Sequence record: PP400788
Direction: 5' to 3' (one strand)
Length of the DNA stretch: 64,000 nt
From: Escherichia phage FL33
In this document: piece after piece, positions 1 through 64,000 of the stretch
How positions within the stretch are numbered: the first letter of the stretch is position 1
Layout: each line of letters begins with the position of its first letter
The notes under the pieces: model-generated
The model's input: the letters and a program-made list of their open reading frames with translations, nothing else
What the model was told of the DNA's origin: nothing
Databases searched by the model: none
Program-made: the position numbers and the translations under genes

Positions 1-1
1 A

Positions 2-301
2 GTGTCATTACAGAATAGCTGGGCGCCAAATGCTACAGCAGGTGGCGGTGGCGGCAGACCATTTGGCCTCGGCGGCGGTGGCGTTAATTGGCCTGGCGGT
101 AATGCTAGTTTGACGTCTCCGGGCAGTGCCGGTTACACTTCCCAATTCGGCGGAGGCAATGGCGGTGATGCTGGAGGTCGGGGCGGAGATGGATGGGGTA
201 ATCACTTATCTAGATCTGGCGGTGGTGCTCCTGGCAGAGCAGTATTCGGTTCTTCACCATCATGGGGCGCTACAGGCACGATCTACGGCTCCTGGATTTA
301 A
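2..301 (+). CDS. 38: Long tail fiber adhesin gp38-like, C-terminal fragment (5' end outside window)
   Basis: ORF open to window edge; glycine-rich blocks (GGGGG, GGGNGG, GGRGGDG) typical of T2-type gp38 adhesins; directly upstream of holin t. Confidence 0.55.
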   Translation: MSLQNSWAPNATAGGGGGRPFGLGGGGVNWPGGNASLTSPGSAGYTSQFGGGNGGDAGGRGGDGWGNHLSRSGGGAPGRAVFGSSPSWGATGTIYGSWI

Positions 302-319
302 ACGATAATACCTCTCAGT

Positions 320-327
320 TATAAATA
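320..327 (+). promoter_or_regulatory. T4-type late promoter TATAAATA upstream of holin t
   Basis: Exact TATAAATA about 20 nt upstream of the t start codon, followed by GGAGG RBS. Confidence 0.55.
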
Positions 328-346
328 TTGATAAATTGGAGGTAAT

Positions 347-1003
347 ATGGCAGCACCTAGAATATCATTTTCGCCCTCTGGTATTCTGTTTGGTGTTCTA
401 GATCGCTTGTTCAAAGATAACGCTACCGGGAAAGTTCTTGCTTCCCGAGTAGCTGTCGTAATTCTTTTATTTATGATGGCGATTGTTTGGTATAGGGGAG
501 ATAGTTTCTTTGAGTACTATAAGCAATCAAAGTATGAAACATACAGTGAAATTATTGAAAAGGAAAGAAATGCACGCTTTGAATCTGTCGCCCTGGAACA
601 ACTCCAGATAGTTCACATATCATCTGAGGCAGACTTTAGTGCGGTGTATTCTTTCCGCCCTAAAAACTTAAACTATTTTGTTGATATTATAGCATATGAA
701 GGAAAATTACCTTCAACAATAAGCGAAAAATCACTTGGAGGATATCCTGTTGATAAAACTATGGATGAATATACAGTTCATTTAAATGGACGTCATTATT
801 ATTCCAACTCAAAATTTGCTTTTTTACCAACTAAAAAGCCTACTCCCGAAATAAACTACATGTACAGTTGTCCATATTTCAATTTGGATAATATCTATGC
901 TGGAACAATAACCATGTACTGGTATAGAAATGATCATATAAGTAATGACCGCCTTGAATCAATATGTTCTCAGGCGGCCAGAATATTAGGAAGGGCTAAA
1001 TAA
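347..1003 (+). CDS. t: Holin T (lysis protein t)
   Basis: 218 aa, same length as T4 holin; N-terminal TM segment plus large periplasmic domain; sequence near-identical to remembered T4 T; GGAGG RBS. Confidence 0.92.
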   Translation: MAAPRISFSPSGILFGVLDRLFKDNATGKVLASRVAVVILLFMMAIVWYRGDSFFEYYKQSKYETYSEIIEKERNARFESVALEQLQIVHISSEADFSAVYSFRPKNLNYFVDIIAYEGKLPSTISEKSLGGYPVDKTMDEYTVHLNGRHYYSNSKFAFLPTKKPTPEINYMYSCPYFNLDNIYAGTITMYWYRNDHISNDRLESICSQAARILGRAK

Positions 1004-1276
1004 TTATTTGTTTGTATACATCTCTAGATATCGATATACACCTTCAAAACCCTCGTTGAATTCGTCGATGAGGGTTTTCTTATCTTCTTGAGTTAATTCA
1101 GAAACAATTTTACGGAATGAATTCTGATTTAATTTTCTACCTTCATGCGTTACTCCAATCTCATTCAGAAATGCAATAAAATTAGCACGATTCTCAACAA
1201 TATCTTCTCTGGAAAATTTAATCAAAATAGATGCAACAGTAATAATTTCACGAACTGTATCAATGTTTTTATTCAT
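1004..1276 (-). CDS. asiA: Anti-sigma-70 factor AsiA
   Basis: 90 aa; sequence MNKNIDTVREIITVASILIKFSREDIVENRANFIAFLNEIGVTHEGRKLN matches remembered T4 AsiA; convergent with t. Confidence 0.92.
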   Translation of the reverse strand: MNKNIDTVREIITVASILIKFSREDIVENRANFIAFLNEIGVTHEGRKLNQNSFRKIVSELTQEDKKTLIDEFNEGFEGVYRYLEMYTNK

Positions 1277-1307
1277 TAACTATACCACTCAATTAGTTGA
1301 CTTTGTT

Positions 1308-1336
1308 ATAATATCATCAGACGTTTGATTTGTAAA
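1308..1336 (-). promoter_or_regulatory. Early sigma70-type promoter upstream of asiA
   Basis: Minus-strand TTTACA, 17-bp spacer, TATTAT about 30 nt upstream of asiA ATG. Confidence 0.4.
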
Positions 1337-1512
1337 CTGGTCTGTGCTATTTTCTTCAAAAATTTTTTCTACGAATTCCTTGAACGACTTACGTTCCTGA
1401 GCTACATTATGCTCGATTACCTTTTCAAGATTATGACTCATTCGAAATAATCTTCAATTTCATAATCATGGACATAAATCATTATAGTTTTTAATACATC
1501 ATCAATACTTTT

Positions 1513-1716
1513 TCATGGAGCTGGAATTACGTAAAAATATCCTGCTTTTGAGAGGTCTTTATAAGTTCCAATCAAGAAATCATTATTCTCAAGATGTAGT
1601 TCTTCAACTAATTCATTGACAATTGAATGGTATAAATTTGGTAGAAACTTATATAGCTTTTCTAAAATATCAATTTTGATTGTGTATTGAACCACGGACT
1701 GAGAATCAATAATCAT
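1513..1716 (-). CDS. Hypothetical protein (asiA-motA interval)
   Basis: 67-aa minus-strand ORF in co-oriented early gene array. Confidence 0.45.
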   Translation of the reverse strand: MIIDSQSVVQYTIKIDILEKLYKFLPNLYHSIVNELVEELHLENNDFLIGTYKDLSKAGYFYVIPAP

Positions 1717-1799
1717 AGACCTTCCCCTTATGTTTCTGTTTGCGATTAGATTCTTTAAACGCTTTCTTCTTATCCTTATGAACAGAAGCTTTATTAAAA

Positions 1800-2018
1800 T
1801 TATGTTTTGCGACTAAATTGTTCATAGTGCTGAATTACCTCTCTTAAACATTTGCATGTGAATGAAAACTTTTTAGCTACACCACATTCAAATATATGTT
1901 CTCTTAAATCACGTGTATCGGTATATCCCATCTCAACAATAAAATGCCGTATTAAATTTTTATCTTTATCATTGAGAGAATTAAAATAGTCAGATTTTGA
2001 ATTAATTTCCCTGGCCAA
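1800..2018 (-). CDS. Hypothetical protein (asiA-motA interval)
   Basis: 72-aa ORF, co-oriented, several Cys residues. Confidence 0.45.
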   Translation of the reverse strand: MAREINSKSDYFNSLNDKDKNLIRHFIVEMGYTDTRDLREHIFECGVAKKFSFTCKCLREVIQHYEQFSRKT

Positions 2019-2298
2019 ATTGAATCACCTTCAGTTGACGTTTTAGCTCTTTTATCATCTCTTCGTTCATCGCAATATAAAGATCGCGTAAAGCAGGTTT
2101 TAGCATTCCATTTACCGGAGAACTAAATGGGCATACATAATCTTTTCCTACAAGCTTTTTGGTAAATTCCATATCACAAAATTTAAATGCTGGCTCATTC
2201 GCATAAATTCCCCAATTGGTTGACATCATTTTATTAGCATATTCCAGTGCCTGGATTTGATTCATAATTCCATCAATTTGAAACTTTTTAATATTCAT
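2002..2298 (-). CDS. Hypothetical protein (arn-region of T4-like phages)
   Basis: 98-aa ORF; position corresponds to T4 arn/arn.x block; identity not verifiable here. Confidence 0.5.
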   Translation of the reverse strand: MNIKKFQIDGIMNQIQALEYANKMMSTNWGIYANEPAFKFCDMEFTKKLVGKDYVCPFSSPVNGMLKPALRDLYIAMNEEMIKELKRQLKVIQFGQGN

Positions 2299-2759
2299 TA
2301 GTAAAGGTCCTCAGAGTAAAGTTCTTTTTCACTACCACCACGTTCAATACGTACTTGTCCAGCGTAAGTTGCAATAATCATTGCTTCTTCACGTGTCCAA
2401 TAATTACTATATTGGTCAATAAACCCTTGGTCATCATCACAAACTTGTTGAGTAACTAATTGAGGTTTAACTACATCTAAAACTTCTGCCATATCTTTAG
2501 AATAATGACGAGCACCTGGAATAATAAGAGTTCGTCCATCTTTTAATTTAAAACGGTTGGCTGCGCAAACAATTCGTCGTTGATACTTTTGGTTTTCATC
2601 CCAATACGCAGTCTGCCAACAGATTTCAGGAACTTCTTTCAGAATATCTTCTTCTGTGCATTTATAACCGTGTGCTTTAAATTTTTGAACAAGACTTTCT
2701 GGAGTCTCACGAGATAAAGGAACATTCAGCATTTTTAAACGATTAATAAATGGGTTCAT
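2298..2759 (-). CDS. Hypothetical protein
   Basis: 153-aa ORF, stop/start abutting neighbours. Confidence 0.55.
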
Positions 2760-3085
2760 TTAAACCATCCTTTAATACGTTGCCACAAAGTTTTCTGTTG
2801 AGCTTTGTTAACACCAATTGAACGAATAACCGGTTGAGATTCCTGGAATTCTTTATAATCAGCAAGGTAAATTTCGTAAGCTGCATCTGTAAAGGAACTT
2901 ATCGCTGCCATAAAATTATTGCGAATACCTACTGGAGCATCTTTACTTTCACGAATAATCATGTATTTACCAGTCTTAATCTTTACGATAGTTCCAAGAT
3001 AAGCTCCATGATACCAGATGTCCCAACCCTCTTGAGTGGGTTCTGCACAACGACGAAGTTCATTGACAATTTCTAACTTGTTCAT
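2756..3085 (-). CDS. Hypothetical protein
   Basis: 109-aa ORF overlapping downstream gene start by 4 nt. Confidence 0.55.
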
Positions 3086-3095
3086 TATTTATTCC

Positions 3096-3731
3096 TCACA
3101 GTTCAGATGCTACAGTGATTACAGCTTCAATGTTTTCTGCTGAGCGTTTAATGTCAAGATACACATTACCGTTTTTAGCGATTTTACAAGACATTCCGAT
3201 ATCAGTAAATTTCTGAATATGATGTTCCATCATTTTGTATCCAAAAATTCGCATGTTTCCATTGTTGTTAATTTCAAAATTGCGAATTCCGTGAGTGCGT
3301 TTTTCTAAAATAGCAAGATAGTTACTGCGGTAAGTTTCAACCTTTTTAAGAACAAATCCATTTTCATCTAAAAGTTTTAACATGAGGTCTTTATCTTCTT
3401 CCATATCAGAAGTAATCTCACGAGCTTTACGAGTAGCACGTTTTTTCAGAAGTTCTGGAGCATTTTCCTGTGCATATAAAGTTGCTGCATTTGAAATAAT
3501 ATCTTGCGCTTCGCCTGTAATGATTAATCCATCACCTGATTTCTCTACCAGGCCTTTTTTAATTAATACCCCAATATTACTATTAACTACTGCGTTACCT
3601 AAATCTGGATGCACCTCACGAACTTCTGCAGCTGTAATGAAATCTTTCTTAGCAATAGTAATTAAAATCGCAGCAGTTTTTTCATTCAGAACATCGTTAG
3701 AAGCTTTGATGATGTAAGTTACTTTAGACAT
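3096..3731 (-). CDS. motA: Middle transcription activator MotA
   Basis: 211 aa as in T4 MotA; position between asiA block and gene 52. Confidence 0.88.
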   Translation of the reverse strand: MSKVTYIIKASNDVLNEKTAAILITIAKKDFITAAEVREVHPDLGNAVVNSNIGVLIKKGLVEKSGDGLIITGEAQDIISNAATLYAQENAPELLKKRATRKAREITSDMEEDKDLMLKLLDENGFVLKKVETYRSNYLAILEKRTHGIRNFEINNNGNMRIFGYKMMEHHIQKFTDIGMSCKIAKNGNVYLDIKRSAENIEAVITVASEL

Positions 3732-3772
3732 TTTCTAATCTCCGTAATTCTGTATCAGTAGTTGATAGTTGT

Positions 3773-3801
3773 ATAGTACCACAGTATGCTTTGGTTGTAA
3801 A
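3773..3801 (-). promoter_or_regulatory. Early sigma70-type promoter (member of repeated element)
   Basis: Minus-strand TTTACA-17bp-TACTAT within conserved ~50-bp element upstream of motA. Confidence 0.6.
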
Positions 3802-3811
3802 CCGTTTTGTG

Positions 3812-3854
3812 AAAAAAATTTTTGAAATAAAAAAGGGAGAGCCGAGGCTCTCCC
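3812..3854 (-). terminator. Intrinsic terminator after gene 52
   Basis: GGGAGAGCC-TCGG-CTCTCCC hairpin followed on the minus transcript by a U-run. Confidence 0.65.
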
Positions 3855-4005
3855 TAAAATTATTGCATGACTGTGATAACTGTCATGATAACACGTTGAA
3901 TGCCGAACGCAAGAAGACCTCCTGCTACGGCTGGAACAACACCTAAACCCGCCAGTAAAATGCTACCGGATACTAATGCAGCGCTTGTAATACCTATGAA
4001 TGGAC

Positions 4006-5334
4006 TCATTTGATTTCCTCTAAATCTTTGGTGTATTCTGTAACTACATCAGTAGTTTTCCAATATTCGTTTTCTTCTTTTTTAGCTTTAGCTTCTTCAG
4101 CAAGTTTCTTTGCTTCATCAGAAGTCATATGAAAAATATTCATACCAACTAGTTTATCAACATAAGAAGAATACATATCAATTTTAGAAAGTTCTTCGGT
4201 CAGTTCTTTACGAGTTTTACCTTGAACAACAATTTCACCTGAAATTACTTTCTTAATGAAATGCGCCTTGGCAAAGGCTAAACGAAAAGCTGACTCAGTT
4301 TCTTTGATTTTGTTATCAATTCGTTTTTGGACATAAGTTTTACGAACTTCAACAAAGTCTTTAATTAAATCGACTACGTTATCGTAAACTTGTAGCTTTC
4401 CTTTCTCATTAATAACCGTAATATTCTGAGAACGACGCTCAATCAACCCGAAGTCTTTCATAATTTTCGCGTGACGTTCTTCTTCGTTATCGCTCAAAGC
4501 GTATTCTTTGCGGAATTTAACTTTAAAGCCAAAACCATGCTCACCACAAGCATCATCCCATGTAATGAAGCCTTTATCTTCAAGTGGATCTAAAATTTTG
4601 CTCACATAAGTTTCACGATCATACTTATACGGAATCTCAGTGATATGCATTTGAGTTCGTGAAGTAAACTTATATGTTCCACGAATTTCATATTGTCCAT
4701 CAATTTCAACGACTTCACCACGAAATTCTGGGAATTCTACCTTCGGTTTAGTTACTTTCTTTCCTTGAAGAGCTTGTAGTACAGCTTTCTTGACAGAAGA
4801 AACACTATGAGGAAGAATGTAAGTTGCATAACCAGTTGCAATACCGGAAACGCCATTAAGAAGAACAGTAGGAATAATAGGCAAATAGAAAGCAGGCGGA
4901 ATGTGTTCTTTATCTTGATGTACCGGAGCATATTCAGTATCTTTATATACGTTATAGAAATTTTTACTTACACGAGCAAAAATATAACGACTTGCCGCTG
5001 CCTTTTGGACAGTACGAGAACCAAAGTTTCCTTGACCATCTAATAGAGGAAAGTTATTATTCCAAGTATTAGCCATCAAAGCACCTGCGTCTTGCGCAGA
5101 GTTTTCACCATGATGATATCCAAGGTCCGCTACACCGCCTGCGATAGAAGCGAGTTTGTGAAACTTATCTTTATTTCCTCGTGCCAAATCAAGAGCTCGA
5201 GCAATAACAAATCGTTGAACTGGCTTAAATCCGTCAATCATATTTGGGATAGCACGATTTTCAACCGTGTACATAGCATAAGCCAATGCTTCATTATCAA
5301 TGATACTTTTTAAATCGCGATTATTCAGTTGCAT
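4006..5334 (-). CDS. 52: DNA topoisomerase II medium subunit gp52
   Basis: 442 aa, same as T4 gp52; GyrA-like motifs; conserved position next to stp/ndd. Confidence 0.93.
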   Translation of the reverse strand: MQLNNRDLKSIIDNEALAYAMYTVENRAIPNMIDGFKPVQRFVIARALDLARGNKDKFHKLASIAGGVADLGYHHGENSAQDAGALMANTWNNNFPLLDGQGNFGSRTVQKAAASRYIFARVSKNFYNVYKDTEYAPVHQDKEHIPPAFYLPIIPTVLLNGVSGIATGYATYILPHSVSSVKKAVLQALQGKKVTKPKVEFPEFRGEVVEIDGQYEIRGTYKFTSRTQMHITEIPYKYDRETYVSKILDPLEDKGFITWDDACGEHGFGFKVKFRKEYALSDNEEERHAKIMKDFGLIERRSQNITVINEKGKLQVYDNVVDLIKDFVEVRKTYVQKRIDNKIKETESAFRLAFAKAHFIKKVISGEIVVQGKTRKELTEELSKIDMYSSYVDKLVGMNIFHMTSDEAKKLAEEAKAKKEENEYWKTTDVVTEYTKDLEEIK

Positions 5335-5338
5335 AAAT

Positions 5339-5479
5339 TTACCATACTAGTGAATGTAGTGCCATAATAACATCAGAAATGAAAAGCACGACTTGAATTA
5401 ATCCGAACATTACTCCATAATATAACGCTATTAATAAAATAGCAAGGGCTAATGAATAGCCCAAGATTTTCTTAATCAT
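5339..5479 (-). CDS. Small hydrophobic protein (46 aa), 52.1-like
   Basis: ATG overlapping upstream stop (ATGA); hydrophobic; below ORF-track size cutoff. Confidence 0.45.
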   Translation of the reverse strand: MIKKILGYSLALAILLIALYYGVMFGLIQVVLFISDVIMALHSLVW

Positions 5480-5630
5480 TAGTAGATAACAACACAAATG
5501 TTAAATATGCACACATACCCTGGGCTAAAGCTTGTGAAAACACACTGCTAGCATCGATACAGATAGTTAAAACACATGCTACTATCCAACAAATAAATGA
5601 AATAACTCCTAATAATTTTGCGATATTCAT
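5472..5630 (-). CDS. Small membrane protein (52 aa), ac-like
   Basis: 52-aa hydrophobic ORF; start overlaps stp stop; T4 ac is about 51 aa at this position (memory). Confidence 0.5.
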
Positions 5631-5716
5631 ATTTTCCTCTGGCGTCCGAAGACGCCTTTGATTTTAAGATTGTTACGATAAAACTGCATCACATGTTCGT
5701 TATGGAAATTACTCAT
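5627..5716 (-). CDS. stp: Stp peptide (activator of PrrC anticodon nuclease / inhibitor of EcoprrI)
   Basis: 29-aa [32 protein letters not shown] matching remembered T4 Stp; ATG overlaps ndd stop. Confidence 0.75.
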
Positions 5717-6163
5717 TAATATGCCTGCAAAACAAATTTAAAGTTATCAGCCAACATACGGTTCATTTCTTCAAGTGTTTGATACTCAGAATGATGATTA
5801 CGAGTAAACGCTAAAGCTAACTGTCCTTTTCCAAATCCCGTCGTCAGAGGTTTCATCTTAGAAGCAGGCAGATAAAATACTGTGTATGGAACATTGTTAT
5901 TTGCAATAGTACGTGCAAGCTGAGACCGACGTTGACGAATATGACTTAGAACTGCGCTGAATCCTTGCTTAGAACGTTGATTACCTACATAAAATCGTGC
6001 AGACACACATGGATTACTAAATGGACGACCATCTAATTTACTTACTAAAAAGTTTAGATAAAATATCTTTATGTGGAACTCCCAAAAACCATTCACCGTT
6101 CTTGATTGTACCAATAACAGTAGCGCCTGCGTTGTTCAGATCAGTAACAGTCATATATTTCAT
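5716..6163 (-). pseudogene. ndd: ndd (nucleoid disruption) disrupted by frameshift
   Basis: ATG at 6163 opens 41 codons ([37 protein letters not shown]..) then stop at 6038-6040; remaining ~110 codons (..[23 protein letters not shown]..) are in +1 frame with no ATG. Confidence 0.7.
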
Positions 6164-6223
6164 ATTAATTTCCTCTAAATTATTTTCTACTCCAAGGCCG
6201 CATGAATACACACGGCCATTAAA

Positions 6224-6439
6224 TTACTCGTCGCAGTCGACGCTCAATTCCCAGAATTCTTCTACGGTATAAGTTTCAGTATCATTTTCAATACAGAAAC
6301 GTTCATTACTATTATTTGCTAAAGTAGCATTAACTGTCGGTTTCTCGCTAGTGCTCTTAAGAGGTGAAATACGAATTAACTGATCACCGTTATCTAAACA
6401 AAAAATTTCACCAACTTTTACATCTTTAAAAATTTTCAT
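6224..6439 (-). CDS. Hypothetical protein (ndd-denB interval)
   Basis: 71-aa co-oriented ORF. Confidence 0.5.
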   Translation of the reverse strand: MKIFKDVKVGEIFCLDNGDQLIRISPLKSTSEKPTVNATLANNSNERFCIENDTETYTVEEFWELSVDCDE

Positions 6440-6554
6440 AATTCACCTCAAGGAGTATAAAATCCAAATGCAGTTGTTGACCATCCCATCCAATATGGGA
6501 AATTTGCACCAATGTAAAACATAAGAATATAAAACCAACCGCTCAGCAAATTCA

Positions 6555-6773
6555 TCATTTTACACCATTCCAAATTGTTTCAACTACGGATTTTAAACCA
6601 TTTTGATGAATATCAATTCCGACTACTGTCATCAAATAGATTCCAACTACAACTGAACCTAAGGCAAAAATCAGCATGAAAATGAATAAAGCCGGAAAAA
6701 TATTATCGAAAAACCATTCAATAAATGTAAAAGCACTGCGTTTACGCTTCATATTTTCCTCACATAAATCCAA
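6555..6773 (-). CDS. Small membrane protein
   Basis: 72-aa ORF with hydrophobic core; start not refined. Confidence 0.5.
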   Translation of the reverse strand: MDLCEENMKRKRSAFTFIEWFFDNIFPALFIFMLIFALGSVVVGIYLMTVVGIDIHQNGLKSVVETIWNGVK

Positions 6774-6873
6774 AGTAAACGTTTAATACATCAATCATTA
6801 AAACGATTGGGAATATACTCAAAACTACTAGTATTATAACTACATTCCATATAGCTTTAATAATCTTTTTCAT
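6760..6873 (-). CDS. Small membrane protein (37 aa)
   Basis: ATG with GGAGG RBS directly downstream of an early promoter; longer ORF-track version would include the promoter. Confidence 0.45.
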   Translation of the reverse strand: MKKIIKAIWNVVIILVVLSIFPIVLMIDVLNVYFGFM

Positions 6874-6901
6874 TTTCTGTTCCTCCGTAGTTGATAATTG
6901 T

Positions 6902-6930
6902 ATAGTACCACGGAAGAACAGTCTTGTAAA
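6902..6930 (-). promoter_or_regulatory. Early sigma70-type promoter (repeated element)
   Basis: TTTACA-17bp-TACTAT plus conserved flanks. Confidence 0.6.
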
Positions 6931-7113
6931 CAACTTTTTTAAAAATATTCGTAATAAATGTGAATACCAACTACTACCGCTGAAACCTGTGCAACCCACC
7001 ACGCACAAGCAATAAGTACAGAATTCAAAATTTTCATAATAACCTCATTACAAAAGTAAATGTTAAACAAATTACTGGAATACTAATTAACCAAACAAAA
7101 CACCACAGTGAAC

Positions 7114-7377
7114 TCATAGTTCAATCTCAGCGATTTTCATTTCATTACTATTAATAGCCGCTTTAAGACTATCTGAAAGAATTACATTCCAATGGTCATT
7201 CATATGACCACTAACTAAGCGTGTAATTTCTTCGGGAGTTGAAAAATAAGGCGTATCAGACTCCCAATGTGATAGTCCCAAACGAGTATAAATCATACCT
7301 TCATCATCGCTAGAATATTCAACTGACACAAACTCATCAGTTATTTTATGTTTAGCGTAATAAAATTTAAATTTCAT
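7114..7377 (-). CDS. Hypothetical protein
   Basis: 87-aa ORF immediately downstream of an early promoter with GGAGG RBS. Confidence 0.55.
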   Translation of the reverse strand: MKFKFYYAKHKITDEFVSVEYSSDDEGMIYTRLGLSHWESDTPYFSTPEEITRLVSGHMNDHWNVILSDSLKAAINSNEMKIAEIEL

Positions 7378-7404
7378 TTTTACTCCTCCGTAGCTGATAG
7401 TTGT

Positions 7405-7433
7405 ATAGTACCACGGTCCTTGTGGTATGTAAA
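7405..7433 (-). promoter_or_regulatory. Early sigma70-type promoter (repeated element)
   Basis: TTTACA-17bp-TACTAT, conserved flanking sequence. Confidence 0.6.
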
Positions 7434-7450
7434 CCGTTTTGTGAAAATTT

Positions 7451-8008
7451 TTAAATGGAAAGATACCATCCGTTGTAGTTGCTTTTTCTTACAACCTTAC
7501 GAAGGTCTTCTCTATCACCGATGAACTTCGGAGTGTACTGGATGACACCTGGATGAATTTCTTTAGTGTTGAATATAATTATACAGTCAGCGACCTGATG
7601 ATTCAGAATGGGCCCTAGATTTATTCCAGAACCGTATGGATACTCTCCGCTGCATCCGGTTGTTACTGAAATCCAACGTGAGTCAGTTTGATGTGTTTTG
7701 ACTTCTACACGAAGCCCGCAGTATTTTGGATGCGCTAATACATCCCATGCGTACGTATATGGGTCATTAACATCCTCTTGACCTTTATTAACATACCCGC
7801 TCAGCCAATCGGCTACAAAAAACTCTGCATACACAGCGATACGACATCTTTCAATAACTTCTGCTTTATCCTGATTAGGATTTTGTTTTAAAGAGTATCT
7901 TGCTGTATCAGCAATTTTGACCTTCATTTCACTAGTCAAATCATTGTTCGATAGGGTAAATGTTGGAATCTGAAATAGTCTCTGTAAACCCGGATTCGTT
8001 TTCTGCAT
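7451..8008 (-). CDS. denB: Endonuclease IV DenB (probable)
   Basis: 185 aa, same length as T4 DenB; located between ndd block and rIIB. Confidence 0.7.
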   Translation of the reverse strand: MQKTNPGLQRLFQIPTFTLSNNDLTSEMKVKIADTARYSLKQNPNQDKAEVIERCRIAVYAEFFVADWLSGYVNKGQEDVNDPYTYAWDVLAHPKYCGLRVEVKTHQTDSRWISVTTGCSGEYPYGSGINLGPILNHQVADCIIIFNTKEIHPGVIQYTPKFIGDREDLRKVVRKSNYNGWYLSI

Positions 8009-8057
8009 TAAACTTTCCTTTCACGTCGGAATCACTGATATTCATATAATAAATCAT

Positions 8058-8090
8058 AGTTTCTCTTAAAACAAAAGGGCCGAAGCCCTT
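8058..8090 (-). terminator. UUCG-loop hairpin with U-tract
   Basis: AAGGGC-UUCG-GCCCUU on minus transcript followed by UUUUGUUUU. Confidence 0.5.
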
Positions 8091-8094
8091 TATT

Positions 8095-8289
8095 TTATTT
8101 GAATTGTGCAATTCTTTTCTCTAAACAATCTGCATAAGATTTCATTGAGATAAACTGCGAAAGCAACAGTTCTTGCTCAACTGCATTAACCGTTGAAAAC
8201 TTTTCACTTTCTAAAAATTTGCTCAATGCATTAATTTTGAGCATTAATTGATCGTATTCTTCTTTTACTCGTGCTTGATAACCTAACAT
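8095..8289 (-). CDS. Hypothetical protein (denB-rIIB interval)
   Basis: 64-aa ORF with GAGG RBS. Confidence 0.5.
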   Translation of the reverse strand: MLGYQARVKEEYDQLMLKINALSKFLESEKFSTVNAVEQELLLSQFISMKSYADCLEKRIAQFK

Positions 8290-8317
8290 AATTTTCCTCA
8301 GTTAAGGGCCGAAGCCC

Positions 8318-9256
8318 TTATTTAAATTGTTCAGTAACGTCTTCAACTACTTCGTATTGGCAGGTACGCATTTTAGCATCGTTGTAATCAATTGGAATTG
8401 ATACTACATCACGAGGATGCACTTTAACTTTTACAACTCGACTAGTTGAACTGCCAAAGTGACGAATATAAGATTTAGAACACACATGCAGACCACGAGA
8501 ACAAGTTTGTGTATCATCGTCATTCACACGAGTGCGTGGCATTTTAACTACTTTACCAGGACTGTTATCAAAAGTATTTGAGTGACAGTCAAAGTAATTG
8601 CTGCGAACTACTTTCCAAGCATAGAAGTAGCCATCTTCTGTAATTTCAATATCGTTTGCTACCAAGAAATCAAAGAGTCGAGATACCGCTTTTTGGCTCG
8701 GGTTTTCCAACAGATTTTCCAAGAACGGAAAATAAAATTCAAAGTTTTCGCCTTTTTCCATCGAATCAAGAATACGATCAACTAAACCAGACCGCAATTC
8801 AATGTTTTGATAGAACAAGCTTCCACCTTCAATTCGAACATCACCGGAAATATATTTTTCAACAGCGCGACGAACGTTAATTTTTTGTGCTGCTTCTTCC
8901 AATTTATCTGCAACAAGCAGATTAAGAATTTCCTGGAAGTTTGAATGAGTATTAGGAGTTGCGTTATAAGTTACACCGTCAACAGTAATTGAAATGAATT
9001 TTTTAGATGCATTCCAAATAATGTCAGATTTAGCAACTGGAGCAATAGCTACATCACTCTTAACTTCAACTGTAATGTCACCGCTAATGGTAACTTTGGA
9101 GCGCTCAGCTTCTTCAGCATTTTTCAAAACACGACGGATGGTGTCAACCGATACACCTTGCCAATCAGCCAATTCCTGTTGGGTGTAATTACCACTTGAA
9201 TACAGTTTGACAATTTCAGCTTGTTCGTTTTTGGTCAGGCATTTAATATTGTACAT
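8318..9256 (-). CDS. rIIB: rIIB protein
   Basis: 312 aa as T4 rIIB; N-terminus MYNIKCLTKNEQAEIVKLYSSGNYTQQELADWQGVSVDTIRR matches; adjacent to rIIA. Confidence 0.92.
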   Translation of the reverse strand: MYNIKCLTKNEQAEIVKLYSSGNYTQQELADWQGVSVDTIRRVLKNAEEAERSKVTISGDITVEVKSDVAIAPVAKSDIIWNASKKFISITVDGVTYNATPNTHSNFQEILNLLVADKLEEAAQKINVRRAVEKYISGDVRIEGGSLFYQNIELRSGLVDRILDSMEKGENFEFYFPFLENLLENPSQKAVSRLFDFLVANDIEITEDGYFYAWKVVRSNYFDCHSNTFDNSPGKVVKMPRTRVNDDDTQTCSRGLHVCSKSYIRHFGSSTSRVVKVKVHPRDVVSIPIDYNDAKMRTCQYEVVEDVTEQFK

Positions 9257-9267
9257 AATTTTCCTTA

Positions 9268-11445
9268 TTAGGCCGCAAGGGCCTTCATAGTTTTAGCGAT
9301 TTGGGAAACTTCATCATCACTTAAAGAGTTGCGATAACCGATGAAGTCGGAAACAATACGGAATTTCTTGGTAAACTCAGCAACCATTTTATCACTGTTT
9401 TTTGAAGCATTATTTGATAATACATCAAAAAGATTAGTTACTGTCCAGATGTCATGACCGATGGTATCTTTTCCACCGTTGAAATATACACCCTGTAATG
9501 AACTAACCATATTAGCGAGTCGTGTATATTCTTCAGAAACTTCATCTACACTGAAGTACTTCATCATAAAATCTAGTTCAGGATACTTAATAATTTTATC
9601 AATATATCGTTTAGCTGAACTTGAATAACCTACATACTTATCATAATCTACATCATCAAAAGCATCTACATATAAATCACGCAGAGTTTCAAAAATACAT
9701 TGGCACTGACCAAGTTCTTTTACCTTTTTCTGCAAAAGCGGACGAATAACATAAAATTCATTAATGCCAATAAGATTAGCCATACGAGTCAAAATACTCG
9801 TAGATGGATGACAAAGCGATGTAGTACCATCCATAGAGAAAATATCAGAACGATGCATGTATGCTACATAACCAGTAATTTCATCTGCTTCTGACGTAAG
9901 TGTAAACAGTTCCTCTTTTTCCCAGCGCCCGTCTTTAATTTCAAACTTAAATGCAGTAACAGCTTTAGGACGAGGAGCTTTACTTTTAACTGCCTTCGGA
10001 ATATAACTTTTAACTAAATCTTCAATTTCTGACAAATAATGAATGTTAACTTCATCACTTTCAAACATTGCCATAATATCAGGAAGCAAATCAATCTGCG
10101 ATTCTACTTCCGGATTAATAAACAGAAGACGCTCATTGTGATGAATATTTAAGGTGTTATTAAATTCATTATCATCTAACGCACGTGCTAATCCACGGAC
10201 AATATTAACACGATTTTTAATATTATCAATGACGATATTAATTTTTGTTGTGTTAATACCAAACAGACGATAACTTGATGCAACGGCTGAAGTTTCATGG
10301 CTTTGCTTAATGCGTTTCAGTCGAGGGTCAAGATTTACTTCATACACAACCCCTGCATTGCATAACTTACTGTCAGGCTCAAACATGCTCTGCATCTTCT
10401 TATATGACAGATTTTTAGTCGTGAATTTGACCGAATTACTAATCATATAATCTCGAGCAGAATATCCCATCTTCATCAATTCACGGTATGTATGACGAGG
10501 AGATGTAGATTCTTTAAATCGTTTTACATCTTCATTAAATGCCTTCTCACTAAGCTCTTTAACACGCTCAATAATATTTTTACGAGTACGATCATCTAGT
10601 GAAAGAGCCTCACGCGATGGAGCAATATCAAGTGAACCCATTGGAAACTTAATGTAATTCACTTCATTGCGAATGCTTAACCAGTTACGGTCTCTAATAA
10701 CGCCATCAATAGGATAAACAATACCACCATAGATAGCATATAATCCACCACGATCTGGCCAGTATCTTTCTGGATTTACACCATAATAATCATCAAAATC
10801 CGGAAAATAATCAATTTCACGGTCAAGACCGTTAATGATAGCTAAATCTTTGAATGGTCGCATGATATAAGAAACTTCATAAGCAAAGTTTTTAAAGTCT
10901 TTTTCTTCAACTGGAACTACGATTTCAATACCAGTTTTATCGTCTGGACCCATTTCCTTTACGAATGTAGGTTTAATCTGCGGACCGTCACCATCCATAT
11001 AAGCTACATAACCGCGAATTTCACCTTTATGGTACGAAGTAATACTAAACGTATCAGTATAACTAAACGGAGATTTAGAACCTAAACCAAATCCACCAAT
11101 GAAATCGTTAGATTCAGCCTTAGATGAACTAAAGTATGAATTATACAACCCAGGAGAATTATCATCACCTTGAATATCAAAATCACTCATACCTGGACCA
11201 AAGTCTCGACAAACAAATCGTGGGTCTAATCGTCCTGGAACTTGAATGATAAATTTTTCAGGATTTCCATTAAGAGCATGGGCATCAATCATGTTGGTAA
11301 TCAATTCACGGACTACTGCGCGAATCTTGTTTGTATACAAATCAGATGATAGAATTTTAAATACTTTAGGAGATGCTGTGATGCTAAATGCTTTTGATTT
11401 AGAACCATTACCAAGAATTGTTTCTTTTTCAGTGGTGATAATCAT
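9268..11445 (-). CDS. rIIA: rIIA protein
   Basis: 725 aa as T4 rIIA; ATPase-like N-terminal region; conserved synteny. Confidence 0.92.
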
Positions 11446-11455
11446 AATTTCCTCA

Positions 11456-11659
11456 TTAATTCATATTGCGTTTAATAACTTCAGCAACTTCTAGTAGTTC
11501 ATCTTTAGTTGCGGTGTCGGATTGAATTTTATCTCTAATATCCTTAAAGCGGTTTTTAAACTCTTCGGCTTCTCCCATATCGAAAAAGCGTTGAATGATT
11601 CTATATTCTCGATGAACTGCTTTATCAAAAAGTTCTAAATTTACTCTATATGATTTCAT
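11456..11659 (-). CDS. rIIA.1-like small protein
   Basis: 67-aa ORF between gene 39 and rIIA, downstream of an early promoter. Confidence 0.6.
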
Positions 11660-11684
11660 TTCAATATCCTCATTTGCCCAATTA

Positions 11685-11713
11685 ATTATACCACATCCTT
11701 GTGGTAAAGTAAA
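11685..11713 (-). promoter_or_regulatory. Early sigma70-type promoter
   Basis: GTTTACT-17bp-TATAAT on minus strand upstream of rIIA.1. Confidence 0.55.
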
Positions 11714-13534
11714 CTATTGGCTCATCCATTCTTTACGAAGGTCAGCATTATCTCCCATGAGCATTTCAAAAAGCTCTTTCCAGTTCTCAGGAAGTTTAAC
11801 AACATCATATACTGGGTTTTGAATCATCTCACGATATTCAGATTTTTCCAAAGAGCCAAGTCCCTTAATATAACGGATGCTATGTTTAGGTAGAGCATCT
11901 TTAGCACTCTCATATTCAGCGACTGTATAAAACCATTCTTGTTTTTTACCGACCTGAGCGATGATTACAGGAGTTTTGACAAAGCGAATTCTTCCTTGTT
12001 CAAACAGTTCTGGCCAATTACTAAAAAATCCGAGCAGAGAAGGATAAATGCTTCCTAGACCATCATGGTCAGCATCAGTCATAATAGCAATATTATGATA
12101 ATTCAAGTTTTCGGCTTTTTCACCAAGAACTAATCCAGTGATTGCGCAAATATCAAACAGCTCTTTGTTTTTAAGCATATCAGCATATGACATACCCCAG
12201 CTGTTAAGAACTTTACCACGCAATGGATAACCGCCATGAAGTTCTTTATCACGAACATCAATAAGATATCCGATAGCAGAATCACCCTCAGTCAAGAAAA
12301 GAGTAGTGTCAGCATCTTTACCGCAAAGATTCGCTTTAATATGTTTGTGAACCTTAGCTTTAGAGGCCTTTTTAGCTGCTTTAGTTTCTGCTGCTTTTTC
12401 TGCCGCCAATTTACGAGCTAATGCTGCTTCAACAATAGGCATAATCAAGGCTTCGTTTTTAAGAAGTGCCTGAGCAATTTTCTTAGCATCTAATTGGATA
12501 TGATTACGAATATCACCATACGTTGACGTTAAACGTTCTTTAGTCTGAGAATCAAAACGCATGTTGCTCATGTCTCTAATAAACATCAACATTGTGAGAC
12601 ATTCTTTAACACGAGCTTTAGTGACTTCAATACCCTTATATTTCTTTTTAATACCAGGCAAAAGATGTTCACAGATATCATCCATTACACATTCAACATG
12701 ATGACCACCATTTTTAGTATGGATGTTATTCACATAAGTTAAATGACGGAAGCCATCTGGTGATGTTGTGAATGCTATAGAGACTTTATCATTTTCTTGA
12801 ATGATGTTATCTTCGCCAAATTGTTTAGCAAATCGTTTAAAATTACCATCAACCTTTTTACCATTAAATGTGAACTTGATATCAGGATAAACGACTGCCA
12901 ATGTTTGAAGTCGGTCTAAAGTAATATCTAAATAAATTTGAGATAAATTATGCTCTTCAAATGAAGAGAAATCAGGAGTGAAGATTACTTTAGTGCCTTT
13001 ACCTTTAGATTTCTTAGAAGACCATGATTTGTTTTCCATTCCGTTTGAACAGTTAACAGTGATTTCGTTTTCGCCATCTGACGTGATGCCTGTAAACAAC
13101 GTAGAGAAGATATTAGTTAAACTACTCCCGACGCCGTTCATACCACCAGTCTTGCGTTCAGAGTCATCACCAAAGTTACCACCGGCCTTTGGAATAGTCC
13201 AGGCTGCTACAGGCCCAGGAATTTGTTCACCCGTTTGGTCGGTAACTAAACCTTGAGGAATACCACGTCCGTTATCTTCCACCGAAACTTGATTATTTTT
13301 AATTTGCACATCAATTTTATTTGCAAACTTAAATGATGTACGAATAGCTTCATCAACCGAGTTGTCAATAATCTCATCGATTAATTTAACCAGGCCAGGA
13401 ACATATTCAACTTGTTGATATTTACCAAACAAAAAACGCTCGTGGGCTTCTTTAGCCGAAGAACCAATATACATACCACTACGTTTCTTAATATGTTCTA
13501 CATCTGACAATACCTTAATTTCATTTTTAATCAT
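11714..13534 (-). CDS. 39: DNA topoisomerase II large subunit gp39 (single ORF including the gene-60-equivalent C-terminal region)
   Basis: 606-aa GyrB-like ATPase; C-terminus ..LMGDNADLRKEWMSQ; no interruption, no intervening endonuclease gene. Confidence 0.92.
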   Translation of the reverse strand: MIKNEIKVLSDVEHIKKRSGMYIGSSAKEAHERFLFGKYQQVEYVPGLVKLIDEIIDNSVDEAIRTSFKFANKIDVQIKNNQVSVEDNGRGIPQGLVTDQTGEQIPGPVAAWTIPKAGGNFGDDSERKTGGMNGVGSSLTNIFSTLFTGITSDGENEITVNCSNGMENKSWSSKKSKGKGTKVIFTPDFSSFEEHNLSQIYLDITLDRLQTLAVVYPDIKFTFNGKKVDGNFKRFAKQFGEDNIIQENDKVSIAFTTSPDGFRHLTYVNNIHTKNGGHHVECVMDDICEHLLPGIKKKYKGIEVTKARVKECLTMLMFIRDMSNMRFDSQTKERLTSTYGDIRNHIQLDAKKIAQALLKNEALIMPIVEAALARKLAAEKAAETKAAKKASKAKVHKHIKANLCGKDADTTLFLTEGDSAIGYLIDVRDKELHGGYPLRGKVLNSWGMSYADMLKNKELFDICAITGLVLGEKAENLNYHNIAIMTDADHDGLGSIYPSLLGFFSNWPELFEQGRIRFVKTPVIIAQVGKKQEWFYTVAEYESAKDALPKHSIRYIKGLGSLEKSEYREMIQNPVYDVVKLPENWKELFEMLMGDNADLRKEWMSQ

Positions 13535-13554
13535 GTTGTCTCCTCGTTATGAAG

Positions 13555-13583
13555 GTATTCTATCATCCTAAATCTAAAGCAAA
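13555..13583 (-). promoter_or_regulatory. MotA-box middle-promoter-like element upstream of gene 39
   Basis: Minus-strand TTTTTGCTTTA (MotA box) followed by TAGAAT -10-like hexamer. Confidence 0.4.
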
Positions 13584-13599
13584 AAGGGCCGAAGCCCTT
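13584..13599 (-). terminator. UUCG-loop hairpin (AAGGGC-UUCG-GCCCUU)
   Basis: Hairpin abutting stop codon of upstream gene; following U-tract coincides with the MotA box. Confidence 0.5.
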
Positions 13600-14020
13600 A
13601 TTTAAATTTAATTTTCTGAAGTGCATCAATTGCAGCCAAACGCCCTTGTTCACTTTTAACTGTAATGACCACATCGCCTGATACAATCACAGAACCATCA
13701 ACAAATTCTATAGAGCCTTTTTTGAAATCGACAGCTGTATCTGGTTCCGGAACTTCTTCAAAGAATTTAAATTCTGCACCATAAAGCAGAATATCACCTT
13801 GCATACTAATGATTGTACGTCCAGGTCCATCGGTTTCAGCGGCAATCATTGAAACACCATAACCAATCATCTCTTCTACAATAAAATCTCTTGATAATAA
13901 AACTGTATGCAGAGTAGTGTTAAGACGTTTACCAGTCGTATTAAGAATTCTCAAGAAATTATCTTCCTGTCCTTTGATAATACGATATTTCTTACCAACT
14001 TCAAAACCTTTAAAAGCCAT
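13598..14020 (-). CDS. Hypothetical protein (39.1-like)
   Basis: 140-aa ORF directly upstream of gene 39. Confidence 0.6.
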   Translation of the reverse strand: MAFKGFEVGKKYRIIKGQEDNFLRILNTTGKRLNTTLHTVLLSRDFIVEEMIGYGVSMIAAETDGPGRTIISMQGDILLYGAEFKFFEEVPEPDTAVDFKKGSIEFVDGSVIVSGDVVITVKSEQGRLAAIDALQKIKFK

Positions 14021-14022
14021 AA

Positions 14023-14202
14023 TTAACCCTTCTTAAGTAAGTCGTAAAATCCACCATTCACATGCTTAGGAGCAGAAGGCCGACGAGTAGACAAACGATG
14101 ACATTTAGGGCAAACATCATTTTCTCGTTCAGAAATCTTTTTAATTTTTTCATATTCATGCCCGCAATCTTCGGATTGGCATTTATAATCATACATTGGC
14201 AT
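14023..14202 (-). CDS. Small zinc-ribbon protein (FmdB-like CxxC...CxxC)
   Basis: 59-aa ORF MPMYDYKCQSEDCGHEYEKIKKISERENDVCPKCHRL..; below ORF-track cutoff. Confidence 0.55.
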   Translation of the reverse strand: MPMYDYKCQSEDCGHEYEKIKKISERENDVCPKCHRLSTRRPSAPKHVNGGFYDLLKKG

Positions 14203-14204
14203 AA

Positions 14205-14624
14205 TTATTCCTTAAAGTGCGCTTTCAGCATCTGATACAAGGACCATGCTTGTTCGTTATTTTCAATAGTAACTTTCATTACCGGGAATTCTGTGAAATC
14301 TTCTATTTGTTCTTGCTCTTCCTGCTCTTGTTCTTCAGCTGCCTGGTATGGATTTTCAACTTCATCAAAGAACCCAGCTTCACTTTTTGAAAGCCAAATA
14401 AAGTCTTCATCCAAAACATCTTTATCAGGAGATAGTACTAAATTTCCAGTAGATGACAAAATTTTAATAGGACGCCCAAGAGCGTCCACATCTAAAATTT
14501 TAAAAGGATACATACCTAAACGGCGCGCATAAATTCCGTTATTAATATGGTCTTTAATAAAATTTTCTTGAGCTTGTTTATTTTTAAATTGATACCATTT
14601 ATTAACTTCAAATCTAATAGCCAT
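14205..14624 (-). CDS. Hypothetical acidic protein
   Basis: 139-aa ORF with [10 protein letters not shown] acidic tract. Confidence 0.6.
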
Positions 14625-14839
14625 TAATAAATTTCCTTCCAGTAAGTTGTGCCATCTTCAGTAATTTCACGAAATACGCCGTAAATTGGCTGTTTATCAC
14701 CAACCTTTTCATAAACATAAACCGAAGTCAAGTGAGTAAACTTAATGGTGTGTTCCTTTTGAACCACTACCAAATCTGGATCGAATAATACATCTTCAAA
14801 TTCGTCATTAGTGCATTTCTGAACAGTTTTACGTTTCAT
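14624..14839 (-). CDS. Hypothetical protein (71 aa)
   Basis: ORF with GAGG RBS. Confidence 0.5.
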
Positions 14840-15110
14840 TACAATTTCCTCATTAATTGAACAGTGGAGCGATGCGTTTCAGAAGAGTAGCAGCACCTTT
14901 GGCAAATTTTCCATTTTATTCTCCAAGTTGTTTTCTGTATCAGTAGTTGATATTGATATAGTACCATAATCAACTACTGATGTATATAGTTTTATGAAAA
15001 AAATTTTAAACTTTATGCATAGAGAGCTTTGCTATAATGTTTAATCCAACTTTCAGGAATGACTTTGTATGTTCCTAAAAATACCACGTTATACAACTTA
15101 ACACCGTCTT

Positions 15111-15500
15111 CTACCCACTGATGGTAATGTATCCACACATAGCACGAGTATAAACAGCCTTTCCATCATCTGGGATGAATTTAAATTCACAAGGAGCAAT
15201 GAACTTAATAGATTGACCGAGTTTCCACTTAAAGTCTACACCTACATGCGAAGTATCAATCGTTTCAATTCCTTTAGCGGGAACAGCTTTCAAAAACGCA
15301 GATTCAAGAAATTTCGCACGAACATAGCCAAACTGAGGTTTAGACTTTCCATCTTTAGGAATGATACGCACTTTTACTTCAGAATCTTCATCTTTAACAC
15401 CATGCTTAAGCTGAATGCTTACAATTTCGACCAATTTTCCTGCTGCTTTAGAACGGGATTTATCAGATACACGAGCAATTTCACCAATATTAATAATCAT
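15111..15500 (-). CDS. Hypothetical protein
   Basis: 129-aa ORF downstream of early-promoter-like element. Confidence 0.55.
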   Translation of the reverse strand: MIINIGEIARVSDKSRSKAAGKLVEIVSIQLKHGVKDEDSEVKVRIIPKDGKSKPQFGYVRAKFLESAFLKAVPAKGIETIDTSHVGVDFKWKLGQSIKFIAPCEFKFIPDDGKAVYTRAMCGYITISG

Positions 15501-15576
15501 AGTTATCTCTCACTTGTTAAAAAGATTTTATACTCCACAGGACCATTATACTCTGGTCCCAAGAGTTTGTAAACTA

Positions 15577-16110
15577 TTAATTTAAAATAGCTACCACCGC
15601 ACTACGAGGTACTACGCTAAAATCACCTGCATGAACAACGTTCAGAAGTTCAACGCCATCTTCAATCCACTGGTCTGTTACCCAACCACAGACCGAAATA
15701 AATGGAGTCTTGATAGCTACCGCATGAGTTAGAAGGTCAGTAGGATCGCATTCTTGAAAGAGGATGAACTCTGCTTCATAAACCAGGTTTTTCTCTATTT
15801 TGTTATTGTCTAAACGACGACCGTGGACAATATAAGATTTAGTAAACCATTTACTTTTTTCAAAATCTTCAACAATAAATTCACCTTCGCCAAAAACATC
15901 AGTCAGAATTTTATGGCCGGAAATCAAGGCATTAGTTTTAATTTCAGGTTCAACCAATTTGTAGGTTTTGCCGATTTCAATAGCGGTAGTCATAGTAGTT
16001 TCCTTAATTTCCAGTGGTTTAACAGGGCATACATAAGTGCTTACAACATCAAAATCAATCAGTTTAGTTACCGGATTTGGTATGTATTCAGGATTATAAT
16101 TAAATTTCAT
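15577..16110 (-). CDS. Hypothetical protein (motB region)
   Basis: 177-aa ORF. Confidence 0.6.
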   Translation of the reverse strand: MKFNYNPEYIPNPVTKLIDFDVVSTYVCPVKPLEIKETTMTTAIEIGKTYKLVEPEIKTNALISGHKILTDVFGEGEFIVEDFEKSKWFTKSYIVHGRRLDNNKIEKNLVYEAEFILFQECDPTDLLTHAVAIKTPFISVCGWVTDQWIEDGVELLNVVHAGDFSVVPRSAVVAILN

Positions 16111-16112
16111 AA

Positions 16113-16610
16113 TTATCTCATTTCAATAAAATCTACGAGTTCAGCATGCGATTTGCGGAACATTACTTGATGCCCACCAATGATAACTTCATCTTCAGGA
16201 ACTTCGTATACAGCAAGATAAAATCCTTTAGAAGATAATTCTTCACGCTCTTCTCGTGTGAACCATCTCATCATATCATATTCACTAGCGAAAGCAAAAT
16301 GATAAAGAGCTATAAACCATCCTGGAATATGATATTCTACTCCAACATAATCTTTCTTGAACTTAGTATTAATTACTATATTAGCGTTTTTAACTAATAG
16401 TTTATCTTCGTGCGGTAAAGGAATTCTTTTATTATCGCTATGATGCATAAAATTAGGTCTGTCATAACCTACGTGTAATAGCCACTCTTCGCTCCATGAA
16501 TCTATTATACTCCTGTACGGCGTTATTTGAACACAAAGATTTCGACGTATTGTTATAGCATCTTCATAATCAAGAATACTAAACGATGATTCAACACGAT
16601 AAATTTTCAT
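16113..16610 (-). CDS. Hypothetical protein (motB region)
   Basis: 165-aa ORF downstream of early promoter-like element. Confidence 0.6.
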   Translation of the reverse strand: MKIYRVESSFSILDYEDAITIRRNLCVQITPYRSIIDSWSEEWLLHVGYDRPNFMHHSDNKRIPLPHEDKLLVKNANIVINTKFKKDYVGVEYHIPGWFIALYHFAFASEYDMMRWFTREEREELSSKGFYLAVYEVPEDEVIIGGHQVMFRKSHAELVDFIEMR

Positions 16611-16673
16611 TTTATTATCCTCAGTAGCTATGGTGTTATAATACCATAACTAACCGAGGAAGTAAACAACTTT

Positions 16674-17357
16674 TTATCGTTTAGTTGGAAGAGATAGAGG
16701 ATCGCATTCTTCCTCTGATGGAGCGTCTTCAAGACCCATAGCATATCGCAAAGCATACTTCATCATCAGGATGTCTTTCGCACAGTCATGAATAGAATCA
16801 TGTGCAACGAATCCATCTAAAGTTCCCTTTGGAAGAGGACACGTGGTCATATCACGAACAAGCAGAAGTGCTTCAATTCTGGTACGAATATCACGCTGAT
16901 TCCAGAATTTACATGGTTCTAATTTAAATGTGTCAAGTTCATTCTCAGAAACGCCATTAAGACGTTGAATATCGCGAATGAGATCGACTAAAATTGGAAA
17001 ATCAAACGACATTCCACGGCACCAGCCTTGAGATTTCCAAGGATCGATATTATGCGCATTGATATAATCATTAAATTTTGCAATACCATCGATAGTGCTT
17101 ACATCTTCATCTGATGGTGCAATATTTTTTCGAGCTTCAGGAGACTGATTTTTCCACCATTCGATAGTGCTTTTAGTAAAAAGACGATGTCCTTTTTGGC
17201 TTTTTAAATCAAATTTGATTTTAATGCCACGTGAAACTAATTCATCAAATGTTTCAACCACTTCTGGGTTAGGGTCAAAGGCAATAACAGCCAAATCAAT
17301 AACAGCTGCTTTTTCACCACTTCCCATTGTTTCAAAATCTATAATAAAATCAAACAT
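16674..17357 (-). CDS. dexA: Exonuclease A DexA (DnaQ-like 3'-5' exonuclease)
   Basis: 227 aa as T4 DexA; N-terminal DFETMG exonuclease motif. Confidence 0.85.
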   Translation of the reverse strand: MFDFIIDFETMGSGEKAAVIDLAVIAFDPNPEVVETFDELVSRGIKIKFDLKSQKGHRLFTKSTIEWWKNQSPEARKNIAPSDEDVSTIDGIAKFNDYINAHNIDPWKSQGWCRGMSFDFPILVDLIRDIQRLNGVSENELDTFKLEPCKFWNQRDIRTRIEALLLVRDMTTCPLPKGTLDGFVAHDSIHDCAKDILMMKYALRYAMGLEDAPSEEECDPLSLPTKR

Positions 17358-17632
17358 TAAATTTTCCTTGCTAAATCGCGAATTTGACCTATAGTATAGT
17401 CTTGAATATAAACTTTATTAATAGGTTCATCAATAAATTTTGCCATAGATTCAATATCTTTTTGCATCTCTTCAAGACTGTATATTATCTTTAAAGCTTT
17501 TTCGCGAATGGTAATATTTTCAGGACCAGAATTTTTCTCAATGACGGCTTTAACATTTGTCATAAGAGATTTAAACTGACGCCAACTTAATTCAATCATT
17601 AATAACCGCCTTATAAAGATGGCTAATTTCAC
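17357..17632 (-). CDS. Hypothetical protein (dexA-dda interval)
   Basis: 91-aa ORF. Confidence 0.5.
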   Translation of the reverse strand: MKLAIFIRRLLMIELSWRQFKSLMTNVKAVIEKNSGPENITIREKALKIIYSLEEMQKDIESMAKFIDEPINKVYIQDYTIGQIRDLARKI

Positions 17633-17852
17633 CTAAAATGTAATCACTGATTGTAACAGTTTTTACTTCACCACAAAAGAATTCTAACGCAATCAAATCT
17701 CGTTCAATTTCTTCTAGTTGAAGCATTAACTTGCCTGATTTAATTTTTACATTTGTACGATTTTTACTATAAGCTATTTCATAAATTTCGCTTACTTTAT
17801 CTTGAAGTAAATAAAACTGGTCTTTAGTTATTTCCACGAATAGCTTCCTCAA
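17592..17852 (-). CDS. Hypothetical protein (dexA-dda interval)
   Basis: 86-aa ORF. Confidence 0.5.
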   Translation of the reverse strand: MRKLFVEITKDQFYLLQDKVSEIYEIAYSKNRTNVKIKSGKLMLQLEEIERDLIALEFFCGEVKTVTISDYILGEISHLYKAVIND

Positions 17853-17858
17853 ATTTAA

Positions 17859-19178
17859 TCATACATAAAACACATCATAACGACCACGTGTTACACCAAC
17901 ATAAAGAAGCTGCTGAGCTAGTTCAGCATCTGCATAATGAATACAAGGCGTATAGATGAAAGCACGATCTACAGACATGCCCTGAGCTTTATGGAATGTT
18001 GACGCAGGAAGTGCTTTCACTTTACTAAACTGTGATTTAGCATCCCAAAAATCACTCCATGGAGCCTTTCCGCCTTTATTCCAATTTTTGTAAGTTTCTG
18101 CAGTTTTACCTAAAAATAAGTTAAACTTATACAGCTCTTCATCAGATGAAATTATTTTAATCTTTTCACGATAATATTCATCATCGCCGTAAGTTTCTAC
18201 TGTTAAATCCCAATAACGAATTAGATATTCTCCAGGAACACCACGAGCTTTAACAAATGTTGATGTATACTCTGCTTCTATAATACGAACTAATTGTCCG
18301 TTATTAAAAATAATTTCTGACACAGGCTTTCCATCAATTTTATATGTTTTAATTAACGGTTCCTGCATTACAATAATTTCACCGACAATAAAATCTTTAT
18401 CAGTTTCAAAAATCTTTTTACGAATAATGCTATTTAACTTATCAACAGATTTATTCGTAAATGCCATTACACGATTTTCAAACAAATCATCTAGCGATTT
18501 GACGATTGAAAAATAATTTACCATAAAATCGCGTAAAGCGGTATCACCGGTAAATCCACGTACTCCATGCCCATCAATAATTTTATCATAAATCCACTTA
18601 CCGTTACGAACATCAGTAGCTACATCAATAATAGGAGCATTACTGCGTTTAACTTCAGTGAGTTCACACTGATAAAAATCTTTGTGTGTAAAGAATGGAC
18701 TGATATAAGCAGTGTTTTCTCCTGGGTCAACAGGTCTAATTTGCTTATTATCGCCTATTCCAATTATAGTACACCAAGGTGGAATAGTTGAAAGCAGAAT
18801 TTTAAATAGCTTTCTATCATACATTGATACTTCGTCGCAGATTAATACTCTGCATTTAGCTAAATCCGGTACTTCTTTTTGTTCAAAAAGAACGTTTTCT
18901 TCGTATGTTACTGGGTTAATTTTAAGAATACTGTGAATAGTACTCGCTTCTTTCCCTGATAGTTTTGAAAGAATCTTTTTAGCTGCATGAGTAGGAGCTG
19001 CTAAAATAATGCCAGTTTCGCCCGTAGATATTAAGGCTTCAATGATGAACTTAGTAAGAGTAGTCTTACCGGTACCAGCAGGTCCATTAATAGTTACATG
19101 ATGTTTCTTTTCTTTGATAGCCCTCATAACGATGTTAAAGGCATTTTTCTGGCCTTCTGTCAAATCATCAAATGTCAT
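17859..19178 (-). CDS. dda: DNA helicase Dda (SF1B)
   Basis: 439 aa; MTFDDLTEGQKNAFNIVM..GPAGTGKTT Walker A; near-identical to remembered T4 Dda. Confidence 0.95.
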   Translation of the reverse strand: MTFDDLTEGQKNAFNIVMRAIKEKKHHVTINGPAGTGKTTLTKFIIEALISTGETGIILAAPTHAAKKILSKLSGKEASTIHSILKINPVTYEENVLFEQKEVPDLAKCRVLICDEVSMYDRKLFKILLSTIPPWCTIIGIGDNKQIRPVDPGENTAYISPFFTHKDFYQCELTEVKRSNAPIIDVATDVRNGKWIYDKIIDGHGVRGFTGDTALRDFMVNYFSIVKSLDDLFENRVMAFTNKSVDKLNSIIRKKIFETDKDFIVGEIIVMQEPLIKTYKIDGKPVSEIIFNNGQLVRIIEAEYTSTFVKARGVPGEYLIRYWDLTVETYGDDEYYREKIKIISSDEELYKFNLFLGKTAETYKNWNKGGKAPWSDFWDAKSQFSKVKALPASTFHKAQGMSVDRAFIYTPCIHYADAELAQQLLYVGVTRGRYDVFYV

Positions 19179-19486
19179 CGTAAATTCCCTGCAATTGGTA
19201 TACTAACAATACGCCCAGTATCTAAAATTCGCCGATATAATCTTTGTGTGTCTACATCAGGCTTAACGTGTTTAACTTCTATTTTATTAAACCAAAACTT
19301 ACGTGGAGTCTCAACTAATCTCGGAATTCCCATACCTAAAGCTAGTTGATACTGCTCTTTAAGAGTTGTAAATACTTTATCAGCAATCTCCCTTTCAAAA
19401 AATACAGCAGGGCGATGTTCATCAAGAGGAACAGGCACCGCAAATCCATCTTTATCTCTATACACTATCGCGTATACATAAAACAT
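19175..19486 (-). CDS. Hypothetical protein (dda.1-like)
   Basis: 103-aa ORF overlapping dda start by 4 nt. Confidence 0.55.
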   Translation of the reverse strand: MFYVYAIVYRDKDGFAVPVPLDEHRPAVFFEREIADKVFTTLKEQYQLALGMGIPRLVETPRKFWFNKIEVKHVKPDVDTQRLYRRILDTGRIVSIPIAGNLR

Positions 19487-19487
19487 A

Positions 19488-20234
19488 TTATCCTCGGATA
19501 AGTTTAAAAATTGAACAATTTAGCGGGTATCCTCTTTTCAGTTTAAATTTATCAATAAAAGACAAGTTTTGATACCGCTCTACACCTTGAATAATTTTAT
19601 CACACATATCATATTGCATTTCTGCTTCTGACAACTTTTTCACAGTTTTCCAATCCGAGCCTTTAAGAAGAACGTTCAATTTAACAACTTCAGCGCCTTC
19701 TGCTATACGAGAACTATCAATACGAGCTTTAAGTGCTATAATCGTTAGCTTAACGTCAGAAGTTTGTTTTGATTTAGAAAGCTGAGAAATGTGCTCAATT
19801 CGGTTTTCACGTTTTTTCTGTATAGCTTTAATTTGATTATAAGTCTTTTTGATTTTAGCCCATTTCTTTTCATCTAAATTTAGTTTATGAACTTTTTTCG
19901 CAGATGAACGACCAATTCGCAAAGCAAATAAATCACGCTTTTCAATCAACTCTTCTAAAGTATAATCAGAACGAAATGTATTATACTTTTTCTTTACTGC
20001 AATAACATTCCCTTTAATGTATCCAACGTTATTATCAAAACGTTCTAATGATAATTTCTCTCCTTCAATACGATTATCAAAAGGTTCTCCCGAGTAAGCA
20101 CAAACTTTCTGATCTAAAATGTTCTTAATGTAATTGAAGTCTAAGTTAAAATCTTTAGAACGTCTTTTTGCAGATGCCTGAGTATGCTCTAGACGACGTT
20201 TAATTTTACGAATTTGGTTATTAGACAGCTTCAT
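19488..20234 (-). CDS. srd: Srd-like protein (putative sigma-related early protein)
   Basis: 248-aa basic protein at T4 srd position between dda and modA. Confidence 0.5.
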   Translation of the reverse strand: MKLSNNQIRKIKRRLEHTQASAKRRSKDFNLDFNYIKNILDQKVCAYSGEPFDNRIEGEKLSLERFDNNVGYIKGNVIAVKKKYNTFRSDYTLEELIEKRDLFALRIGRSSAKKVHKLNLDEKKWAKIKKTYNQIKAIQKKRENRIEHISQLSKSKQTSDVKLTIIALKARIDSSRIAEGAEVVKLNVLLKGSDWKTVKKLSEAEMQYDMCDKIIQGVERYQNLSFIDKFKLKRGYPLNCSIFKLIRG

Positions 20235-20356
20235 ATTTTTCTCACATCTTACGGACGGTTAACTACTTATACTATAACATTTTTACTTTAACTTGTAAAC
20301 AACTTTATGAAAAATGCTTTAAAACTTTCATGGTATAATGAATCTAAGTCCTTCCA

Positions 20357-20959
20357 TTATAGATTAAATCCTTCAAAATCAAGAGTATAGATAGTGTATG
20401 TTGAATACTTTTTATACTCATATCTATCTGCAATTCTAAATACACTTCCAGCTGGTATCATTACTTCTTGTTCATCTGAAACTAATTCCATATTACGATA
20501 GCGATGGCTATCCGGAAACTTAAAGTTTGGATTGTATTCTTTACAGCGTAGAGCTTTTATGGCATACTCCTGGAAATTGAATACCATAGGAGCTTTGAAT
20601 TCAAAAATAACTTGTGTGTTGTATTCTAATCCAGAAGCAAAATGTAGAGCTATATTTTTATCATATGAAGCTGATACTACTTTATCAAATGTAATAATAT
20701 CAATTCCTTGATTTAACACTTGCTTAGTCTCAACTGGAACACCTCTCCAAAGAGGTTTATCGTTTGGTTCCAAACGAGATTTGATTATTTCATTTAACCA
20801 AGAGTGGTCGTCTGGCTTATTAGTAATACAATGAATTAAAAGTTCAATTTCGGATAAATTAAATCCTTCAGAAAGTAATTCTTCACGAATAGAAGCACGC
20901 ACCGATGCATCCATTGATTTGATTTTAAAATCTTTTAATTGCATTGCTGAATATTTCAT
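20357..20959 (-). CDS. modA: ADP-ribosyltransferase ModA (probable)
   Basis: 200 aa as T4 ModA; paralogous to adjacent ORF. Confidence 0.6.
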   Translation of the reverse strand: MKYSAMQLKDFKIKSMDASVRASIREELLSEGFNLSEIELLIHCITNKPDDHSWLNEIIKSRLEPNDKPLWRGVPVETKQVLNQGIDIITFDKVVSASYDKNIALHFASGLEYNTQVIFEFKAPMVFNFQEYAIKALRCKEYNPNFKFPDSHRYRNMELVSDEQEVMIPAGSVFRIADRYEYKKYSTYTIYTLDFEGFNL

Positions 20960-21579
20960 TCAACTACCTCAATATCATACACTTTAAATGTTCCAAATGA
21001 ATCGTGTAATTTTTCTTTTGAAATAGAAGTTATTTTATACTTTCCAATTGGAATCATCCATTCTTGTTCACGCACAATCATCATTAAGTTATCAGTACGT
21101 TCTGAATCTAATCCATCAGTATCTTCATATGTATACTTAAACTCAGTATTAGGAGAAGAAAGTATAATATCGCTGATATGGTCAGAGTAATTAAAAGCTT
21201 TATCAGTTTTTAAGCGAAGTACTATTTCAGTGAAATATTCAGCATAAGAAAAAGAACACGCTGTATGCAAACTAGTAGTAAATGAATCTACTCTGTTCGT
21301 TGAAAACACTTCTCCAACTTGTAAATCTTTAATGAGTTCTTTTGTCGATTTTGATATACCACGATATAGCTGATAAGGCGATTTAGTTAAATGCTTTTTA
21401 ATGATTTTATTCAACTGCCGATGAAGAGCTTCATTCTTTTTGGCTTCCATACATTGCCAAAGAACTGACTGTTCAAAGTCAGTAAATTTTTCACAGACCT
21501 TTTTATACATATCATATTGAAAATCAACACTTTCAGCTTTTATAGATAACTGTTCAACATCTGCAAGATTAATAATCAT
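20956..21579 (-). CDS. modB: ADP-ribosyltransferase ModB (probable)
   Basis: 207 aa from ATG at 21579 preceded by GGAGG (ORF-track start 21591 gives 211 aa). Confidence 0.6.
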   Translation of the reverse strand: MIINLADVEQLSIKAESVDFQYDMYKKVCEKFTDFEQSVLWQCMEAKKNEALHRQLNKIIKKHLTKSPYQLYRGISKSTKELIKDLQVGEVFSTNRVDSFTTSLHTACSFSYAEYFTEIVLRLKTDKAFNYSDHISDIILSSPNTEFKYTYEDTDGLDSERTDNLMMIVREQEWMIPIGKYKITSISKEKLHDSFGTFKVYDIEVVE

Positions 21580-21646
21580 GATAGCCTCCATATACTTCAG
21601 AAGCTATCATATCATTGTTAGGAAGGAAAGTAAACAACTTTTTGAA

Positions 21647-21829
21647 TTATTTTGCCCAGGGAGCCCAGGGCGGAGGGTCAAGATGGTATGAAGCTAGTTC
21701 TTCTAGAAGAGCATCTGGGGCTTCAATTCCATAATTCTGTAATACTATACGGTATTCTTTCTTATAATCACTAGAATCATTCTGGATATTCGTAGAATGA
21801 TTATCTTCTAACATCTCAAATAAATCCAT
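21647..21829 (-). CDS. Hypothetical protein (60 aa)
   Basis: Small co-oriented ORF. Confidence 0.4.
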   Translation of the reverse strand: MDLFEMLEDNHSTNIQNDSSDYKKEYRIVLQNYGIEAPDALLEELASYHLDPPPWAPWAK

Positions 21830-21837
21830 ATTAATTC

Positions 21838-22308
21838 CTAGCGATAAAAACCAAAGTGACGATTAGCTTCAATGATCTTTCTTTCTTCTTCGGACATTCT
21901 CCAGCGTAGTCCAACATCAAAATGAGCCCAGACCATCCTAACAAATGCATTTATATCTTTAATATCTTCAATAATGAATGTTTTACTTTTAGAAGGTTGA
22001 CTCGCTAATTTAACTTTATCGTCTTCAAACATGTCAAAAAGACCATATTCATGAGCTCTTTTATAGCCTTTAATAGTTAAAGCTTCAGAAGAAGAAAACG
22101 GTGAATCAGTATTCTGCAAAATATCTTCAGTATGCTTTATAATTAGAATAACATTTTCTGGATATTTTCTTTCTTTTATATCTTTAATTAAAATATCCGG
22201 ATTTTCTGCTAAAGGAATAATCAATGAGCAATTTTTATCAAGCGTATTTACTGATTTACCTTCTTTAGACATAAATTCTATTGAATAATGTTTTGCTACT
22301 TCAATCAT
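21838..22308 (-). CDS. Hypothetical protein (modB-soc interval)
   Basis: 156-aa ORF. Confidence 0.55.
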
Positions 22309-22461
22309 GTGATTTCCTTTTGCCTACTAATGGACCGTCAGGAATTTTGTTTTCCTGAATGTATTTCTCATTTTCTTCCATCATTTTACTGCCAATTTTA
22401 AGAAGCAAATCCATTGCTTCATTTGCTTTTGCTTTAGCCTCTTCTAACGTCATATCTTTGT

Positions 22462-22665
22462 TCATGATTTATCACCATAGATGTCTCTCATCAATTTAAG
22501 CGCTGAGCGTTCTAATTTCTTTTCTTTCTCAGCACTAATCATTGATTTCATCCATTCTTCCGATTCGTTCTGAATTTCTTTATTTGCTTGTTCAACCCAA
22601 CCATCATCAATATACATTGAGTTTGGTCTACTAAACCATTCAAGAATCTTCTTGAGAACTTTCAT
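22462..22665 (-). CDS. Hypothetical protein (67 aa)
   Basis: Small co-oriented ORF. Confidence 0.4.
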
Positions 22666-23137
22666 TTGTTTTACCTAAAACAATAGTAGGAGAATCGTCA
22701 AATTCATGAATTTTTAGCAATTTTGGATTTAAATTATTCCATACATAATAAATAAAGTATGATAAAGCATCTTCACTCGCAATTATAAATTTATTTCCTT
22801 TATCTATTTTCCAGTCATATACTGAATCGTACGAATAAAAAGATAAAGGGTTATCATTATATTGTTCTGCGCTAACATTAATGTATTCGGATTTAGTAAA
22901 TGCTTCAATTGCTCTAAACGGACTATTTGACACAGTTTCAATAATTCCGATCTTTTTAAGTTTTATTTCAGCATCTTCTGGAACTGGCATTGAAACGAAA
23001 TTTTCTACGAGATACATAGGGTTACGATAACCCTTATCAATCATTACGGCTACAGTAATTGGAACATCTTTAGCAAACGACATGCTATTACTGCTAATAT
23101 ACATTTCAAACAAAATCGCTTCCATAATTTTCCTCAA
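22640..23137 (-). CDS. Hypothetical protein (modB-soc interval)
   Basis: 165-aa ORF. Confidence 0.55.
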
Positions 23138-23478
23138 TCACAAGATGTAGATGAACAACTAGAATCACAAGAACTTCCACATGAATCGCCCGTCCATACA
23201 TGAACAGGAACATTAGTATCATATGAATCAGAACTAGACTGTGTATTCTGTGTGTTAGATGATGTAGTAGGTACTGACCAGCGCCAAGGATTTTTATAAT
23301 ATTCTTGGGCTTCTTCATAAGTCATAGTAACTGCTTCTATTGTTCCATCTCCCATATAAACATACTCAACTACAGTTAAAGGAAGGTAGTCATTTGAAAT
23401 AGGAACTACACCTTCCCCAGGAGTTGTAGAGAAAAAATCCGTAAAGAAACTTTTAAACCAATTAAAGATAAACATCAC
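23134..23478 (-). CDS. Hypothetical protein with Cys/Ser-rich C-terminal tail
   Basis: 114-aa ORF ending ..[19 protein letters not shown]. Confidence 0.5.
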
Positions 23479-23687
23479 AAAAATCCTCTTTGAAATTCGA
23501 CTCTTTGAAATCCACCCCAGTCAGTATATCGCATTTCAGCATTGAACTCGACTGAACCATCTGCATGCATCATGAATGAATGCGTGACGACATCACAATC
23601 CCAGCTTTTCATACCCCATTTATCAGCGATAGCTTTATCAAGAACCTTCTGGAGGTCTTCATTTGGTTTAATCCAACGATTTAACAT
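23475..23687 (-). CDS. Hypothetical protein (70 aa)
   Basis: ORF downstream of early promoter-like element. Confidence 0.5.
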   Translation of the reverse strand: MLNRWIKPNEDLQKVLDKAIADKWGMKSWDCDVVTHSFMMHADGSVEFNAEMRYTDWGGFQRVEFQRGFL

Positions 23688-23746
23688 AGTGTTCTCCTAT
23701 ATAAGATATTTTTATTATACCACACTCATTTTGACATGTAAACCAT

Positions 23747-23778
23747 AAAATGAAAAAAGGAATCCCGGAGGATTCCTT
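23747..23778 (-). terminator. Intrinsic terminator after soc
   Basis: GGAAUCC-UCCG-GGAUUCC hairpin followed by UUUUUUCAUUUU on minus transcript. Confidence 0.6.
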
Positions 23779-23785
23779 AAATTAT

Positions 23786-24043
23786 TTAACCACCGACACC
23801 TGGTGTCGGTGTAACAGTCCAAAGACCTTCATTAGCAGTGATCCATTCAGTACGCTGATTTTCTTCATATACTGTAGAATATGCTGCTTTTTCAGAAGGG
23901 AATGTCTGATAATGAGCACCAGAAATTTTGTGAACATCAGAATAAAGAGGGAAAGCTACAGAAATTTCTTTACCCTGAATTGTACCACCATCAACTGCTT
24001 GGTCAAATGTTTTGATATTAACATAACCGCGAGTACTAGCCAT
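23786..24043 (-). CDS. soc: Small outer capsid protein Soc
   Basis: 85 aa; MASTRGYVNIKTF..ISVAFPLYSDVHKISGAHYQTFPSEKAAYSTVYEENQRTEW matches remembered T4 Soc; C-terminal ~10 residues differ. Confidence 0.9.
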   Translation of the reverse strand: MASTRGYVNIKTFDQAVDGGTIQGKEISVAFPLYSDVHKISGAHYQTFPSEKAAYSTVYEENQRTEWITANEGLWTVTPTPGVGG

Positions 24044-24073
24044 GTAATTCTCCTTTTATTTAAATTACATGAT

Positions 24074-24081
24074 TATTTATA
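24074..24081 (-). promoter_or_regulatory. T4-type late promoter TATAAATA for soc
   Basis: Exact TATAAATA on minus strand about 30 nt upstream of soc ATG. Confidence 0.55.
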
Positions 24082-24111
24082 ATAAATTCTCGCGGCTTTT
24101 AAGACGAGCTG

Positions 24112-24630
24112 TTAATAACCTCGGTCTTGACGAGCGAAGTTTTCAGCATTTTTCAGATAATAAAGTTTAAAGATTTCTTCTGCTGTAAGACCAAGACCTT
24201 GGAACATGTTCAGAACGAAATGGAGAATATCAATCATTTCAAATTTAATTTCCAATTGGTCTTGTGGAGACAAATCAGTAATCAGAGTTTCACGGCGTTC
24301 ACCATGCTGAGCTTTCCACGGCTTCCATACAGCAGATGCATCTTTTTCGCCATTGCTCATACCACCAAGAGAAGTCAGAAGTTCGCGGAATTCATCATCA
24401 ATATAATCTTTCTGATTACGCAGCCAATCAACAACTTCACCTGCAGTAGCCAAATCATCAGGATGACGGTTATATTCAGGTTTATCTTTAGCTAAACGAA
24501 TCTGCAGAGATTTCTGCATGTCAAGCATTACCTGCAGCGGGTCTTTTTCATCACCGAGAATATCCCAATATTCATTTTGAGCTTTATCAGCGCCTTCAAT
24601 CAGTTGTGAACATTCGTTAAAGTAAGCCAT
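24112..24630 (-). CDS. 56: dCTPase/dUTPase gp56 (dCTP pyrophosphatase, MazG-like)
   Basis: 171 aa from ATG at 24630 with AGGAAA RBS (ORF-track start gives 203 aa); T4 gp56 is 171 aa. Confidence 0.82.
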   Translation of the reverse strand: MAYFNECSQLIEGADKAQNEYWDILGDEKDPLQVMLDMQKSLQIRLAKDKPEYNRHPDDLATAGEVVDWLRNQKDYIDDEFRELLTSLGGMSNGEKDASAVWKPWKAQHGERRETLITDLSPQDQLEIKFEMIDILHFVLNMFQGLGLTAEEIFKLYYLKNAENFARQDRGY

Positions 24631-24664
24631 TATTTTTCCTTTCAATTCATGGGTTAGTAGATTA

Positions 24665-24690
24665 ATTATACAATAAATATATAAAGCAAT
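24665..24690 (-). promoter_or_regulatory. MotA-box middle-promoter-like element upstream of gene 56
   Basis: Minus-strand ATTGCTTTATA then 11 nt then TATAAT. Confidence 0.4.
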
Positions 24691-24701
24691 AAGGAGGACA
24701 T

Positions 24702-24902
24702 ATGGTACAAAAATTAATGGCACTTGTTAATGCCATCAAAGGTAATAAAAAACGTATAGCTTTTACTATTTCTGCTATGATAGGAATTTTACTTTGGAAT
24801 TTTGTTTTATCACCAGTTGCTATTGCTCATGGCGTTAGTATTCCAGTAATTACTCTTGATACATTCGTGGATTTAGCATTTGCTTTAGTTGGGTTAATTT
24901 AA
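24702..24902 (+). CDS. Small membrane protein, plus strand (66 aa)
   Basis: ATG preceded by AAGGAGG; two hydrophobic segments; imperfect late-promoter-like AATAAATA 23 nt upstream. Confidence 0.45.
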   Translation: MVQKLMALVNAIKGNKKRIAFTISAMIGILLWNFVLSPVAIAHGVSIPVITLDTFVDLAFALVGLI

Positions 24903-25927
24903 ATCTTAGCATATTTAGATAGCCGCATTTTAGCCATCAACCCTTGGGCAATATTATTTTTCATATATTCCATAATTTGTTCAGGGGTTGCACCTTCCTT
25001 TCTAATCATATCATTGACGTCTTTTGATTTCCAGGGAGATTTATCCCAAAACATAACCCTTTCTCCTGCATCAACTAATTTAGTCATTCGTTTGATAGTG
25101 TCAGGGTGACGAGGTTCATTATCTAAAACCCACACTCGTCTATCTTTAAATGGAACAATTTCTAGGTCTAATTGACCGCCTGTAATAGCTATACCATTTT
25201 CAATAAAAAGCGAATCTATAGGTCCTTCTAGAACATATACATCGCCATCTTTAACCCGTTCGACACCGTAAATTTTTGTTGCCTCAGGATAAGCTTTGAT
25301 GGTAATATACTTTTGTGGAGCATCTTTCTTTAATGCACGCCCTTGAAACGACTCGGCTTTTCCATTAGCATTATAAATTGGAATAACAAGACGAGGCTCA
25401 GGTATTTCCTTTTTATATGTTCCCGGTGCTATGCTATTAACTAATTTAGGCCATTCAGTTGTAAACCAAAGATATTTCCATTTATCCTTTGGAATACAAC
25501 GAGCTTTTACGTATTTTATAATTGGATGGTCTTCCGCCAGTTTATCTAATCTAATGCATGACGGAAGAGATTTAATTATTTTCTTCTCAGGTTGTTTAGG
25601 AAGTTCTTTAGGTTTTTCTACTGGACGACTTTTACCTTTTTCTTTTCTTATTTCAAAGATATACTCACGATATAAATCAGGTTCAAACTCCTTTAAATAT
25701 ATTCCGATTGGTGCATGATAGTTACAGTTATAACAATGAATATTTCCTTCATTATTATCGCCATAATACCATCCACGAGCTTTATTCTGGTCGGTTTTTG
25801 AATCTCCACAAACAGGGCATCTAAACCGCAATTTAAAAGTTGAACTATTATTTACTTGTGTGAATTTAGGTAAATGAGCTAATGCACGGTATGCAAACTC
25901 ATTATCAATCCAAGGTATTGATGACAT
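24899..25927 (-). CDS. 61: DNA primase gp61
   Basis: 342 aa as T4 gp61; N-terminal zinc-binding CPVC...HCYNC motif. Confidence 0.9.
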   Translation of the reverse strand: MSSIPWIDNEFAYRALAHLPKFTQVNNSSTFKLRFRCPVCGDSKTDQNKARGWYYGDNNEGNIHCYNCNYHAPIGIYLKEFEPDLYREYIFEIRKEKGKSRPVEKPKELPKQPEKKIIKSLPSCIRLDKLAEDHPIIKYVKARCIPKDKWKYLWFTTEWPKLVNSIAPGTYKKEIPEPRLVIPIYNANGKAESFQGRALKKDAPQKYITIKAYPEATKIYGVERVKDGDVYVLEGPIDSLFIENGIAITGGQLDLEIVPFKDRRVWVLDNEPRHPDTIKRMTKLVDAGERVMFWDKSPWKSKDVNDMIRKEGATPEQIMEYMKNNIAQGLMAKMRLSKYAKI

Positions 25928-26095
25928 TTTTACTCTTCTTTTTCTTTAGATTCCTCTTTTTTCTTTTTAGGAATCTGTTCAGGACCTTTATTTACTACAG
26001 CGCCTGATGTTGTTCCAGTAGAGATATTTTCAGGATTACCACCTGAATCTCCAGCGACCATATCTTCTTTGATAAATTCTTTATATGTTTTCATA

Positions 26096-26722
26096 TTAAC
26101 CTCTATTCATAAAAGCATTAAAAATTTGGTCATCAATAGAAACATTTACTTTAGACTGTTTTTCAGATGGCAATTCATATCCACATATTACAATTTTATG
26201 ATCAATATCAAAATACACAGAAGCAATATGATTAATGATATTTTCAGTGAAGTCTAAATCAACATCAATGTCTTTTTGACCAAAACCCAAAGGATAAATA
26301 ATGCGAGTAATTCGATTATCTTTAACAAAGATTCCACCGACATACTCTGTGCTGCGTTTAAAGTCTACACGCCGACGAAATGAAAAATATTCAGGCTCTT
26401 TATGAGCTCGGCTCATAGGGCACAACGAATAACTAGAATAAGAGATGTCAAATCCTACGCCTTCAATATGAACTAAATTGTCATGATTAAACCAATTATA
26501 ATCATATGCCAAGTCCATTAGATTGTCATATGTGAAAGGCACCGGATTAACATCATTGGTCACAAGCATATAATTAGCAACTGCTATAATTTCATTATTT
26601 TTAACGAAAACAAACCGTGATTGATGCGAATGACCTGGACCTGTGTTTTCACGATTAATGATATAACACTGGGCACCTTTATATTTGTACGTGTCTTTAC
26701 ACTTGTGCATTTGATAAAGCAT
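26096..26722 (-). CDS. Hypothetical protein (61.1/61.2-region)
   Basis: 208-aa ORF between gene 61 and sp. Confidence 0.6.
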   Translation of the reverse strand: MLYQMHKCKDTYKYKGAQCYIINRENTGPGHSHQSRFVFVKNNEIIAVANYMLVTNDVNPVPFTYDNLMDLAYDYNWFNHDNLVHIEGVGFDISYSSYSLCPMSRAHKEPEYFSFRRRVDFKRSTEYVGGIFVKDNRITRIIYPLGFGQKDIDVDLDFTENIINHIASVYFDIDHKIVICGYELPSEKQSKVNVSIDDQIFNAFMNRG

Positions 26723-27015
26723 TATTCACCTACCACTTCAGCGATGATATTTTTATTATTAAAGTTTTTATCGCAATACAGAACATAATTATACTGCATT
26801 ACACCGCCAGACTTAAGTTGTTTTTGAACTTCGGCTTTCATTTCAGGACGATCACGCTCAACGATATTCATAATATCTGCTTCAATTTGAGTTTCAACCT
26901 CAGTCTGATCTGCAGTCATAGACCATTCGCACAAATCTTTATCATAACCTGCCATAGCAGGCTGAGCAGCACAAGAAGCTAAAGCAAAAATTGTGGCAAA
27001 GATAAATTTTTTCAT
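26722..27015 (-). CDS. sp: Spackle periplasmic protein Sp
   Basis: 97 aa as T4 Sp; N-terminal signal peptide MKKFIFATIFALASCAAQPAMA. Confidence 0.85.
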   Translation of the reverse strand: MKKFIFATIFALASCAAQPAMAGYDKDLCEWSMTADQTEVETQIEADIMNIVERDRPEMKAEVQKQLKSGGVMQYNYVLYCDKNFNNKNIIAEVVGE

Positions 27016-27075
27016 GATAATCTCCTCAGTAGTTTATGTTTATATAGTATCTCAATTTTCAACAAAAGTAAACAG

Positions 27076-27333
27076 TTATTTTAAAACTTCTGCGTAATCA
27101 CATGTTACAAACTGTTTCTCTAACTTGACGATTTTACGAAAGTATCTTTTGCATTGGCGAATCTGCCGCTTCGTAGGGCGAACAGCAAACTTAATAAATT
27201 CCACTCGACCAAATGGAGGACTTTCTTCTGCTGGAATATCTAACACCAATTCCCACGTATCTGCAATAAGTGCTTTGAATTGCGTATTTTTCCTGACGTT
27301 ATACGGAGTGGGTTTAAATAAAACAATATGCAT
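27076..27333 (-). CDS. Hypothetical protein, 61.4-position (possible TifA-like)
   Basis: 85-aa basic ORF immediately downstream of dmd; assignment by position only. Confidence 0.45.
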   Translation of the reverse strand: MHIVLFKPTPYNVRKNTQFKALIADTWELVLDIPAEESPPFGRVEFIKFAVRPTKRQIRQCKRYFRKIVKLEKQFVTCDYAEVLK

Positions 27334-27334
27334 A

Positions 27335-27517
27335 TTATCCTCGGCAATCTACTTCACATACTTTCTTGTCATCAATGAAAGCTTTAACTAATGCTTTATT
27401 AACTTCAGCATATTGAGTAGTAGCCCATTGAACGTCATCTTTCATCATTGTGATTTCTTTAGTAAACATGCTTTCATTCTTAAACCACCCCATAAAAACT
27501 ACCTTTACCAATTCCAT
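27335..27517 (-). CDS. dmd: Dmd antitoxin (inhibitor of host RnlA/LsoA toxins)
   Basis: 60 aa; MELVKVVFMGWFKNESMFTKEITMMKDDVQWATTQYAEVNKALVKAFIDDKKVCEVDCRG as remembered for T4 Dmd. Confidence 0.8.
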   Translation of the reverse strand: MELVKVVFMGWFKNESMFTKEITMMKDDVQWATTQYAEVNKALVKAFIDDKKVCEVDCRG

Positions 27518-27546
27518 AACAATCTCCTCATTTAACCAACAAGACT

Positions 27547-27575
27547 ACTATACCATAGTCTTGTCAGCTTGTAAA
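27547..27575 (-). promoter_or_regulatory. Early sigma70-type promoter upstream of dmd
   Basis: TTTACA-17bp-TATAGT on minus strand. Confidence 0.55.
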
Positions 27576-29003
27576 CTAAAATTTTAATTCATTTGCCAAA
27601 GCATCTAACTGGGCTCGAGTGGATTCATTTCTTTGATAGCGATTCTGTTCAGCCTGAATCTGTTGTGAACCTGCTACTTCGTTCACTTCAGTTGGAGTAG
27701 AATCTTGTTCAATTTCTACCCATTTCTGATTTCCTTTTTGAACACCCATCAAAAACTTATTCCATTTATTCTTATCACCATATCGTGATTTGATTTGCTT
27801 AATGAGTTGTTGTTCAGCAGCTGCCAACTCCTCGGTTTCAATGACCGCAAGCATAAAATCAGCTGTTGCTGGAAGACCAGCAGATTCTGCAATATCGCTC
27901 ATGTTAACATCAGAAGAATCCCAAGCTTGTTTGCCGACCTGTGCTGCAGTCCAAAGAACAGTTTCGGTTTCAACAGCCAGAGCACGCAATTCCTCTGCAA
28001 TAGCTTTAACAGTTGTGTAACTATTTTCTGAATAAACTCTAATGCGGCAAGATTTACAAATACCCAGATAGTCTACAATAATGATTGTTGGAACAAAATT
28101 CTTCTTGAGCTTCAATTCATTCAAGAGAGACCTGAATGTGTTAGCATCTGCCCCACCAGTAGGATACTGTTTAACGATTAAACGGCCGAGAGTAGATTTC
28201 TCACGCCATTTTTCCATTTTTCCTTTATATTCAGCGTAAGAAATATGCCCATCATCAATGTCATCAAGAGAAACATCGAGCATATTAGCGTCAATACGTT
28301 TAGCACAGACTTCTTCTGCCATTTCCATGGAAATGTAAAGAACATTATGTCCGAGCTGTAAATAATCTGCTGCTAATGAACACAATCCTAATGACTTACC
28401 AACGTTAACGCCAGCCATTAAAACGTTCAGTGTTCCAGTCTCAGCTCCGCCTTTAGTAATTTTGTTTAGAATTCTGAGTTTAAATGGAACCTTACGAGCT
28501 TTATTCATATAAGATAGCCAACGTGCTTCGTAGTCATCCATCCAATCATGACCAACGTAGCTATCAAATGAAATTGATAATGCTTGACGCATAATGTCAG
28601 GAATAGCACCAACATCCGGCATTTTTTTATTTCGTTTTTCCGGAGGAAGCTCAGCATTAGTTTGAATTTCGATTATTTTAGACGTAGCATTAAACATCGC
28701 CCTTTGCTGAACATATTTTTCTGTTTCTTTTACTAACCAACTGTGGTCTTCTGGAGAATCGGCTAGTTTTGAAATAAGTGTTTTTACACCAGAATATTCT
28801 GTTTCAGTAAATGAACTATTTTCTAATGCAACATTTAACGCATTAATAGATGGAACGCTATGGTACTCATTAACATGAGATTTAATTAATTTGAATGTAT
28901 TTTTAGCTGGACCACTTTCAAAATATTCTGAATCCATATATGGCCAAACTTTTGAAAAATAAGCTTGATCAAATATGAGATGAGAAAGAATAATTTCTAC
29001 CAC
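27576..29003 (-). CDS. 41: Replicative DNA helicase gp41 (DnaB-like)
   Basis: 475 aa; Walker A GVNVGKS; GTG start with AAGGAG RBS. Confidence 0.95.
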   Translation of the reverse strand: MVEIILSHLIFDQAYFSKVWPYMDSEYFESGPAKNTFKLIKSHVNEYHSVPSINALNVALENSSFTETEYSGVKTLISKLADSPEDHSWLVKETEKYVQQRAMFNATSKIIEIQTNAELPPEKRNKKMPDVGAIPDIMRQALSISFDSYVGHDWMDDYEARWLSYMNKARKVPFKLRILNKITKGGAETGTLNVLMAGVNVGKSLGLCSLAADYLQLGHNVLYISMEMAEEVCAKRIDANMLDVSLDDIDDGHISYAEYKGKMEKWREKSTLGRLIVKQYPTGGADANTFRSLLNELKLKKNFVPTIIIVDYLGICKSCRIRVYSENSYTTVKAIAEELRALAVETETVLWTAAQVGKQAWDSSDVNMSDIAESAGLPATADFMLAVIETEELAAAEQQLIKQIKSRYGDKNKWNKFLMGVQKGNQKWVEIEQDSTPTEVNEVAGSQQIQAEQNRYQRNESTRAQLDALANELKF

Positions 29004-29012
29004 ACTTACTCC

Positions 29013-29369
29013 TTAAAAGAATTTAAATTTTTTCTTTGACCTTTTATTAAATGCATCTTGTAGTTGCATTGTAATACATTTTTCTACATGAGGAGCTAAC
29101 TCAGCTTTTCTTTCTTGGTCAAGAACAGCAAAGTCCATTACGACTTTTCCATCAACCCAATCTAATTTTGTCACATACACAATGTGTGTAGAACCATCTT
29201 CTAGTTTAATGATAATCTCCTGGATAACATTTTCCATGGCAGATTTAATTATCTTAAGAGATTCATTAAAAAGACGTTCTTTTCTTTCTTCTTCCCCCTC
29301 CGAAGAGGGGGATTCGTCGATAATTTCTAAATCTAAATCATCTTTATTCATTAAATTCTTCCATATCAC
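29013..29369 (-). CDS. 40: gp40-like head assembly protein
   Basis: 118-aa ORF between 41 and uvsX. Confidence 0.6.
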   Translation of the reverse strand: MIWKNLMNKDDLDLEIIDESPSSEGEEERKERLFNESLKIIKSAMENVIQEIIIKLEDGSTHIVYVTKLDWVDGKVVMDFAVLDQERKAELAPHVEKCITMQLQDAFNKRSKKKFKFF

Positions 29370-30525
29370 TTAACTGATCTAGGTCAGTTTCTAAATCAGC
29401 TGCTGATTTACTTTTACTTTCTGGAGATTTAAATTTTTCAACCTTTGAGTTAATTAATTCATCAACTTCGGCTTCAACAATTTCATTACTATCAATAGCA
29501 CCTAATTGATAAGCACGTTTAATAGCATCTCGGAATGGTTGATGCTTAAATAAAGGACCCCAGAATGTAGTGCAGTTGGTATCTTTTGCACGCCAAGATT
29601 TTTCTTCGCGAATCATCTCGCCTGTTTCTTCGTCAAGAAATTCACGAGCATACCAGCCATTTTTAGGTTTTACTACAAATCCTAATTCAAGAGCCATATC
29701 TAACAATCCAGAATAAGGATCGATACCACCGTCAAATTTAACATCAATAAAGAATTTACTTTTTTCTTTAACGGTACGAGATTTTTCTACATTTAGAACA
29801 AATTGATACCCCTGAAGATCAGAACCATCTTTAATCTGGCGCTTACCGATAATGAATACAGTATCAGCCGAATACATTACGCCTGTACCACCTGTCATCA
29901 CGGTTTTACTAAACATTTCAATTGTTTCAATTGTATGGTTAACCGCAACGCATGGAATATTTTTAATACTAAAATAAGGAGTAACAATACGGAATAATGA
30001 CTTCAGCGATTTAGCACGAGTCATATCTGCCACAGATTTTTCATTCAAGGCATCTTCCGTTTCTTTCTTAGAAGCCATATTACCGATTGAGTCGATGAAT
30101 ACAATAACCTTTTCACCACGCTCAATAGCTTCAAGCTGATTCACCATATCAATTTTCAGTTGTTCAACTGACTGAATTGGTGTATGAATTACTCGTTCCG
30201 GGTCAACTCCCATGGATCGCAAATAAGCTGGAGTGATACCAAATTCGCTATCATAAAATAGACAAACTGCATCAGGATATTTGTTCAAATACGCCGCAAC
30301 CATAGTCAAAGACATATTTGATTTAAAGTGTTTAGAAGGACCTGCAAAAATGGTTAAACCAGACTGCATACCACCATCAATCGCACCGGAAATAGCAATA
30401 TTAAGCATTGGGATTTTTGTACGGATTACATCCTTTTCATTAAAGAATTTAGATGTAGTCAGTTCAGCAGTCATTTTAGAAGTGGAAGCTTTAATCAAAC
30501 GGGATTTTAAATCTGCAATAGACAT
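29344..30525 (-). CDS. uvsX: Recombinase UvsX (RecA/Rad51-like)
   Basis: 393 aa; N-terminus and core highly similar to remembered T4 UvsX. Confidence 0.95.
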   Translation of the reverse strand: MSIADLKSRLIKASTSKMTAELTTSKFFNEKDVIRTKIPMLNIAISGAIDGGMQSGLTIFAGPSKHFKSNMSLTMVAAYLNKYPDAVCLFYDSEFGITPAYLRSMGVDPERVIHTPIQSVEQLKIDMVNQLEAIERGEKVIVFIDSIGNMASKKETEDALNEKSVADMTRAKSLKSLFRIVTPYFSIKNIPCVAVNHTIETIEMFSKTVMTGGTGVMYSADTVFIIGKRQIKDGSDLQGYQFVLNVEKSRTVKEKSKFFIDVKFDGGIDPYSGLLDMALELGFVVKPKNGWYAREFLDEETGEMIREEKSWRAKDTNCTTFWGPLFKHQPFRDAIKRAYQLGAIDSNEIVEAEVDELINSKVEKFKSPESKSKSAADLETDLDQLSDMEEFNE

Positions 30526-30602
30526 TCATTTTTTCCATAGGCATCATTATATTTTCCTCACCGGTTAAAGATAGAGTAATTATAACACAATAAATTTAGG
30601 CA

Positions 30603-31445
30603 TTAATCAACTACTATTGGATGAATAGCATTAAACTTATGAAACGCTTCTGATTTTTCTTTGCGCGAAACACACATGCGAAGAACCTTTAATGGCTCAT
30701 CTTCTTCACCCAACGATTTTCTCTTTTCAATATTCGATGTTTTCCAACGAGCTTGCTCTGGAAATTCTCTATTGATTTGCTCAAGCGCTCTATTATGTTT
30801 AGAATTGCTACGAATTGAACTACATCCACCGGGGGCTTGTGCTTTTCCGGATACAACCAGATATTTGAACAAGGCCAAATGCGGATAACCTTGATTAATT
30901 AAATTGAGAAATGCATACATATCTTCGCATAAATCAATTTTTCCATACCCAATTTGTTCTGTTGTAAGTTTTCCAAGGTCATACCATGTATTCGTGAATC
31001 CATATGAATTTTCACGATAATTACCCCAAGATGAAGTAATTTTAAAAATAGGTAGACGAGCATGGCCATGATAATACCCGCAATCCATGGCATCTTCAAC
31101 GTATTGAATCAATTCATAGAACTGTTCACGAGTTAATTGATTAATTTTATCTACGCAGCGACGATCATCTTTCTTTCGCATTGAACTCATACGAATAGTA
31201 GTATCATCATCGATCATCCAAATTCGTTGACCTGCATACATATCAGTAATTGCTTTACGAGTACCGGCAATTCCATTAACATCATCAGGAATAGCTATAA
31301 TTTTAGCTCTAGACCCATAAGCATCATAATAAGCTTTTTCTTCGTGTTCACGCACTACAATATGGGGTTCATAATCAGTCGGAAACATATTAAGGGCAGA
31401 AACTGCCCCGACACGCTGATAACTTGGAATTACGAATTGAATCAT
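30603..31445 (-). CDS. Glycosyltransferase, GT-A/GT2-like (hydroxymethylcytosine sugar transferase candidate)
   Basis: 280 aa; N-terminal VIPSYQRVG and WMIDDD DxD motif; occupies the T4 beta-gt locus but unlike T4 beta-gt. Confidence 0.6.
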   Translation of the reverse strand: MIQFVIPSYQRVGAVSALNMFPTDYEPHIVVREHEEKAYYDAYGSRAKIIAIPDDVNGIAGTRKAITDMYAGQRIWMIDDDTTIRMSSMRKKDDRRCVDKINQLTREQFYELIQYVEDAMDCGYYHGHARLPIFKITSSWGNYRENSYGFTNTWYDLGKLTTEQIGYGKIDLCEDMYAFLNLINQGYPHLALFKYLVVSGKAQAPGGCSSIRSNSKHNRALEQINREFPEQARWKTSNIEKRKSLGEEDEPLKVLRMCVSRKEKSEAFHKFNAIHPIVVD

Positions 31446-32083
31446 TTAAGTGCCTTACATTTGTCAAAATGGTATCTTGTCATATTTGGCCCACGTCCTT
31501 TTAGTCCGCAATGCGGACATATTTTTTCTATCAAATTATGAGGTTTTCCTTTACGATTTTTAGACATCGTTTCTTTAATTATTTTAGCTTTTTCTGCGCC
31601 AAAAATTTCTTCATAAGTTTTACCAGAATTTTCCTTTGCTCGATTTATAATTCCATATGCCTGCTCATTTTTACCATACATTGGATTACCTTCGCCTTTC
31701 ATTCTTTTAGAATGGTCAGGACGCTTAATTCCACGAAAGGCATTTCCACATTTATATCTTTCTTCTGGAGATAGTTTCTTACCGTACATTCCATTTAATT
31801 TGCCCGGAAAACTTCCTCCCCATGCTTCATTCTTTAAATTATATGAATCTGGACAATTAGCAGCATCTAAACAAGTTAAAATAATTTCTTCAACCTGTCT
31901 AAACATTGGTCCTTCATATAATATTTCTTTATTAAAGGATTTTATTCCATATTTCTTTTTAGCATGTTGCCAAACTACACCCGAACCATCATAATTCAGG
32001 TTGTGACCATCATGACTTCCTATATACCACTTTTTAGTTTTAGGATGTTTATACTTATAAACATGTGGCGCATTTACTTCCAT
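31442..32083 (-). mobile_element. Free-standing GIY-YIG homing endonuclease gene (Seg-like)
   Basis: 213 aa; N-terminal VYKYKHPKTKKWYIGS GIY-YIG motif, NUMOD3-like repeats (GKLNGMYGK, GEGNPMYGK), C-terminal CPHCG..C; overlaps gene 42 end and glycosyltransferase start. Confidence 0.7.
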
Positions 32084-32814
32084 TTTCCAGTATAATCCTT
32101 TTTAGCAATATGGGTTTCACCGGTGTTCCACCAATGGTCAACCAAATAAAACTGATTTTCGTACACATGAAGACTTCCAACATTCCATATAATAGAACCT
32201 GCTTTATACTGTCGTGATGGGTCGCCTGCATTCAAATCAGATACTAATTTATCTAGTACGTATTTTTGCCACGCATAATCATTACGATAGCCTGCCCAGC
32301 AGTCATTGCTTCTCATATTAACAACTGCATTGACTTTCTTATCACGAATTAAGTATTGTACTGTATTAGTACACATGAAATCTGACATACCATCTTTATT
32401 GTAGTCAAATTGCATGGATGGACGAGTATAAATCATGATACCACGTCGAGAATCAGGATTTTGACCAAGTTCAGCTAAACACATATCATACTGGGCATAG
32501 TTATCTTCTGACCAGATAGCCCAACCATAATTCGAGTTAATTTCGCCTTTAGAAGATGCTACTTGCTGCCAAATCTTCGGTGTTTCACCCGGAATATCTT
32601 TAACGAACAAGCTTTTAGATTTATACCATTCAAGTTCACGCTGAATGTATTCATCATTAAGAGCGCCAAAAATAAACGGTTCATCTGCTACAAATGATGC
32701 GCCAATAATTTCAATAGTTTTAACACCAGTTTTATCAACTACGAAATCTTTTTCTTTTAATGCAAGCCCCAAATGAAGACGGATTTCTTCAACTGTCATA
32801 GAGTCACTAATCAT
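32074..32814 (-). CDS. 42: dCMP hydroxymethylase gp42
   Basis: 246 aa as T4 gp42; thymidylate-synthase-like fold. Confidence 0.93.
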   Translation of the reverse strand: MISDSMTVEEIRLHLGLALKEKDFVVDKTGVKTIEIIGASFVADEPFIFGALNDEYIQRELEWYKSKSLFVKDIPGETPKIWQQVASSKGEINSNYGWAIWSEDNYAQYDMCLAELGQNPDSRRGIMIYTRPSMQFDYNKDGMSDFMCTNTVQYLIRDKKVNAVVNMRSNDCWAGYRNDYAWQKYVLDKLVSDLNAGDPSRQYKAGSIIWNVGSLHVYENQFYLVDHWWNTGETHIAKKDYTGKWK

Positions 32815-32821
32815 TTAAACC

Positions 32822-32971
32822 TCAATTGATACATTCATATTTAACTTGTAACAGTAATAAACCCCAACCTAAAATAATAGTTGGAATCATAAGAGGAACC
32901 GTTACACTATAGTATATACTTATTATAATCATCAAGATTAAAAGCAACACTGCTATAATTTTGCTTTTCAT
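32822..32971 (-). CDS. Small membrane protein (49 aa)
   Basis: Hydrophobic ORF whose ATG overlaps imm stop (ATGA); below ORF-track cutoff; coordinates approximate. Confidence 0.4.
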   Translation of the reverse strand: MKSKIIAVLLLILMIIISIYYSVTVPLMIPTIILGWGLLLLQVKYECIN

Positions 32972-33219
32972 TCCTTCTCTCTGATGATAATTACCTGATT
33001 TGGTTGTGCAGACTTTTTGGTTTCACCCGCAATTGACCAAATAAATGTAATAAACCAACCAATAATTGACCAGTTAAACAGTAAAGATGTGAAAAAGATT
33101 CCTACTGTCGATTTTGACCCACGCATCAAGGCGATGAACCATGGAAGCATGTATATAATAATAGCCAACACACCTGAAACTAAAACCATAAAAATTGAAC
33201 CTGCTACTAAAGTTTCCAT
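32968..33219 (-). CDS. imm: Superinfection immunity protein Imm
   Basis: 83-aa two-TM membrane protein at T4 imm position between 42 and 43. Confidence 0.85.
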   Translation of the reverse strand: METLVAGSIFMVLVSGVLAIIIYMLPWFIALMRGSKSTVGIFFTSLLFNWSIIGWFITFIWSIAGETKKSAQPNQVIIIREKE

Positions 33220-33226
33220 CTTTTCC

Positions 33227-33607
33227 TCACTTAGTCAAATTTTTTACGCATGAATTATAAGAATTCACTACATACTCCATCGGAGCATTTTTACCAGTAC
33301 GCCATTGGTAATTATTAGCCCAATTAGCCCAAATTTCGGCGCAGTAGTTTTCAATTTTTTCTTCGCGTGTAATTACATCTGAATTACGATATGCTTGGGC
33401 AGATTCATCTGGACGAATAGCCTCATCAAAATTCGCCTGCATTTGTTCTACTGTCTGTTTTGGAGCTTCTTTATAACACTTGACATTAGGATTATAAAAC
33501 TTGCTTGAACAGTTTACAATTTTTCCTACATCAGACTGATTTACTACCGGTCCTTGAGCTACACAACCAGTAAGACCTAATGCAATAACCAAAATAGCGA
33601 TTTTCAT
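33227..33607 (-). CDS. Putative lipoprotein (126 aa)
   Basis: ATG at 33607 with GGAGA RBS; lipobox LTGC after signal peptide. Confidence 0.6.
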   Translation of the reverse strand: MKIAILVIALGLTGCVAQGPVVNQSDVGKIVNCSSKFYNPNVKCYKEAPKQTVEQMQANFDEAIRPDESAQAYRNSDVITREEKIENYCAEIWANWANNYQWRTGKNAPMEYVVNSYNSCVKNLTK

Positions 33608-33641
33608 TTCATTCTCCAAATCCGTATCAGTTGATAGTTGT

Positions 33642-33670
33642 ATAGTACCATGGAAGAACAGTCTTGTAAA
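33642..33670 (-). promoter_or_regulatory. Early sigma70-type promoter (repeated element)
   Basis: TTTACA-17bp-TACTAT with conserved flanks. Confidence 0.6.
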
Positions 33671-33744
33671 CAGTTTTGTGAAAAATTTTTCAATGAATTC
33701 AAAGGGTCCAGAATTATCTGTTTTTCATAAGTATAGATTTATAT

Positions 33745-33776
33745 TACTTGTATGAAAAAGGGACCCGGAGGTCCCT
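33745..33776 (-). terminator. Intrinsic terminator after gene 43
   Basis: AGGGACC-UCCG-GGUCCCU hairpin then UUUUUCAUA on minus transcript. Confidence 0.6.
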
Positions 33777-33788
33777 AGATTTATTCTA

Positions 33789-36485
33789 TCAGCCAAACAG
33801 GAAGTCTAACGAAGCTTTTTCTTCATAGTCCATACCAGCCGATTCACACATACCCGCAAGCGGTTTAACAAACGATTTTTGGAACAAAGTTGAGTAGTCA
33901 ATCCAAGACAGTACGTCAGAACGAATTTCTTTTGGAAGTTCCGTACCCGATGGCCAAGCAATACACTTGTCACCAAATGGATTTCCCTCACGTAATGGAA
34001 GAACCATTACTTTATTTCCATCCAAAATTGGAGCTACACCTAAACCGCTAACAGCTCGACGATAAGTTAGCACCCCACGAATGTGGAACGGGCATTTAAA
34101 TCCTGGCCAACCTTTATCGTCATATTTCGCTATATCGTTTGCGGTTTTTACTTCAGCAATAACTTTATAGTCAAGTTGACGATATTCTTTCTCAAAGTTC
34201 TTATAGTATTCTTGGACAGACTCTTCACCTTCCTGAAGAATGCGACGAATACTTTCTTCGAGAGCTTCTTGTACTGCTTTTGGTGTTGAACTCTGCTGAG
34301 TTTCCATACCCATGATTTTTAGATGTGGTTCAGCAAATCGCTTATCTTCCATATCATAAACGTTTAGAGCATAACGTTTTTTCGCTTTCCAAAATCCACC
34401 AACACCCTTTGAACCAAGCGGAGGACAAGAAATAGCTTCACGGTCCATATGCATCAGATGCTCGCGGTTATTCATATAATCACATAACTCACGATATGCA
34501 ACATCAATCATAGGTTCCATCTTTTTCTTACCGAACTGATTCATGAATTCAACTAAATCATTTTGTTCTTTAAAGCGGTCAAGACCTACTTTTTCAATTA
34601 CTTTATCTACACAAACATATACCGAATCAGTATCACCTGCTGCGATGAAATCTTCACCATCAGTTCCACATACTTTATTCAGATATTCATTAATTTTACG
34701 AGCAATCCACTGAATACCAACTTGACCAAAAATTGTGATAGCAGTAGCATTTCGCAAATCATAATAGCGGAAATGAATATTGCCAAGAGCACCATAAAGA
34801 CTGTTAATAAGAATTTTACGGTTCAGCTGATTTGTGTTAGCAAGTGTAGCTGCTTTTTCACATTCTTCGATCAGACTATTAAGAACAGATTCGGTGTAAT
34901 TCGATAATTCATTTAAGAAATCATCATTGAACTTAACATATCGTTCAACTTCTGGTTTAGTTGAACAAGACCCTGCACCTTTCATAATAATCTTTTTAAT
35001 AGCTTCGGCATTCATTTCTTCAGCGAACATTTTCTTTTTCCAATCTTTACGCTGGAAAAATACTTTAGCGATTTCCTTTGGAATGATACCTTCTTGATGC
35101 TTATCATACATCCATCCATTCGGAGAACATGAATACTCATCACTTGGCTTAGGAGCTGTTCCTGCGATATATTCATGAATTGGATGAACTTTGAACTGTC
35201 CGCGAATAGTCTCAGGACTAATGTTAACCTGACGAATAATACTTGGATACAGAGACGTCAAGTCAAAACTCATAATGTATCGACGGGCAATCGCTTTAGG
35301 TTCAAACACAAATGCACCTGGAAAACTTTGTTTAACGTGCGAACCTTGTTGAGGAATAACCTTATGTTCACCTTTCAATGAGTTAAAAATAATAGCATCC
35401 CAAGTTTTAATAGGACTCATTACACCAGAAAAAGGCATTTTAGCATAATAAGACATACTTAAAACTAGATCGATAAACCCACGAATTTTATCAATTGCTT
35501 GAACTGATTCTACGTCAATAATATTATAACTAATGTATCGTTGATGATTAGTCTCACGAAGTTTATTAATAGGACCATCATATGGTAATTTACCTTTTTT
35601 GGTTTCATGTTGAGCAACTGATTCCAAAGAGAATGATGGCAAATTAGTAAATGCGAATTTCTTGTACAAATCTAAATAATCAAGAATAGATACGCCATCA
35701 ATAGAATAAATTTCTTTGCTACCGTACATATTTTGAATTAGTTTAGATTTTACTCGACCGATTGGAGAGAAGCGTTTCATACTACGTTCACCGAGAACCA
35801 TTTTAACACGATTCATGATATACGGAACGTCAAATCCCTCAATATTCCAACCGGTAAAAATAGCAGGTCGTTTCTGTTCCCAGAGATTAATATATTCCAT
35901 GAGCATATCACGCTCATTATCAAATGGCATATAAATTACTCGGTCAAGAATTTCTTGAGGAACTTCATCACCACCTTCACAGTCAAGCTTAGCAGCTAAC
36001 TTTGCATCCCATTTTGATACTGAACCGTACATTGAATTCAACAAATCAAAGACGTAAAAACGGTCGTCAATTGAATCATAATGAGTGATAGCATCAATTT
36101 CATATTCTGCTTTCATTGGGTCAGGAAATTTATCGCCAGTAACCTCAATGTCACAGTTAGCTACACGAACAAATTTTCGGTCATAAACAATTTCTGAACC
36201 ATATGTATCACTGATATAAGCGAGTTTAAAATCGTTCATACCGAGAGCTTCGAGACCGATGTCTTCCATTCGTTTCATCCAATCTCGGGCATCTTTCATT
36301 GATGGAAATTTTTGAGGAGCGCAGTTTTTACCGTAAATGTCTTTGTATTTTGATTCTTCCTTACAATGTCTAAACATAGTCGGAAGATATTCTACTTCAC
36401 GAGTACGTTCCTTTCCATTTTCATCAATATAACGTTCAACAATATTATTTCCGACTGTTTCGATAGAGATATAAAATTCTTTCAT
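33789..36485 (-). CDS. 43: DNA polymerase gp43 (family B)
   Basis: 898 aa; near-identical to remembered T4 gp43. Confidence 0.97.
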   Translation of the reverse strand: MKEFYISIETVGNNIVERYIDENGKERTREVEYLPTMFRHCKEESKYKDIYGKNCAPQKFPSMKDARDWMKRMEDIGLEALGMNDFKLAYISDTYGSEIVYDRKFVRVANCDIEVTGDKFPDPMKAEYEIDAITHYDSIDDRFYVFDLLNSMYGSVSKWDAKLAAKLDCEGGDEVPQEILDRVIYMPFDNERDMLMEYINLWEQKRPAIFTGWNIEGFDVPYIMNRVKMVLGERSMKRFSPIGRVKSKLIQNMYGSKEIYSIDGVSILDYLDLYKKFAFTNLPSFSLESVAQHETKKGKLPYDGPINKLRETNHQRYISYNIIDVESVQAIDKIRGFIDLVLSMSYYAKMPFSGVMSPIKTWDAIIFNSLKGEHKVIPQQGSHVKQSFPGAFVFEPKAIARRYIMSFDLTSLYPSIIRQVNISPETIRGQFKVHPIHEYIAGTAPKPSDEYSCSPNGWMYDKHQEGIIPKEIAKVFFQRKDWKKKMFAEEMNAEAIKKIIMKGAGSCSTKPEVERYVKFNDDFLNELSNYTESVLNSLIEECEKAATLANTNQLNRKILINSLYGALGNIHFRYYDLRNATAITIFGQVGIQWIARKINEYLNKVCGTDGEDFIAAGDTDSVYVCVDKVIEKVGLDRFKEQNDLVEFMNQFGKKKMEPMIDVAYRELCDYMNNREHLMHMDREAISCPPLGSKGVGGFWKAKKRYALNVYDMEDKRFAEPHLKIMGMETQQSSTPKAVQEALEESIRRILQEGEESVQEYYKNFEKEYRQLDYKVIAEVKTANDIAKYDDKGWPGFKCPFHIRGVLTYRRAVSGLGVAPILDGNKVMVLPLREGNPFGDKCIAWPSGTELPKEIRSDVLSWIDYSTLFQKSFVKPLAGMCESAGMDYEEKASLDFLFG

Positions 36486-36564
36486 AGATATTCCTTAGTT
36501 TATAGCCCGAGTTATTAGGCTCTTGATATATTATACTCCAAATAAGGGGCCGAAGCCCCCTTGC

Positions 36565-36933
36565 TTAATTACCAATCGTATATTTAGGAACGAGTTTCCA
36601 TTCATGTTTTTGCTTAAAAGAAATAACTCGGAAGTTATTAGTTAAATCTTTCATAAAAGTTCTTTGACCAGGAACGATTTCAATCAGTCCCCAATCTTCT
36701 AACAGCCATGCAATCGAATCACGACGAACTTCATCTTCTTCTGTCATTTCAACCTGGCGACCATCCATACGAAGCATTTCTTTAAAATGAACGATATAGT
36801 ATAGTCCTTTTTTCTGGAGAATATGACAGGATTGATACAGAACTTTATCTTTATTATTAGCAATTCCCATACGAGTCAGAGTTTCTTTAACTTTCAGAAA
36901 ATCTTCAGGTTTTTTAAGAGTAATTTCAATCAT
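36565..36933 (-). CDS. regA: Translational repressor RegA
   Basis: 122 aa as T4 RegA; conserved position downstream of gene 62. Confidence 0.9.
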   Translation of the reverse strand: MIEITLKKPEDFLKVKETLTRMGIANNKDKVLYQSCHILQKKGLYYIVHFKEMLRMDGRQVEMTEEDEVRRDSIAWLLEDWGLIEIVPGQRTFMKDLTNNFRVISFKQKHEWKLVPKYTIGN

Positions 36934-36934
36934 T

Positions 36935-37498
36935 TTACCATTCCAATGCTAGTTTTTTGAGTTGTTTCTGTTCTTTTACGTTCTTAGTCACTTCTTTCAA
37001 AAAATCATCCGTGACTAAACCTTTTAGTTCCTTTAATACTAAAGGAAGTTTTCCATTTTTAGTAAGAATTGATTTATAGTTAATTGCATCATTTGTATTA
37101 ACTTGATACCGCTTAGCAAGTAACTTAATAATCAATACTTCAGTAGAATCTTCGACCAGTTTTGCCCATTTACCATATCTTTTACCACGAGGAACAGCAG
37201 CCATCAGATAATTAAAATGGGCTTCATCGCTTAAACCTGATCCAATTAAATTCATAGCATATACAGCTGGCATGCACTCCGGAAATTGTGATAATGCATT
37301 CTCAACCATGTATTTTGAATAATCTTTTTGAGCAATAGAGCATTTAGTTTTATTATTGATAGCCCCAATTATTTCAAAAAATTCATTTTCAGCTTTTTCT
37401 TTAAAAGAATCAGCAGCAGATTGGACAGCTGTCCAATCTTTTGAATACCAAGCAACTTGATGCTCGTTTAATTGAATATCATCTTCAAATAAGCTCAT
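36935..37498 (-). CDS. 62: Clamp loader small subunit gp62
   Basis: 187 aa as T4 gp62. Confidence 0.9.
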
Positions 37499-37499
37499 A

Positions 37500-38459
37500 T
37501 CACTTCCACTGCATTTCGCATGCCAATTGAATGAAAAGATATGCTAAATGTAACTCAGTATTAGCCGCAATTCCATGATACTGATTATTTTCACCAACAA
37601 TTTCATACATACGAATAATACTTTGCGGAGTTACACGTGAATAAATTTCTTCGGCAAGTTTACCTACGAACCACGAATAATCAGCTGCATATTTTGGTGC
37701 TAAAGCTCTGAGCTGTTTAACATCTTTATTTTTGAGAGATTCAAGAACATCATCAATAGCACCACGATCGTTAGTAACCAGTGATAAAATACCAGCATCC
37801 AAAACACCTTTAGATGAATAACTATCGAGCTCGCCAATAGTTTTACGAAAATCAGGAAAATTCTTTTTAACCAAAGCTGCTACAACTTTCATATCAGCTA
37901 TAGCAATTCCTTCACGCTTGCAGATTTCAGTCAATCGACGAATCATCTGCTTCATCATTTCAATTTTATCTTCATCGGTTGGTTGACCGAACGTAATAAC
38001 TCGGCAGCGTGACTGAAGCGGTTTAATAATACCATCAATATTGTTAGCAGTAATAATAATACTACAGTTTGAACTATAAGCTTCCATAAAGGAACGAAGA
38101 TGTCGCTGAGACTCTGCTAACCCTGAACGGTCAAATTCATCAATGACGATTACTTTTTGACGACCATCAAATGAAGCTGCACTAGCAAAATTGGTCAAAG
38201 GACCGCGAACGAAATCAATTTTACAATCTGACCCATTCACAAACATCATATCAGCATTTACGTCATGACACAATGCTTTTGCTACGGTTGTTTTACCTGT
38301 TCCTGGAGAAGGAGAATGAAGAATAATATGTGGAATCTTACCTTTACTTGTAATAGATTTAAAGGTTTCTTTATCAAAGGCGGGAAGAATACATTCATCG
38401 ATAGTAGATGGACGATATTTCTGTTCAAGAATGTGTTCTTTTTCATTTACAGTAATCAT
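37500..38459 (-). CDS. 44: Clamp loader large subunit gp44 (AAA+)
   Basis: 319 aa from ATG at 38459 with GAGG RBS (ORF-track TTG start gives 324); Walker A GTGKTT. Confidence 0.92.
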
Positions 38460-38510
38460 AATTTCCTCATTCAAGTTTTAGTGTAAATTATAAAGGGCCG
38501 AAGCCCTTTA

Positions 38511-39197
38511 TTAAAAATCGTGAGTAGAATCAGCTTCAAGAGCTACTACATAATTCGCATGTTCACCTTCAAATTTAGCAGCACCTTGTTTACCTTTTGC
38601 CCAGAGCAGAAGTTTATAATTTCCTGGTTGCATTTTCATATTTGCCATATTGATAATGAAATTAAATGTATTTTCACCATCATAATCACCAAGAGTCAAA
38701 GAATATTTAACACGGGTCAAAGCAGAATCTTCTACTTTATTAAAACCGTTAATTACGATTTTACCTTCTTTTACTGTGATAGCAATTGTATCAATCTGCA
38801 GACCGCGAGATACACGCAACAGCTGTTGAAGGTCTTCAGCTTTAATTTCAGTAACAACAGATGCTACTGGGAATGGAATTGGTTTATTAGGAGCAACTAC
38901 TGTACTCGGATCGGCTGCTGGCCAAAAAATTGTTGAACGGGCATCAGCAATTTTAATATTACCATCTTCTGACTGGGAAATTTCTGCATCATCATTAACG
39001 AGAGACAGAATACCGAGAAAACCGTTCAAATCGTAAATTGCTACATCAAAATCAATAGTGTCAGAAATATTTGCTTCCGCATAAGTTGTACCATTAACCG
39101 CGCGAGTCATAATAAATTGACCGGATTTAAGCATAATACCAGAGTTAATAGTAGCGAAATTTTTAAGCAGAGCAGTAGTATCTTTAGACAGTTTCAT
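38511..39197 (-). CDS. 45: Sliding clamp gp45
   Basis: 228 aa as T4 gp45. Confidence 0.92.
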   Translation of the reverse strand: MKLSKDTTALLKNFATINSGIMLKSGQFIMTRAVNGTTYAEANISDTIDFDVAIYDLNGFLGILSLVNDDAEISQSEDGNIKIADARSTIFWPAADPSTVVAPNKPIPFPVASVVTEIKAEDLQQLLRVSRGLQIDTIAITVKEGKIVINGFNKVEDSALTRVKYSLTLGDYDGENTFNFIINMANMKMQPGNYKLLLWAKGKQGAAKFEGEHANYVVALEADSTHDF

Positions 39198-39252
39198 GTA
39201 ATTTCCTTCAATTCAAATGAGATTTAATTTTATAACTAATTTAATAAAGCAA

Positions 39253-39642
39253 TTAACGATTAAAATCAGCAGCAATTGTTTCCGCAACAATTTGAGCAGC
39301 AACAATTAGACGTTCATCTGCATTACCGCAATAATCATCTTCAAGGCGTTCACCACATGAAGTCATAATAAATTTAGCACCAGCATTTAGAGATTCTGTC
39401 GTATGTTTGCGCATTAGTTCAATCCATTTATCACTCACTTCACGATCGATAGCTTCATAATACGCATGACGAGCAGGTGCAGATTTAATTTTGTTCTGAA
39501 TAACTTCCATTGCGTTATTAGAAAGAGACAAAACCCATGCTCGACGAATTTTATTTTGGTTTTGCGGATTTGATTCAGAACGCACGTGTTTTGGCTGAAT
39601 ATCTTTTACATCAACAGTATAATTCACAGTAATTTTAGTCAT
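39253..39642 (-). CDS. rpbA: RNA polymerase-binding protein RpbA
   Basis: 129 aa as T4 RpbA; located between 46 and 45. Confidence 0.75.
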
Positions 39643-39651
39643 AATACACCT

Positions 39652-39840
39652 TTAGTCATAATAATCAGTAACAGTCCAAGCTTCATTTCTGTTGGACATT
39701 ATTTTCGTATATTCTGCTTTAAATGCATTCTTAAGCATAGATTCAGTAACTATATGCTCTTCATTAGAAAAATTATTTCTCAGAATATATCGTTTTATTT
39801 CAGGAATAGTTAATAGATGCTGTCCAGTTGAATATTCCAT
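39652..39840 (-). CDS. Hypothetical protein (62 aa)
   Basis: Small ORF between 46 and rpbA. Confidence 0.5.
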   Translation of the reverse strand: MEYSTGQHLLTIPEIKRYILRNNFSNEEHIVTESMLKNAFKAEYTKIMSNRNEAWTVTDYYD

Positions 39841-39895
39841 GTTTTTCCTCCATAGAGATTATACTCTAATAAATTAAAGCATAATCTCTTATAAA

Positions 39896-41578
39896 TTAAA
39901 CCATTACAGTAAATCGACCAACTTTCTTCATTTGAAGATGCTGACCATATGCTTGTGGGTCATGGTCTCTATGTGAAATAACAAAAACATTAGTATTTTT
40001 TAAACTATCTAAAATAGTTGAAATAGCTTTTACGCCTTCAACATCAGTTGCTGAATCAAAAACTTCATCAAGAATTAGTGTGTTTATTTTAACACCTGAA
40101 ACTTTTTCAGCAATATCACGCCAAGTAAATAAAAGAGCAATATCAATTCGTGCTTTTTCACCTTGGCTAAATGAAGCATAACTAAAATCTTCACGACCAC
40201 GGGATTTAATTGTCTCATTAAATTCTTCATCTAATGTAAACACATAATCCGCTTCCATTATTTTAAGATAATGGTTAATCTGCTTATTAAATAATGGAAT
40301 GTACTTTTTAATAATAGCACCTTTAATACCAGAATCTTTGAGCATATCAGTCAAAATTCCTCTATGGTATTTTTCCATTACTAAATTAGTTTTTGTCTTA
40401 ACAATTTTATCAAGTTCTTCTTGAAGCAGTGCTATTTCATCAGCGTGGTCAATAAACTCGGATGATGCTTTTTCTATAGCCGCTTTAACTTTTTTAGCTT
40501 TATCTACCGTCGTGATTAGAGATTGCTTTTTATTGCGAATATCATTTGCCAACGTCTGCTGGGTTTTAATATTATCTCGGTATTCATCAACAAGAACTTT
40601 TAAATTATCACGGTGTGTTGAAAGCTGTTCAAACGAATGCGTGCATTCAGAAACTTTATCTTTAATTTTAGAAACAACTTTATCACCGGAACTTAATTGT
40701 GACAAACAGGTTGGACATAATCCACCTTCGTGATACATATTAATGACTTTATTATACGAGTCAATTTTTGATTTAATCAAAACTGCTTCTTGACCGATTT
40801 TATTAAATGCATCAGTCGGGTCTTCATCTAAAACAATATTAACTAATCTTTCATTAGCTTCTTCTATTTCCGATTTTAGCGTTCTAGCTTCCTTTGCCAA
40901 ATCGTCATACATATTCTGTAGACGAGTAAGGTTGTCACCAGACAATTTTTTCTGTCGTTCAACATTATCGTTATATATTTTAATTTGTTGGATAATACTA
41001 TCTTTTTTAACATCAAGCACTTGGTTTTGTGAATTTAATTCACGTATTAGTGCTTTATTAAGCTTATCCATTTCAGCTAATGTTCCTACCTCGAGCAGGT
41101 CTTCGACAAGTTTTCTTCTTGCAGGAGTGGATAGGCCCATAAAAGGGGTATATCCAGCCGTGCCGAGTACGACGATCTGTTTGAAACTGGCGTATGACAT
41201 TCCGATAAGCTGTTCAAATTCTGCTTGGAAATCTTTACTGCTGGCAGATTCATTAAGACGTGTACCGTTAACGGTGATTTCGAAAACATTTGGTTTTTGT
41301 CCTCTTTTAATATAGTATTTTTTCTCATCATATTCCATCCACAATTCAACTAAAAGTTCTTTCTTATTTGTACTGTTTATTAATTGGCCTTTCTTTACAT
41401 CACGAAATGGCTTGCCAAAAAGCCCAAATGTGATGGCTTCTAACATAGTAGACTTTCCACCGCCATTTCGTCCAGTAATAAGAGTTTTTTGAACCTTATC
41501 TAATTGAATGTCAATAGGATTTCCACCTACTGACATTATATTTTGATACCTAACTCGGTTTAGTTTAAAATTCTTCAC
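39896..41578 (-). CDS. 46: Recombination endonuclease subunit gp46 (Rad50/SbcC-like)
   Basis: 560 aa as T4 gp46; Walker A GRNGGGKST, coiled-coil middle with CPTC zinc hook. Confidence 0.93.
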   Translation of the reverse strand: MKNFKLNRVRYQNIMSVGGNPIDIQLDKVQKTLITGRNGGGKSTMLEAITFGLFGKPFRDVKKGQLINSTNKKELLVELWMEYDEKKYYIKRGQKPNVFEITVNGTRLNESASSKDFQAEFEQLIGMSYASFKQIVVLGTAGYTPFMGLSTPARRKLVEDLLEVGTLAEMDKLNKALIRELNSQNQVLDVKKDSIIQQIKIYNDNVERQKKLSGDNLTRLQNMYDDLAKEARTLKSEIEEANERLVNIVLDEDPTDAFNKIGQEAVLIKSKIDSYNKVINMYHEGGLCPTCLSQLSSGDKVVSKIKDKVSECTHSFEQLSTHRDNLKVLVDEYRDNIKTQQTLANDIRNKKQSLITTVDKAKKVKAAIEKASSEFIDHADEIALLQEELDKIVKTKTNLVMEKYHRGILTDMLKDSGIKGAIIKKYIPLFNKQINHYLKIMEADYVFTLDEEFNETIKSRGREDFSYASFSQGEKARIDIALLFTWRDIAEKVSGVKINTLILDEVFDSATDVEGVKAISTILDSLKNTNVFVISHRDHDPQAYGQHLQMKKVGRFTVMV

Positions 41579-41838
41579 AAAAGATTCCTTTTAATGTATC
41601 TTTTAGACCATTCTATCATATCATCATAATCTAAAAAGTATTCATCAAATTCAGCCATGCAAACAACACCCTGTGCTGCTTTTGATGTGATATAAATTAT
41701 TCCAACATATCTAGAATCTTCTTCGGTGTAATCAATATTTGCTATGAATTCATCGTTAATGTCAAATGTCGAAAACTTCACAGTATGCATCCTTAATACA
41801 AGATACAGCCATATCTTGTAATGATTTAGGTGTGTCAT
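41575..41838 (-). CDS. Hypothetical protein (46.1-like)
   Basis: 87-aa ORF. Confidence 0.5.
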   Translation of the reverse strand: MTHLNHYKIWLYLVLRMHTVKFSTFDINDEFIANIDYTEEDSRYVGIIYITSKAAQGVVCMAEFDEYFLDYDDMIEWSKRYIKRNLL

Positions 41839-42025
41839 TATCTAAAATGTTGAAGTTAAAAGATACAGCCCAGTCAGTGCAGACCGTAACCTTTTTAATA
41901 CAATTATCTTCAACCTCTAGTGGTTCAAACCAGTATTCAATAATTTCTTTATGCCTAATATCATCTTTTACTTCGCATTCAAAATGCTGACTCATCATAA
42001 CATTTTTAAATTCATCAAAAGTCAT
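41762..42025 (-). CDS. Hypothetical protein (46.2-like)
   Basis: 87-aa ORF. Confidence 0.5.
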   Translation of the reverse strand: MTFDEFKNVMMSQHFECEVKDDIRHKEIIEYWFEPLEVEDNCIKKVTVCTDWAVSFNFNILDNDTPKSLQDMAVSCIKDAYCEVFDI

Positions 42026-43041
42026 TGTGTTGCCTCTACATATAACTGATTTGCATATTGAATAAGTGCTTCGCGATCAGAATCAGTGATGTCTGGAATT
42101 GCATTAATGTATTCTTCCATCAACGTCTGAAGAGATTGAACTTCAACCTCTTCGCTATCATCTGACTCGACAGAGTTATCAATCTTTGACACAACTCGTA
42201 ATGAATGCACAACTTTTTCTAGTTCAGATTCGAACTTCGTCAGATTTTTGTCTACCTCAGTTACTATAACACGTACTGACAGATTTGTAAAATCTTTATA
42301 GTCAATTTTTCCCTTAAATGGATATTGAATTCGACGATGCCAGGTAGTGTTGTTTGGAATAAATTCCATTCGTTCTGTTTCTGTATCAAACATCCAGAAC
42401 CCGCGAGGGTCATTCTCGTCACCTGCAGTTAGTGTCCATGGTGTCCCAATATATTTGACGTTAGCAGCCTCAGAGATAGTATGGAAGTGACCAGACCACA
42501 CTTCTTTATAAGTCTTAAGGAAATCAGGTTCAAGACCGTGAGATTTCATTCCTTTATAAAAATAAAATCCATTCAGTTCCCAGTGACCAACACAAAAGGA
42601 AGCAGATGAAGTTTTAATATGTTCAAGAATTTCACCGGTATTTTCTTCACACATCCAAGGAATTAAATCAATCAAACATCCGTCAAAATCTACTGTAGTA
42701 GGCTTATCATATACTTTAACATTAGGATATTTAGCCAAAAGCTCAGTAGAAGCATTTGGAGTTAAAGTATTTTTAAAGTGCATATCATGGTTTCCTACAA
42801 CAGTATGTAGGGTAATACCAGCATCATCAAGCATTTGAACTATTTCACGTGCGAACTCCATAGTTTTATGCGTGATTGCTTTTCGCACATCAAAAATATC
42901 ACCGTATTGAATCCATGTAGTAATTCCATTTTTCTTAGAATATTCTATCGCCTGCTTAATTCCATCCAGCTGGATTGATTGAACCCACTCATCATCGGCT
43001 TTAACGCCTAAATGCCAATCACCTAAATTTAAAATTTTCAT
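42022..43041 (-). CDS. 47: Recombination endonuclease subunit gp47 (Mre11/SbcD-like)
   Basis: 339 aa as T4 gp47; phosphoesterase motifs GDWH, GNHD. Confidence 0.93.
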   Translation of the reverse strand: MKILNLGDWHLGVKADDEWVQSIQLDGIKQAIEYSKKNGITTWIQYGDIFDVRKAITHKTMEFAREIVQMLDDAGITLHTVVGNHDMHFKNTLTPNASTELLAKYPNVKVYDKPTTVDFDGCLIDLIPWMCEENTGEILEHIKTSSASFCVGHWELNGFYFYKGMKSHGLEPDFLKTYKEVWSGHFHTISEAANVKYIGTPWTLTAGDENDPRGFWMFDTETERMEFIPNNTTWHRRIQYPFKGKIDYKDFTNLSVRVIVTEVDKNLTKFESELEKVVHSLRVVSKIDNSVESDDSEEVEVQSLQTLMEEYINAIPDITDSDREALIQYANQLYVEATQ

Positions 43042-43217
43042 ATATCAAGAACCGTCATTGAAATGCAAAATAAAATTATTGAAATAAATCCATCTGGAGT
43101 GCTAAAGAACCCAATCCAACATGCTCTAGTGAATAGATAAAATGCGAGAAAAAGTATCACATATCCAAGAAATATCATTATATCAAACTCCGTATAAAGC
43201 TAAAGGGCCGAAGCCCT

Positions 43218-44420
43218 TTATTTTGTAATAATGTCAAACTGCTCTTTAAAGCAGAAGCTTGAATCTTGATGCTGATACAAAAATTCATAAGCTTTTTCGC
43301 GTTCACGGTCATAAAGAGCTCGGTCAGATGACAGTTCTTTAATACGTTCAAATGTTGATTCCATGTCATTTTCATCAAACCAAACGATACCGCTATCGTG
43401 CGAAATTAATGGAGTATTATCAACACGGAATTTTAAATTTTCGCCAGTAGATTTCCAAAATACTGGAATTGTTCCACATGCACCAAGCTCGAGATGAGTA
43501 TATTCTAAAGAACGCTGTAGATATTTTTTATCTAATTTACTCAGCTGATAACCAAATCCGGATTTACTCATGCGTTCAAGCATTTCGCTATTTACATAAC
43601 GGTCGAGAATTTGCGTCGGCAAATTAGGAGCAATTTTAATTTGGTCTACTTGATGAAGACGATAATACTCGTATGGAATTCCTTTTTCTTTAATAGGAAT
43701 GAACGCTGGAGAACGTTCCAGACCTTCCATAATAGTACTTAGTCCTGCAGGTTTAAGATGTTTTTCGTGAAAATCAAACATCTGATAAAAGCCTTTCCAT
43801 GTAGTAGTACGACCAATCCAACGGTTGATATTCATGTTAATTTCAGAAACATCTTTCCAGTAAGTTGATCGAACCTTCGCAATATCCATAGGAGGCTGAA
43901 AGTTATATACAGTCGGTGCTTCTTCAATATCATCAAACAGTGAAACAGTTTCTGGATACCATTCTTTCATTAAAACTTTATTAAAATCGCCATTATCAGA
44001 ATGGCTAAAAATAACATCAGCTCGACGAACAGTTTCTTCTAATCCCAAATTTCGACGCAAAGAAAGAGAAGAATGGTCATGCTGATAAACTACAACACGA
44101 ACCGAAGGTTTAATGTTATCAATAATTTTTTTATAGTTATTAATCGTGTCTTCTTCAACTGAAGTAGCAGGAACTGAATTGATAACTAGAATATCACAAT
44201 CATTTACCAACTTAAGTGTTTTATCGTATTCTTTTGCCAATAAAACCGGAATTGAAAATGATTTATAATCATGCGCGCAATTACGAGTAAATGATTTATC
44301 TTTAGCATAAACCAAAGTTACTTCATGACCATTTTTAATAAACCAATCACGCTGCTCAAGAGAAAATTTAGTTACACCGCAACCTTCAAGACCTCGAGCC
44401 ATAAAAATGCATACTTTCAT
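43218..44420 (-). CDS. DNA alpha-glucosyltransferase
   Basis: 400 aa; near-identical to remembered T4 alpha-gt. Confidence 0.9.
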   Translation of the reverse strand: MKVCIFMARGLEGCGVTKFSLEQRDWFIKNGHEVTLVYAKDKSFTRNCAHDYKSFSIPVLLAKEYDKTLKLVNDCDILVINSVPATSVEEDTINNYKKIIDNIKPSVRVVVYQHDHSSLSLRRNLGLEETVRRADVIFSHSDNGDFNKVLMKEWYPETVSLFDDIEEAPTVYNFQPPMDIAKVRSTYWKDVSEINMNINRWIGRTTTWKGFYQMFDFHEKHLKPAGLSTIMEGLERSPAFIPIKEKGIPYEYYRLHQVDQIKIAPNLPTQILDRYVNSEMLERMSKSGFGYQLSKLDKKYLQRSLEYTHLELGACGTIPVFWKSTGENLKFRVDNTPLISHDSGIVWFDENDMESTFERIKELSSDRALYDREREKAYEFLYQHQDSSFCFKEQFDIITK

Positions 44421-44444
44421 TTAATATCCTCGTTGTTTTGGTTT

Positions 44445-44470
44445 ATTTTACCAAAAATTTATAAAGCAAT
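44445..44470 (-). promoter_or_regulatory. MotA-box middle-promoter-like element upstream of alpha-gt
   Basis: Minus-strand TTGCTTTATAA then 11 nt then TAAAAT. Confidence 0.4.
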
Positions 44471-44490
44471 ATAGGAGCCGAGGCTCCTAT
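44471..44490 (-). terminator. UCGG-loop hairpin
   Basis: AUAGGAGCC-UCGG-CUCCUAU on minus transcript followed by U-rich tract containing the MotA box. Confidence 0.45.
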
Positions 44491-44662
44491 CCGCATAATA
44501 CGCCATACAGAGGCTCATTAGAGCTTCTAAATTTTATGCGCTTATATGTTATAGTTCCTTCTGCTTTAGCTTTATCATGAGACTCTTTAAAGCGTCTCAT
44601 CATTTCTACTTTAGAGGAACGAATTTTATTAAATCTATTTCAGAAGTCTGGGTGTTCATCTT

Positions 44663-44869
44663 TCACAGTTGCCACCATTTTTTGACTTGATAAGAATCAA
44701 CCCACACTTTCATATTAGGGTCTGCTCTTACAATAGGAGGATTAACTTCTTTAATTGAACTATCATGGTATTCTTTTTCAGAAATTTTCACACAAAGATG
44801 ACCGTTCAAAGATTCAGTAAATCCTGCATTAATTTTAAGACGCTTGAATTTTACGTGTGTAAGCATCAA
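44663..44869 (-). CDS. Hypothetical protein (68 aa)
   Basis: Small ORF upstream of alpha-gt. Confidence 0.4.
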   Translation of the reverse strand: MMLTHVKFKRLKINAGFTESLNGHLCVKISEKEYHDSSIKEVNPPIVRADPNMKVWVDSYQVKKWWQL

Positions 44870-45152
44870 TCATATCCTCAATCTGCGATCTAGTAGTCTT
44901 CCAAAGAATACTAATGAGTTCATCATTATATGGCTGTTTTAGAATATCCCGACTTTTCTTGATAGCATATTCGTATTGAGCAAAATTATTGTTTTCAGCT
45001 GCAATTTGAGCGTGTTTATAAAGACGGTTCAGTTCGCGTTTGTTTTTAGACAATAACTTATTTGCTTTTCTTTCTGCTTCAAGACGGTTCTTTTCTTCAA
45101 TAGAAGAAATAAGCTTTTCCACTTCATCATTAATTTCGGGTTTATCAGTCAT
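44835..45152 (-). CDS. Hypothetical protein (105 aa)
   Basis: ORF with predicted helical/coiled character. Confidence 0.5.
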   Translation of the reverse strand: MTDKPEINDEVEKLISSIEEKNRLEAERKANKLLSKNKRELNRLYKHAQIAAENNNFAQYEYAIKKSRDILKQPYNDELISILWKTTRSQIEDMIDAYTRKIQAS

Positions 45153-45153
45153 A

Positions 45154-45372
45154 TTATTTCTCTAATATAAAATAAAAATCATCATCTGTTAAATGATACC
45201 GATAGTTTAATTCTACACCATTAGATTTAAAAGCGGTATCATACGGATTTTCTGGATCAATATCAATGTCAAGAGCTAAAACTTCCCTGAGATACATTTT
45301 AAGTAAATAGGGAATAGCTTCAACTTCAGGTATTTCTTCCAAGAATCCGGAGAGGTTAATCGTTAGCCTCAT
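45154..45372 (-). CDS. Hypothetical protein (72 aa)
   Basis: Small ORF immediately downstream of gene 55. Confidence 0.5.
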
Positions 45373-45913
45373 ATAAAAAATCCAAACTAGGAGAATCGTC
45401 TACAACACTTTTCTTTTCAGCCCCCGGTGTTCTATAGGTTGATTCTTCGTAATGCGTCATTTTATCGTAGATGTCTTGAATAAAAGTTTCATCTACTAAC
45501 GCAACCATATCGTCGTCACGACTGTCATAGACATTGTGAACGAAGTAACTATATTTCTTTGCAACTTCCTTACGTTCTTTTTTAATACGTTGGACGAATG
45601 CATTAAAACAAGCTTGAGTTATATACGCATGTGGGTTTTTATATTTCGTTTCATCAAAATTATGAAGTCCCTTAATAGAAGCTTCTATACCATCTGCAAT
45701 CATTTCTTGTTTCCAAGACTGGGTGTATCCTGAAAAGTTGAAACGTTTAGATAAGCCTTCTGCAATAAGCATAATGGCTAATCCGATAGTATCATTCTGA
45801 CGAACTACTTTATTTGGGTCTTTATTATTTGCTAATTCTGTTTTCCAATCAATAATAGCTTGTAAAAGCTCTTTATTGTTTACGTAATTATATTTAGGCT
45901 TAGTTTCTGACAT
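45356..45913 (-). CDS. 55: Late-transcription sigma factor gp55
   Basis: 185 aa from ATG at 45913 with GAGGTG RBS; [24 protein letters not shown] as remembered for T4 gp55. Confidence 0.9.
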
Positions 45914-45991
45914 TTTCACCTCTTAGCTCAATTCATAGATCTATTATATCATAATATTTGAAGATCTATCTTAAAGCATAGAGGATATCAG

Positions 45992-46261
45992 TTATCTAAG
46001 TAAGCAGTATGCTTGGAATACTTTCTCCATCATCTTTTTAAATTCATGAATATCTATATAATGACTAGTTAAATCAGCATGATATAAAAAGTCTAAAAAC
46101 TTTTCATGTGTGCTAACATATTCGCTTTCATTTAATTCAGAAACATGGCTTTCCCAATATCCAACACCAGTCTTATTTGGGAAAAATGAAATTTTCATAT
46201 ATTGGTCAACATAGAAAATTCCATAATTTTCAATAGTAATAGAAATATTAATAAATTTCAT
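45992..46261 (-). CDS. Hypothetical protein (55.x block)
   Basis: 89-aa ORF. Confidence 0.5.
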   Translation of the reverse strand: MKFINISITIENYGIFYVDQYMKISFFPNKTGVGYWESHVSELNESEYVSTHEKFLDFLYHADLTSHYIDIHEFKKMMEKVFQAYCLLR

Positions 46262-46473
46262 GCATTCATCAACTTAGCCGCTTCAAGAGCTGCATCTAGT
46301 GAATCAAATTGATCGACATATTCAATCAATTCGCCGTAATTAGCATATAACCACCATTGGCTAAATTCATACTCAAGGATAAATCCATTTCCTTCAATTT
46401 GAGTTAAACCAATGCCATTTGTATTTACTTCATATCCGGCAAGACGCAAATCATTGATAAGAGATTCATTCAT
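46258..46473 (-). CDS. Hypothetical protein (55.x block)
   Basis: 71-aa ORF, ATGA overlap with neighbour. Confidence 0.5.
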   Translation of the reverse strand: MNESLINDLRLAGYEVNTNGIGLTQIEGNGFILEYEFSQWWLYANYGELIEYVDQFDSLDAALEAAKLMNA

Positions 46474-46475
46474 AA

Positions 46476-46802
46476 TTATACCTTAGTAATTTTCAGATCA
46501 GCAAATTTTTTCTTGCGTTGATTTTTCATACGACGAATAGTTTTATCAGAAATTTCATGCTTTTGATAAGCTTTAGATTCTACACCAAAAGCTTTAACAT
46601 CAAATTCTGACAAGATATATTGAACCAACAATTCACGAATAGTATTTCGTCCAATTTTCTGATCATTCTGTTTCATCATCTGATGAAGCTCTTTTTCCCA
46701 TTTATCCAAAATTTGAGGAGTTACAATATCGCCTTTTTCTAGCAGAGAAACTACTTTATCATATGCATAAGAATTGATGGCGTTTTTAATTTGAATAGTC
46801 AT
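46476..46802 (-). CDS. Hypothetical protein (55.x block)
   Basis: 108-aa ORF. Confidence 0.55.
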   Translation of the reverse strand: MTIQIKNAINSYAYDKVVSLLEKGDIVTPQILDKWEKELHQMMKQNDQKIGRNTIRELLVQYILSEFDVKAFGVESKAYQKHEISDKTIRRMKNQRKKKFADLKITKV

Positions 46803-46825
46803 ACATTATCCTCAATTGCGTTAAA

Positions 46826-46856
46826 ATTTTATTATCCAAAAAGGGCCGAAGCCCTT
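46826..46856 (-). terminator. UUCG-loop hairpin with U-tract, overlapping upstream stop codon
   Basis: AAGGGC-UUCG-GCCCUU then UUUUUGGAUAAU; stop codon of the 66-aa ORF lies inside the stem. Confidence 0.5.
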
Positions 46857-47055
46857 AGCTAAACTGTTTGGCGCCCTTCCAGCCTTCGTACATCATTGCG
46901 GCTGATATTAATATTGCTCCTGCGCATTTTGAATATTTGTGATTCCAAAACCAGTTCAGAAAAACTTCGTCATCAATACCTTGGGCTATCATATTTTCAA
47001 AGAACTGACGACGAGCTTCGGCAATTCGTTGCGATAATTTAGATTCAGGATTCAT
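46855..47055 (-). CDS. Hypothetical protein (66 aa)
   Basis: ORF with ATG start. Confidence 0.5.
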   Translation of the reverse strand: MNPESKLSQRIAEARRQFFENMIAQGIDDEVFLNWFWNHKYSKCAGAILISAAMMYEGWKGAKQFS

Positions 47056-47187
47056 TTAAATTTTCCAGTTACCATTTTCATCAATGAATTTAATCCAGTC
47101 ATTTACTGACCACTTGGTCGTATCGCCTTTTGGAGCAACATTTAAAGTGTATAATCCTTGTTTAAAAAGCATTCGTTTGATATTCAT
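47056..47187 (-). CDS. Hypothetical protein (44 aa)
   Basis: ATG at 47187 with GAGG RBS; ORF-track version extends upstream into neighbour. Confidence 0.4.
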   Translation of the reverse strand: MNIKRMLFKQGLYTLNVAPKGDTTKWSVNDWIKFIDENGNWKI

Positions 47188-47194
47188 ATTTTCC

Positions 47195-47488
47195 TCAGCT
47201 GTAACGATAGCACTCGTTTGATTTGCGCTTAGCAACTCGTTGAGAAGTATTGTAATCAAAATCATCGTCAATGTAAACTGATTTTTTCAACTTTCTTACT
47301 TCACTACGTAATTGACGATTTAGCTCATCTTTAACTTCTGAATCAATGCCTTTCATTCTACGCCATTTATCAGAGCGAAAAATGTTTTCAACCATATCTT
47401 TATGACTTACACCATCAGGAGCTTTACGCTTTCCGAAATAGTCATAATCACGCACTTTTAAATCTTTACGACGATACGTTTTACCCAT
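47195..47488 (-). CDS. Hypothetical basic protein (97 aa)
   Basis: ATG at 47488; Lys/Arg-rich. Confidence 0.5.
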   Translation of the reverse strand: MGKTYRRKDLKVRDYDYFGKRKAPDGVSHKDMVENIFRSDKWRRMKGIDSEVKDELNRQLRSEVRKLKKSVYIDDDFDYNTSQRVAKRKSNECYRYS

Positions 47489-47663
47489 GGAGTTTAATTT
47501 CCTTAGCAACTGAACTAAATACAGCACGATCACAAATCATCTGTTTATGTAACTTAAGTATAAGATAATAAACTTCAAAACCGTTTACATAAGTAACACG
47601 AACAACATTACCATTAATAAAATAATATTGTCCCTTTTTAATTTCTTTATCAACCACAACCAT
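47481..47663 (-). CDS. Hypothetical protein (60 aa)
   Basis: ORF downstream of early promoter. Confidence 0.5.
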   Translation of the reverse strand: MVVVDKEIKKGQYYFINGNVVRVTYVNGFEVYYLILKLHKQMICDRAVFSSVAKEIKLHG

Positions 47664-47789
47664 ATCAAATCCTCAAAGGCAATTCATATGTTAATAATAC
47701 CACAGTTTGAACTTCTTGTAAACAACTTTGTGAAAATTATTTTAGGGAATGATAAGAAGTGAATGATAGTTAGAATGGTAATATACAGA

Positions 47790-47818
47790 ATGTGAGAAAG
47801 AAAGGCCCAGAGGGCCCG
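47790..47818 (-). terminator. Intrinsic terminator after nrdH
   Basis: GGGCCC-UCU-GGGCC hairpin followed by UUUCUUUCUC. Confidence 0.5.
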
Positions 47819-47820
47819 TC

Positions 47821-48129
47821 TTAGTCTTCTATGATATCTCTATCATATCCAAGTGAAATGAGAGTTTCTTTGAAGTGTTTAATGTTCTTTTGTCTAGAAT
47901 CATTAATGAAAATGACTGGATAACGAATGTTAAGAGATGTGAATCCAGCGCGTTTAGCAAGAGATACAATCAGCGGACGATCATACTCAATCTTACCATT
48001 ATTTGTAAGAACTTTATAGAAAGTAAAAGGAGCATTGAGCTCCTTTAGAAGTTTTGTAACTGATTGACATCCAGGACAACGACCTACTTCATCTGGAATT
48101 CCATAGACTTCAATCTTATTTTGTTTCAC
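47821..48129 (-). CDS. nrdH: Glutaredoxin-like protein NrdH
   Basis: 102 aa with CPGC redox motif. Confidence 0.8.
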   Translation of the reverse strand: MKQNKIEVYGIPDEVGRCPGCQSVTKLLKELNAPFTFYKVLTNNGKIEYDRPLIVSLAKRAGFTSLNIRYPVIFINDSRQKNIKHFKETLISLGYDRDIIED

Positions 48130-48131
48130 AA

Positions 48132-48344
48132 CTATTCCTTACTAAGAGCAGCATTCAACTTGTTAGTAATTTTATCCAGACGCTCATTGAACTCGCTAGA
48201 AGATAAACCCTTTTCTGGAGAAATCAAACTAATCACGAAAAATATAGCAATAAAAGGAATAAGGAAAATAGCTCCAACTGCCATAAACAGAAAGAATGTT
48301 ACAGTTGTAAGAAAATCAGCTAAACCTTTACGAAATTTATACAT
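48132..48344 (-). CDS. Small membrane protein (70 aa)
   Basis: Hydrophobic ORF between nrdG and nrdH. Confidence 0.5.
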   Translation of the reverse strand: MYKFRKGLADFLTTVTFFLFMAVGAIFLIPFIAIFFVISLISPEKGLSSSEFNERLDKITNKLNAALSKE

Positions 48345-48459
48345 ATTTTACCCTTAATTGATTAACCAAGCATTGATAAGCACTAAACTATATTGGGAAT
48401 AAAATTCTGGACCAAAATGAAAAATCATATCATTTATAGTATCCATAATGTAATTCAAT

Positions 48460-48930
48460 TTAATCATGTTTCCACACCCCATCGATATTTGACCAAAGTC
48501 GCTGATTATCTGATCCTCGCCACAGCTTTTTAGTCGGAAGATTTTTCTCATACTTCCCATCAATAATAACATCAACATATTTAAGCATTTCTAGTTGTTT
48601 AATATCTTCAAACTTATATCCTGTCCACAACCAAATGCTTTTATTGGGATAAAGATTTTTTACTGTTTGAACAATGCAATGAATAACATCTCGATTGTCA
48701 GGATAGAGAGGGTCTCCTCCAGTTATAGTTAATCCTTCTATATAATCATTATTCAAACATTCAATTAATTGTTCTAGTGTTTCACCAGTGAATGGAATAC
48801 CATTTCTAGCATTCCATGTTGATTTATTATAACACCCTTCACATTTATGCAAACAACCTGTAACGAAAAGAACGACCCTGCAACCAGGGCCATTCACAAA
48901 ATCGCAAGGATAAAATCTATCATAATTCAT
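48460..48930 (-). CDS. nrdG: Anaerobic ribonucleotide reductase activating protein NrdG (radical SAM)
   Basis: 156 aa; CLHKCEGC radical-SAM cysteine cluster. Confidence 0.9.
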   Translation of the reverse strand: MNYDRFYPCDFVNGPGCRVVLFVTGCLHKCEGCYNKSTWNARNGIPFTGETLEQLIECLNNDYIEGLTITGGDPLYPDNRDVIHCIVQTVKNLYPNKSIWLWTGYKFEDIKQLEMLKYVDVIIDGKYEKNLPTKKLWRGSDNQRLWSNIDGVWKHD

Positions 48931-50744
48931 TGGTGTTTAACCCTATGCATGATTTCTTTATTTTTACCGAGATTAAATCCGCGTTCGTTCGGATTTCCCA
49001 AATAACCACATGTTCTTCTTATTGTATTCATCTTTTTAGGATCAGTTTCTCCACAAATAGAACAAACAAATCCGTTTTCAGTAGGAGTCATTTCATGGGT
49101 ACTTCCGCATGTAAAACATTTATCTACTGGCATATTAACACCAAAATAATCTAAATGTTGTGCAGCATAATCCCACACGGCCTCAAGACCTTTTAAGTTA
49201 TTTTTCATATCAGGAAGTTCAACATAAGAAATGTGACCACCTGTCGCAATGAAATGATATGGAGCTTCACGAGAAATCTTTTCAAACGGAGTAATATTTT
49301 CTTCTACTGAAACATGGAAACTGTTAGTGTACCAGCCTTTATCGGTAACATCTTTTACACTTCCATATTTCTCTGTATCAAGTTTACAGAAGCGATAACA
49401 AAGGTTTTCAGCAGGAGTCGAATATAAACTAAAAGCAAATCCGGTTCTTTCAGTCCACTGCTTAAGACGAGCATTCATTTTAGTTAAAATTTCTTGTCCA
49501 ATATCACGACCAACAAGAATATTCAATTCGTGAATACCGATGTATCCTAGAGACACTGAACTTCTGCCGTTTTTAAATAACTCAATTATATCGTCATCAG
49601 GTTTAAGACGAACCCCAAATGCGCCTTCTTGGTAAAGAATAGGAGCAACAGTCGCTTTAACTCCTTTTAAGGAACTAATTCTACACATCAAAGCTTCAAA
49701 ACACAAATCCATTCGTTCATTGAATAATTCAACAAATTTCTGTTCATTGAATTGTGTTTCAATATAAGAATCTAACGCGATGCGAGGAAGATTCAGTGTT
49801 ACAACACCAAGATTATTACGTCCATCAAGAATTTCATTACCAGTCGAATCTTTCCATACGCTCAAGAAACTACGGCAACCCATTGGAGAAACAGGAACAG
49901 ATGAACCAGTGATAGCTTTATTGTTCTTAGCTGAAATAATATCAGGATACATCCTTTTGCTTGCACACTCTAGAGCAAGCTGCTTAATATCATAGTTCGG
50001 ATCGTCTTTATAAAGATTAACACCTTCTTCAACGAACATAACAAGCTTAGGGAAAATAGGAGTTATCCCATCACGACCAAGACCTTTAATACGATTTTTC
50101 AGAATTGCTTTCTGAATCATTCGTTCAGTCCAGTCAGTTCCCGTACCAAATGTAATTGTTACAAAAGGAGTCTGTCCATTTGAACTAAAGAGAGTATTTA
50201 CTTCATATTCATAAGCTTGGAATGCATCGTATACGTCTTTTTCTGTTTTAGATTGAGCATAATTCAACGCATCAGCGATTTGCCATTTTTCTGCATCCTC
50301 AATATGTTTTGCATAGGTGCGTTTAACATAAGGAGAAAGTACTTTATCTACATTCGCAAAAGTCGTTCCGCCGTATTGGTGAGAAGCAACCTGTGCAGTA
50401 ATTTGTGCCATAATTGCAGTAGCAACGCCAATTGATTTAGGAGTTTCAATCTGCGCATTACCTAGCTTAAATCCATTTTCAAGCATTCCTTTTAAATCTA
50501 CTAAACAGCAATTAGTAAATGGAAGAGCAGGGGAATAATCAATATCATGGAAATGAATAATTCCGCTTTCATGCGCTTTCATAATAAAAGACGGGACCAT
50601 ATTTTTGGCAATGTGTTTAGACACAATACCAGCCATAAGGTCCCGTTGAGTTGGAAAAACACGAGAATCTTTATTAGCATTCTCGTTTAAAAGGTCTTTA
50701 TTAGTTTTATGAATTAATCCTTCAATTTCTTTTTCAATTGTCAT
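48927..50744 (-). CDS. nrdD: Anaerobic ribonucleoside-triphosphate reductase NrdD (uninterrupted)
   Basis: 605-aa continuous ORF; C-terminal zinc ribbon CFTCGS..CSICGE and glycyl-radical region. Confidence 0.95.
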   Translation of the reverse strand: MTIEKEIEGLIHKTNKDLLNENANKDSRVFPTQRDLMAGIVSKHIAKNMVPSFIMKAHESGIIHFHDIDYSPALPFTNCCLVDLKGMLENGFKLGNAQIETPKSIGVATAIMAQITAQVASHQYGGTTFANVDKVLSPYVKRTYAKHIEDAEKWQIADALNYAQSKTEKDVYDAFQAYEYEVNTLFSSNGQTPFVTITFGTGTDWTERMIQKAILKNRIKGLGRDGITPIFPKLVMFVEEGVNLYKDDPNYDIKQLALECASKRMYPDIISAKNNKAITGSSVPVSPMGCRSFLSVWKDSTGNEILDGRNNLGVVTLNLPRIALDSYIETQFNEQKFVELFNERMDLCFEALMCRISSLKGVKATVAPILYQEGAFGVRLKPDDDIIELFKNGRSSVSLGYIGIHELNILVGRDIGQEILTKMNARLKQWTERTGFAFSLYSTPAENLCYRFCKLDTEKYGSVKDVTDKGWYTNSFHVSVEENITPFEKISREAPYHFIATGGHISYVELPDMKNNLKGLEAVWDYAAQHLDYFGVNMPVDKCFTCGSTHEMTPTENGFVCSICGETDPKKMNTIRRTCGYLGNPNERGFNLGKNKEIMHRVKHQ

Positions 50745-51214
50745 TTTAAACTCTTTCTAAGCTGCTTCTTAAATGAAGCTATTAATTGTGTTTTAGTGTC
50801 AGATTCATTATATTCAAATCCTCTTTGAAGCATCTCAGCCATCATTTCCTCTTTTCCTAAACGGGAAAATTCCTTTGATTTATCTCCAACAAAGTTAGGG
50901 TGAATATTATTTTGGGTGTAATCGGATTTTAAATAAGTAAGTAAATTTTCTAACCATTCAAGATAATCAACACCCTGTCCCTTTAAGCCAGAACGATTAA
51001 ATTTATGCTTCATTTGACCTTCTGCGGCATTGCAGAGATTACAAAGCAATCCACGTACCTTTCCTGCTTTTGGTCCATTTAATTCATGGTCATGGTCGAG
51101 GTGATTAGCTTGAACGTCAGGATTTAGTTCTCGTTGGCAAATTAAGCATTTACCGTTTTGTGCATCATAAAATTTCTGTTTTTCTTCTTTATATAATTTG
51201 CCAGTCAATAACAT
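50741..51214 (-). CDS. 49: Endonuclease VII gp49 (Holliday junction resolvase)
   Basis: 157 aa; CLICQ and HLDHDH motifs. Confidence 0.9.
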   Translation of the reverse strand: MLLTGKLYKEEKQKFYDAQNGKCLICQRELNPDVQANHLDHDHELNGPKAGKVRGLLCNLCNAAEGQMKHKFNRSGLKGQGVDYLEWLENLLTYLKSDYTQNNIHPNFVGDKSKEFSRLGKEEMMAEMLQRGFEYNESDTKTQLIASFKKQLRKSLK

Positions 51215-51255
51215 AATAAACCCTTACCTTAAATAGATAAGGGTATTTATTATTT

Positions 51256-51741
51256 TCAAGTATTGTAAAACATTTGATTCAATCGCTTATATTGCCGAAT
51301 CTTTTGGTCAGAAAAAGAAATTTGGGTTTCAAGCCATTCAATATATTCTGCCGCAGCTTGCATCAAATTTCCTTCATAGCCATCGTTATTTTCTTGTGCA
51401 GCTAATTTAGCTAATGCGTATGAAATACGTTCACCCTGAAAATCGGCTTTAGGCTTCTGAACAACTTGATTAGTTCGCTCTACAACTTCTTCAATTTCGC
51501 CATTTTCGACTGATTCAGTATTCCACAAACACCAATACGTAATTGGCTTATCGTAGATGTTAATAATCTTTCCATCAGAAAGTTCAATTTCAATAATTCC
51601 AGTATCAGGTTCTATATCATCTTCACATTCTTTTGCAAGTTCACGAACTTTAAAGACAGTACCTGCACTAAGTTCCGGCCAGTAATTACACAGCCCTGTA
51701 TCAGCACGATTAATTCTAAACCACTTATCTACTGTAATCAT
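51256..51741 (-). CDS. pin: Pin-like protein (inhibitor of host Lon protease), probable
   Basis: 161 aa from ATG at 51741 (ORF-track TTG start gives 167); position between nrdC block and gene 49. Confidence 0.55.
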   Translation of the reverse strand: MITVDKWFRINRADTGLCNYWPELSAGTVFKVRELAKECEDDIEPDTGIIEIELSDGKIINIYDKPITYWCLWNTESVENGEIEEVVERTNQVVQKPKADFQGERISYALAKLAAQENNDGYEGNLMQAAAEYIEWLETQISFSDQKIRQYKRLNQMFYNT

Positions 51742-51864
51742 GTCCCATCTCCATATCAATTAAGTCATTTATCGTTGGTTCATTATATACTGTTTCTTCA
51801 TCAGTGTAAACCGGTTCTTCCGGCTCTGGCTCTACAGTTTCCCATCTAGCCGCCCACCAAGGTT

Positions 51865-52185
51865 TTATAGCGTAATCCATTCTCTTACTGTCTGAGTTAC
51901 TACACGTTCTCGAAGCTCAACCAGTTCAACGGTAGGAACTGCATAATACCAGTCAGAATGGTAAGAACCTGAGCGAGATTCATTTACAGCCACATGTACA
52001 TTATGTTTTGGACTAAAATAAACACACTGACGATATTGACATTTACCATCTTGCACCCAGTCTTCTATTTCGATAGGTTTAAGATAATCGGAAAAATCGA
52101 AATCATAGTTTTCTGAAAATGCATCGTGGTCTTCGATGATTTCGCTCAGAACTGCATCAACATCTAATTTATTTTCAATAGTCAT
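51865..52185 (-). CDS. Hypothetical protein (106 aa)
   Basis: Co-oriented ORF. Confidence 0.5.
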   Translation of the reverse strand: MTIENKLDVDAVLSEIIEDHDAFSENYDFDFSDYLKPIEIEDWVQDGKCQYRQCVYFSPKHNVHVAVNESRSGSYHSDWYYAVPTVELVELRERVVTQTVREWITL

Positions 52186-52195
52186 TTTTCACCAA

Positions 52196-52405
52196 TTAAT
52201 TTCGCAATTTATTAAGTTCTTCATAATCAATCCAGGATTCTAATCCTGATGGCAAATCAGATTCAATTTCCCAAAGAAGTTCTTCAATTTTATGAAGACG
52301 ATCTAATTCTTCAGCTGGAATAGTAACCATTGATGGAGTTCTTGATACACTAATATCGTAAATCATATTTACCCCAGTTTGACCATACAATCGCCGTATT
52401 TCCAC
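52196..52405 (-). CDS. Hypothetical protein (69 aa)
   Basis: Co-oriented ORF. Confidence 0.45.
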   Translation of the reverse strand: MEIRRLYGQTGVNMIYDISVSRTPSMVTIPAEELDRLHKIEELLWEIESDLPSGLESWIDYEELNKLRN

Positions 52406-52584
52406 TTAGAAATAGACTTTTCGCCGTTAGAATAATAAACTTCGAGTTTAGCACGATTATTTTTAATTTGAATAACCTTGGCTGTCATCAAAGTTCCATA
52501 CCCGTAGTAAACTGCAACTTCATCACCTACATATACCGCGCTTCCGCGGTAATCATGGATATAATCAGTTCCTTCGAGAATCAT
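52369..52584 (-). CDS. Hypothetical protein (71 aa)
   Basis: Co-oriented ORF overlapping nrdC start. Confidence 0.45.
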   Translation of the reverse strand: MILEGTDYIHDYRGSAVYVGDEVAVYYGYGTLMTAKVIQIKNNRAKLEVYYSNGEKSISKWKYGDCMVKLG

Positions 52585-52844
52585 TTAAAGTATTCCCGCA
52601 ATTGGTCAAATCCACCAATATGACTTCCATCAGGAGCAAATACCTGAGGCATTGTTAAGCCGATTTGAGTATCACGACCTAGTTTAGTCAGAAGCTCAGC
52701 GATTTTCTCATCATCAAAAACACCTTTTTCCGGCATAATGTTGATAAATTCAAACGGCTGTTTCTTCACGGTCAAAAGACGTTTTGCATTATCGCAGTAC
52801 ACACATTTGTGGATGTTGCTATCATAACCATATACTTTAAACAT
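52581..52844 (-). CDS. nrdC: Thioredoxin/glutaredoxin NrdC
   Basis: 87 aa with CVYC active site. Confidence 0.85.
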   Translation of the reverse strand: MFKVYGYDSNIHKCVYCDNAKRLLTVKKQPFEFINIMPEKGVFDDEKIAELLTKLGRDTQIGLTMPQVFAPDGSHIGGFDQLREYFK

Positions 52845-52845
52845 A

Positions 52846-53103
52846 TTATTCCTTAATTCCTAGTACTTGTTTAAAAGTCTCGTCGTAATCAAGACTTTGG
52901 CCCGTTTGTTCTTTATGTTTGTATATAATATCACTTACTTCTGATAGCATATTTTTATATGAACGAGTTAAAGCAGATTTAAGCACGCTATATCTATCAG
53001 GAAATTTACCATGTTCATTATAATAAGCTATTGCTAATTCACGGACTGCTTTTTCAGCAATCTCCATATATTCTTTACGCTTTGTCATTTTCTTCTCGGT
53101 CAA
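52846..53103 (-). CDS. Hypothetical protein (85 aa)
   Basis: Co-oriented ORF. Confidence 0.5.
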
Positions 53104-53389
53104 ATCGGTGTTTACAATGGCGGCATTTATAACGAAGATTACTAGTCTGCCAATGAACTAATTGTACCTGTTCAGTACCGCATTCAGGACAATTAGGAAC
53201 GTTTTTAGAAGCACGTTCGCGGCGTTCAACCATGACCATTACAGAATCCCAATTAACAGGAGGGCTATAATCATCACAACCATAAATCTTTCCACGCATT
53301 TCCAGATCGTCTTCTTCACCAGCCATAATAATTTTAATTAGACTAGAATTACTTGAAGCTGCAATGTCTTCTAATAGACGCTTTTTCAT
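53075..53389 (-). CDS. Hypothetical zinc-finger-like protein (104 aa)
   Basis: Contains CPECG...CRHC cysteine pairs. Confidence 0.5.
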
Positions 53390-54315
53390 TTCAATACCTC
53401 AATAGCATTACGTAAACCATTTGCTTTTGCATTAAGAGCTTTTAACAATTTGGTGTGTTCTGCAATTTGGGCTTCAACTTCAATCAAACGAGCATTGAGA
53501 TATTCACGTTCTTCGCTCAAGTTATCAACCTTTTCTACTTTAGGTTCTTTTACAACTGGCTTATACGTATTAGGATTCTTCAGTTTAATTAGAATGCGTG
53601 AACTGTATAACATTGAACCATTATCTTCGGTTTCATCATACATTTCTACTACGTCCATGATTTTTAACATCATGCGAAGTTTATAAGACAACGAACGAAT
53701 AGTTTTGTTGTGCTTATTAATTTCTTTAGCTGTCATGGTGCCGAGATTACGTGAGTAATAATAAGGAACCTGGATATTAATTAACACTGATGAACCACCT
53801 GGCTTGTGTGTTACTTCATCAGCAATAACCCAGTCCTTAACATGAACTGTATTTGTACGGTCATCGCCCATGGTAAACAGTTTGCGAGCATGCTTAAAAA
53901 GCATATTCACTTGAGTATTGAATTGACAAGCAAATTTATCAGCAAATTTAGTTTCAGGAATGGTAGATAACCAATCAGCCAAATGGGTCTTTTTAACATC
54001 GTTAATAATAGTAAATTCAACCAAATCGGTTATAGATGTCGCAGATTTAATGAAGCTCGGCTTCATAAAGTTTTTAATGTTATCACGAGCTACAGTAGAA
54101 GATAACATACGAGAACGTTTAAACCATTCAAGCAAATTGCCTAACGAATGAGAATAAGCGTTTTGAGTATCTTTACAGATATGATTTTCCTGGCCAACAT
54201 ATTGAAGGAAATCACGAAGAATATTATTGATTACTGCTCTGTGTCCGATCTGATAATTACGGTGTTTAGTAATAAGACTGTCAAAATAATCAATATAATG
54301 TTTACGAGTTTTCAT
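53386..54315 (-). CDS. Paralog family member 1 (309 aa), C-terminal coiled coil
   Basis: N-term MKTRKHYIDYF; C-terminal heptad-like [42 protein letters not shown]. Confidence 0.65.
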   Translation of the reverse strand: MKTRKHYIDYFDSLITKHRNYQIGHRAVINNILRDFLQYVGQENHICKDTQNAYSHSLGNLLEWFKRSRMLSSTVARDNIKNFMKPSFIKSATSITDLVEFTIINDVKKTHLADWLSTIPETKFADKFACQFNTQVNMLFKHARKLFTMGDDRTNTVHVKDWVIADEVTHKPGGSSVLINIQVPYYYSRNLGTMTAKEINKHNKTIRSLSYKLRMMLKIMDVVEMYDETEDNGSMLYSSRILIKLKNPNTYKPVVKEPKVEKVDNLSEEREYLNARLIEVEAQIAEHTKLLKALNAKANGLRNAIEVLK

Positions 54316-54366
54316 GTTCTTCTCACTTATTAATGATTTATACTCCGAGCCATCCTTGGCTTTAAA

Positions 54367-55368
54367 TTACTTAATTAACTGTAAAGCTTGTTCAAGACGA
54401 TCCAAGCGATTAACAGATTCTTCCCAAATCCTTTTAGCCTGCTCATATTCTTTCTGCGCTTTATTAGAAATTTCTAGAACTTCTTTATAAGCTTTTTCTA
54501 GTGCAATAACTTCTGGACGAATTTCTACCGATTCACCTGAATCGTCAAGACATTCCATTAGTTCCTCAAGGGTAGTTTCTTCTTTAGGAGTATTCACAAT
54601 TTCATCACATTTTTGTTGGTAAATTTCTTTATCAGTAGGTGAGTACGCACACTTTACTTCACGAAGACTAATTACGAGTTTATATCCTTCCCAGCCGCAT
54701 ATATTCTTAAAAGGATATGTATGAATATTTTCTACTGTTTCCATACAAAGTAATGCGGTCTCTAATTGACGAGTTATAGTGCTAGCAATTGAGAAAAATT
54801 TATTAATATTCTTTTGGTTAGTTTCTGGTGTAAAAAATCCATAATTCACAAAAATAGCTACTTTATTTTTATCAAGTTCATATTCTTTTATGATAATCAT
54901 ATCAGAAGCCAAAGGATGAATTTGACGATAATCGCCATAACATAATTTAGAAGCTGATTTTAGAATTTGCTTCTTAAAAAGTCTGAAATTACTAATCCAA
55001 CGACGAGTAAAAATATTCTCAGGGTCTTCTTTGACAGTAAGATGATAAGAATTAACATCACCGAACCAATTATATCCTACTACATCTTTGGTTCGTTTAA
55101 TTTCTTTCCCAAAATTACCAAGAATATCCCGATTAACCAAATATGAAAGAAGACGAGACTCTTTAAAGGTTTTCTTGATAACATCTTTATCTACACGGCT
55201 AGAAATTTTACGAATTTCATGAATAAATTTAGTAGAAGAAACAATACTTGCATCAACACTATTGAGCCATTGATTGATAATAGAAAGAACGCTATTTTGG
55301 CCAAACACTGGTATAGCTTTATCATCAATAACACTATTGAATGATTTGATATATTCGTTACGAGTCAT
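54367..55368 (-). CDS. Paralog family member 2 (333 aa), C-terminal coiled coil
   Basis: ATG at 55368 (MTRNEYIKSF) downstream of early promoter; shared motif RRWISNFRLFKKQILKSASKL. Confidence 0.65.
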   Translation of the reverse strand: MTRNEYIKSFNSVIDDKAIPVFGQNSVLSIINQWLNSVDASIVSSTKFIHEIRKISSRVDKDVIKKTFKESRLLSYLVNRDILGNFGKEIKRTKDVVGYNWFGDVNSYHLTVKEDPENIFTRRWISNFRLFKKQILKSASKLCYGDYRQIHPLASDMIIIKEYELDKNKVAIFVNYGFFTPETNQKNINKFFSIASTITRQLETALLCMETVENIHTYPFKNICGWEGYKLVISLREVKCAYSPTDKEIYQQKCDEIVNTPKEETTLEELMECLDDSGESVEIRPEVIALEKAYKEVLEISNKAQKEYEQAKRIWEESVNRLDRLEQALQLIK

Positions 55369-55396
55369 ATTAATCTCCTCAGTAGAAAGTAAGAAC

Positions 55397-55425
55397 ATTA
55401 TACCACATCCGTGTGGTAAAGTAAA
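55397..55425 (-). promoter_or_regulatory. Early sigma70-type promoter
   Basis: TTTACT-17bp-TATAAT on minus strand. Confidence 0.55.
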
Positions 55426-56454
55426 CTAGTTCAGTGCATTTAGTGCATTGTTCAGTTTAGAACGTTGCTTCGTGAGATTTTTGACTTTTTCTTGAGCTTT
55501 TTCTAGCATCTTTTCAGCTTCTAACACTTCATTAGTTGCTTTAACGAGTTCATCATCTACTGCTTTAAGAGACTCCTCAATCGCATCTGCATGCCATTTT
55601 TCAACAGGTTTAAGACTCGGATTTTCAATAGGAAGAAAATTCACTTTATTGAATTTCCATGCATCTTTATTACCTGAACTATACATCCAAAATTTAGGAT
55701 CGTTTGATGAGTAATTGGATAAATTTAAATTTAAGTTATCTTGCACTTCCTGCTTTTTCTCTTGCGTGACTTCGTCCTTTCTTAAAAAATCGTATTTAAA
55801 TGAAACGATCATATCAAGTTCATATGTTGTTGTGTCTAATTTAAATCGTTCGAAATGCTTTGAAATCTTAGACTGAACACCAGCAACAACATCCATATAC
55901 TTAAATGCTTCTGTCAACTGTGATTTAAGGCATTCACAAATTGAAAGAGAATTTTTTGTATTAGGTTTAAAGCTAATTCGTGCGGTTCTATTATTTTCTT
56001 TTAATGGTCTTACTTCCATCTGAAGAGTATAACCATCAAATTTCAGATTCTTTAAGTTAATTTCAGAACCTTTTAATCGACTCGCAGTTGATAAAATTTG
56101 CTTTAATTGTCTACGGAACAGAGCAATAAATCTCCATTCAATACGATAATGATTTGGATTGAAAAATCCAGATGATAAATTGACCTTACTTTGACCAACG
56201 CCTTGAACAAATAGAGGATTTTTATAATCAATAGTTTTACAGAAATCGGTGAGCTGCTCACGAGCAGTCATTTGCGTAATATACCCTGCTTTACTAAAAT
56301 TACGCACCCATTCACTGCTATTCAGATATTTAAAGTGATGAATAGCACGATTAACTTTATCAAAGTCTAAATTATTTTCACACAAAAATGTCATAACATC
56401 ACGAGTATCGCTAGCGTTACGAACCATATCTTCAATTTGAGAACGAGTTTTCAT
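55426..56454 (-). CDS. Paralog family member 3 (342 aa), C-terminal coiled coil
   Basis: N-term MKTRSQIEDM; shared motif YRIEWRFIALFRRQLKQILSTASRLK. Confidence 0.65.
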   Translation of the reverse strand: MKTRSQIEDMVRNASDTRDVMTFLCENNLDFDKVNRAIHHFKYLNSSEWVRNFSKAGYITQMTAREQLTDFCKTIDYKNPLFVQGVGQSKVNLSSGFFNPNHYRIEWRFIALFRRQLKQILSTASRLKGSEINLKNLKFDGYTLQMEVRPLKENNRTARISFKPNTKNSLSICECLKSQLTEAFKYMDVVAGVQSKISKHFERFKLDTTTYELDMIVSFKYDFLRKDEVTQEKKQEVQDNLNLNLSNYSSNDPKFWMYSSGNKDAWKFNKVNFLPIENPSLKPVEKWHADAIEESLKAVDDELVKATNEVLEAEKMLEKAQEKVKNLTKQRSKLNNALNALN

Positions 56455-56462
56455 AGTGTTCC

Positions 56463-57353
56463 TTAAGATTTAAGTAAATCAACAATTTTAATTAACTTTT
56501 CACGCTCAGATTTAGCTTTACTACTCAATCCAGATAGTCTGAAAATTTCATCGTCATATTGTTGAATAGAAATATTCAGCTCTTCAATCTGTTTATTAAA
56601 ATAATCAATTTGTTCAGAATGTTTTTCGTTACTACGAACTGGTACAGGTTTCGTAGGCAATTTAGTTGAACTGGATTCATCCGGGCGATAAATTAAAATA
56701 CAACTTGAACCAATAGGGCATTTTGCACCAGATGAATATTCTAATGTTCCAGCTTCTTTTAAAACTTCAAAAGCCAAACAGAGATGATGCCCCATATTAA
56801 CATAATCTGTAGAGCGAGCTCTGATGTAATAATCATCTCCACGAATACTAAATTTAAAGCATTTAAGGTCTTCTGTATTATTGGTCTTAAAAATCATTTG
56901 TTTATCTAGACCTTTAGCTAATCGAGCGCCTAATGCTAATAATCGTCGTTGATTTTCCCACAAATCCGCTATCATTTGATCGAATGATAATTTCGGCATT
57001 AGTCGACCATAAAGGTCATATCCTTTATTATAATTACGAAGGATTTCACTCGCATTAATACGAGACAACGCTCCAATTTTATTAAGGGCTTTCATAATGC
57101 GATTAGATAAACTCATTCCAGACCCATTTGTTCGCTGTAAATGTTTTTCTAATCCAAAGCCAATATCAACTTTAAACTTATCTAAAATTTCGGCATGAAC
57201 ATCTCTGTCAATAACATTCAAATCCAAAGTTGGGTTAAATCTATGAAAAAATTTATCTGGCTCTCCACGACGAAATACAGTCCATTCATTCATCATTTTT
57301 TTATTAACTAAAGATTTAATTACTGCATTGACATTATTAATTACGACTGACAT
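56463..57353 (-). CDS. Paralog family member 4 (296 aa), C-terminal coiled coil
   Basis: ATG at 57353 with GAGG RBS; shared motif WENQRRLLALGARLAKGL. Confidence 0.6.
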   Translation of the reverse strand: MSVVINNVNAVIKSLVNKKMMNEWTVFRRGEPDKFFHRFNPTLDLNVIDRDVHAEILDKFKVDIGFGLEKHLQRTNGSGMSLSNRIMKALNKIGALSRINASEILRNYNKGYDLYGRLMPKLSFDQMIADLWENQRRLLALGARLAKGLDKQMIFKTNNTEDLKCFKFSIRGDDYYIRARSTDYVNMGHHLCLAFEVLKEAGTLEYSSGAKCPIGSSCILIYRPDESSSTKLPTKPVPVRSNEKHSEQIDYFNKQIEELNISIQQYDDEIFRLSGLSSKAKSEREKLIKIVDLLKS

Positions 57354-57360
57354 ATTTTCC

Positions 57361-57768
57361 TCACTCAATTTCAATTTTACTAAATACACAGAATATGATT
57401 GAACAGACTACATAAGCACCGCACACAGATTGAACTAATACCATTCCAAAGAACCAAACAATATTATCAAACAGTGTCTGTTTTACGTCGAAAGGACGTA
57501 AACTTACAGTAATATTATCACCTTTTTCTATTGAAGAATACATCTCTGGGGAAATATATTCACTAAATCTATAACCGTCTTTAAGTTCATATACGGCAAT
57601 AAACGATAAACTAGACCCCTTTCCTTGTGTTCCTGTAATGGTATTAACTACAGTAACATCATAATCTTTATAGTGCATATAATCATTAATAGCATAATAA
57701 CCGTATGCAACTACTACACATAAACAACATATCAATAAATTCAATCTTTTAATTATCAACTGTTTCAT
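57361..57768 (-). CDS. Membrane protein (135 aa)
   Basis: N- and C-terminal hydrophobic helices. Confidence 0.55.
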   Translation of the reverse strand: MKQLIIKRLNLLICCLCVVVAYGYYAINDYMHYKDYDVTVVNTITGTQGKGSSLSFIAVYELKDGYRFSEYISPEMYSSIEKGDNITVSLRPFDVKQTLFDNIVWFFGMVLVQSVCGAYVVCSIIFCVFSKIEIE

Positions 57769-57823
57769 AATAATCTCAATTAAAAGGGCTTAGAACCATT
57801 ATACCATCCTTGGTATAAAGCGG

Positions 57824-58351
57824 TTATGCGAGTACCGTCTTTAACCGTTCTTCAAACTTCCGAAGAGTATTTTGGCGTTCAGCTCTTTGCTTTTTGTAAG
57901 TTTCAATACGCTCTGAAATGAGAGAGTATCGTTCATTTACTGATTCTTTCATAAAATCAGGAATTTCACGAGAAGCTTTAATCTCATCAAATTTATCAAT
58001 AACAGCTTGCTCTTCAGCAATTAAGTTATCATACATTAAAATATCTTTCTTGATGAACTCAATATCTTCTTGAGTTACACGAGATAATTTAGATACTTTA
58101 TCCTTTTTGTACTGTTCGTTAGTATCACGAGACCAGTGCAATGTACGATTTTTATTCGTATTCTTGTAAATTTCTACAATACCAATCTCATCGATAATAA
58201 CGATCCAATTCCAACGGGATTTGTAAATTTGTCCTCCATCAACAGTGATTTCACCTCCGATTGAGATGTCATTAAAGAACTTACTTTGTGCTTCAGATTT
58301 AAATTTACCATCGTTGTAATTTACCAAGTTGAAAATATCTTTAGCGTTCAT
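57824..58351 (-). CDS. Hypothetical protein (175 aa)
   Basis: ORF downstream of early promoter; charged C-terminal helix. Confidence 0.55.
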   Translation of the reverse strand: MNAKDIFNLVNYNDGKFKSEAQSKFFNDISIGGEITVDGGQIYKSRWNWIVIIDEIGIVEIYKNTNKNRTLHWSRDTNEQYKKDKVSKLSRVTQEDIEFIKKDILMYDNLIAEEQAVIDKFDEIKASREIPDFMKESVNERYSLISERIETYKKQRAERQNTLRKFEERLKTVLA

Positions 58352-58379
58352 TTTGTGTTCCTCCGTAGTTGATAGTTGT

Positions 58380-58408
58380 ATAGTACCACAGAGGAACAGT
58401 CTTGTAAA
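58380..58408 (-). promoter_or_regulatory. Early sigma70-type promoter (repeated element)
   Basis: TTTACA-17bp-TACTAT with conserved flanks. Confidence 0.6.
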
Positions 58409-58411
58409 CCA

Positions 58412-58714
58412 CTAAAAGAAACTTCTTTCACAATTTTTTCCACTGAACCATGCGCTTACCGCTTTCTTAGTCTCAGGAGCAGTGTTATCCATAAACCATT
58501 CAAAGGCAGCCTTTTTATGATTCTGGAGGGCTTCTCGGGCTTTAATCTGCTCACGGTCTATTAACACTAACATATGAGCCTTTCTTGTCACCATGGGCTT
58601 CTTATGATTTTTTGAATACTCCCAGTCATTTGTCCATCGCATTGTCGTTGCAAATTGAAATACAGCTTCTTTAATCTTAGTTTCGTAAATTTCACGAGCC
58701 TTTGAGTATAACAT
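58412..58714 (-). CDS. Hypothetical protein (100 aa)
   Basis: ATG at 58714 with GGAGG RBS. Confidence 0.5.
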   Translation of the reverse strand: MLYSKAREIYETKIKEAVFQFATTMRWTNDWEYSKNHKKPMVTRKAHMLVLIDREQIKAREALQNHKKAAFEWFMDNTAPETKKAVSAWFSGKNCERSFF

Positions 58715-58796
58715 CACTACCTCCATTTACCAGTTTAATTCTAGTCATCTTTTTAATGGCAGTCCATATAATCTATTTCTGAACTGCCTTTTTGTC

Positions 58797-59516
58797 TTAG
58801 GATTCTTCTAAATGTCTTTTCTGAAAAGTTGATACCATACTACGATACGGTTCATTTGGATATCCATGTTTTATAGCTTCCTTTGTAAATTTTCTCCATC
58901 CACATTTAGTTTCTTTCCAAAGCTCGAATAATTCATCTTCATACTGCCATATAGTTAAATGAGAACGCTTTGCAGCTTTAATTCCATTAATATGCTTTTC
59001 TTTTACTACAGGATTGCTTAGTTTCTTTTTAATAATATTACTAACTTTTCTAACAAAAACTGGGTCCTTATATCGTTGCGAAGTTTTTATTGAAGTGTTT
59101 AATTTAGCTTCCGGCGTGGATGTGACCTCTTTCATCTTTTTCTTCATATGCTGTATATGATTAGGATTTTTCCATAAATTTATAGAATGCTTTTTGCATT
59201 TTATCCTAGTTTCATCTGCAACCTTTCCTCCTTCACCCCCGTATGACAGGTTAACGCAGTTTTTTCCATATTTCAATTTACCTGCCATGATATATAATAT
59301 TTCGGCTTGTACCATTTTATCATAATTATCAAAAACTTCTAAAACCGTTTTTGATAATATATGGTCATTTGACACTTTTACACGTTCTATATAATTTCCA
59401 CTACCAACATACGAATCATTGATGTTATTAGTTATATGTCGACCATAATAGTATTTCTTAATACCTGTCTTTAAATTTAATATTTCAGTTTTATAGATAG
59501 TAAAATATTTTTTCAT
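58797..59516 (-). CDS. Putative GIY-YIG-like homing endonuclease (candidate mobile gene)
   Basis: 239 aa; N-terminal KKYYYGRH..SYVGSG resembles GIY-x10-YIG; Lys-rich C-terminal half; start overlaps upstream ATPase stop. Confidence 0.45.
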   Translation of the reverse strand: MKKYFTIYKTEILNLKTGIKKYYYGRHITNNINDSYVGSGNYIERVKVSNDHILSKTVLEVFDNYDKMVQAEILYIMAGKLKYGKNCVNLSYGGEGGKVADETRIKCKKHSINLWKNPNHIQHMKKKMKEVTSTPEAKLNTSIKTSQRYKDPVFVRKVSNIIKKKLSNPVVKEKHINGIKAAKRSHLTIWQYEDELFELWKETKCGWRKFTKEAIKHGYPNEPYRSMVSTFQKRHLEES

Positions 59517-60481
59517 TTTAATAATACCGTTTCAGCAATTTCTTCCCAACCGTTTTTGTCGGTCATAATAAAGTCAGCAAGATAAAGAGCAGTACGCAGT
59601 GAAACATTGCGTAAACGATTAACATTAACTTTCATCCATGATAATGCTTTATAAGTTTCTTCATCAGAAAGACCGCGCTTTTGCATCATGTCAGTTGAAA
59701 GAATAACATCTTCAACCCTGACCATAATTTCTTCATTGGTGTGAACACCCAAATCCAAATAAACTGAGCGGGACACTAATGCTTGTAAGTGTGGGGCAAG
59801 TTTAGTACCACGGTCTAATTCGCGGTCAATATCAACGTTTGTGATAAAAACAATCGTTCCTTTAAATTCAAACTCACGGTCAATGCCTTTTTCTTCTAAG
59901 TAAGAAGATGCAGTGCTCCAGCAGACTTTACGGGTCTCTCCAGTGTCCAGAGCGGCTTTTAGAAGATTAAGAATATCCATATCAGAGAAAACATCCACAT
60001 CATCAATCAAAAGGACAGAATTCTCTTCACGATTATTCCAAAGCTGCTCATAAAGACCAATACCAGAGATTTTACCATTAATGCTTTTATATTCAATGTA
60101 TCCAATATCATTTGCTTTATTTAAAGCTTTATCTAAAGAATACGTTTTACCAATACCTGCTGCGCCAGAGATAATTAATGAACGAATATTTCCATTAATA
60201 ATACCATTCGTCATCATTCCCATAACATTAAATCTTTTATTAATGCGGGTTTTCATATCTTCATATGATTCTTTAACTTCTTCAACTTTTACACCATCAT
60301 ATGAAATATCTGATTTGTAAACCCAAACACCACGACGTTTACCGTCAATTTCAACAAAAACTTTACCATCTCCTTGTGCATCTACCGGAGCATTATCTGG
60401 GAACCATTCGCCTAAGAGCTCAAAAGTTCCAGAGATTTCTTTACCGAAGTAGATACCCTTATTGATAGTTACAGTTTTCAT
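59513..60481 (-). CDS. P-loop NTPase (AAA-like ATPase), function unknown
   Basis: 322 aa from ATG at 60481; Walker A GAAGIGKT, Walker B VLLIDDVD; own promoter upstream. Confidence 0.7.
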   Translation of the reverse strand: MKTVTINKGIYFGKEISGTFELLGEWFPDNAPVDAQGDGKVFVEIDGKRRGVWVYKSDISYDGVKVEEVKESYEDMKTRINKRFNVMGMMTNGIINGNIRSLIISGAAGIGKTYSLDKALNKANDIGYIEYKSINGKISGIGLYEQLWNNREENSVLLIDDVDVFSDMDILNLLKAALDTGETRKVCWSTASSYLEEKGIDREFEFKGTIVFITNVDIDRELDRGTKLAPHLQALVSRSVYLDLGVHTNEEIMVRVEDVILSTDMMQKRGLSDEETYKALSWMKVNVNRLRNVSLRTALYLADFIMTDKNGWEEIAETVLLK

Positions 60482-60515
60482 TTTATTCTCCAAATCCGTA
60501 TCAGTTGATAGTTGT

Positions 60516-60544
60516 ATAGTACCATAAAGCTTTATGCTTGTAAA
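60516..60544 (-). promoter_or_regulatory. Early sigma70-type promoter (repeated element)
   Basis: TTTACA-17bp-TACTAT. Confidence 0.6.
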
Positions 60545-60552
60545 CAGTTTTG

Positions 60553-60595
60553 TGAAAAATTTTTGAAATAAAAAAAAGGGAGCCCGAAGGCTCCC
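60553..60595 (-). terminator. Intrinsic terminator after nucleotidyltransferase gene
   Basis: GGGAGCC-UUCG-GGCUCCC hairpin followed by U8 on minus transcript. Confidence 0.7.
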
Positions 60596-60598
60596 TTA

Positions 60599-61612
60599 TC
60601 ATTTATAATAACTTCGGTGGTTTTCAAGATAAACCCTCTCAAGGAAGTCATCCCAGAAACTCATGTCTACTTTTTGCTGCATACCGTTCTTAGAAGCTTC
60701 AATGGATGCTGCTTCTACTTGATCGACCACATCTTCCAAAAACTCTTGGACAGTTTTAAATGGATGTTTACCCAACTTCACGTCGAGAATAAATGGAGCA
60801 TCTTGGAGTGGATAAACCAAATCACCAGTTTTGTAAATTTCCAATAGTTGGAGTCCACCACGGCAAGCATGACTAAGAGCTTTCCAGTCAATGCCCTCAT
60901 TCGCTTCAGCCTTACGAGCACGTTCGCCGTATTCAGCATCTAATTTGTTCAGTGACTGCTTAAGCTCAATAAGAGAAAGCGTTGTCTGATATTTACGACC
61001 CAACACAGTATAGAACGTTTGCGGGCCTGTTTTCTCGTGATTATGGAACACCCATTCACAGAACTCGTTCTCTGGAAGACGATGCTTAATATCTTCAACT
61101 TTAGTGCGACGCTGCTTAATGGAACCGTCTTCTTGATAATCAACCCACTGATCGGGGATTTGATTAACTACTTTCAATACATCACGCAATGCGGCCAAAC
61201 GAGAACCCTTAACACCATATTTAGAAGCTTGCTTGCGAACATATCCTAAATAGGATTTCATGTTAGTTGTATAAAAACGAGAACGATTGTCTTGAATAAA
61301 CTTCCATACATCAGGCAAATCTGATTTAACTACCAGTTCAGGTGGAGTATGGAGCATATCCAATGCTACGGTTTCACCATCTGCTGCTAATTTAAAGAAA
61401 TATTTAAGACTGTATAGTTCATGGTCAATATCATCTTTAGTGTTTTTAGATGATGTGTTGTTAGTGTTTTTACTCATATGCTCTTTAACATTTCCGATAA
61501 GAATATCGCGAGCAGGAGGAACAAAGATTTCTTTAAAATCTACATCAGATTCTGGAGTAGAAGTTCCATAAAGATGACTACCAAAATAGCTTTTCATTAC
61601 TGTTTTCATCAT
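60599..61612 (-). CDS. Pol-beta-superfamily nucleotidyltransferase, function unknown
   Basis: 337 aa; N-terminal FGSHLYGTSTPESDVDF (GS-x9-SDxD) NTase signature with later ALDMLH acidic strand; ATG overlaps stop of upstream membrane-protein gene. Confidence 0.7.
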   Translation of the reverse strand: MMKTVMKSYFGSHLYGTSTPESDVDFKEIFVPPARDILIGNVKEHMSKNTNNTSSKNTKDDIDHELYSLKYFFKLAADGETVALDMLHTPPELVVKSDLPDVWKFIQDNRSRFYTTNMKSYLGYVRKQASKYGVKGSRLAALRDVLKVVNQIPDQWVDYQEDGSIKQRRTKVEDIKHRLPENEFCEWVFHNHEKTGPQTFYTVLGRKYQTTLSLIELKQSLNKLDAEYGERARKAEANEGIDWKALSHACRGGLQLLEIYKTGDLVYPLQDAPFILDVKLGKHPFKTVQEFLEDVVDQVEAASIEASKNGMQQKVDMSFWDDFLERVYLENHRSYYK

Positions 61613-62070
61613 TCAGCCTTATATTCAATAACAGGACATACTTTAGCTTTACGAGCTTTTAAAAATTCGACGATAATAGATTTCTTGGGTTGAATAGGAG
61701 GTAAACCTTTATACGCCCTATCAATATTTTCTACATGTAAAGCATAATCCTTTTTCCATTTATAATCTTTATATTTTTCATGCAGTTGTGCAGGAATAAC
61801 ACATGAACCGATAATAAGTAAAACAAGCAAAATAGCAAGTATAAATGCTGATGGAATAAGAGTCCATAAACTACCAAAAATAAGCCATTTCTGTATGATT
61901 TCTGCACAGATGATAGTTAGACCTGCGAGTATAGTACATCCGAAAAAAGAAACGAAAAATGTAGGAATAACAATAGACCAAAAATACGCGCACAGTGTCT
62001 TAGGTCGTTTCCATTCATCATTAAACATTTTGAATAATTTATAATGCCAAGAGTTTTCATTAATAATCAT
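61609..62070 (-). CDS. Multi-pass membrane protein (153 aa)
   Basis: Two long hydrophobic stretches and a basic C-terminal tail; stop overlaps NTase start (ATGATGA). Confidence 0.6.
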   Translation of the reverse strand: MIINENSWHYKLFKMFNDEWKRPKTLCAYFWSIVIPTFFVSFFGCTILAGLTIICAEIIQKWLIFGSLWTLIPSAFILAILLVLLIIGSCVIPAQLHEKYKDYKWKKDYALHVENIDRAYKGLPPIQPKKSIIVEFLKARKAKVCPVIEYKAE

Positions 62071-62072
62071 AA

Positions 62073-62594
62073 TTATCCTTTCATTGAAGGTGTAACAGTT
62101 GTTAAATACTTAATCATAGCTTCAGCTTCTGATTTTGATAATGAAATTTCTCCATTGTTTTGACGAATAGAAATAAAATCCGGATGACGGTCACCACCAG
62201 CTTTTAAAACACACATATAAGTATCAGTTTCATCTTCAATATTTGAAATGATTGAAGCAGTTCCACATGAATGTGGTTTTTGATAAATCAATACAGCTTT
62301 TCTTCCACCGTTTGACTGTTCATAAACTTTTAACACATCAAACAAATCACTTCTTTTATCAATAGCTAAGATGTTGTTTTCATCTTCAATGTTAAATCCT
62401 TCGGATACTTCATAAAGCGTTACCCATAAATCACCTATATCGATAGTAGCATTTTCCTTTCCATGACTTTCAAGAGCATGACAAATTTTCTTGATTTCAT
62501 CATAACTCATTTTAATAATATCATCTCCTTGAATAAGGAAGATGTCATTTTTAAATTCAACACGAATTAAACCGCTTCCACTTGAAATAAACAT
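62073..62594 (-). CDS. Hypothetical protein (173 aa), paralogous to upstream neighbour
   Basis: C-terminus EAEAMIKYLTTVTPSMKG resembles KDEAIALKTYLDSVIPTMISK of the adjacent ORF. Confidence 0.6.
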   Translation of the reverse strand: MFISSGSGLIRVEFKNDIFLIQGDDIIKMSYDEIKKICHALESHGKENATIDIGDLWVTLYEVSEGFNIEDENNILAIDKRSDLFDVLKVYEQSNGGRKAVLIYQKPHSCGTASIISNIEDETDTYMCVLKAGGDRHPDFISIRQNNGEISLSKSEAEAMIKYLTTVTPSMKG

Positions 62595-62600
62595 ATTTCC

Positions 62601-63167
62601 TCACTTTGAAATCATAGTTGGAATGACAGAATCAAGATAAGTCTTTAGCGCAATAGCTTCGTCTTTTGTAAATGTAACAATATGTGCTCGAAAATCGTCA
62701 ATTTGGCGAATAGTTAAGACATCTCCTTCTTCATAACATTTTGATACATTTAAAACAGTTTCATCATTCTGATCGCACTGATCGCAAGCGTTAGTAATAA
62801 TAGCATTGCAATTTTTGAGCCATTTTAAACTATGTTTTCTTTCATTAGAATAATAAAAATATTTAATCTTAGCTATAAAACTATCCCAATGGATAACTGA
62901 TAAACACATTGACTCACTTTTAATATTAAATCCTGGGCATGAAGAATAAAAATGAATTTTGTGCTCATCATTGATGCTTACTATTTTATCAGTATAAGGA
63001 TATTCAATTTGGATTAAATGAACGATTTCACTAGGCGTAAAATATAGCATATCGTCTTCTTGCGTCAAACGATACATGTTATTTACTTTTTCTATAGCCA
63101 ATTCACCAAAAAGCGGACTAACTTCTAATACTAATCGTTTCATATTGATTCTCTTCGACTCACTCAC
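62601..63167 (-). CDS. Hypothetical protein (188 aa), paralogous to downstream neighbour
   Basis: GTG start 6 nt after AAGGAG; Cys-rich middle (CDQCDQ); shared C-terminal motif. Confidence 0.55.
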   Translation of the reverse strand: MSESKRINMKRLVLEVSPLFGELAIEKVNNMYRLTQEDDMLYFTPSEIVHLIQIEYPYTDKIVSINDEHKIHFYSSCPGFNIKSESMCLSVIHWDSFIAKIKYFYYSNERKHSLKWLKNCNAIITNACDQCDQNDETVLNVSKCYEEGDVLTIRQIDDFRAHIVTFTKDEAIALKTYLDSVIPTMISK

Positions 63168-63302
63168 AATTACATACTCCTTTGAATAATATCAATAATG
63201 TTGTTCACCAGATTATAAGTAAACATTGGGTAATTATATTGAATCATCACATACACAACAAACAAAACTTTCATTCTCTTCTCCTTGACCGTTGACAAGA
63301 TT

Positions 63303-63331
63303 ACTATACCATAACCTTGTCAACTTGTAAA
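63303..63331 (-). promoter_or_regulatory. Early sigma70-type promoter
   Basis: TTTACA-17bp-TATAGT on minus strand. Confidence 0.55.
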
Positions 63332-63497
63332 CCATTAAATGACGTTTTCAATAAAATTCTGAAGCTTTGTGTGAGCATCAACCATAATTTTCATTTCTTC
63401 CTTTGCGAAAGCTGTACCTCTTTCCCGAGCAGAATACTCATAGTCAGAAACTGCATTAGCATATTCTTCAATTAGCTTCATTAAAAACATTTGCTTT

Positions 63498-63728
63498 TCA
63501 GTTTTCATTATTCCACCTAATCATTTCAAGATATTGAACTAACTTAGCTTTGGATTTATCCAAATCCTTTTTAGCTGCTTCTATACCGTCGTATGAATAT
63601 CCTTCACAGTGCTCAACTGCCAATTGATATGAATCTATTTCAATATCACGTGCTAATTTAATGATTTTTTCAAACTGTTCACGTGTTAGCATACTAAACT
63701 CTCGTATTATGATCAATAATTTCATCAA
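63498..63728 (-). CDS. Hypothetical protein (76 aa)
   Basis: Co-oriented ORF; start not refined. Confidence 0.45.
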   Translation of the reverse strand: MMKLLIIIREFSMLTREQFEKIIKLARDIEIDSYQLAVEHCEGYSYDGIEAAKKDLDKSKAKLVQYLEMIRWNNEN

Positions 63729-63912
63729 GAAACATATCTAACGCTTCTAAAGCATTATCAACTTTAGCTTCAAATTCTTCAATACCTGATAAGGCAAAGT
63801 TAATGCGTTCCTCATCTGCTTTGCGAATTAAAGCTACCAATTCTTTAATTTTATCTGCTTGTTTGATACTAATCATTATTCCACCACATATGAAAGAGAA
63901 AATATTGCACAC
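63694..63912 (-). CDS. Hypothetical protein (72 aa or shorter)
   Basis: Co-oriented ORF; probable internal ATG start near 63876. Confidence 0.4.
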
Positions 63913-64000
63913 GCCATATGAGTTGCAGCTTCATCACACATACTATAGCGTTTCTTAAGAAGTTCTACAAGTTCTTCACTAGTAACTTCATCCATGTTGA

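Follow-up and report, generated by a model that had tools for sequence, protein, structure and literature searches.

nrdC.3 to nrdC.6 of a T4-like phage: a tandem array of diverged paralogues with a putative role in counter-defence

The array and its genes

Four adjacent phage genes of similar length encode proteins with little sequence identity to each other. Do they descend from a common ancestor, and do they act against host defences? The locus was studied within a window of 64,000 nt, the whole stretch of DNA analysed here. The window matches Escherichia phage FL34, a Tequatrovirus of the T4 type, at 100% identity. A sequence-only reading had described four tandem paralogues of 309, 333, 342 and 296 aa, and the coordinates of the open reading frames bear these sizes out. 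Synteny with the annotated phages ime09 and T4 identifies the genes as nrdC.3, nrdC.4, nrdC.5 and nrdC.6. All four are adjacent and co-directional on the minus strand. In transcription order nrdC.6 comes first (56463..57353, 296 aa, pI 9.2) and is the most diverged member, followed by nrdC.5 (55426..56454, 342 aa, pI 9.2), nrdC.4 (54367..55368, 333 aa, pI 6.9) and nrdC.3 (53386..54315, 309 aa, pI 9.4). The start of nrdC.4 was set at 333 aa because this ATG follows a Shine-Dalgarno sequence, GAGGAG, read from the sequence 6 nt upstream (55375..55380, minus strand). An alternative start (343 aa) would fall inside the -10 region of the promoter described below. NrdC.3, NrdC.5 and NrdC.6 are basic with net charges of +9 to +12.5 and NrdC.4 is neutral. 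A pI of 9.2-9.4, as in three of the four proteins, is compatible with nucleic-acid as well as protein binding.

Many GenBank records carry a thioredoxin label for such proteins. None of the four shows a thioredoxin match in Pfam or NCBIfam or contains a CxxC motif, and the label derives from the name of the neighbouring nrdC gene.

Homology of the four proteins

Pfam and PHROGs each distribute the array over three separate families of unknown function, and each window protein clearly belongs to one of them. NrdC.5 (phrog_2351) matches DUF7235 (PF23882) over residues 1-342 with 412.7 bits (cut-off 30, E=1.4e-123), while NrdC.3, NrdC.4 and NrdC.6 give no match to DUF7235 at E<=1. NrdC.3 and NrdC.4 fall into phrog_1435 (1.3e-116 and 1.6e-166, respectively) and PF26897, which is precomputed on 96 of 96 homologues in their joint alignment. 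NrdC.6 matches phrog_2257 (1.9e-152), and its homologues carry the precomputed PF26899. Here we unite these families as one superfamily.

The claim of tandem paralogy was checked by pairwise and profile alignment. Pairwise BLASTP is significant for nrdC.3/nrdC.4 only (E=2e-8); profile methods link all four. HHalign gives 98% (E=4e-14) for nrdC.3 against nrdC.4 and 90.5% (E=1.4e-6) for these two combined against nrdC.5. The latter comparison scores 53 versus 14.9±1.9 in a column-shuffle null and pairs core columns 68-228 with 53-206. The merged profile of nrdC.3, nrdC.4 and nrdC.5 aligns to nrdC.6 with a local score of 35 (null 13.7±2.3); globally the probability is 71% (E=5e-6). A full HMMER scan over 1.84 billion representative proteins yielded metagenomic intermediates. 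In one bridging sequence, P0270, the core region matches the family HMMs of nrdC.5, nrdC.6, nrdC.4 and nrdC.3. The core of P0268 matches those of nrdC.6, nrdC.5 and nrdC.4, and P0281 those of nrdC.4 and nrdC.5. Whichever of the four proteins starts the iterative search, it ends in the same set of ~309 sequences, containing 0 of 5,478 decoys and not a single unrelated ORF. The superfamily is small, with 32 representatives among the 1.84 billion proteins, and was seen only in T4-like phages (Straboviridae, a name taken from the hit records).

The position of nrdC.6 requires separate consideration. It might be unrelated, leaving only nrdC.3, nrdC.4 and perhaps nrdC.5 as paralogues and reducing the likeness to a coiled coil and chance motifs. 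Against the single families nrdC.4 and nrdC.5 its HHalign comparisons are not significant (E 0.07-0.11), with scores of 19-20.5 inside the shuffle null (maximum 22-24). Pfam and PHROGs keep it apart, and the nrdC.3-nrdC.6 profile match falls largely in the coiled-coil region. However, the local score of 35 with the merged profile extends over motifs 1 and 2, outside the coiled coil. P0268, P0269 and P0270 match both the nrdC.6 and the nrdC.5 HMM through the core, the iterative search started at nrdC.6 recovers every family without decoys, and length class, locus and C-terminal ending are as in the other three. We thus include nrdC.6 on the strength of merged profiles, intermediates and iterative search, and consider a separate origin highly improbable. 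Profile-profile comparison, bridging intermediates and the decoy-controlled iterative search show that the array consists of four paralogues from ancient duplications, strongly diverged, in one superfamily.

Conserved motifs and predicted structure

Three of the proteins were said to share an M(K)TR start, and indeed NrdC.3 and NrdC.5 begin with MKTR and NrdC.4 with MTR; NrdC.6 begins with MSVV. The mid-protein motif proposed for all four is in register in every alignment made. It is one among 4-5 collinear conserved blocks, in order FKxSRxLSxxVAxxxLxNFxK, the mid-protein helix, LxxALxxMDxVE, a KPV/PVPV turn and a terminal LxxA(L/I)xxLK. The core helix motif, always on the minus strand, comprises residues 126-147 of NrdC.3 (DKFACQFNTQVNMLFKHARKLF, 53875..53940; in register in two alignments and HHalign), 122-142 of NrdC.4 (RRWISNFRLFKKQILKSASKL, 54943..55005; placed by alignments and within model helices 119-142), 103-128 of NrdC.5 (YRIEWRFIALFRRQLKQILSTASRLK, 56071..56148; alignments, model helix 103-125) and 132-149 of NrdC.6 (WENQRRLLALGARLAKGL, 56907..56960; in-register alignments). 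The terminal 12 residues with LxxA(L/I)xxLK are the best-conserved stretch between the paralogues. Outside the motifs divergence is strong, as had been stated, with pairwise identities of 14-21%, and the superfamily alignments contain no invariant columns.

A C-terminal heptad helix in all four proteins is borne out by a heptad periodicity test and, for NrdC.4 and NrdC.5, by AlphaFold. The test is a crude, home-made and shuffle-based one rather than COILS or MARCOIL. Within the last 42 residues, 9-11 of 12 a/d positions are hydrophobic in each protein. The helix spans approximately residues 265-309 in NrdC.3 (53389..53523, minus strand; 10/12 a/d positions hydrophobic, shuffle p=0.0005) and 252-296 in NrdC.6 (56466..56600, minus strand; 9/12, p=0.0085). 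For NrdC.4 and NrdC.5 AlphaFold predicts a single, long helix of 48-59 residues, namely residues 285-332 of NrdC.4 (54373..54516, minus strand; block pLDDT 82-88, heptad p=0.0085) and 283-341 of NrdC.5 (55432..55608, minus strand; pLDDT 80-93, 11/12, p<0.0005).

The complete NrdC.4 model reaches a pLDDT of 84.4 and a pTM of 0.67, and was built on a mixed-family alignment that presupposes homology. For NrdC.5, modelling on the protein's own alignment gave a poor result (pLDDT 55.9). The order of elements in the NrdC.4 model and in this independent, low-confidence NrdC.5 model matches: core helix, β-β, α, β-β, linker and long helix. Foldseek against viral models returned 18 matches at E<=1e-3, all of them uncharacterised 300-370-aa proteins of T4-like phages, including an nrdC.3-type protein of Yersinia phage fPS-65 (E=9e-8). 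Based on the modelled NrdC.4, the partly modelled NrdC.5 and alignment for NrdC.3 and NrdC.6, the proteins may share a build in which a helical N-terminal domain and an α/β core are followed by a flexible low-complexity linker and an amphipathic heptad helix of 45-60 residues.

Promoters and probable early transcription

An internal early promoter had been reported to split the array. It proves to be a perfect match to the T4 early consensus, GTTTAC-N14-GTGGTATAAT (55397..55426, minus strand, 0 mismatches), located between nrdC.5 and nrdC.4. The nrdC.5 stop codon overlaps it by one base, ending in the first G of the match. Both T4 and ime09 conserve the site, which the annotation of phage SA20RB lists as an early promoter. 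Across the window the consensus is matched 19 times, exclusively on the minus strand, versus 0.66 expected. The internal promoter is predicted to drive nrdC.4, nrdC.3 and downstream genes. A second match with 2 mismatches precedes nrdC.8 (58380..58409, minus strand), and an equivalent site is annotated in SA20RB. It is probably the start of the transcript reaching nrdC.7, nrdC.6 and nrdC.5. In SA20RB, nrdC.8 and nrdC.7 are moreover annotated as separated by a terminator and a middle promoter. The consensus matches, together with a published account that classes nrdC.5 as early, lead us to infer early transcription of the four genes from sigma-70-type T4 early promoters, including the one inside the array.

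Variation, copy number and selection

Window NrdC.5 shows 93.8% amino-acid identity to its T4 counterpart (NP_049703), and the gene lies in the same order between nrdC.6 and nrdC.4. Comparing FL34 with T4, dN/dS of nrdC.3-nrdC.6 amounts to 0.15-0.29, indicating purifying selection. The neighbours 49, nrdC, nrdC.1 and nrdC.2 show values of 0-0.06, nrdC.8 of 0.10 and nrdC.7 of 0.34. The rapid divergence ascribed to the array needs qualification. Its genes evolve faster than 49, nrdC, nrdC.1 and nrdC.2, but they do so under purifying selection, nrdC.7 exceeds them, and the duplications are old since the subfamilies are common to several phage genera. Positive selection was not detected at the crude dN/dS level (below 0.3, FL34 vs T4).

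The variation that stands out most comes from replaced alleles and lost genes, not from point substitution. nrdC.3 occurs as two alleles, ~60% identical, within flanks that are otherwise 97-100% identical; the FL34 allele is only 62% identical to that of T4. Among the T4-like genomes compared, copy number ranges from 2 to 4 between genera. Mosigvirus retains nrdC.6 and nrdC.3, while Dhakavirus and Gaprivervirus retain nrdC.6, nrdC.5 and nrdC.4. Within Tequatrovirus, nrdC.4 is missing in ~7% of the records with nrdC.6. Natural fusion and deletion variants occur as well. In these respects the genes behave as accessory ones.

Proposed counter-defence function and mechanism

The sequence-only reading had proposed host-interaction or counter-defence genes. 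For one member this agrees with published genetics: T4 nrdC.5, plasmid-borne and alone, restores plating on cells with the SIR2 defence gene dsr1 (Srikant, Guegler and Laub, eLife 2022, PMC9391042). Window nrdC.5 is the orthologue of this gene at the same position, and the anti-Dsr1 role would carry over to it. The other three window genes are remote paralogues. As the array paralogues are 14-21% identical to T4 NrdC.5 and to each other, the same target is not to be assumed. Because their paralogue NrdC.5 is already known to switch off Dsr1, nrdC.3, nrdC.4 and nrdC.6 appear to be good candidates for inhibitors of other defences. The flanking genes point in a similar direction, gp49.2 being an anti-OLD factor (PMC13096335) and nrdC.1 an anti-Septu factor (bioRxiv 2025.11.20.689424).

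Overall the array is best explained, in our moderately confident assessment, by ancient phage-only paralogues that are expressed early, oligomerise and each neutralise one host defence protein. Each paralogue would be produced before the late structural proteins and would oligomerise via its terminal helix, and the variable surface of the N-terminal domain and core would bind and neutralise its target. The proteins most likely act as stoichiometric binders rather than enzymes, since no column is invariant and neither Pfam nor NCBIfam assigns a domain. For NrdC.5 the target would be Dsr1, an NAD-depleting SIR2 protein; here the genetic effect is published and the binding itself is proposed. The major capsid protein acts as the trigger of the Dsr1 sensor (PMC12803255). 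NrdC.5 would most plausibly occupy the TPR sensor of Dsr1 or block its NADase before this capsid protein accumulates. The remaining three paralogues would be specific for other targets.

NrdC.5 finds its best mechanistic counterpart in DSAD1 of phage SPbeta, which inhibits the SIR2 protein DSR2. DSAD1 is a phage protein neutralising a sirtuin-type, NAD-depleting defence whose sensor answers a late structural protein. The analogy is one of mode of action only, and the defence is DSR2 of Bacillus in one case and Dsr1 of E. coli in the other.

Alternatively, the proteins could serve early host takeover or bind nucleic acids, for instance with host DNA, RNA or transcription as their target, which would make the anti-Dsr1 effect of NrdC.5 indirect. 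The net charge of NrdC.3, NrdC.5 and NrdC.6 and the shared motif, a basic amphipathic helix, would suit such a function, but NrdC.4 is neutral. Below threshold, the N-terminal region of NrdC.3 also matches the SAM-like domain with which tyrosine recombinases bind DNA (NCBIfam E=0.001, Pfam E=0.066). This match is however far under the curated cut-offs and recurs in just 4 of the 72 members (best E 0.051). Pfam and NCBIfam searches of the four proteins revealed no helix-turn-helix, zinc finger or any other domain that binds nucleic acids. Moreover the genes are variably present and located among proven anti-defence genes. We regard this explanation as unlikely.

Another possibility is a hetero-oligomeric complex of all four proteins, joined through the conserved C-terminal helices and directed at a single common target. 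The heptad helices in all four, the pronounced conservation of the last 12 residues and the adjacent, co-directional genes are consistent with this. In contrast, different genera keep differing subsets of 2 to 4 genes, many Tequatroviruses do without nrdC.4, a promoter divides the array, and nrdC.5 alone on a plasmid sufficed on dsr1 cells (PMC9391042). We consider a joint complex quite improbable.

Returning to separate inhibitors with individual targets, a more specific version brings in phage tail terminator and tail completion proteins (lambda gpU, SPP1 gp17-like, DUF3168), which count among the comparable systems. The α/β core might be an exapted copy of a virion fold of the tail-terminator type. 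NrdC.3-6 would then be early decoys, oligomerised by coiled coils, that occupy TPR-type defence sensors for conserved phage structural folds before late proteins appear. Each would be tuned to a different sensor lineage (for instance capsid sensors of the Dsr1/Avs7 type or tail-terminator sensors of the Avs15 type). We consider this very doubtful.

The array extends known biology modestly and does not constitute a new kind of system. The dmd-tifA-adfA anti-toxin island of T-even phages likewise consists of clustered, early, non-essential, variable and host-range-determining genes (PMC9391042). Islands of that type contain unrelated small proteins, whereas nrdC.3-6 represent one 300-aa scaffold that was duplicated and diversified in place.

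The nrdC.3-nrdC.6 locus

The region 53000-58000 is 100% identical to Escherichia phage FL34, the name used here for the phage under study, and 80-97% identical to more than 700 T4-like phages (megablast). Phages ime09 and T4 are among the closest FL34 relatives found, which are classified as Tequatrovirus. Based on synteny with annotated ime09 and T4, the four consecutive minus strand ORFs are nrdC.3 (53386-54315, 309 aa), nrdC.4 (54367-55368, 333 aa), nrdC.5 (55426-56454, 342 aa) and nrdC.6 (56463-57353, 296 aa). They are located in a long early-gene block with nrdC on one side and nrdC.7-11 on the other. All descriptive claims of the sequence-only reading about these genes are borne out, including the M(K)TR start in three members (MKTR in nrdC.3, MTR in nrdC.4, MKTR in nrdC.5), while nrdC.6 starts with MSVV. 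Longer versions of nrdC.4 (343 aa, with an extension beginning within a promoter -10) and nrdC.6 (308 aa) were rejected; the shorter starts were chosen because each is preceded by a good ribosome-binding site and corresponds to the start annotated in T4.

Many GenBank records label the four genes 'thioredoxin'. Neither a thioredoxin domain nor a CxxC motif was found in any of the four proteins by domain-model and sequence scan. Thioredoxin identity was rejected, the label being carried over from the locus name.

Homology of the four proteins

The four genes had been proposed to be diverged paralogues sharing a mid-protein basic/hydrophobic motif. The motif is real and stays in register in every alignment made, and the remainder is indeed strongly diverged (14-21% pairwise identity in the joint alignment). 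Pairwise alignment supports the relationship in part: nrdC.3 and nrdC.4 match significantly (BLASTP E=2e-8 across 204 residues), whereas every other pair gave E>0.1. PHROGs likewise assigns nrdC.3 and nrdC.4 to a shared family and gives nrdC.5 and nrdC.6 a family each. The Pfam split is parallel, with PF26897 (nrdC.3/nrdC.4), PF23882/DUF7235 (nrdC.5) and PF26899 (nrdC.6).

Family alignments (C3 to C6 for nrdC.3 to nrdC.6) were built from database homologues together with the genes at the syntenic position in Gaprivervirus, Dhakavirus and Mosigvirus, and compared using HHalign, with column shuffles as null (mean score ~15, sd 3, maximum 25). C3 and C4 match over 225 columns (98%, E=4e-14, score 101.5) and C4 and C5 over 241 collinear columns (56%, E=1e-4, score 39.7). 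C3-C6 (30%, E=5e-4, score 33.9) is mostly C-terminal, and C3-C5 covers 120 columns (5%, E=0.007, score 26.9). C4-C6 (<1%, E=0.07, score 20.5) and C5-C6 (<1%, E=0.11, score 19.2) fall inside the null. Merging families raised the signal. C3+C4 against C5 reached 90.5% (E=1.4e-6, score 53, core only; null 14.9±1.9) in local and 94% (E=2e-8) in global mode. C3+C4+C5 against C6 gave a local score of 35 spanning the first two conserved blocks (null 13.7±2.3) and 71% (E=5e-6) globally.

Intermediate sequences point the same way. A joint-profile HMMER search retrieved just 32 matches at E≤0.001 among 1.84 billion representative proteins; 13 are full-length (285-364 aa) and new to the family. Several such members match more than one family HMM via the core region, beyond the coiled coil: the database protein P0270 matches C5 (25 bits), C6 (15.5), C4 (10.6) and C3 (8.4), P0268 and P0269 match C6 (~47 bits) as well as C5 and C4, and P0281 matches C4 (15 bits) and C5 (18 bits). 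Moreover, four jackhmmer-style iterations, one per FL34 protein (inclusion 1e-3, E-values scaled to 100,000 sequences), all converge on one set of ~309 sequences holding all four families. Not one of the 5,478 decoys (shuffled or reversed sequences) was recruited, nor was any unrelated ORF from the window or the fetched loci. Profile comparison thus links the four genes through merged profiles, intermediates and iterative search. From these sequence comparisons we conclude that nrdC.3-nrdC.6 are true, if very old, paralogues.

Word-indexed homologue searches gave nearly only close relatives; nrdC.5-like proteins of Gaprivervirus and Dhakavirus with 25% identity were recovered by tblastn. In the 72-member alignment across the four families, 12 members match Pfam DUF7235 at E≤0.1. 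The nrdC.5 orthologues number nine, and therefore at least three members of other subfamilies weakly match the curated nrdC.5 model. Searching PDB sequences with three family profiles found nothing. A Pfam 'PHL domain' and a 'Phage_int_SAM_1'/XerD match in nrdC.3 were rejected as domains, both being sub-threshold and restricted to one subfamily.

Predicted structure

Conservation across families peaks at NrdC.4 residues 61-90, 131-150, 201-210 and 321-333. The mid-protein motif is one among several collinear conserved blocks and is modelled as a core helix (NrdC.4 119-142, NrdC.5 103-125). The C-terminal heptad helix suggested before holds as well: a heptad pattern occurs in the last 42 residues of all four proteins (p <0.0005 to 0.0085 against shuffles), and the stretch forms a single long helix in the models of NrdC.4 and NrdC.5, the two proteins modelled.

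The remote nrdC.5-like sequences from Gaprivervirus and Dhakavirus, recovered by tblastn, were kept out of the alignments used for structure prediction. The NrdC.4 model, based on the 72 sequences mixing all four families, reached pLDDT 84.4 and pTM 0.67. It consists of helices (3-84), a small sheet (88-110), helices (119-148), strands (158-174), a helix (185-208), strands (212-235), two further helices followed by a low-confidence linker, and the terminal helix (285-332). NrdC.5, folded with its own shallow alignment (mean column identity 90%), gave a poor model (pLDDT 55.9), which was kept out of the fold searches because it is unusable at this value. Its order is N-terminal helices, core helix and a β-β-α-β-β unit, with 225-282 disordered and a confident terminal helix at 283-341. 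Foldseek matches among viral models are all uncharacterised proteins of T4-like phages. Against PDB no match was obtained at E≤0.001; the best ones, TRAPP Bet3 and Rpb11, were rejected as noise.

Distribution and variation

The array varies in copy number by genus. In transcription order it reads C6-C5-C4-C3 in Tequatrovirus and C6, a small ORF, a C5-like gene and C4 in both Gaprivervirus and Dhakavirus, while Mosigvirus has only two genes, a C6-like and a C3-like one. Since subfamilies are common to several genera, the duplications are older than those genera. Distant members occur in Klebsiella and Enterobacter T4-like phages at the same site upstream of nrdC. Relatives were found by tblastn in T4-like phages of Pectobacterium, Edwardsiella, Kosakonia, Cronobacter and Erwinia, and Foldseek viral models add Acinetobacter, Serratia and Yersinia phages. 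Among these Foldseek matches, two proteins of phage Acj61 with consecutive accessions may be encoded by adjacent genes.

The small ORF (67-78 aa) is conserved between nrdC.6 and the nrdC.5-like gene in Gaprivervirus and Dhakavirus; Tequatrovirus is without it. Three copies from these loci (L002 5811-6026, L003 5730-5933, L005 5076-5312) are 45-51% identical to each other.

Within Tequatrovirus records nrdC.3 exists as two allele classes. The FL34 gene (53386-54315) is only 62% identical to that of T4 (locus L006, 4434-5360; dS ~1.0) with flanking genes at 97-100% (the directly adjacent nrdC.2 and nrdC.4 at 97-99%), and the class it belongs to is the one closer to the Mosigvirus gene (75-79%). 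nrdC.4 is absent from ~7% of the Tequatrovirus records that carry nrdC.6. A metagenome protein of 299 aa (P0056) is a natural fusion of the NrdC.5 middle and the NrdC.3 C-terminal half with nrdC.4 deleted, equivalent to ~55650-56010 joined to 53386-53900 of the window; the join falls on a short KVN/QVN similarity where the paralogue positions are not equivalent. NrdC.6 of Shigella phage Sf25 (P0058, 378 aa) exhibits an internal tandem duplication of ~82 residues, with IRAHSTDYVNMG...QIEEL repeated. Between FL34 and T4, dN/dS is 0.15-0.29 in nrdC.3-nrdC.6 compared to 0-0.06 in genes 49, nrdC, nrdC.1 and nrdC.2. Hence nrdC.3-6 are constrained, but less than these neighbours. Their variation comes mainly by allele exchange, loss and rearrangement, which is typical of accessory, host-range-type genes.

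Expression signals

The internal early promoter proposed to divide the array is confirmed as a perfect T4 early promoter consensus at the nrdC.5/nrdC.4 boundary (GTTTACTTTACCACACGGATGTGGTATAAT, 55426-55397, minus strand), conserved in relatives. Its first base is the final base of the nrdC.5 stop codon; next come the ribosome-binding site of nrdC.4, GAGGAG, and then the ATG of that gene. Compared to T4 and ime09 there are two differences, both in the spacer, and the equivalent site of phage SA20RB carries an early-promoter annotation. The window contains 19 occurrences of the consensus, all of them on the minus strand, where 0.66 would be expected. A further match lies upstream of nrdC.8 (58380-58409). 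Given these two predicted promoters, the array would comprise two early units, which we read as one from nrdC.8 or nrdC.7 to nrdC.5 and one from nrdC.4 onward.

Two perfect minus strand promoters ~44 kb apart (11685-11714 and 55397-55426) are identical in 29 of 30 bases including the spacer. Recombination-driven deletions and amplifications have been described in T4, and such near-identical repeats could serve as their substrates.

Putative function

Very few inhibitors of Dsr1-type sirtuin defences are known, NrdC.5 being one of them. The failure of a T4 deletion mutant on E. coli ECOR17 has been traced to the SIR2 defence gene dsr1, and T4 nrdC.5 supplied on a plasmid allows plating again on cells that express dsr1 (Srikant, Guegler and Laub, eLife 2022, PMC9391042). 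FL34 NrdC.5 shares 94% identity with T4 NrdC.5, and for nrdC.5 alone the expected counter-defence role is backed by this published genetic effect. A 2026 preprint (PMC12803255) reports that the major capsid protein of the phage triggers the TPR sensor of Dsr1, and that tail terminators are among the other structural folds recognised by related sensors. Nearby, gene 49.2 inhibits OLD (PMC13096335) and nrdC.1 inhibits Septu (bioRxiv 2025.11.20.689424).

In our best reading nrdC.3-6 form one family that has diversified, and its protein products, made early, inhibit host defences. The inhibitor would bind the defence protein stoichiometrically as an oligomer rather than act as an enzyme. We favour binding over catalysis because no invariant residue was found across the superfamily alignments, the build is modular and the terminal helix is conserved. 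Early synthesis would allow the inhibitor to engage the sensor ahead of the accumulation of a late trigger. The genetic effect concerns NrdC.5 only; the mechanistic steps are what we infer.

Nucleic-acid-binding takeover proteins would fit the pI above 9 in three members, and we consider this rather improbable. Ocr-type DNA mimicry was rejected for nrdC.3-nrdC.6 because the proteins are basic or neutral. A single hetero-oligomeric complex of all four proteins seems slightly less probable still. That nrdC.6 is not homologous to the other three is very unlikely, even if its single-family comparisons with C4 and C5 do not rise above the null and it is the least securely attached member, linked only via merged profiles and intermediates.

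The genes, their hypothetical status and the function of NrdC.5 were already known; in T4, nrdC.3, nrdC.4 and nrdC.6 have been hypothetical genes for decades. What appears to be new is the union of three database families into one superfamily as judged from sequence (an earlier mention of the paralogy in the T4 literature is possible), its domain layout and the pattern of copy number and alleles across genera. NrdC.5 appears to be built on a scaffold of defined domain layout that exists in four diverged copies. Hence nrdC.3, nrdC.4 and nrdC.6 are candidates for new anti-defence specificities, and we predict them to be anti-defence paralogues with other targets, a prediction that also appears to be new. 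Domain swaps between paralogues could map the determinants of target choice, three families of 'unknown function' can be united, and the 'thioredoxin' mis-annotation, which is widespread, can be put right. We do not see a new kind of system here, but an extension of known biology that is useful and can be tested. The locus is a clear example of a counter-defence gene duplicated and diversified in place in a lytic phage, and the differences in copy number between genera could help in the search for host-range correlates.

Other elements of the early block

At 52196-52584, between 49.2 and nrdC, two small ORFs (69 and 71 aa) take the place of the 102-aa T4 gene 49.3 in FL34 and ime09, which makes this a further exchangeable cassette of the early block. 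A 239-aa ORF in the nrdC.9/nrdC.10 interval (58797-59516, minus strand) matches phrog_314, a family of homing endonucleases in PHROGs (E=6e-30); Pfam and NCBIfam gave no match to it. T4 and ime09 are without a gene at this position, and the endonuclease is therefore an extra mobile element in FL34. The adjacent nrdC.10 (59513-60493, minus strand, 326 aa) shows sub-threshold matches to NTPase domains of the AAA and STAND types, AAA_14 (E=8e-5) and nSTAND3 (E=5e-4), suggesting an ATPase-like protein in a neighbourhood rich in anti-defence genes.

Follow-up and report, generated by a model that had tools for sequence, protein, structure and literature searches.

A probable Seg-type GIY-YIG homing endonuclease gene in a cassette between nrdC.10 and nrdC.9 of Escherichia phage FL33

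The closest described systems are the Seg endonucleases of phage T4 and its relatives, together with I-TevI, the GIY-YIG enzyme encoded in the td intron of T4 (PDB 1LN0). SegB, situated in the tRNA gene cluster, has demonstrated nuclease activity, and the characterised Seg enzymes leave 2-nt 3' overhangs, as does I-TevI. SegH is reportedly (Sandegren et al. 2005, cited in PMC13096335) a free-standing endonuclease that replaces mobC in the nrdD/nrdG gap of relatives of T4, PP01 for example. The cleavage site of a free-standing endonuclease often lies hundreds of base pairs or more away from its gene; in T4, cassettes of this kind commonly lack a promoter, as segC, segF, segG and several mob genes do, and SegB has its own upstream promoter (PMC2988022).

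We analysed a window of 64,000 nucleotides from Escherichia phage FL33 (record PP400788), in which a preliminary description had pointed to a 239-aa ORF as a GIY-YIG-like endonuclease candidate. The ORF listing and the raw sequence confirmed an ATG-initiated frame of 239 aa plus stop on the minus strand (Table 1), the protein beginning MKKYFTIYKTEILNLKTGIKKYYYGRHITNNINDSYVGSGNY. Both strings quoted in that description were present, KKYYYGRH at residues 20–27 and SYVGSG at residues 35–40, as was the Lys-rich region it had mentioned, which on direct reading covers residues 98–185 with about one Lys per 4–5 residues. The gene is free-standing between nrdC.10 and nrdC.9 and shares their minus-strand orientation, and its ATG (59516–59514) does overlap the TGA stop (59515–59513) of nrdC.10, the upstream P-loop ATPase gene; the overlap is 4 nt, in an ATGA arrangement. 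A frame of 239 codons with hundreds of homologues in an AT-rich genome is no chance ORF.

Across positions 58300–60600, a megablast search of phage records found Escherichia phage FL34 to be 100% identical, with 97.6–98.8% for the other listed Tequatrovirus records, RB32, T6, RB14, RB51 and AR1 among them. The encoded protein is 98–100% identical to the annotated endonucleases of RB32, T6, RB14, RB51 and FL34; in RB32 the gene, RB32ORF093c, carries the annotation 'putative site-specific intron-like DNA endonuclease; similar to seg' (DQ904452). The gene order in RB32 is nrdC.11, nrdC.10, RB32ORF093c, nrdC.9, nrdC.8, and RB32ORF093c and its orthologues in T6, RB14, RB51, RB33, AR1 and FL34 share with the FL33 gene both the nrdC.9/nrdC.10 site and the 4-nt overlap with nrdC.10, with no difference of substance. 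By sequence and position the FL33 gene is the orthologue of RB32ORF093c, already known at the level of annotation, and the count of seg-like genes given for RB32 and T6 in Table 5 of PMC2993671 presumably includes it. The AR1 and RB68 records label the orthologue 'segE', which is a misnomer: the match of the protein in the T4 genome is SegB, and T4 segE is located between inh and uvsW (PMC2988022). A literature search for RB32ORF093c, nrdC.9 and nrdC.10 in connection with homing endonucleases retrieved no experimental characterisation.

To place the protein in a family, we compared it with profile, sequence and structure collections. The search with GIY-YIG and NUMOD profiles that the preliminary description had named as a check came back empty, with no Pfam match at E ≤ 1 and none in NCBIfam. 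Sequence searches of the PDB gave nothing significant with the single protein, nor with a 48-sequence profile, for which I-TevI appeared at E 1.6 only. A word-indexed homologue search returned 2 matches only, and an exhaustive phmmer search 1436 relatives at E ≤ 1e-3. PHROG 314 ('homing endonuclease') matched the whole protein (E 5.6e-30), and tblastn matched T4 SegB to residues 21–186 (27.5% identity, E 1e-5) and the SegH of PP01-type phages to residues 1–151 (31% identity, E 1e-6). In the 48-sequence family alignment, made from 46 HMMER relatives, the FL33 protein itself, SegB and SegH, PF19835 (SegE_GIY-YIG) was found in 20 sequences, PF01541 (GIY-YIG) in 14 and NUMOD3 in 14. SegB passes PF01541 while SegH fails it and reaches PF19835 only below the cut-off, so that limited profile coverage of the Seg clade explains the Pfam miss, which is not counter-evidence. 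The preliminary description would have given up the nuclease reading for want of a GIY-YIG profile match, which would wrongly reject it; PF01541 and PF19835 under-cover this clade.

Using hhalign, the family profile aligned with the I-TevI catalytic domain at E 5e-5 over 82 columns, pairing Y8 with Y6 of I-TevI, Y23-Y24-G25 with Y17-V18-G19, E72 with the catalytic/metal-binding Glu E75 and N89 with the structural Asn N90; two stretches of the I-TevI sequence used were confirmed by the PDB profile search. A Foldseek search of viral structures returned Seg-like endonucleases, among them T4 P04523, listed as 'DNA replication protein', which we take to be gp69/SegF. The GIY-YIG-like reading is thus supported by independent and concordant lines, namely the PHROG match, transitive homology, and profile–profile and fold comparison, and the family assignment is secure. 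As an observation beyond this locus, the case cautions that Pfam GIY-YIG profiles overlook part of the Seg clade.

The motif register had to be revised. The family alignment, the hhalign comparison with I-TevI and the predicted beta-hairpin place the GIY element at T6-I7-Y8 and the YIG element at Y23-Y24-G25, inside the KKYYYGRH string that had been taken for GIY. The spacer is accordingly 14 residues, lengthened by a 4-residue insertion in the hairpin over the canonical 10–11, and SYVGSG, previously read as the YIG element, belongs instead to the DxYxGSG signature of the Seg family, which follows YIG. Invariant or nearly so in the 48-sequence alignment are Y8, Y23, G25, H27, T29, D34, Y36, G38, S39, G40, E72, N89, G93 and G94; Y8, Y23 and G25 are conserved in at least 90% of the sequences, E72 and N89 in 48 of 48, and the H-x-T-x4-D-x-Y-x-G-S-G Seg signature is conserved. 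T4 SegB shares the YIG-x-H-x-T-x4-D-x-Y-x-G-S-G arrangement and the catalytic Glu and Asn, and after a Gly-rich linker its C-terminal half is likewise helical and rich in Lys; it differs from the FL33 protein in its site, the tRNA gene cluster, and in a C-terminal end that lacks the W..ELF.LW...GYP module. The I-TevI segment containing helix alpha1 and R27, the motif B Arg, falls in a gap of the hhalign alignment, and R26 and R45 are present in the FL33 protein but not conserved in the family, whereas H27 is nearly invariant. The family alignment shows no clear counterpart of the Arg27 helix across the whole Seg clade, including SegB, and because SegB is an active nuclease, this does not argue for inactivity.

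Structure prediction, also proposed in the preliminary description, gave the N-terminal domain the GIY-YIG alpha/beta sandwich fold. The AlphaFold2 model, computed from a 60-sequence alignment (mean pLDDT 94.3), has the order beta(4–14)-beta(20–29)-alpha(41–47)-beta(52–62)-alpha(65–86), with a loop at residues 30–40 where I-TevI has helix alpha1. The nuclease domain is followed by a Gly-rich linker, YGGEGGK, at which pLDDT drops to 74, and beyond it the model is entirely helical and Lys-rich. Helices of the repeat region span residues 101–116, 118–132, 135–150, 152–166 and 169–185; the FL33 protein gave no NUMOD3 match in Pfam, though 14 of the 48 family members do, and on the model these helices, similar to the part of those relatives that bears NUMOD3, are probably degenerate NUMOD3-like DNA-contact repeats. 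The three-helix module that ends the protein is presumed to be a sequence-specific DNA-binding domain, fold similarity for a DNA-binding reading of the C-terminal half being weak. Behind a Seg-type N-terminus, the same unit occurs in 2–3 tandem copies in five relatives (P0007, P0012, P0018, P0050 and P0099), none of which gave a significant Pfam match, and the unit itself matched no Pfam family. Like the FL33 gene, SegH runs into both of its neighbours, overlapping nrdD where it ends upstream and the next gene where it begins downstream, and like it SegH fails PF01541; it differs in carrying a clear NUMOD3 motif together with a C-terminal DNA-binding domain of the I-TevI type, neither of which is detectable here. 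Unlike intron-encoded I-TevI, the free-standing FL33 gene encodes a protein without a clear counterpart of helix alpha1 and its Arg27, without the zinc finger and without the I-TevI DNA-binding domain, and its beta-hairpin is 4 residues longer.

Table 1. Features of the endonuclease locus in the window, with the evidence for each
Feature	Position	Strand	Evidence
Seg-like GIY-YIG endonuclease gene (probable), RB32ORF093c orthologue	58797..59516	minus	ORF; 98–100% identity to annotated endonucleases; PHROG 314; SegB/SegH matches
N-terminal GIY-YIG catalytic domain, residues ~1–95	59232..59516	minus	Y8, Y23-Y24-G25, H27, D34/Y36/G38-S39-G40, E72, N89
Lys-rich helical repeats, residues ~101–185	58962..59216	minus	Four to five helices of ~17 aa, (N/D/T)P-x3-K pattern
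C-terminal three-helix module, residues 187–238	58803..58958	minus	W-x2-3-ELF-x-LW ... F-x3-A-x3-GYP-x3-Y-x2-MV-x2-F
Carrier-specific cassette, 731 bp, in place of 34–37 bp (~35 bp)	58801..59531	minus	BLAST breakpoints and base-level junction alignment
Recoded nrdC.10 3' end, part of cassette	59513..59531	minus	Junction alignment
Backbone hairpin, 9-bp, just 3' of cassette	58758..58788	minus	RNA fold -17 kcal/mol, z -4.1
nrdC.10, AAA-type P-loop protein, upstream gene	59513..60481	minus	Weak Pfam AAA matches; PHROG 1250; RB32/T4T annotation
Putative sigma-70-like promoter, TTTACA-17-TACTAT, extended -10 TG, upstream of nrdC.10	60516..60544	minus	Consensus scan only
Strong intrinsic terminator (predicted), nrdC.11/nrdC.10 gap	60576..60597	minus	9-bp stem, 6 GC pairs, then T-run

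Synteny with T4 was examined next to the sequence of the insertion itself. In T4 (T4T record) nrdC.9 directly follows nrdC.10 with no gene between, and PMC2988022 lists 15 endonuclease sites in T4 without naming nrdC.9/nrdC.10 as one of them, in agreement with the earlier remark that the gene occupies a position differing from the T4 set. BLAST breakpoints against five genomes without the gene (q949/q1681), together with a junction alignment of six carriers (this window, RB32, T6, AR1, RB3 and JE01) and five non-carriers (T4T, RB18, slur02, UFV13 and PinkRuby), delimited the cassette given in Table 1, whose junctions are identical in all six carriers examined. A global MAFFT alignment of the window with T4 across the insertion misaligned the right junction, and the BLAST breakpoints with separate flank alignments were used instead. 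With slashes at the junctions, the coding strand of the empty site reads ...GAAGAAATTGCTGAG/GTTACTCTTCTGAAATAATTCATAAGAGGACTT/CTAAGACAAAAAGGCAG... and that of the occupied site ...GAAGAAATTGCTGAA/ACGGTATTATTAAAATGAAAAAATAT...TTAGAAGAATC/CTAAGACAAAAAGGCAG...

The cassette supplies the last five codons and the stop of nrdC.10. In carriers the gene ends (GA)A ACG GTA TTA TTA AAA TGA and at empty sites (GA)G GTT ACT CTT CTG AAA TAA, versions that differ at 11 of 18 nt and encode peptides ending in AETVLLK and AEVTLLK, respectively. All fixed differences between carriers and non-carriers lie inside the cassette, save one multi-allelic site at 60752. The hairpin next to the cassette lies outside it, occurs in T4 as well, and is near-identical in carriers and non-carriers (one substitution in RB3). 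The wider setting is the hypervariable nrdC/mobD region, and further indels are found nearby.

To examine the distribution of the cassette, we searched sequenced genomes with a 301-bp probe that spans the empty site of T4; it matched over at least 80% of its length in 435 of 502 records, taken as having the site empty. The endonuclease protein was present in 66 records at an identity of at least 90%, T4_ev151 being one carrier, and carriers make up about 13% of sequenced T-even-type phages. Among the six carriers, pairwise identity was 98.9% in the cassette, 97.7% in the flank on the nrdC.10 side and 97.2% in that on the nrdC.9 side. The flanks did not separate the two groups: identity was 97.5% and 97.1% within carriers and 97.4% and 97.1% between carriers and non-carriers, nearest neighbours were interleaved, and of the 133 and 125 polymorphic sites within 1.4 kb per flank, 0 and 1 (multi-allelic) were fixed and carrier-linked. 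No carrier-linked flank polymorphism that might point to a distant cleavage site was found within 1.4 kb on either side in these 11 genomes. Recombination is rampant among T-even phages and could alone be enough to erase linkage in the flanks. The ORF is uninterrupted in 57 of the 60 best records, the frameshifts being a 1-nt deletion in AR1 and a 7-nt insertion in RB3/RB10, and 9 of the 13 codons that vary among five intact copies do so synonymously. The gene is still under selection and probably remains functional. Relatives of 25–46% identity were found at other sites in other phages, adjoining tk, adjoining uvsY and, in a Klebsiella phage of 289 kb, next to a fragment of nrdA. Collectively, the presence/absence and flank patterns are the population signature expected of a horizontally spreading, mostly intact and sometimes decaying free-standing homing endonuclease.

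Expression signals around the gene were examined as well. The upstream gene, nrdC.10, encodes a 322/326-aa protein that PHROG 1250 matches full-length, and the putative promoter upstream of it is the likely source of the transcript carrying the endonuclease ORF; the terminator in the nrdC.11/nrdC.10 gap would set the start of this transcription unit. Between the nrdC.10 promoter and the ORF start there were no terminator-like sites except a weak 5-bp stem in nrdC.10 (60347–60333). No T4 late promoter (TATAAATA) was found within the region around the ORF, no Shine–Dalgarno sequence in the 20 nt 5' of its ATG, and no RNA structure that would hide the start codon (z -1.0). Generic sigma-70-like matches occurred within the ORF at about the density found in shuffled sequence and were discarded as an ORF-specific promoter. 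The gene looks like a promoter-less cassette, because it has neither a late promoter nor a Shine–Dalgarno sequence and follows a promoter, that of nrdC.10, with no strong terminator between. Without signals of its own, the cassette would be transcribed as part of the early transcript of nrdC.10, and the ORF is probably translationally coupled to nrdC.10 through the ATGA stop–start overlap, presumably at a low level. In this it would differ from SegB, which has a promoter of its own.

These features suggest how the cassette may spread. DNA binding by the C-terminal helical repeats and three-helix module would extend over a long asymmetric site, and the GIY-YIG domain, tethered to them, would make a staggered double-strand cut nearby. 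In a mixed infection the enzyme would cut genomes without the cassette, and T4-type double-strand-break repair would copy it from the carrier genome. The replaced ~35 bp, comprising the nrdC.10 3' end and spacer, are the only sequence that consistently separates carriers from non-carriers within ±1.4 kb in the 11 genomes. A target at the empty site would be the simplest route to carrier immunity, because these ~35 bp alone distinguish carriers; a cut is predicted in or near ...GCTGAGGTTACTCTTCTGAAATAATTCATAAGAGGACTTCTAAGAC..., and carriers would be immune through the splitting of the target by the cassette and the recoding of the last five nrdC.10 codons. We give a target spanning the empty insertion site an even chance at best. 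Such a target would be unusual for a Seg enzyme, the cleavage sites of which are generally distant. It is a tentative and on balance doubtful proposition, when its two parts are taken jointly, that the enzyme recognises the empty insertion site with the five recoded codons as a built-in immunity patch, and that the W..ELF.LW...GYP..Y..MV..F unit is an undescribed nuclease-associated DNA-binding module.

Taken together, the evidence makes it likely that the gene is a Seg-type GIY-YIG free-standing homing endonuclease gene, and other explanations were weighed against this one. The protein might be no nuclease at all, the YYYG...YVGSG likeness being coincidental in an unrelated Lys-rich DNA- or RNA-binding protein, as the empty Pfam and NCBIfam searches and the lack of a significant match in PDB sequence searches (single and profile) could be taken to mean; the hhalign alignment with I-TevI and the fold comparison effectively refute this, and we regard it as barely credible. 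A gene that is decaying, and is kept since its removal would disturb the nrdC.10 end or nrdC.9 expression, would account for the frameshifted copies in AR1 and RB3/RB10, which do no apparent harm to the phages, for the lack of a recognisable counterpart of the canonical catalytic Arg, and for the missing ribosome-binding site. Against an inactive relic of this kind, the 239-codon frame is intact in all but three of the 60 best records, the variable codons are mostly synonymous (9 of 13) and every family-invariant residue is kept, while a cassette less diverged than its flanks suggests recent spread and not old decay, so that this explanation appears quite improbable.

Alternatively, a Seg-like nuclease may not be homing here, having lost that ability or never had it, and may serve the phage through marker exclusion, by cutting the genomes of competitors, or through breaks that stimulate recombination or segmental amplification in accessory and anti-defence genes. 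In T6, SegB drives the amplification of anti-defence loci, in cis as well as in trans, and gp49.1–nrdC.1 of the same gene cluster is among them (PMC13096335); by analogy breaks made by the FL33 enzyme may drive recombination or amplification of neighbouring nrdC-cluster accessory genes. The location in the hypervariable nrdC/mobD region with its nearby indels also fits a phage-serving nuclease, and the purifying selection on the ORF would suit a gene from which the phage benefits. By contrast, a single exact site, conservation above that of the flanks and occasional decay are what plain homing predicts, and carriage by only ~13% of phages argues against a strong general benefit; we consider a nuclease that serves the phage instead of homing unlikely, though deserving of some weight. 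The Seg-type homing endonuclease is the preferred reading.

In itself the gene is ordinary and adds little beyond confirmation. The analysis firms up an existing annotation with fold and profile evidence where curated profiles fail, delimits the cassette with base-level precision at its junctions, and predicts a ~35 bp empty-site target. If characterised, the enzyme would be one more site-specific GIY-YIG nuclease acting on glucosyl-hydroxymethylcytosine DNA, and its gene one more marker-exclusion locus for T-even crosses.

The FL33 endonuclease ends in a module of about 50 amino acids with the pattern W..ELF.LW...GYP..Y..MV..F. Metagenomic Seg-like relatives (P0007, P0012, P0018, P0050, and P0099) contain two to three tandem copies of this module, and a Pfam search of these proteins returned no significant family. 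The repeated unit is a candidate for an undescribed nuclease-associated DNA-binding module. Outside Tequatrovirus, the closest relative of the endonuclease was found in the 289-kb genome of Klebsiella phage vB_Kpn_AM_K4 (locus L013, 2501-3208), with 46% identity over the full length. Immediately 5' of its gene is "nrdA_3", a 273-nt ORF whose annotation makes it a fragment of nrdA, which suggests that nrdA of this phage is split, or interrupted by an intron, in association with the endonuclease.

Disrupted copies of the endonuclease gene were present among the phages carrying the cassette. A 1-nt deletion in AR1 (locus L006, 1719-2216) shortens the product to 165 aa, and a 7-nt insertion in RB3 and RB10 (RB3: locus L007, 1801-2527), directly 3' of the codons for the GGEGG linker, leaves the gene in two parts. 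These copies reflect either natural decay or, in the single-base case of AR1, possibly a sequencing error.

The window contains a second Seg-like ORF of 213 aa, presumably the first endonuclease candidate of the preliminary description. It matched PHROG 314 (E 5.6e-31) as well as a Seg profile constructed in this analysis (E 2e-12), gave a weak NUMOD3 match, and carries a zinc-finger-like motif, CxxC...HxxxC, at its C-terminal end; its identity to the 239-aa endonuclease is only 24%. T4 segA is located between uvsX and beta-gt, whereas the FL33 ORF lies between the beta-glucosyl-HMC-alpha-glucosyltransferase gene and gene 42 (32074-32814), overlapping both. This glucosyltransferase represents the T2/T6-type sugar modification, not T4 beta-gt.

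Directly downstream of the cassette, the spacer ahead of nrdC.9 contains a hairpin that is nearly unchanged in T4 and the other compared genomes, RB3 differing by a single substitution. The hairpin lacks a downstream T-run and is therefore not a classical terminator. The products of nrdC.4, nrdC.5, and nrdC.6 look like paralogues, being of like length with coiled-coil-like C-termini.

Features of the FL33 window and of two comparison loci
Feature	Position	Strand	Details
Glucosyltransferase gene	30603-31445	-	PHROG 842, E 1.8e-88
Second Seg-like ORF, 213 aa	31442-32083	-	PHROG 314 and Seg profile matches
Three consecutive ORFs, nrdC.4-nrdC.6 (T4 nomenclature)	54367-57389	-	308-343 aa
Conserved 9-bp hairpin, GGCAGUUCA...UGGACUGCC	58758-58788	-	-17 kcal/mol, z -4.1
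Membrane-protein ORF, 153 aa	61609-62070	-	PHROG 944
Extra insertion, nrdC.10-nrdC.11 spacer	L008 (JE01) 3253-3662
Extra insertion, nrdC.10-nrdC.11 spacer	L012 (PinkRuby) 2677-3025

A further presence/absence site was observed 2 kb from the endonuclease gene: the position after nrdC.11 is occupied in T4 by mobD, which encodes an HNH endonuclease, and in FL33 by the membrane-protein ORF, the counterpart of which is annotated in the RB32 record as "replaces mobD". In some phages, JE01 and PinkRuby among them, the nrdC.10-nrdC.11 spacer is enlarged by an insertion of roughly 0.4-0.5 kb that holds two small ORFs. This terminator- and promoter-bearing spacer thus represents another indel hot spot.

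What the first reader, a model, noticed from the sequence alone, without database searches (positions are those of the whole stretch)
60599..63167. Translationally coupled membrane-protein / nucleotidyltransferase module preceded by two paralogous genes
A 337-aa protein with a clear pol-beta-type nucleotidyltransferase signature at its extreme N-terminus (FGSHLYGTSTPESDVDF) is translationally coupled (ATGATGA) to an upstream 153-aa multi-pass membrane protein. The two genes upstream of that (173 and 188 aa) share a C-terminal motif and look like diverged paralogues. All four sit between an early promoter (63303-63331) and a strong terminator (60553-60595), so they form one early transcription unit. 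An NTase paired with a small membrane protein resembles nucleotide-signalling or toxin-like modules, but here it is phage-encoded and early-expressed. I cannot tell from sequence alone whether this is the conserved T-even nrdC-distal gene set or an accessory acquisition. No function is established for it in either case.
Basis: partly seen in the sequence, partly recalled or inferred. Interest (0 to 1): 0.65.

Follow-up and report, generated by a model that had tools for sequence, protein, structure and literature searches.

The report
T-even RNA-repair nucleotidyltransferase operon, ordinary
This is the normal early gene cluster of T4-like phages that ends in NrdC.11, a known RlaP-family enzyme thought to add missing nucleotides to damaged RNA ends. 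The small membrane protein in front of it is an unrelated, uncharacterised phage protein that phage T4 itself has lost.

Summary
All sequence observations hold: four tightly packed minus-strand ORFs, an ATGA stop/start overlap, a GS...DxD signature, a promoter-like site and a strong terminator. A fifth 34-aa ORF (mobD.2) was missed.

The window is a Tequatrovirus.
- The 337-aa protein is T4 NrdC.11 (98% identical). It belongs to Pfam RlaP (PF10127). A 2025 preprint showed that family adds 1-2 NMPs to RNA 3'-OH ends, and names T4 NrdC.11 as a member.
- Its closest bacterial relatives sit in RlaP-RlaP-Hen1-Pnkp RNA-repair operons.
- The 188-aa protein is MobD.1. The 173-aa protein is its true paralogue.
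- The 173-aa and 153-aa genes form the common Tequatrovirus allele. T4 carries the homing endonuclease mobD in exactly their place.

The membrane protein belongs to a large phage family with no Pfam model (PHROG 944; 2178 clusters; invariant Cys27 and Cys145-Pro146). That family usually occurs without any RlaP. NrdC.11 survives intact where the membrane gene is replaced (T4), frameshifted (T2) or deleted. About one gene junction in five in this window has the same kind of overlap.

The parts
63303..63331 (-). Sigma-70 / T4-early-type promoter-like site (TTTACA, 17-nt spacer, TATAGT, with TG before the -10)
   Evidence: Best-scoring site in the scan of 58500-64000 (10 of 12 matches plus TG). 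The region is almost identical in T4. Its function as an early promoter is inferred, not shown.
63291..63324 (.). Perfect 9-bp inverted repeat, GTTGACAAG ... CTTGTCAAC, bracketing the -10 element. It looks like an operator.
   Evidence: The 8-bp core pattern occurs once in the 64-kb window and in 0 of 100 shuffles. Both arms are conserved in T4. Any role is speculative.
63170..63274 (-). Small ORF, orthologue of T4 mobD.2 (about 34 aa from the ATG that follows GGAG).
   Evidence: The ORF is listed. T4 has mobD.2 at the same position.
62601..63167 (-). MobD.1 orthologue. It is 188 aa from the GTG start, or 180 aa from the internal ATG that RefSeq uses. It contains T4_y05I_N and T4_y05I_C domains.
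   Evidence: 84% identical to T4 MobD.1. Pfam PF24449 E 3.9e-39 and PF24448 E 4.2e-23. PHROG 1502.
62073..62594 (-). Diverged paralogue of MobD.1 (173 aa). It is absent from T4.
   Evidence: 26% identical, E 4e-8, to the 188-aa protein. Same two Pfam domains. It lies in the 962-bp segment that T4 replaces with mobD. A second copy was seen only in Tequatrovirus loci.
61609..62070 (-). Two-pass inner-membrane protein (153 aa) of an uncharacterised phage family (PHROG 944). Conserved motifs are N-terminal NSWHY and LCxYFW and C-terminal KAKKxKxCPxIE. It is absent from T4.
   Evidence: Hydropathy and charge. PHROG 944 E 1.7e-49. Profile search: 2178 representatives with E <= 1e-3. C27, C145 and P146 are invariant; S7, W8 and H9 are nearly invariant. 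No Pfam, NCBIfam or PADLOC hit.
60599..61612 (-). NrdC.11, an RlaP-family (PF10127) pol-beta nucleotidyltransferase (337 aa, or 336 aa from the second ATG)
   Evidence: 98% identical to T4 NrdC.11. Pfam RlaP 44.1 bits against a cut-off of 23. PHROG 388 E 4.8e-137. AlphaFold2 model with pLDDT 90.9. Catalytic residues conserved.
60576..60597 (-). Intrinsic terminator: a 9-bp G+C-rich stem with a UUCG loop, followed by a T-run
   Evidence: Terminator scan. RNA fold -17.4 kcal/mol, z -3.9, 0 of 200 shuffles as stable.

Best explanation
This is an ordinary early accessory operon of a Tequatrovirus: mobD.2, mobD.1, a mobD.1 paralogue, a PHROG-944 membrane protein and nrdC.11.

The NTase. NrdC.11 is an RlaP-family template-independent RNA 3'-end nucleotidyltransferase. 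It most likely adds one or two NMPs to the 3'-OH of broken RNA. The likely substrates are tRNA halves from which a host anticodon nuclease of the RloC type has also removed a nucleotide. After the addition, phage Pnkp and RNA ligase 1 (a 5'-phosphate ligase that needs a 3'-OH) can reseal a full-length tRNA.

The membrane protein. It is most likely a functionally separate, fast-evolving accessory protein. Its direct abutment and ATGA overlap with nrdC.11 are a derived result of gene loss and compaction in the E. coli T-even lineage. They do not mark a two-component machine.

Shown here: identity with T4 genes, family membership, conserved catalytic residues, RNA-repair gene context of the bacterial relatives, and the distribution and linkage statistics.

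Inferred: that the T4-type enzyme has the activity measured for the Pseudomonas RlaPs, that tRNA is its substrate, and that expression is early.
For: NTase identity and family:
- 98% identical to T4 NrdC.11.
- Pfam RlaP hit above the gathering score.
- G11, D23 and D25 invariant, S12 and D85 nearly invariant, over 126 homologues.
- High-confidence model (pLDDT 90.9) with an N-terminal NTase domain, a C-terminal helical domain and a terminal helix. This is the order described for the PfRlaP crystal structure (PMC12776372).

Link to RNA repair:
- Bacterial homologues at 33-37% identity lie in small ORF / RlaP / RlaP / Hen1 / Pnkp operons next to RtcB, on three contigs.
- An environmental T4-like phage has an RNA ligase three genes upstream.
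- The literature reports that RlaP adds 1-2 NMPs to RNA 3'-OH, prefers cleaved-tRNA mimics and partly restores aminoacylation of a tRNA lacking one nucleotide. It lists T4 NrdC.11 in RlaP cluster 5 (PMC12776372).
- RlaP distribution in jumbo phages mirrors that of RNA ligases (PMC7824862).

Independence of the membrane gene:
- T4 replaces it and the paralogue with mobD but keeps NrdC.11.
- T2 has it frameshifted with NrdC.11 intact.
- Locus L065 lacks the whole mobD.1-to-membrane block.
- Among 78 viral loci with an NrdC.11 homologue, 13 have the membrane gene abutting, 33 have it 0.3-1.8 kb upstream with other genes between, and 32 lack it within the 3.5 kb of upstream flank fetched.
- Among 29 viral loci and 7 genome loci found through the membrane motif, only 3 (all T4-like) carry an RlaP.
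- 18 of 94 gene junctions in the window show the same type of overlap.
Against: - No activity has been measured for any phage RlaP.
- The Pfam match covers only residues 7-135. NrdC.11-type proteins carry an extra beta-rich insert (about residues 152-212) that has no assigned role.
- The PfRlaP coordinates were not in the PDB copy, so the fold could not be compared directly.
- No RNA ligase or Pnkp gene is adjacent in this window. In T4 they are encoded elsewhere.
- The membrane gene lies upstream of nrdC.11, in the same orientation, in 46 of 78 loci spanning two subfamilies (Tevenvirinae and the Acinetobacter Twarogvirinae). Shared ancestry explains this, but it does not exclude a functional link.
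- Deleting nrdC.11 to mobD.3 leaves T4 viable (PMC9825161). Any role is therefore conditional on the host.
Confidence: 0.7

Rival explanations
1. The membrane protein and NrdC.11 form a working pair in T-even phages. The NTase product (a short oligonucleotide) could gate or regulate the membrane protein, as in Hailong HalB/HalA. The NTase could mimic HalB to counter Hailong. Or the membrane protein could recruit or regulate the NTase at the inner membrane.
For: - The 4-nt stop/start overlap is kept in every locus where the genes abut (11 of 13 called at -4; the other two differ only in start-codon calling).
- The membrane gene is upstream in the same orientation in 46 of 78 NrdC.11 loci.
- Hailong is itself an NTase plus membrane-protein pair (PMC13434031).
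- The membrane protein has a Lys-rich cytoplasmic tail with invariant Cys-Pro.
Against: - The HalB match is weak (14% identity, TM-score 0.26-0.38, E 3e-3). It ranks alongside ANT(4') and 3c18, so it reflects the generic pol-beta fold.
- The membrane profile does not hit HalA or any other solved chain beyond nonspecific transmembrane matches.
- No PADLOC hit.
- The protein is 153 aa with short tails and has nothing like HalA's cytoplasmic crown.
- The two genes are not obligate partners in either direction.
- In other genera one to four unrelated genes separate them.
- Overlaps of this kind are common in the window.
Confidence: 0.07
2. NrdC.11 is an RNA 3'-end NTase, but it is used for something other than repair. 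Examples are tailing host or phage transcripts to change their stability (host shut-off or mRNA turnover), or touching up the 3' ends of phage tRNAs.
For: - Pseudomonas RlaPs label rRNA, tRNA and single-stranded RNA, with little NTP specificity (PMC12776372).
- The gene sits in an early-type unit.
- No repair gene is adjacent in the phage.
- The authors themselves state that the repair role is unproven.
Against: - Addition stops at one or two nucleotides, and cleaved-tRNA mimics are preferred.
- The closest cellular relatives are embedded in Pnkp/Hen1 repair operons.
- RlaP co-distributes with RNA ligases in phages.
Confidence: 0.15
3. The pair is a toxin/antitoxin-like or abortive-infection-type NTase module (MNT/HEPN, AbiEii/MenT, ANT-like) or a CD-NTase signalling enzyme.
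For: - Pfam NTP_transf_2 gives 14 bits.
Against: - NTP_transf_2 is below its cut-off (14 against 21 bits).
- No CD-NTase, AbiEii or MenT family hit in Pfam, NCBIfam or PADLOC.
- RlaP is the only family above threshold.
- The gene is conserved across more than 1500 T4-like phage records as a single-copy gene.
Confidence: 0.03

Closest known systems
T4 NrdC.11 / RlaP family (Pfam PF10127, RNA ligase-associating Pol-beta; Burroughs and Aravind 2016, as cited in PMC12776372; Carruthers, Fatma and Huang 2025, PMC12776372)
   Same: 98% identical to T4 NrdC.11. Passes the RlaP gathering score. Has the GS...DxD...D catalytic set, and an NTase domain followed by a helical domain and a terminal helix. 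Bacterial relatives lie in Pnkp/Hen1/RtcB repair operons.
   Different: The NrdC.11 subgroup is about 60 residues longer than canonical RlaP (271-281 aa) because of a beta-rich insert. Only the N-terminal half matches the Pfam model. No phage member has been assayed.
Hailong HalB/HalA anti-phage system (Tan et al. 2025, as summarised in PMC13434031; PDB 9dbh, 9dbj)
   Different: 14% identity and generic fold-level similarity only. HalA has a channel plus a cytoplasmic crown, whereas this protein is a 153-aa two-helix hairpin with no detectable similarity. The pair here is not obligate and is phage-encoded. There is no evidence for poly-dA synthesis or tyrosine priming.
T4 mobD.1-mobD-nrdC.11 locus (free-standing HNH homing endonuclease inserted at nrdC.11/mobD.1; Edgell et al. 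2010, PMC2988022)
   Same: The flanks are the same: mobD.1 and the upstream genes (91% DNA identity), and nrdC.11 plus nrdC.10 (95%).
   Different: The window carries 962 bp (the 173-aa and 153-aa genes) where T4 carries 808 bp of mobD. The window has a different homing-endonuclease gene inserted downstream of nrdC.10 instead.
PHROG 944 'membrane protein' family
   Same: Full-length match, E 1.7e-49. Shares the NSWHY / LCxYFW / KxKxCPxIE motifs and a variable transmembrane core.
   Different: Nothing is known about this family's function. It has no Pfam, NCBIfam or PADLOC model.
Pfam T4_y05I_N / T4_y05I_C (PF24449 / PF24448, 'y05I-like putative transcription factor')
   Same: Both the 188-aa and the 173-aa proteins match both domains well above threshold.
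   Different: The 'transcription factor' label is only a prediction in the Pfam name. I found no paper on it.

Membership tests
RlaP (PF10127) | Profile HMM match above the curated gathering score | tested here: met
   44.1 bits against a cut-off of 23, E 2.8e-11, residues 7-135 on profile positions 23-142 of 249. Every listed homologue carries a precomputed PF10127 hit.
RlaP (PF10127) | Pol-beta catalytic set: hG[GS], DxD and a third acidic residue | tested here: met
   G11, D23 and D25 are invariant, and S12 and D85 nearly invariant, in 126 sequences. The motifs align to those of a canonical RlaP.
RlaP (PF10127) | N-terminal NTase domain, C-terminal helical domain, and a final helix packing back on the NTase domain (PfRlaP crystal structure) | tested here: inconclusive
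   The order of secondary-structure elements in the pLDDT-90.9 model fits: strands and helices 3-113, helices 214-308, final helix 317-336. PfRlaP is not in the PDB copy.
RlaP (PF10127) | Genomic association with RNA ligase or RNA repair genes | tested here: met
   Met for relatives: RlaP-RlaP-Hen1-Pnkp operons with RtcB nearby (L058, L059, L060), and an RNA ligase near the gene in a T4-like environmental phage (L057). Not met within this window's operon itself.
RlaP (PF10127) | Adds 1-2 NMPs to RNA 3'-OH, Mn2+-preferring | not testable with these tools
   Shown only for the P. fluorescens and P. aeruginosa enzymes (PMC12776372).
Hailong (HalA/HalB) | HalB-type NTase | tested here: inconclusive
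Hailong (HalA/HalB) | HalA-type membrane effector (channel plus cytoplasmic oligonucleotide-binding crown) | tested here: not met
   The profile of the membrane family finds no HalA chain in the PDB. The protein is 153 aa with two helices and short tails.
Hailong (HalA/HalB) | Obligate two-gene co-occurrence | tested here: not met
   The membrane family occurs mostly without RlaP. NrdC.11 occurs without the membrane gene in T4, T2, L065 and 31 further loci.
CD-NTase / CBASS, MNT-HEPN, AbiEii/MenT, ANT, CCA-adding enzymes | Family profile match above threshold | tested here: not met
T4_y05I (PF24449 + PF24448), MobD.1 family | Both domain HMMs above the gathering score | tested here: met
   188-aa protein: 133.7 and 81.9 bits. 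173-aa protein: 113.9 and 82.9 bits. Cut-offs are 24.9 and 27.
PHROG 944 membrane-protein family | Profile match, conserved terminal motifs and a transmembrane core | tested here: met
   E 1.7e-49. Motifs and invariant C27, C145 and P146. Two hydrophobic spans.
Class II holin | Small two-transmembrane protein with both termini in the cytoplasm and a charged C-tail, expressed late and paired with an endolysin | tested here: inconclusive
   Topology and the charged tail fit. However, the gene lies in an early-type unit, no lysis gene is adjacent in this window, and T4-type phages use holin T (established knowledge).

The most novel reading that the evidence does not exclude
In the T-even phages that still carry both genes, the PHROG-944 membrane protein and the RlaP NTase act together. 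The Cys/His-bearing cytoplasmic tails of the membrane protein could sense or bind a short oligonucleotide made by NrdC.11, or could recruit the enzyme to the membrane. That would be a phage-encoded counterpart, or a counter-measure, to Hailong-type NTase/membrane-protein systems. T4 would have hidden it from genetics by replacing the membrane gene with mobD.
Probability: 0.06. Interest if true: 0.75.

Novelty: already known. Interest (0 to 1): 0.27.

Why it matters
The NTase matters mainly as a test case. T4 is where RNA repair was discovered. NrdC.11 is the phage's RlaP, and the published hypothesis (RlaP restores nucleotides removed by 'smart' anticodon nucleases such as RloC before ligation) can be tested directly with T-even deletion mutants.

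The useful by-product of this check is practical. The laboratory phages T4 and T2 are natural knock-outs of the neighbouring membrane gene. That gene belongs to a very large phage family with invariant cysteines and no curated model or known function. Any study of that family has to use a phage like this one (FL34- or NBG2-type) rather than T4.

Tried and rejected
- Sequence and profile searches of NrdC.11, of a canonical RlaP and of the membrane family against PDB sequences found nothing useful. The PfRlaP structure is evidently not in the copy.
- PADLOC and NCBIfam gave no hits for any of the proteins.
- The AlphaFold2 model of the membrane protein was too poor (pLDDT 63) for fold search or for judging whether the Cys/His motifs come together.
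- The search for related loci with the broad membrane alignment failed because it had no conserved stretch. The narrow alignment and a degenerate DNA motif were used instead.
- Neighbour clustering around non-T4 members of the membrane family showed only lineage-specific synteny in jumbo phages and no recurrent partner.
- T4 NrdC.7 was checked as a possible paralogue of the membrane protein and rejected because it lacks the motifs.
- The soluble ORFs directly upstream of NrdC.11 homologues in Caulobacter phage Cr30 and in the bacterial operons were inspected. They are not membrane proteins, show no evident similarity to each other and have no significant Pfam hit.
- Literature searches for mobD.1 and y05I found nothing functional.
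- The T4 GenBank records carry no promoter annotation to confirm the early promoter.
Full report
**What is in the sequence**

The minus strand between 63331 and 60576 carries a compact unit.
- It starts with a promoter-like site at 63331..63303: TTTACA, a 17-nt spacer, then TATAGT preceded by TG. This is the best hit in the local scan.
- Then four ORFs follow: 188, 173, 153 and 337 aa.
- It ends with a 9-bp G+C-rich hairpin and a T-run at 60597..60576. The hairpin folds at -17.4 kcal/mol, z -3.9.

The gaps between genes are 6, 2 and -4 nt. At the last junction, GAATGATGAAA, the TGA stop overlaps the ATG start. Every descriptive statement in the finding is therefore correct.

There are two caveats. 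The promoter scan is not very specific (34 sites against 25 expected). Stop/start overlaps of this type occur at 18 of 94 same-strand junctions in this window, so translational coupling is a general feature of the genome rather than a mark of partnership.

**Identity of the genes**

The 3-kb region is 100% identical to Escherichia phage FL34 and 99.7% identical to vB_EcoM_NBG2. It matches 576 phage records in total, nearly all Tequatrovirus.
- The 337-aa protein is 98% identical to T4 NrdC.11.
- The 188-aa protein is 84% identical to T4 MobD.1.
- The 173-aa protein is a real, full-length paralogue of MobD.1 (26% identity, E 4e-8). Both proteins contain Pfam T4_y05I_N and T4_y05I_C.

A DNA comparison with T4 shows a clean cassette difference. 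Window 61614-62575 (962 bp: the paralogue plus the membrane gene) sits where T4 has 808 bp of mobD. MobD is a free-standing HNH homing endonuclease recorded as inserted between nrdC.11 and mobD.1 (PMC2988022). The mobD allele is found in only 47 records, all at least 99% identical and essentially T4 and close relatives. The window's arrangement covers at least 80% of the query in 428 records.

NrdC.11 and MobD.1 are the conserved T-even genes. The other two genes are the common allele, and the laboratory phage T4 happens to lack it.

**The nucleotidyltransferase**

Pfam places it in RlaP (PF10127) at 44.1 bits against a cut-off of 23. NTP_transf_2 is below threshold. PHROG 388 'nucleotidyltransferase' matches full-length. 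NCBIfam and PADLOC give nothing.

In an alignment of 126 homologues down to 33% identity, G11, D23 and D25 are invariant and S12 and D85 nearly invariant. These are the pol-beta GS motif and the three carboxylates. They align with the same motifs in a canonical RlaP.

AlphaFold2 gives a confident model (pLDDT 90.9). It has an N-terminal NTase domain, a beta-rich insert (about residues 152-212), a C-terminal helical domain and a final helix. Apart from the insert, this is the order described for the PfRlaP crystal structure (PMC12776372).

The PfRlaP structure is not in the PDB copy. The closest solved structures are therefore only distant:

In the viral structure library, 36 entries match at E <= 0.001, many of them annotated phage and giant-virus nucleotidyltransferases.

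**What the NTase most likely does**

Carruthers, Fatma and Huang (bioRxiv, December 2025, PMC12776372) studied the Pseudomonas RlaPs. They report that these enzymes:
- add one or two NMPs to RNA 3'-OH ends, but not to DNA or protein;
- prefer Mn2+;
- prefer the 5' half of a cleaved-tRNA mimic;
- raise the aminoacylation of a repaired tRNA that had lost one anticodon-loop nucleotide.

The authors propose RlaP as the antidote to 'smart' ribotoxins such as RloC. They explicitly place T4 NrdC.11 in RlaP cluster 5.

My own context look-ups support the repair link for the NrdC.11-like subgroup specifically.
- Bacterial proteins 33-37% identical to the window protein lie in operons of the form small ORF, RlaP, second RlaP, Hen1, Pnkp. 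RtcB is divergently transcribed nearby. This was seen on three contigs (L058, L059, L060).
- In a T4-like environmental phage, an RNA ligase gene lies three genes upstream (L057).

The product of RlaP is a 3'-OH end. That is what a 5'-phosphate ligase such as T4 Rnl1 requires, a point made in the preprint's discussion. Deletion of nrdC.11 to mobD.3 is tolerated by T4 (PMC9825161), which fits a host-conditional counter-defence role. The activity of the phage enzyme and its substrate remain inferred.

**The membrane protein**

It has two hydrophobic spans, and flanking charge predicts both termini in the cytoplasm. A low-confidence model agrees, with two long helices plus short terminal helices.

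Its conserved features are at the termini:
- NSWHY near the N-terminus;
- P-K-x-L-C-x-Y-F-W entering the first helix;
- a basic C-terminal K-A-K-K-x-K-x-C-P-x-I-E motif.

C27, C145 and P146 are invariant, and S7, W8 and H9 nearly invariant, across 69 diverse members. A small cytoplasmic metal or thiol site formed by the two tails is a reasonable guess, but it is untested.

A profile search finds 2178 representative clusters with E <= 0.001. The 150 best listed are small proteins (73-243 aa). The ten members scanned match no Pfam family (only a sub-threshold Tetraspanin hit for one), and the four scanned match no NCBIfam family. The family corresponds to PHROG 944, 'membrane protein'.

**Is it a module?**

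The linkage is real but phylogenetically structured. I examined 78 viral loci holding an NrdC.11 homologue.
- In 13 loci the membrane gene abuts it with the overlap. These are Tequatrovirus-, Mosigvirus- and Dhakavirus-type loci with NTase identity of at least 76%.
- In 33 loci it lies 0.3-1.8 kb upstream with one to four other small genes between. These are Klebsiella/Enterobacter-type loci (62-69%) and Acinetobacter-type loci (51-54%).
- In 32 loci it is absent from the 3.5 kb of upstream flank fetched. These include Aeromonas-, Vibrio- and Caulobacter-type phages.

Direct coupling is therefore a derived, compacted state.

In the other direction, I found loci through the C-terminal motif of the membrane family. 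Only 3 of 29 viral loci (all T4-like) and 0 of 7 genome loci carry an RlaP in the stretch fetched. The 7 genome loci are all MAGs, from CPR bacteria, Bacteroidota, Nitrosopumilaceae and Desulfobacterales.

NrdC.11 stays intact in three situations:
- where the membrane gene is replaced (T4);
- where it is frameshifted after about residue 34 (T2, L148);
- where it is deleted together with mobD.1 (L065).

The membrane protein also evolves much faster than the NTase. In Mosigvirus-type phages it is about 50% identical where the NTase is 79%. In Dhakavirus-type phages it is about 32% where the NTase is 82%.

**The Hailong lead**

Hailong is an NTase (HalB, which makes oligo-dA) plus a membrane channel (HalA) (PMC13434031), and HalB is the top structural hit. 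I therefore treated this as a serious rival. The evidence is against it.
- The structural match is generic.
- The membrane profile does not find HalA.
- PADLOC is silent.
- The two genes are not obligate partners.

I leave it at about 6-7%.

**Verdict**

The interpretation as a signalling or toxin-like module is not supported.

The locus is the ordinary mobD.1-to-nrdC.11 early operon of Tequatrovirus, in its majority (non-T4) allelic form, and the NTase already has a published family assignment. Two things remain open and modestly interesting. One is an experimental test of RlaP-assisted tRNA repair in a T-even phage. The other is the function of the widespread Cys-bearing membrane family, which T4 and T2 genetics could never have revealed.

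Noticed in passing
window 58797-59516 (- strand): A 239-aa homing-endonuclease gene (PHROG 314, E 5.6e-30) overlaps the nrdC.10 stop by 4 nt. It is an insertion relative to T4, where only 38 bp separate nrdC.10 from nrdC.9. Its C-terminal part resembles T4 MobD (27% identity, E 5e-6). Homing endonucleases thus flank nrdC.10-nrdC.11 on opposite sides in the two phages.
   Followed up: partly
window 63291-63324: A perfect 9-bp inverted repeat (GTTGACAAG ... CTTGTCAAC) brackets the -10 element of the operon's promoter. It is unique in the window (0 of 100 shuffles) and conserved in T4. It could be an operator. The operon encodes two 'putative transcription factor' (y05I-like) proteins.
   Followed up: partly
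window 60516-60544 (- strand) and 59513-60493: Directly after the terminator there is a second early-type promoter-like site (TTTACA-17-TACTAT with TG). It is followed by nrdC.10, an AAA/STAND-like ATPase with only sub-threshold Pfam hits. In one search, nrdC.10 lies downstream of nrdC.11 in most loci that also have the membrane gene and in only one of the 32 loci that lack it.
   Followed up: no
L148 (phage T2, PV648363) 1498-1960 and 400-1500: In this T2 record the membrane gene is frameshifted after about residue 34, so the NSWHY / LCAYFW motifs are in a different frame from the rest. The mobD.1 region upstream is broken into tiny ORFs. nrdC.11 is intact and is followed by an ADP-ribosylase gene instead of nrdC.10.
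   Followed up: partly
L069 2701-3504: In a Dhakavirus-like contig, a homing endonuclease related to both T4 MobD and the window's 239-aa endonuclease is inserted exactly between the membrane gene and nrdC.11. This junction looks like a recurrent endonuclease insertion site.
   Followed up: partly
L004 4507-5390; L052 4634-5514; L117 2212-3092: Acinetobacter-type T4-like phages carry two tandem, overlapping paralogues of the membrane gene. A conserved 85-94-aa gene (motif FFKVPVAKFIWPD) follows, and then nrdC.11.
   Followed up: partly
L076, L077, L081, L086, L092 and others, between the membrane gene and nrdC.11: Klebsiella/Enterobacter-type phages hold up to three further conserved small gene families here. 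They are a ~75-aa family, a ~180-aa family ending ...VGD.F.K....F.VLAI..., and a ~140-aa family starting MEIEIVTTKKKLS. None has an assigned function. The ~180-aa family is also the upstream neighbour of nrdC.11 in Aeromonas phage Asfd_1.
   Followed up: partly
L058 4642-5004; L059 4678-5001: In the bacterial RlaP-RlaP-Hen1-Pnkp operons, a 107-120-aa ORF with no Pfam hit precedes the NrdC.11-like RlaP and overlaps its start codon.
   Followed up: no
public annotations of the window's genes: Database names are misleading. NrdC.11 orthologues are widely labelled 'thioredoxin' (carried over from the nrdC gene name). One is labelled 'putative HNH homing endonuclease'. RefSeq calls the MobD.1 orthologue 'molybdopterin-guanine dinucleotide biosynthesis protein MobD'.
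   Followed up: no
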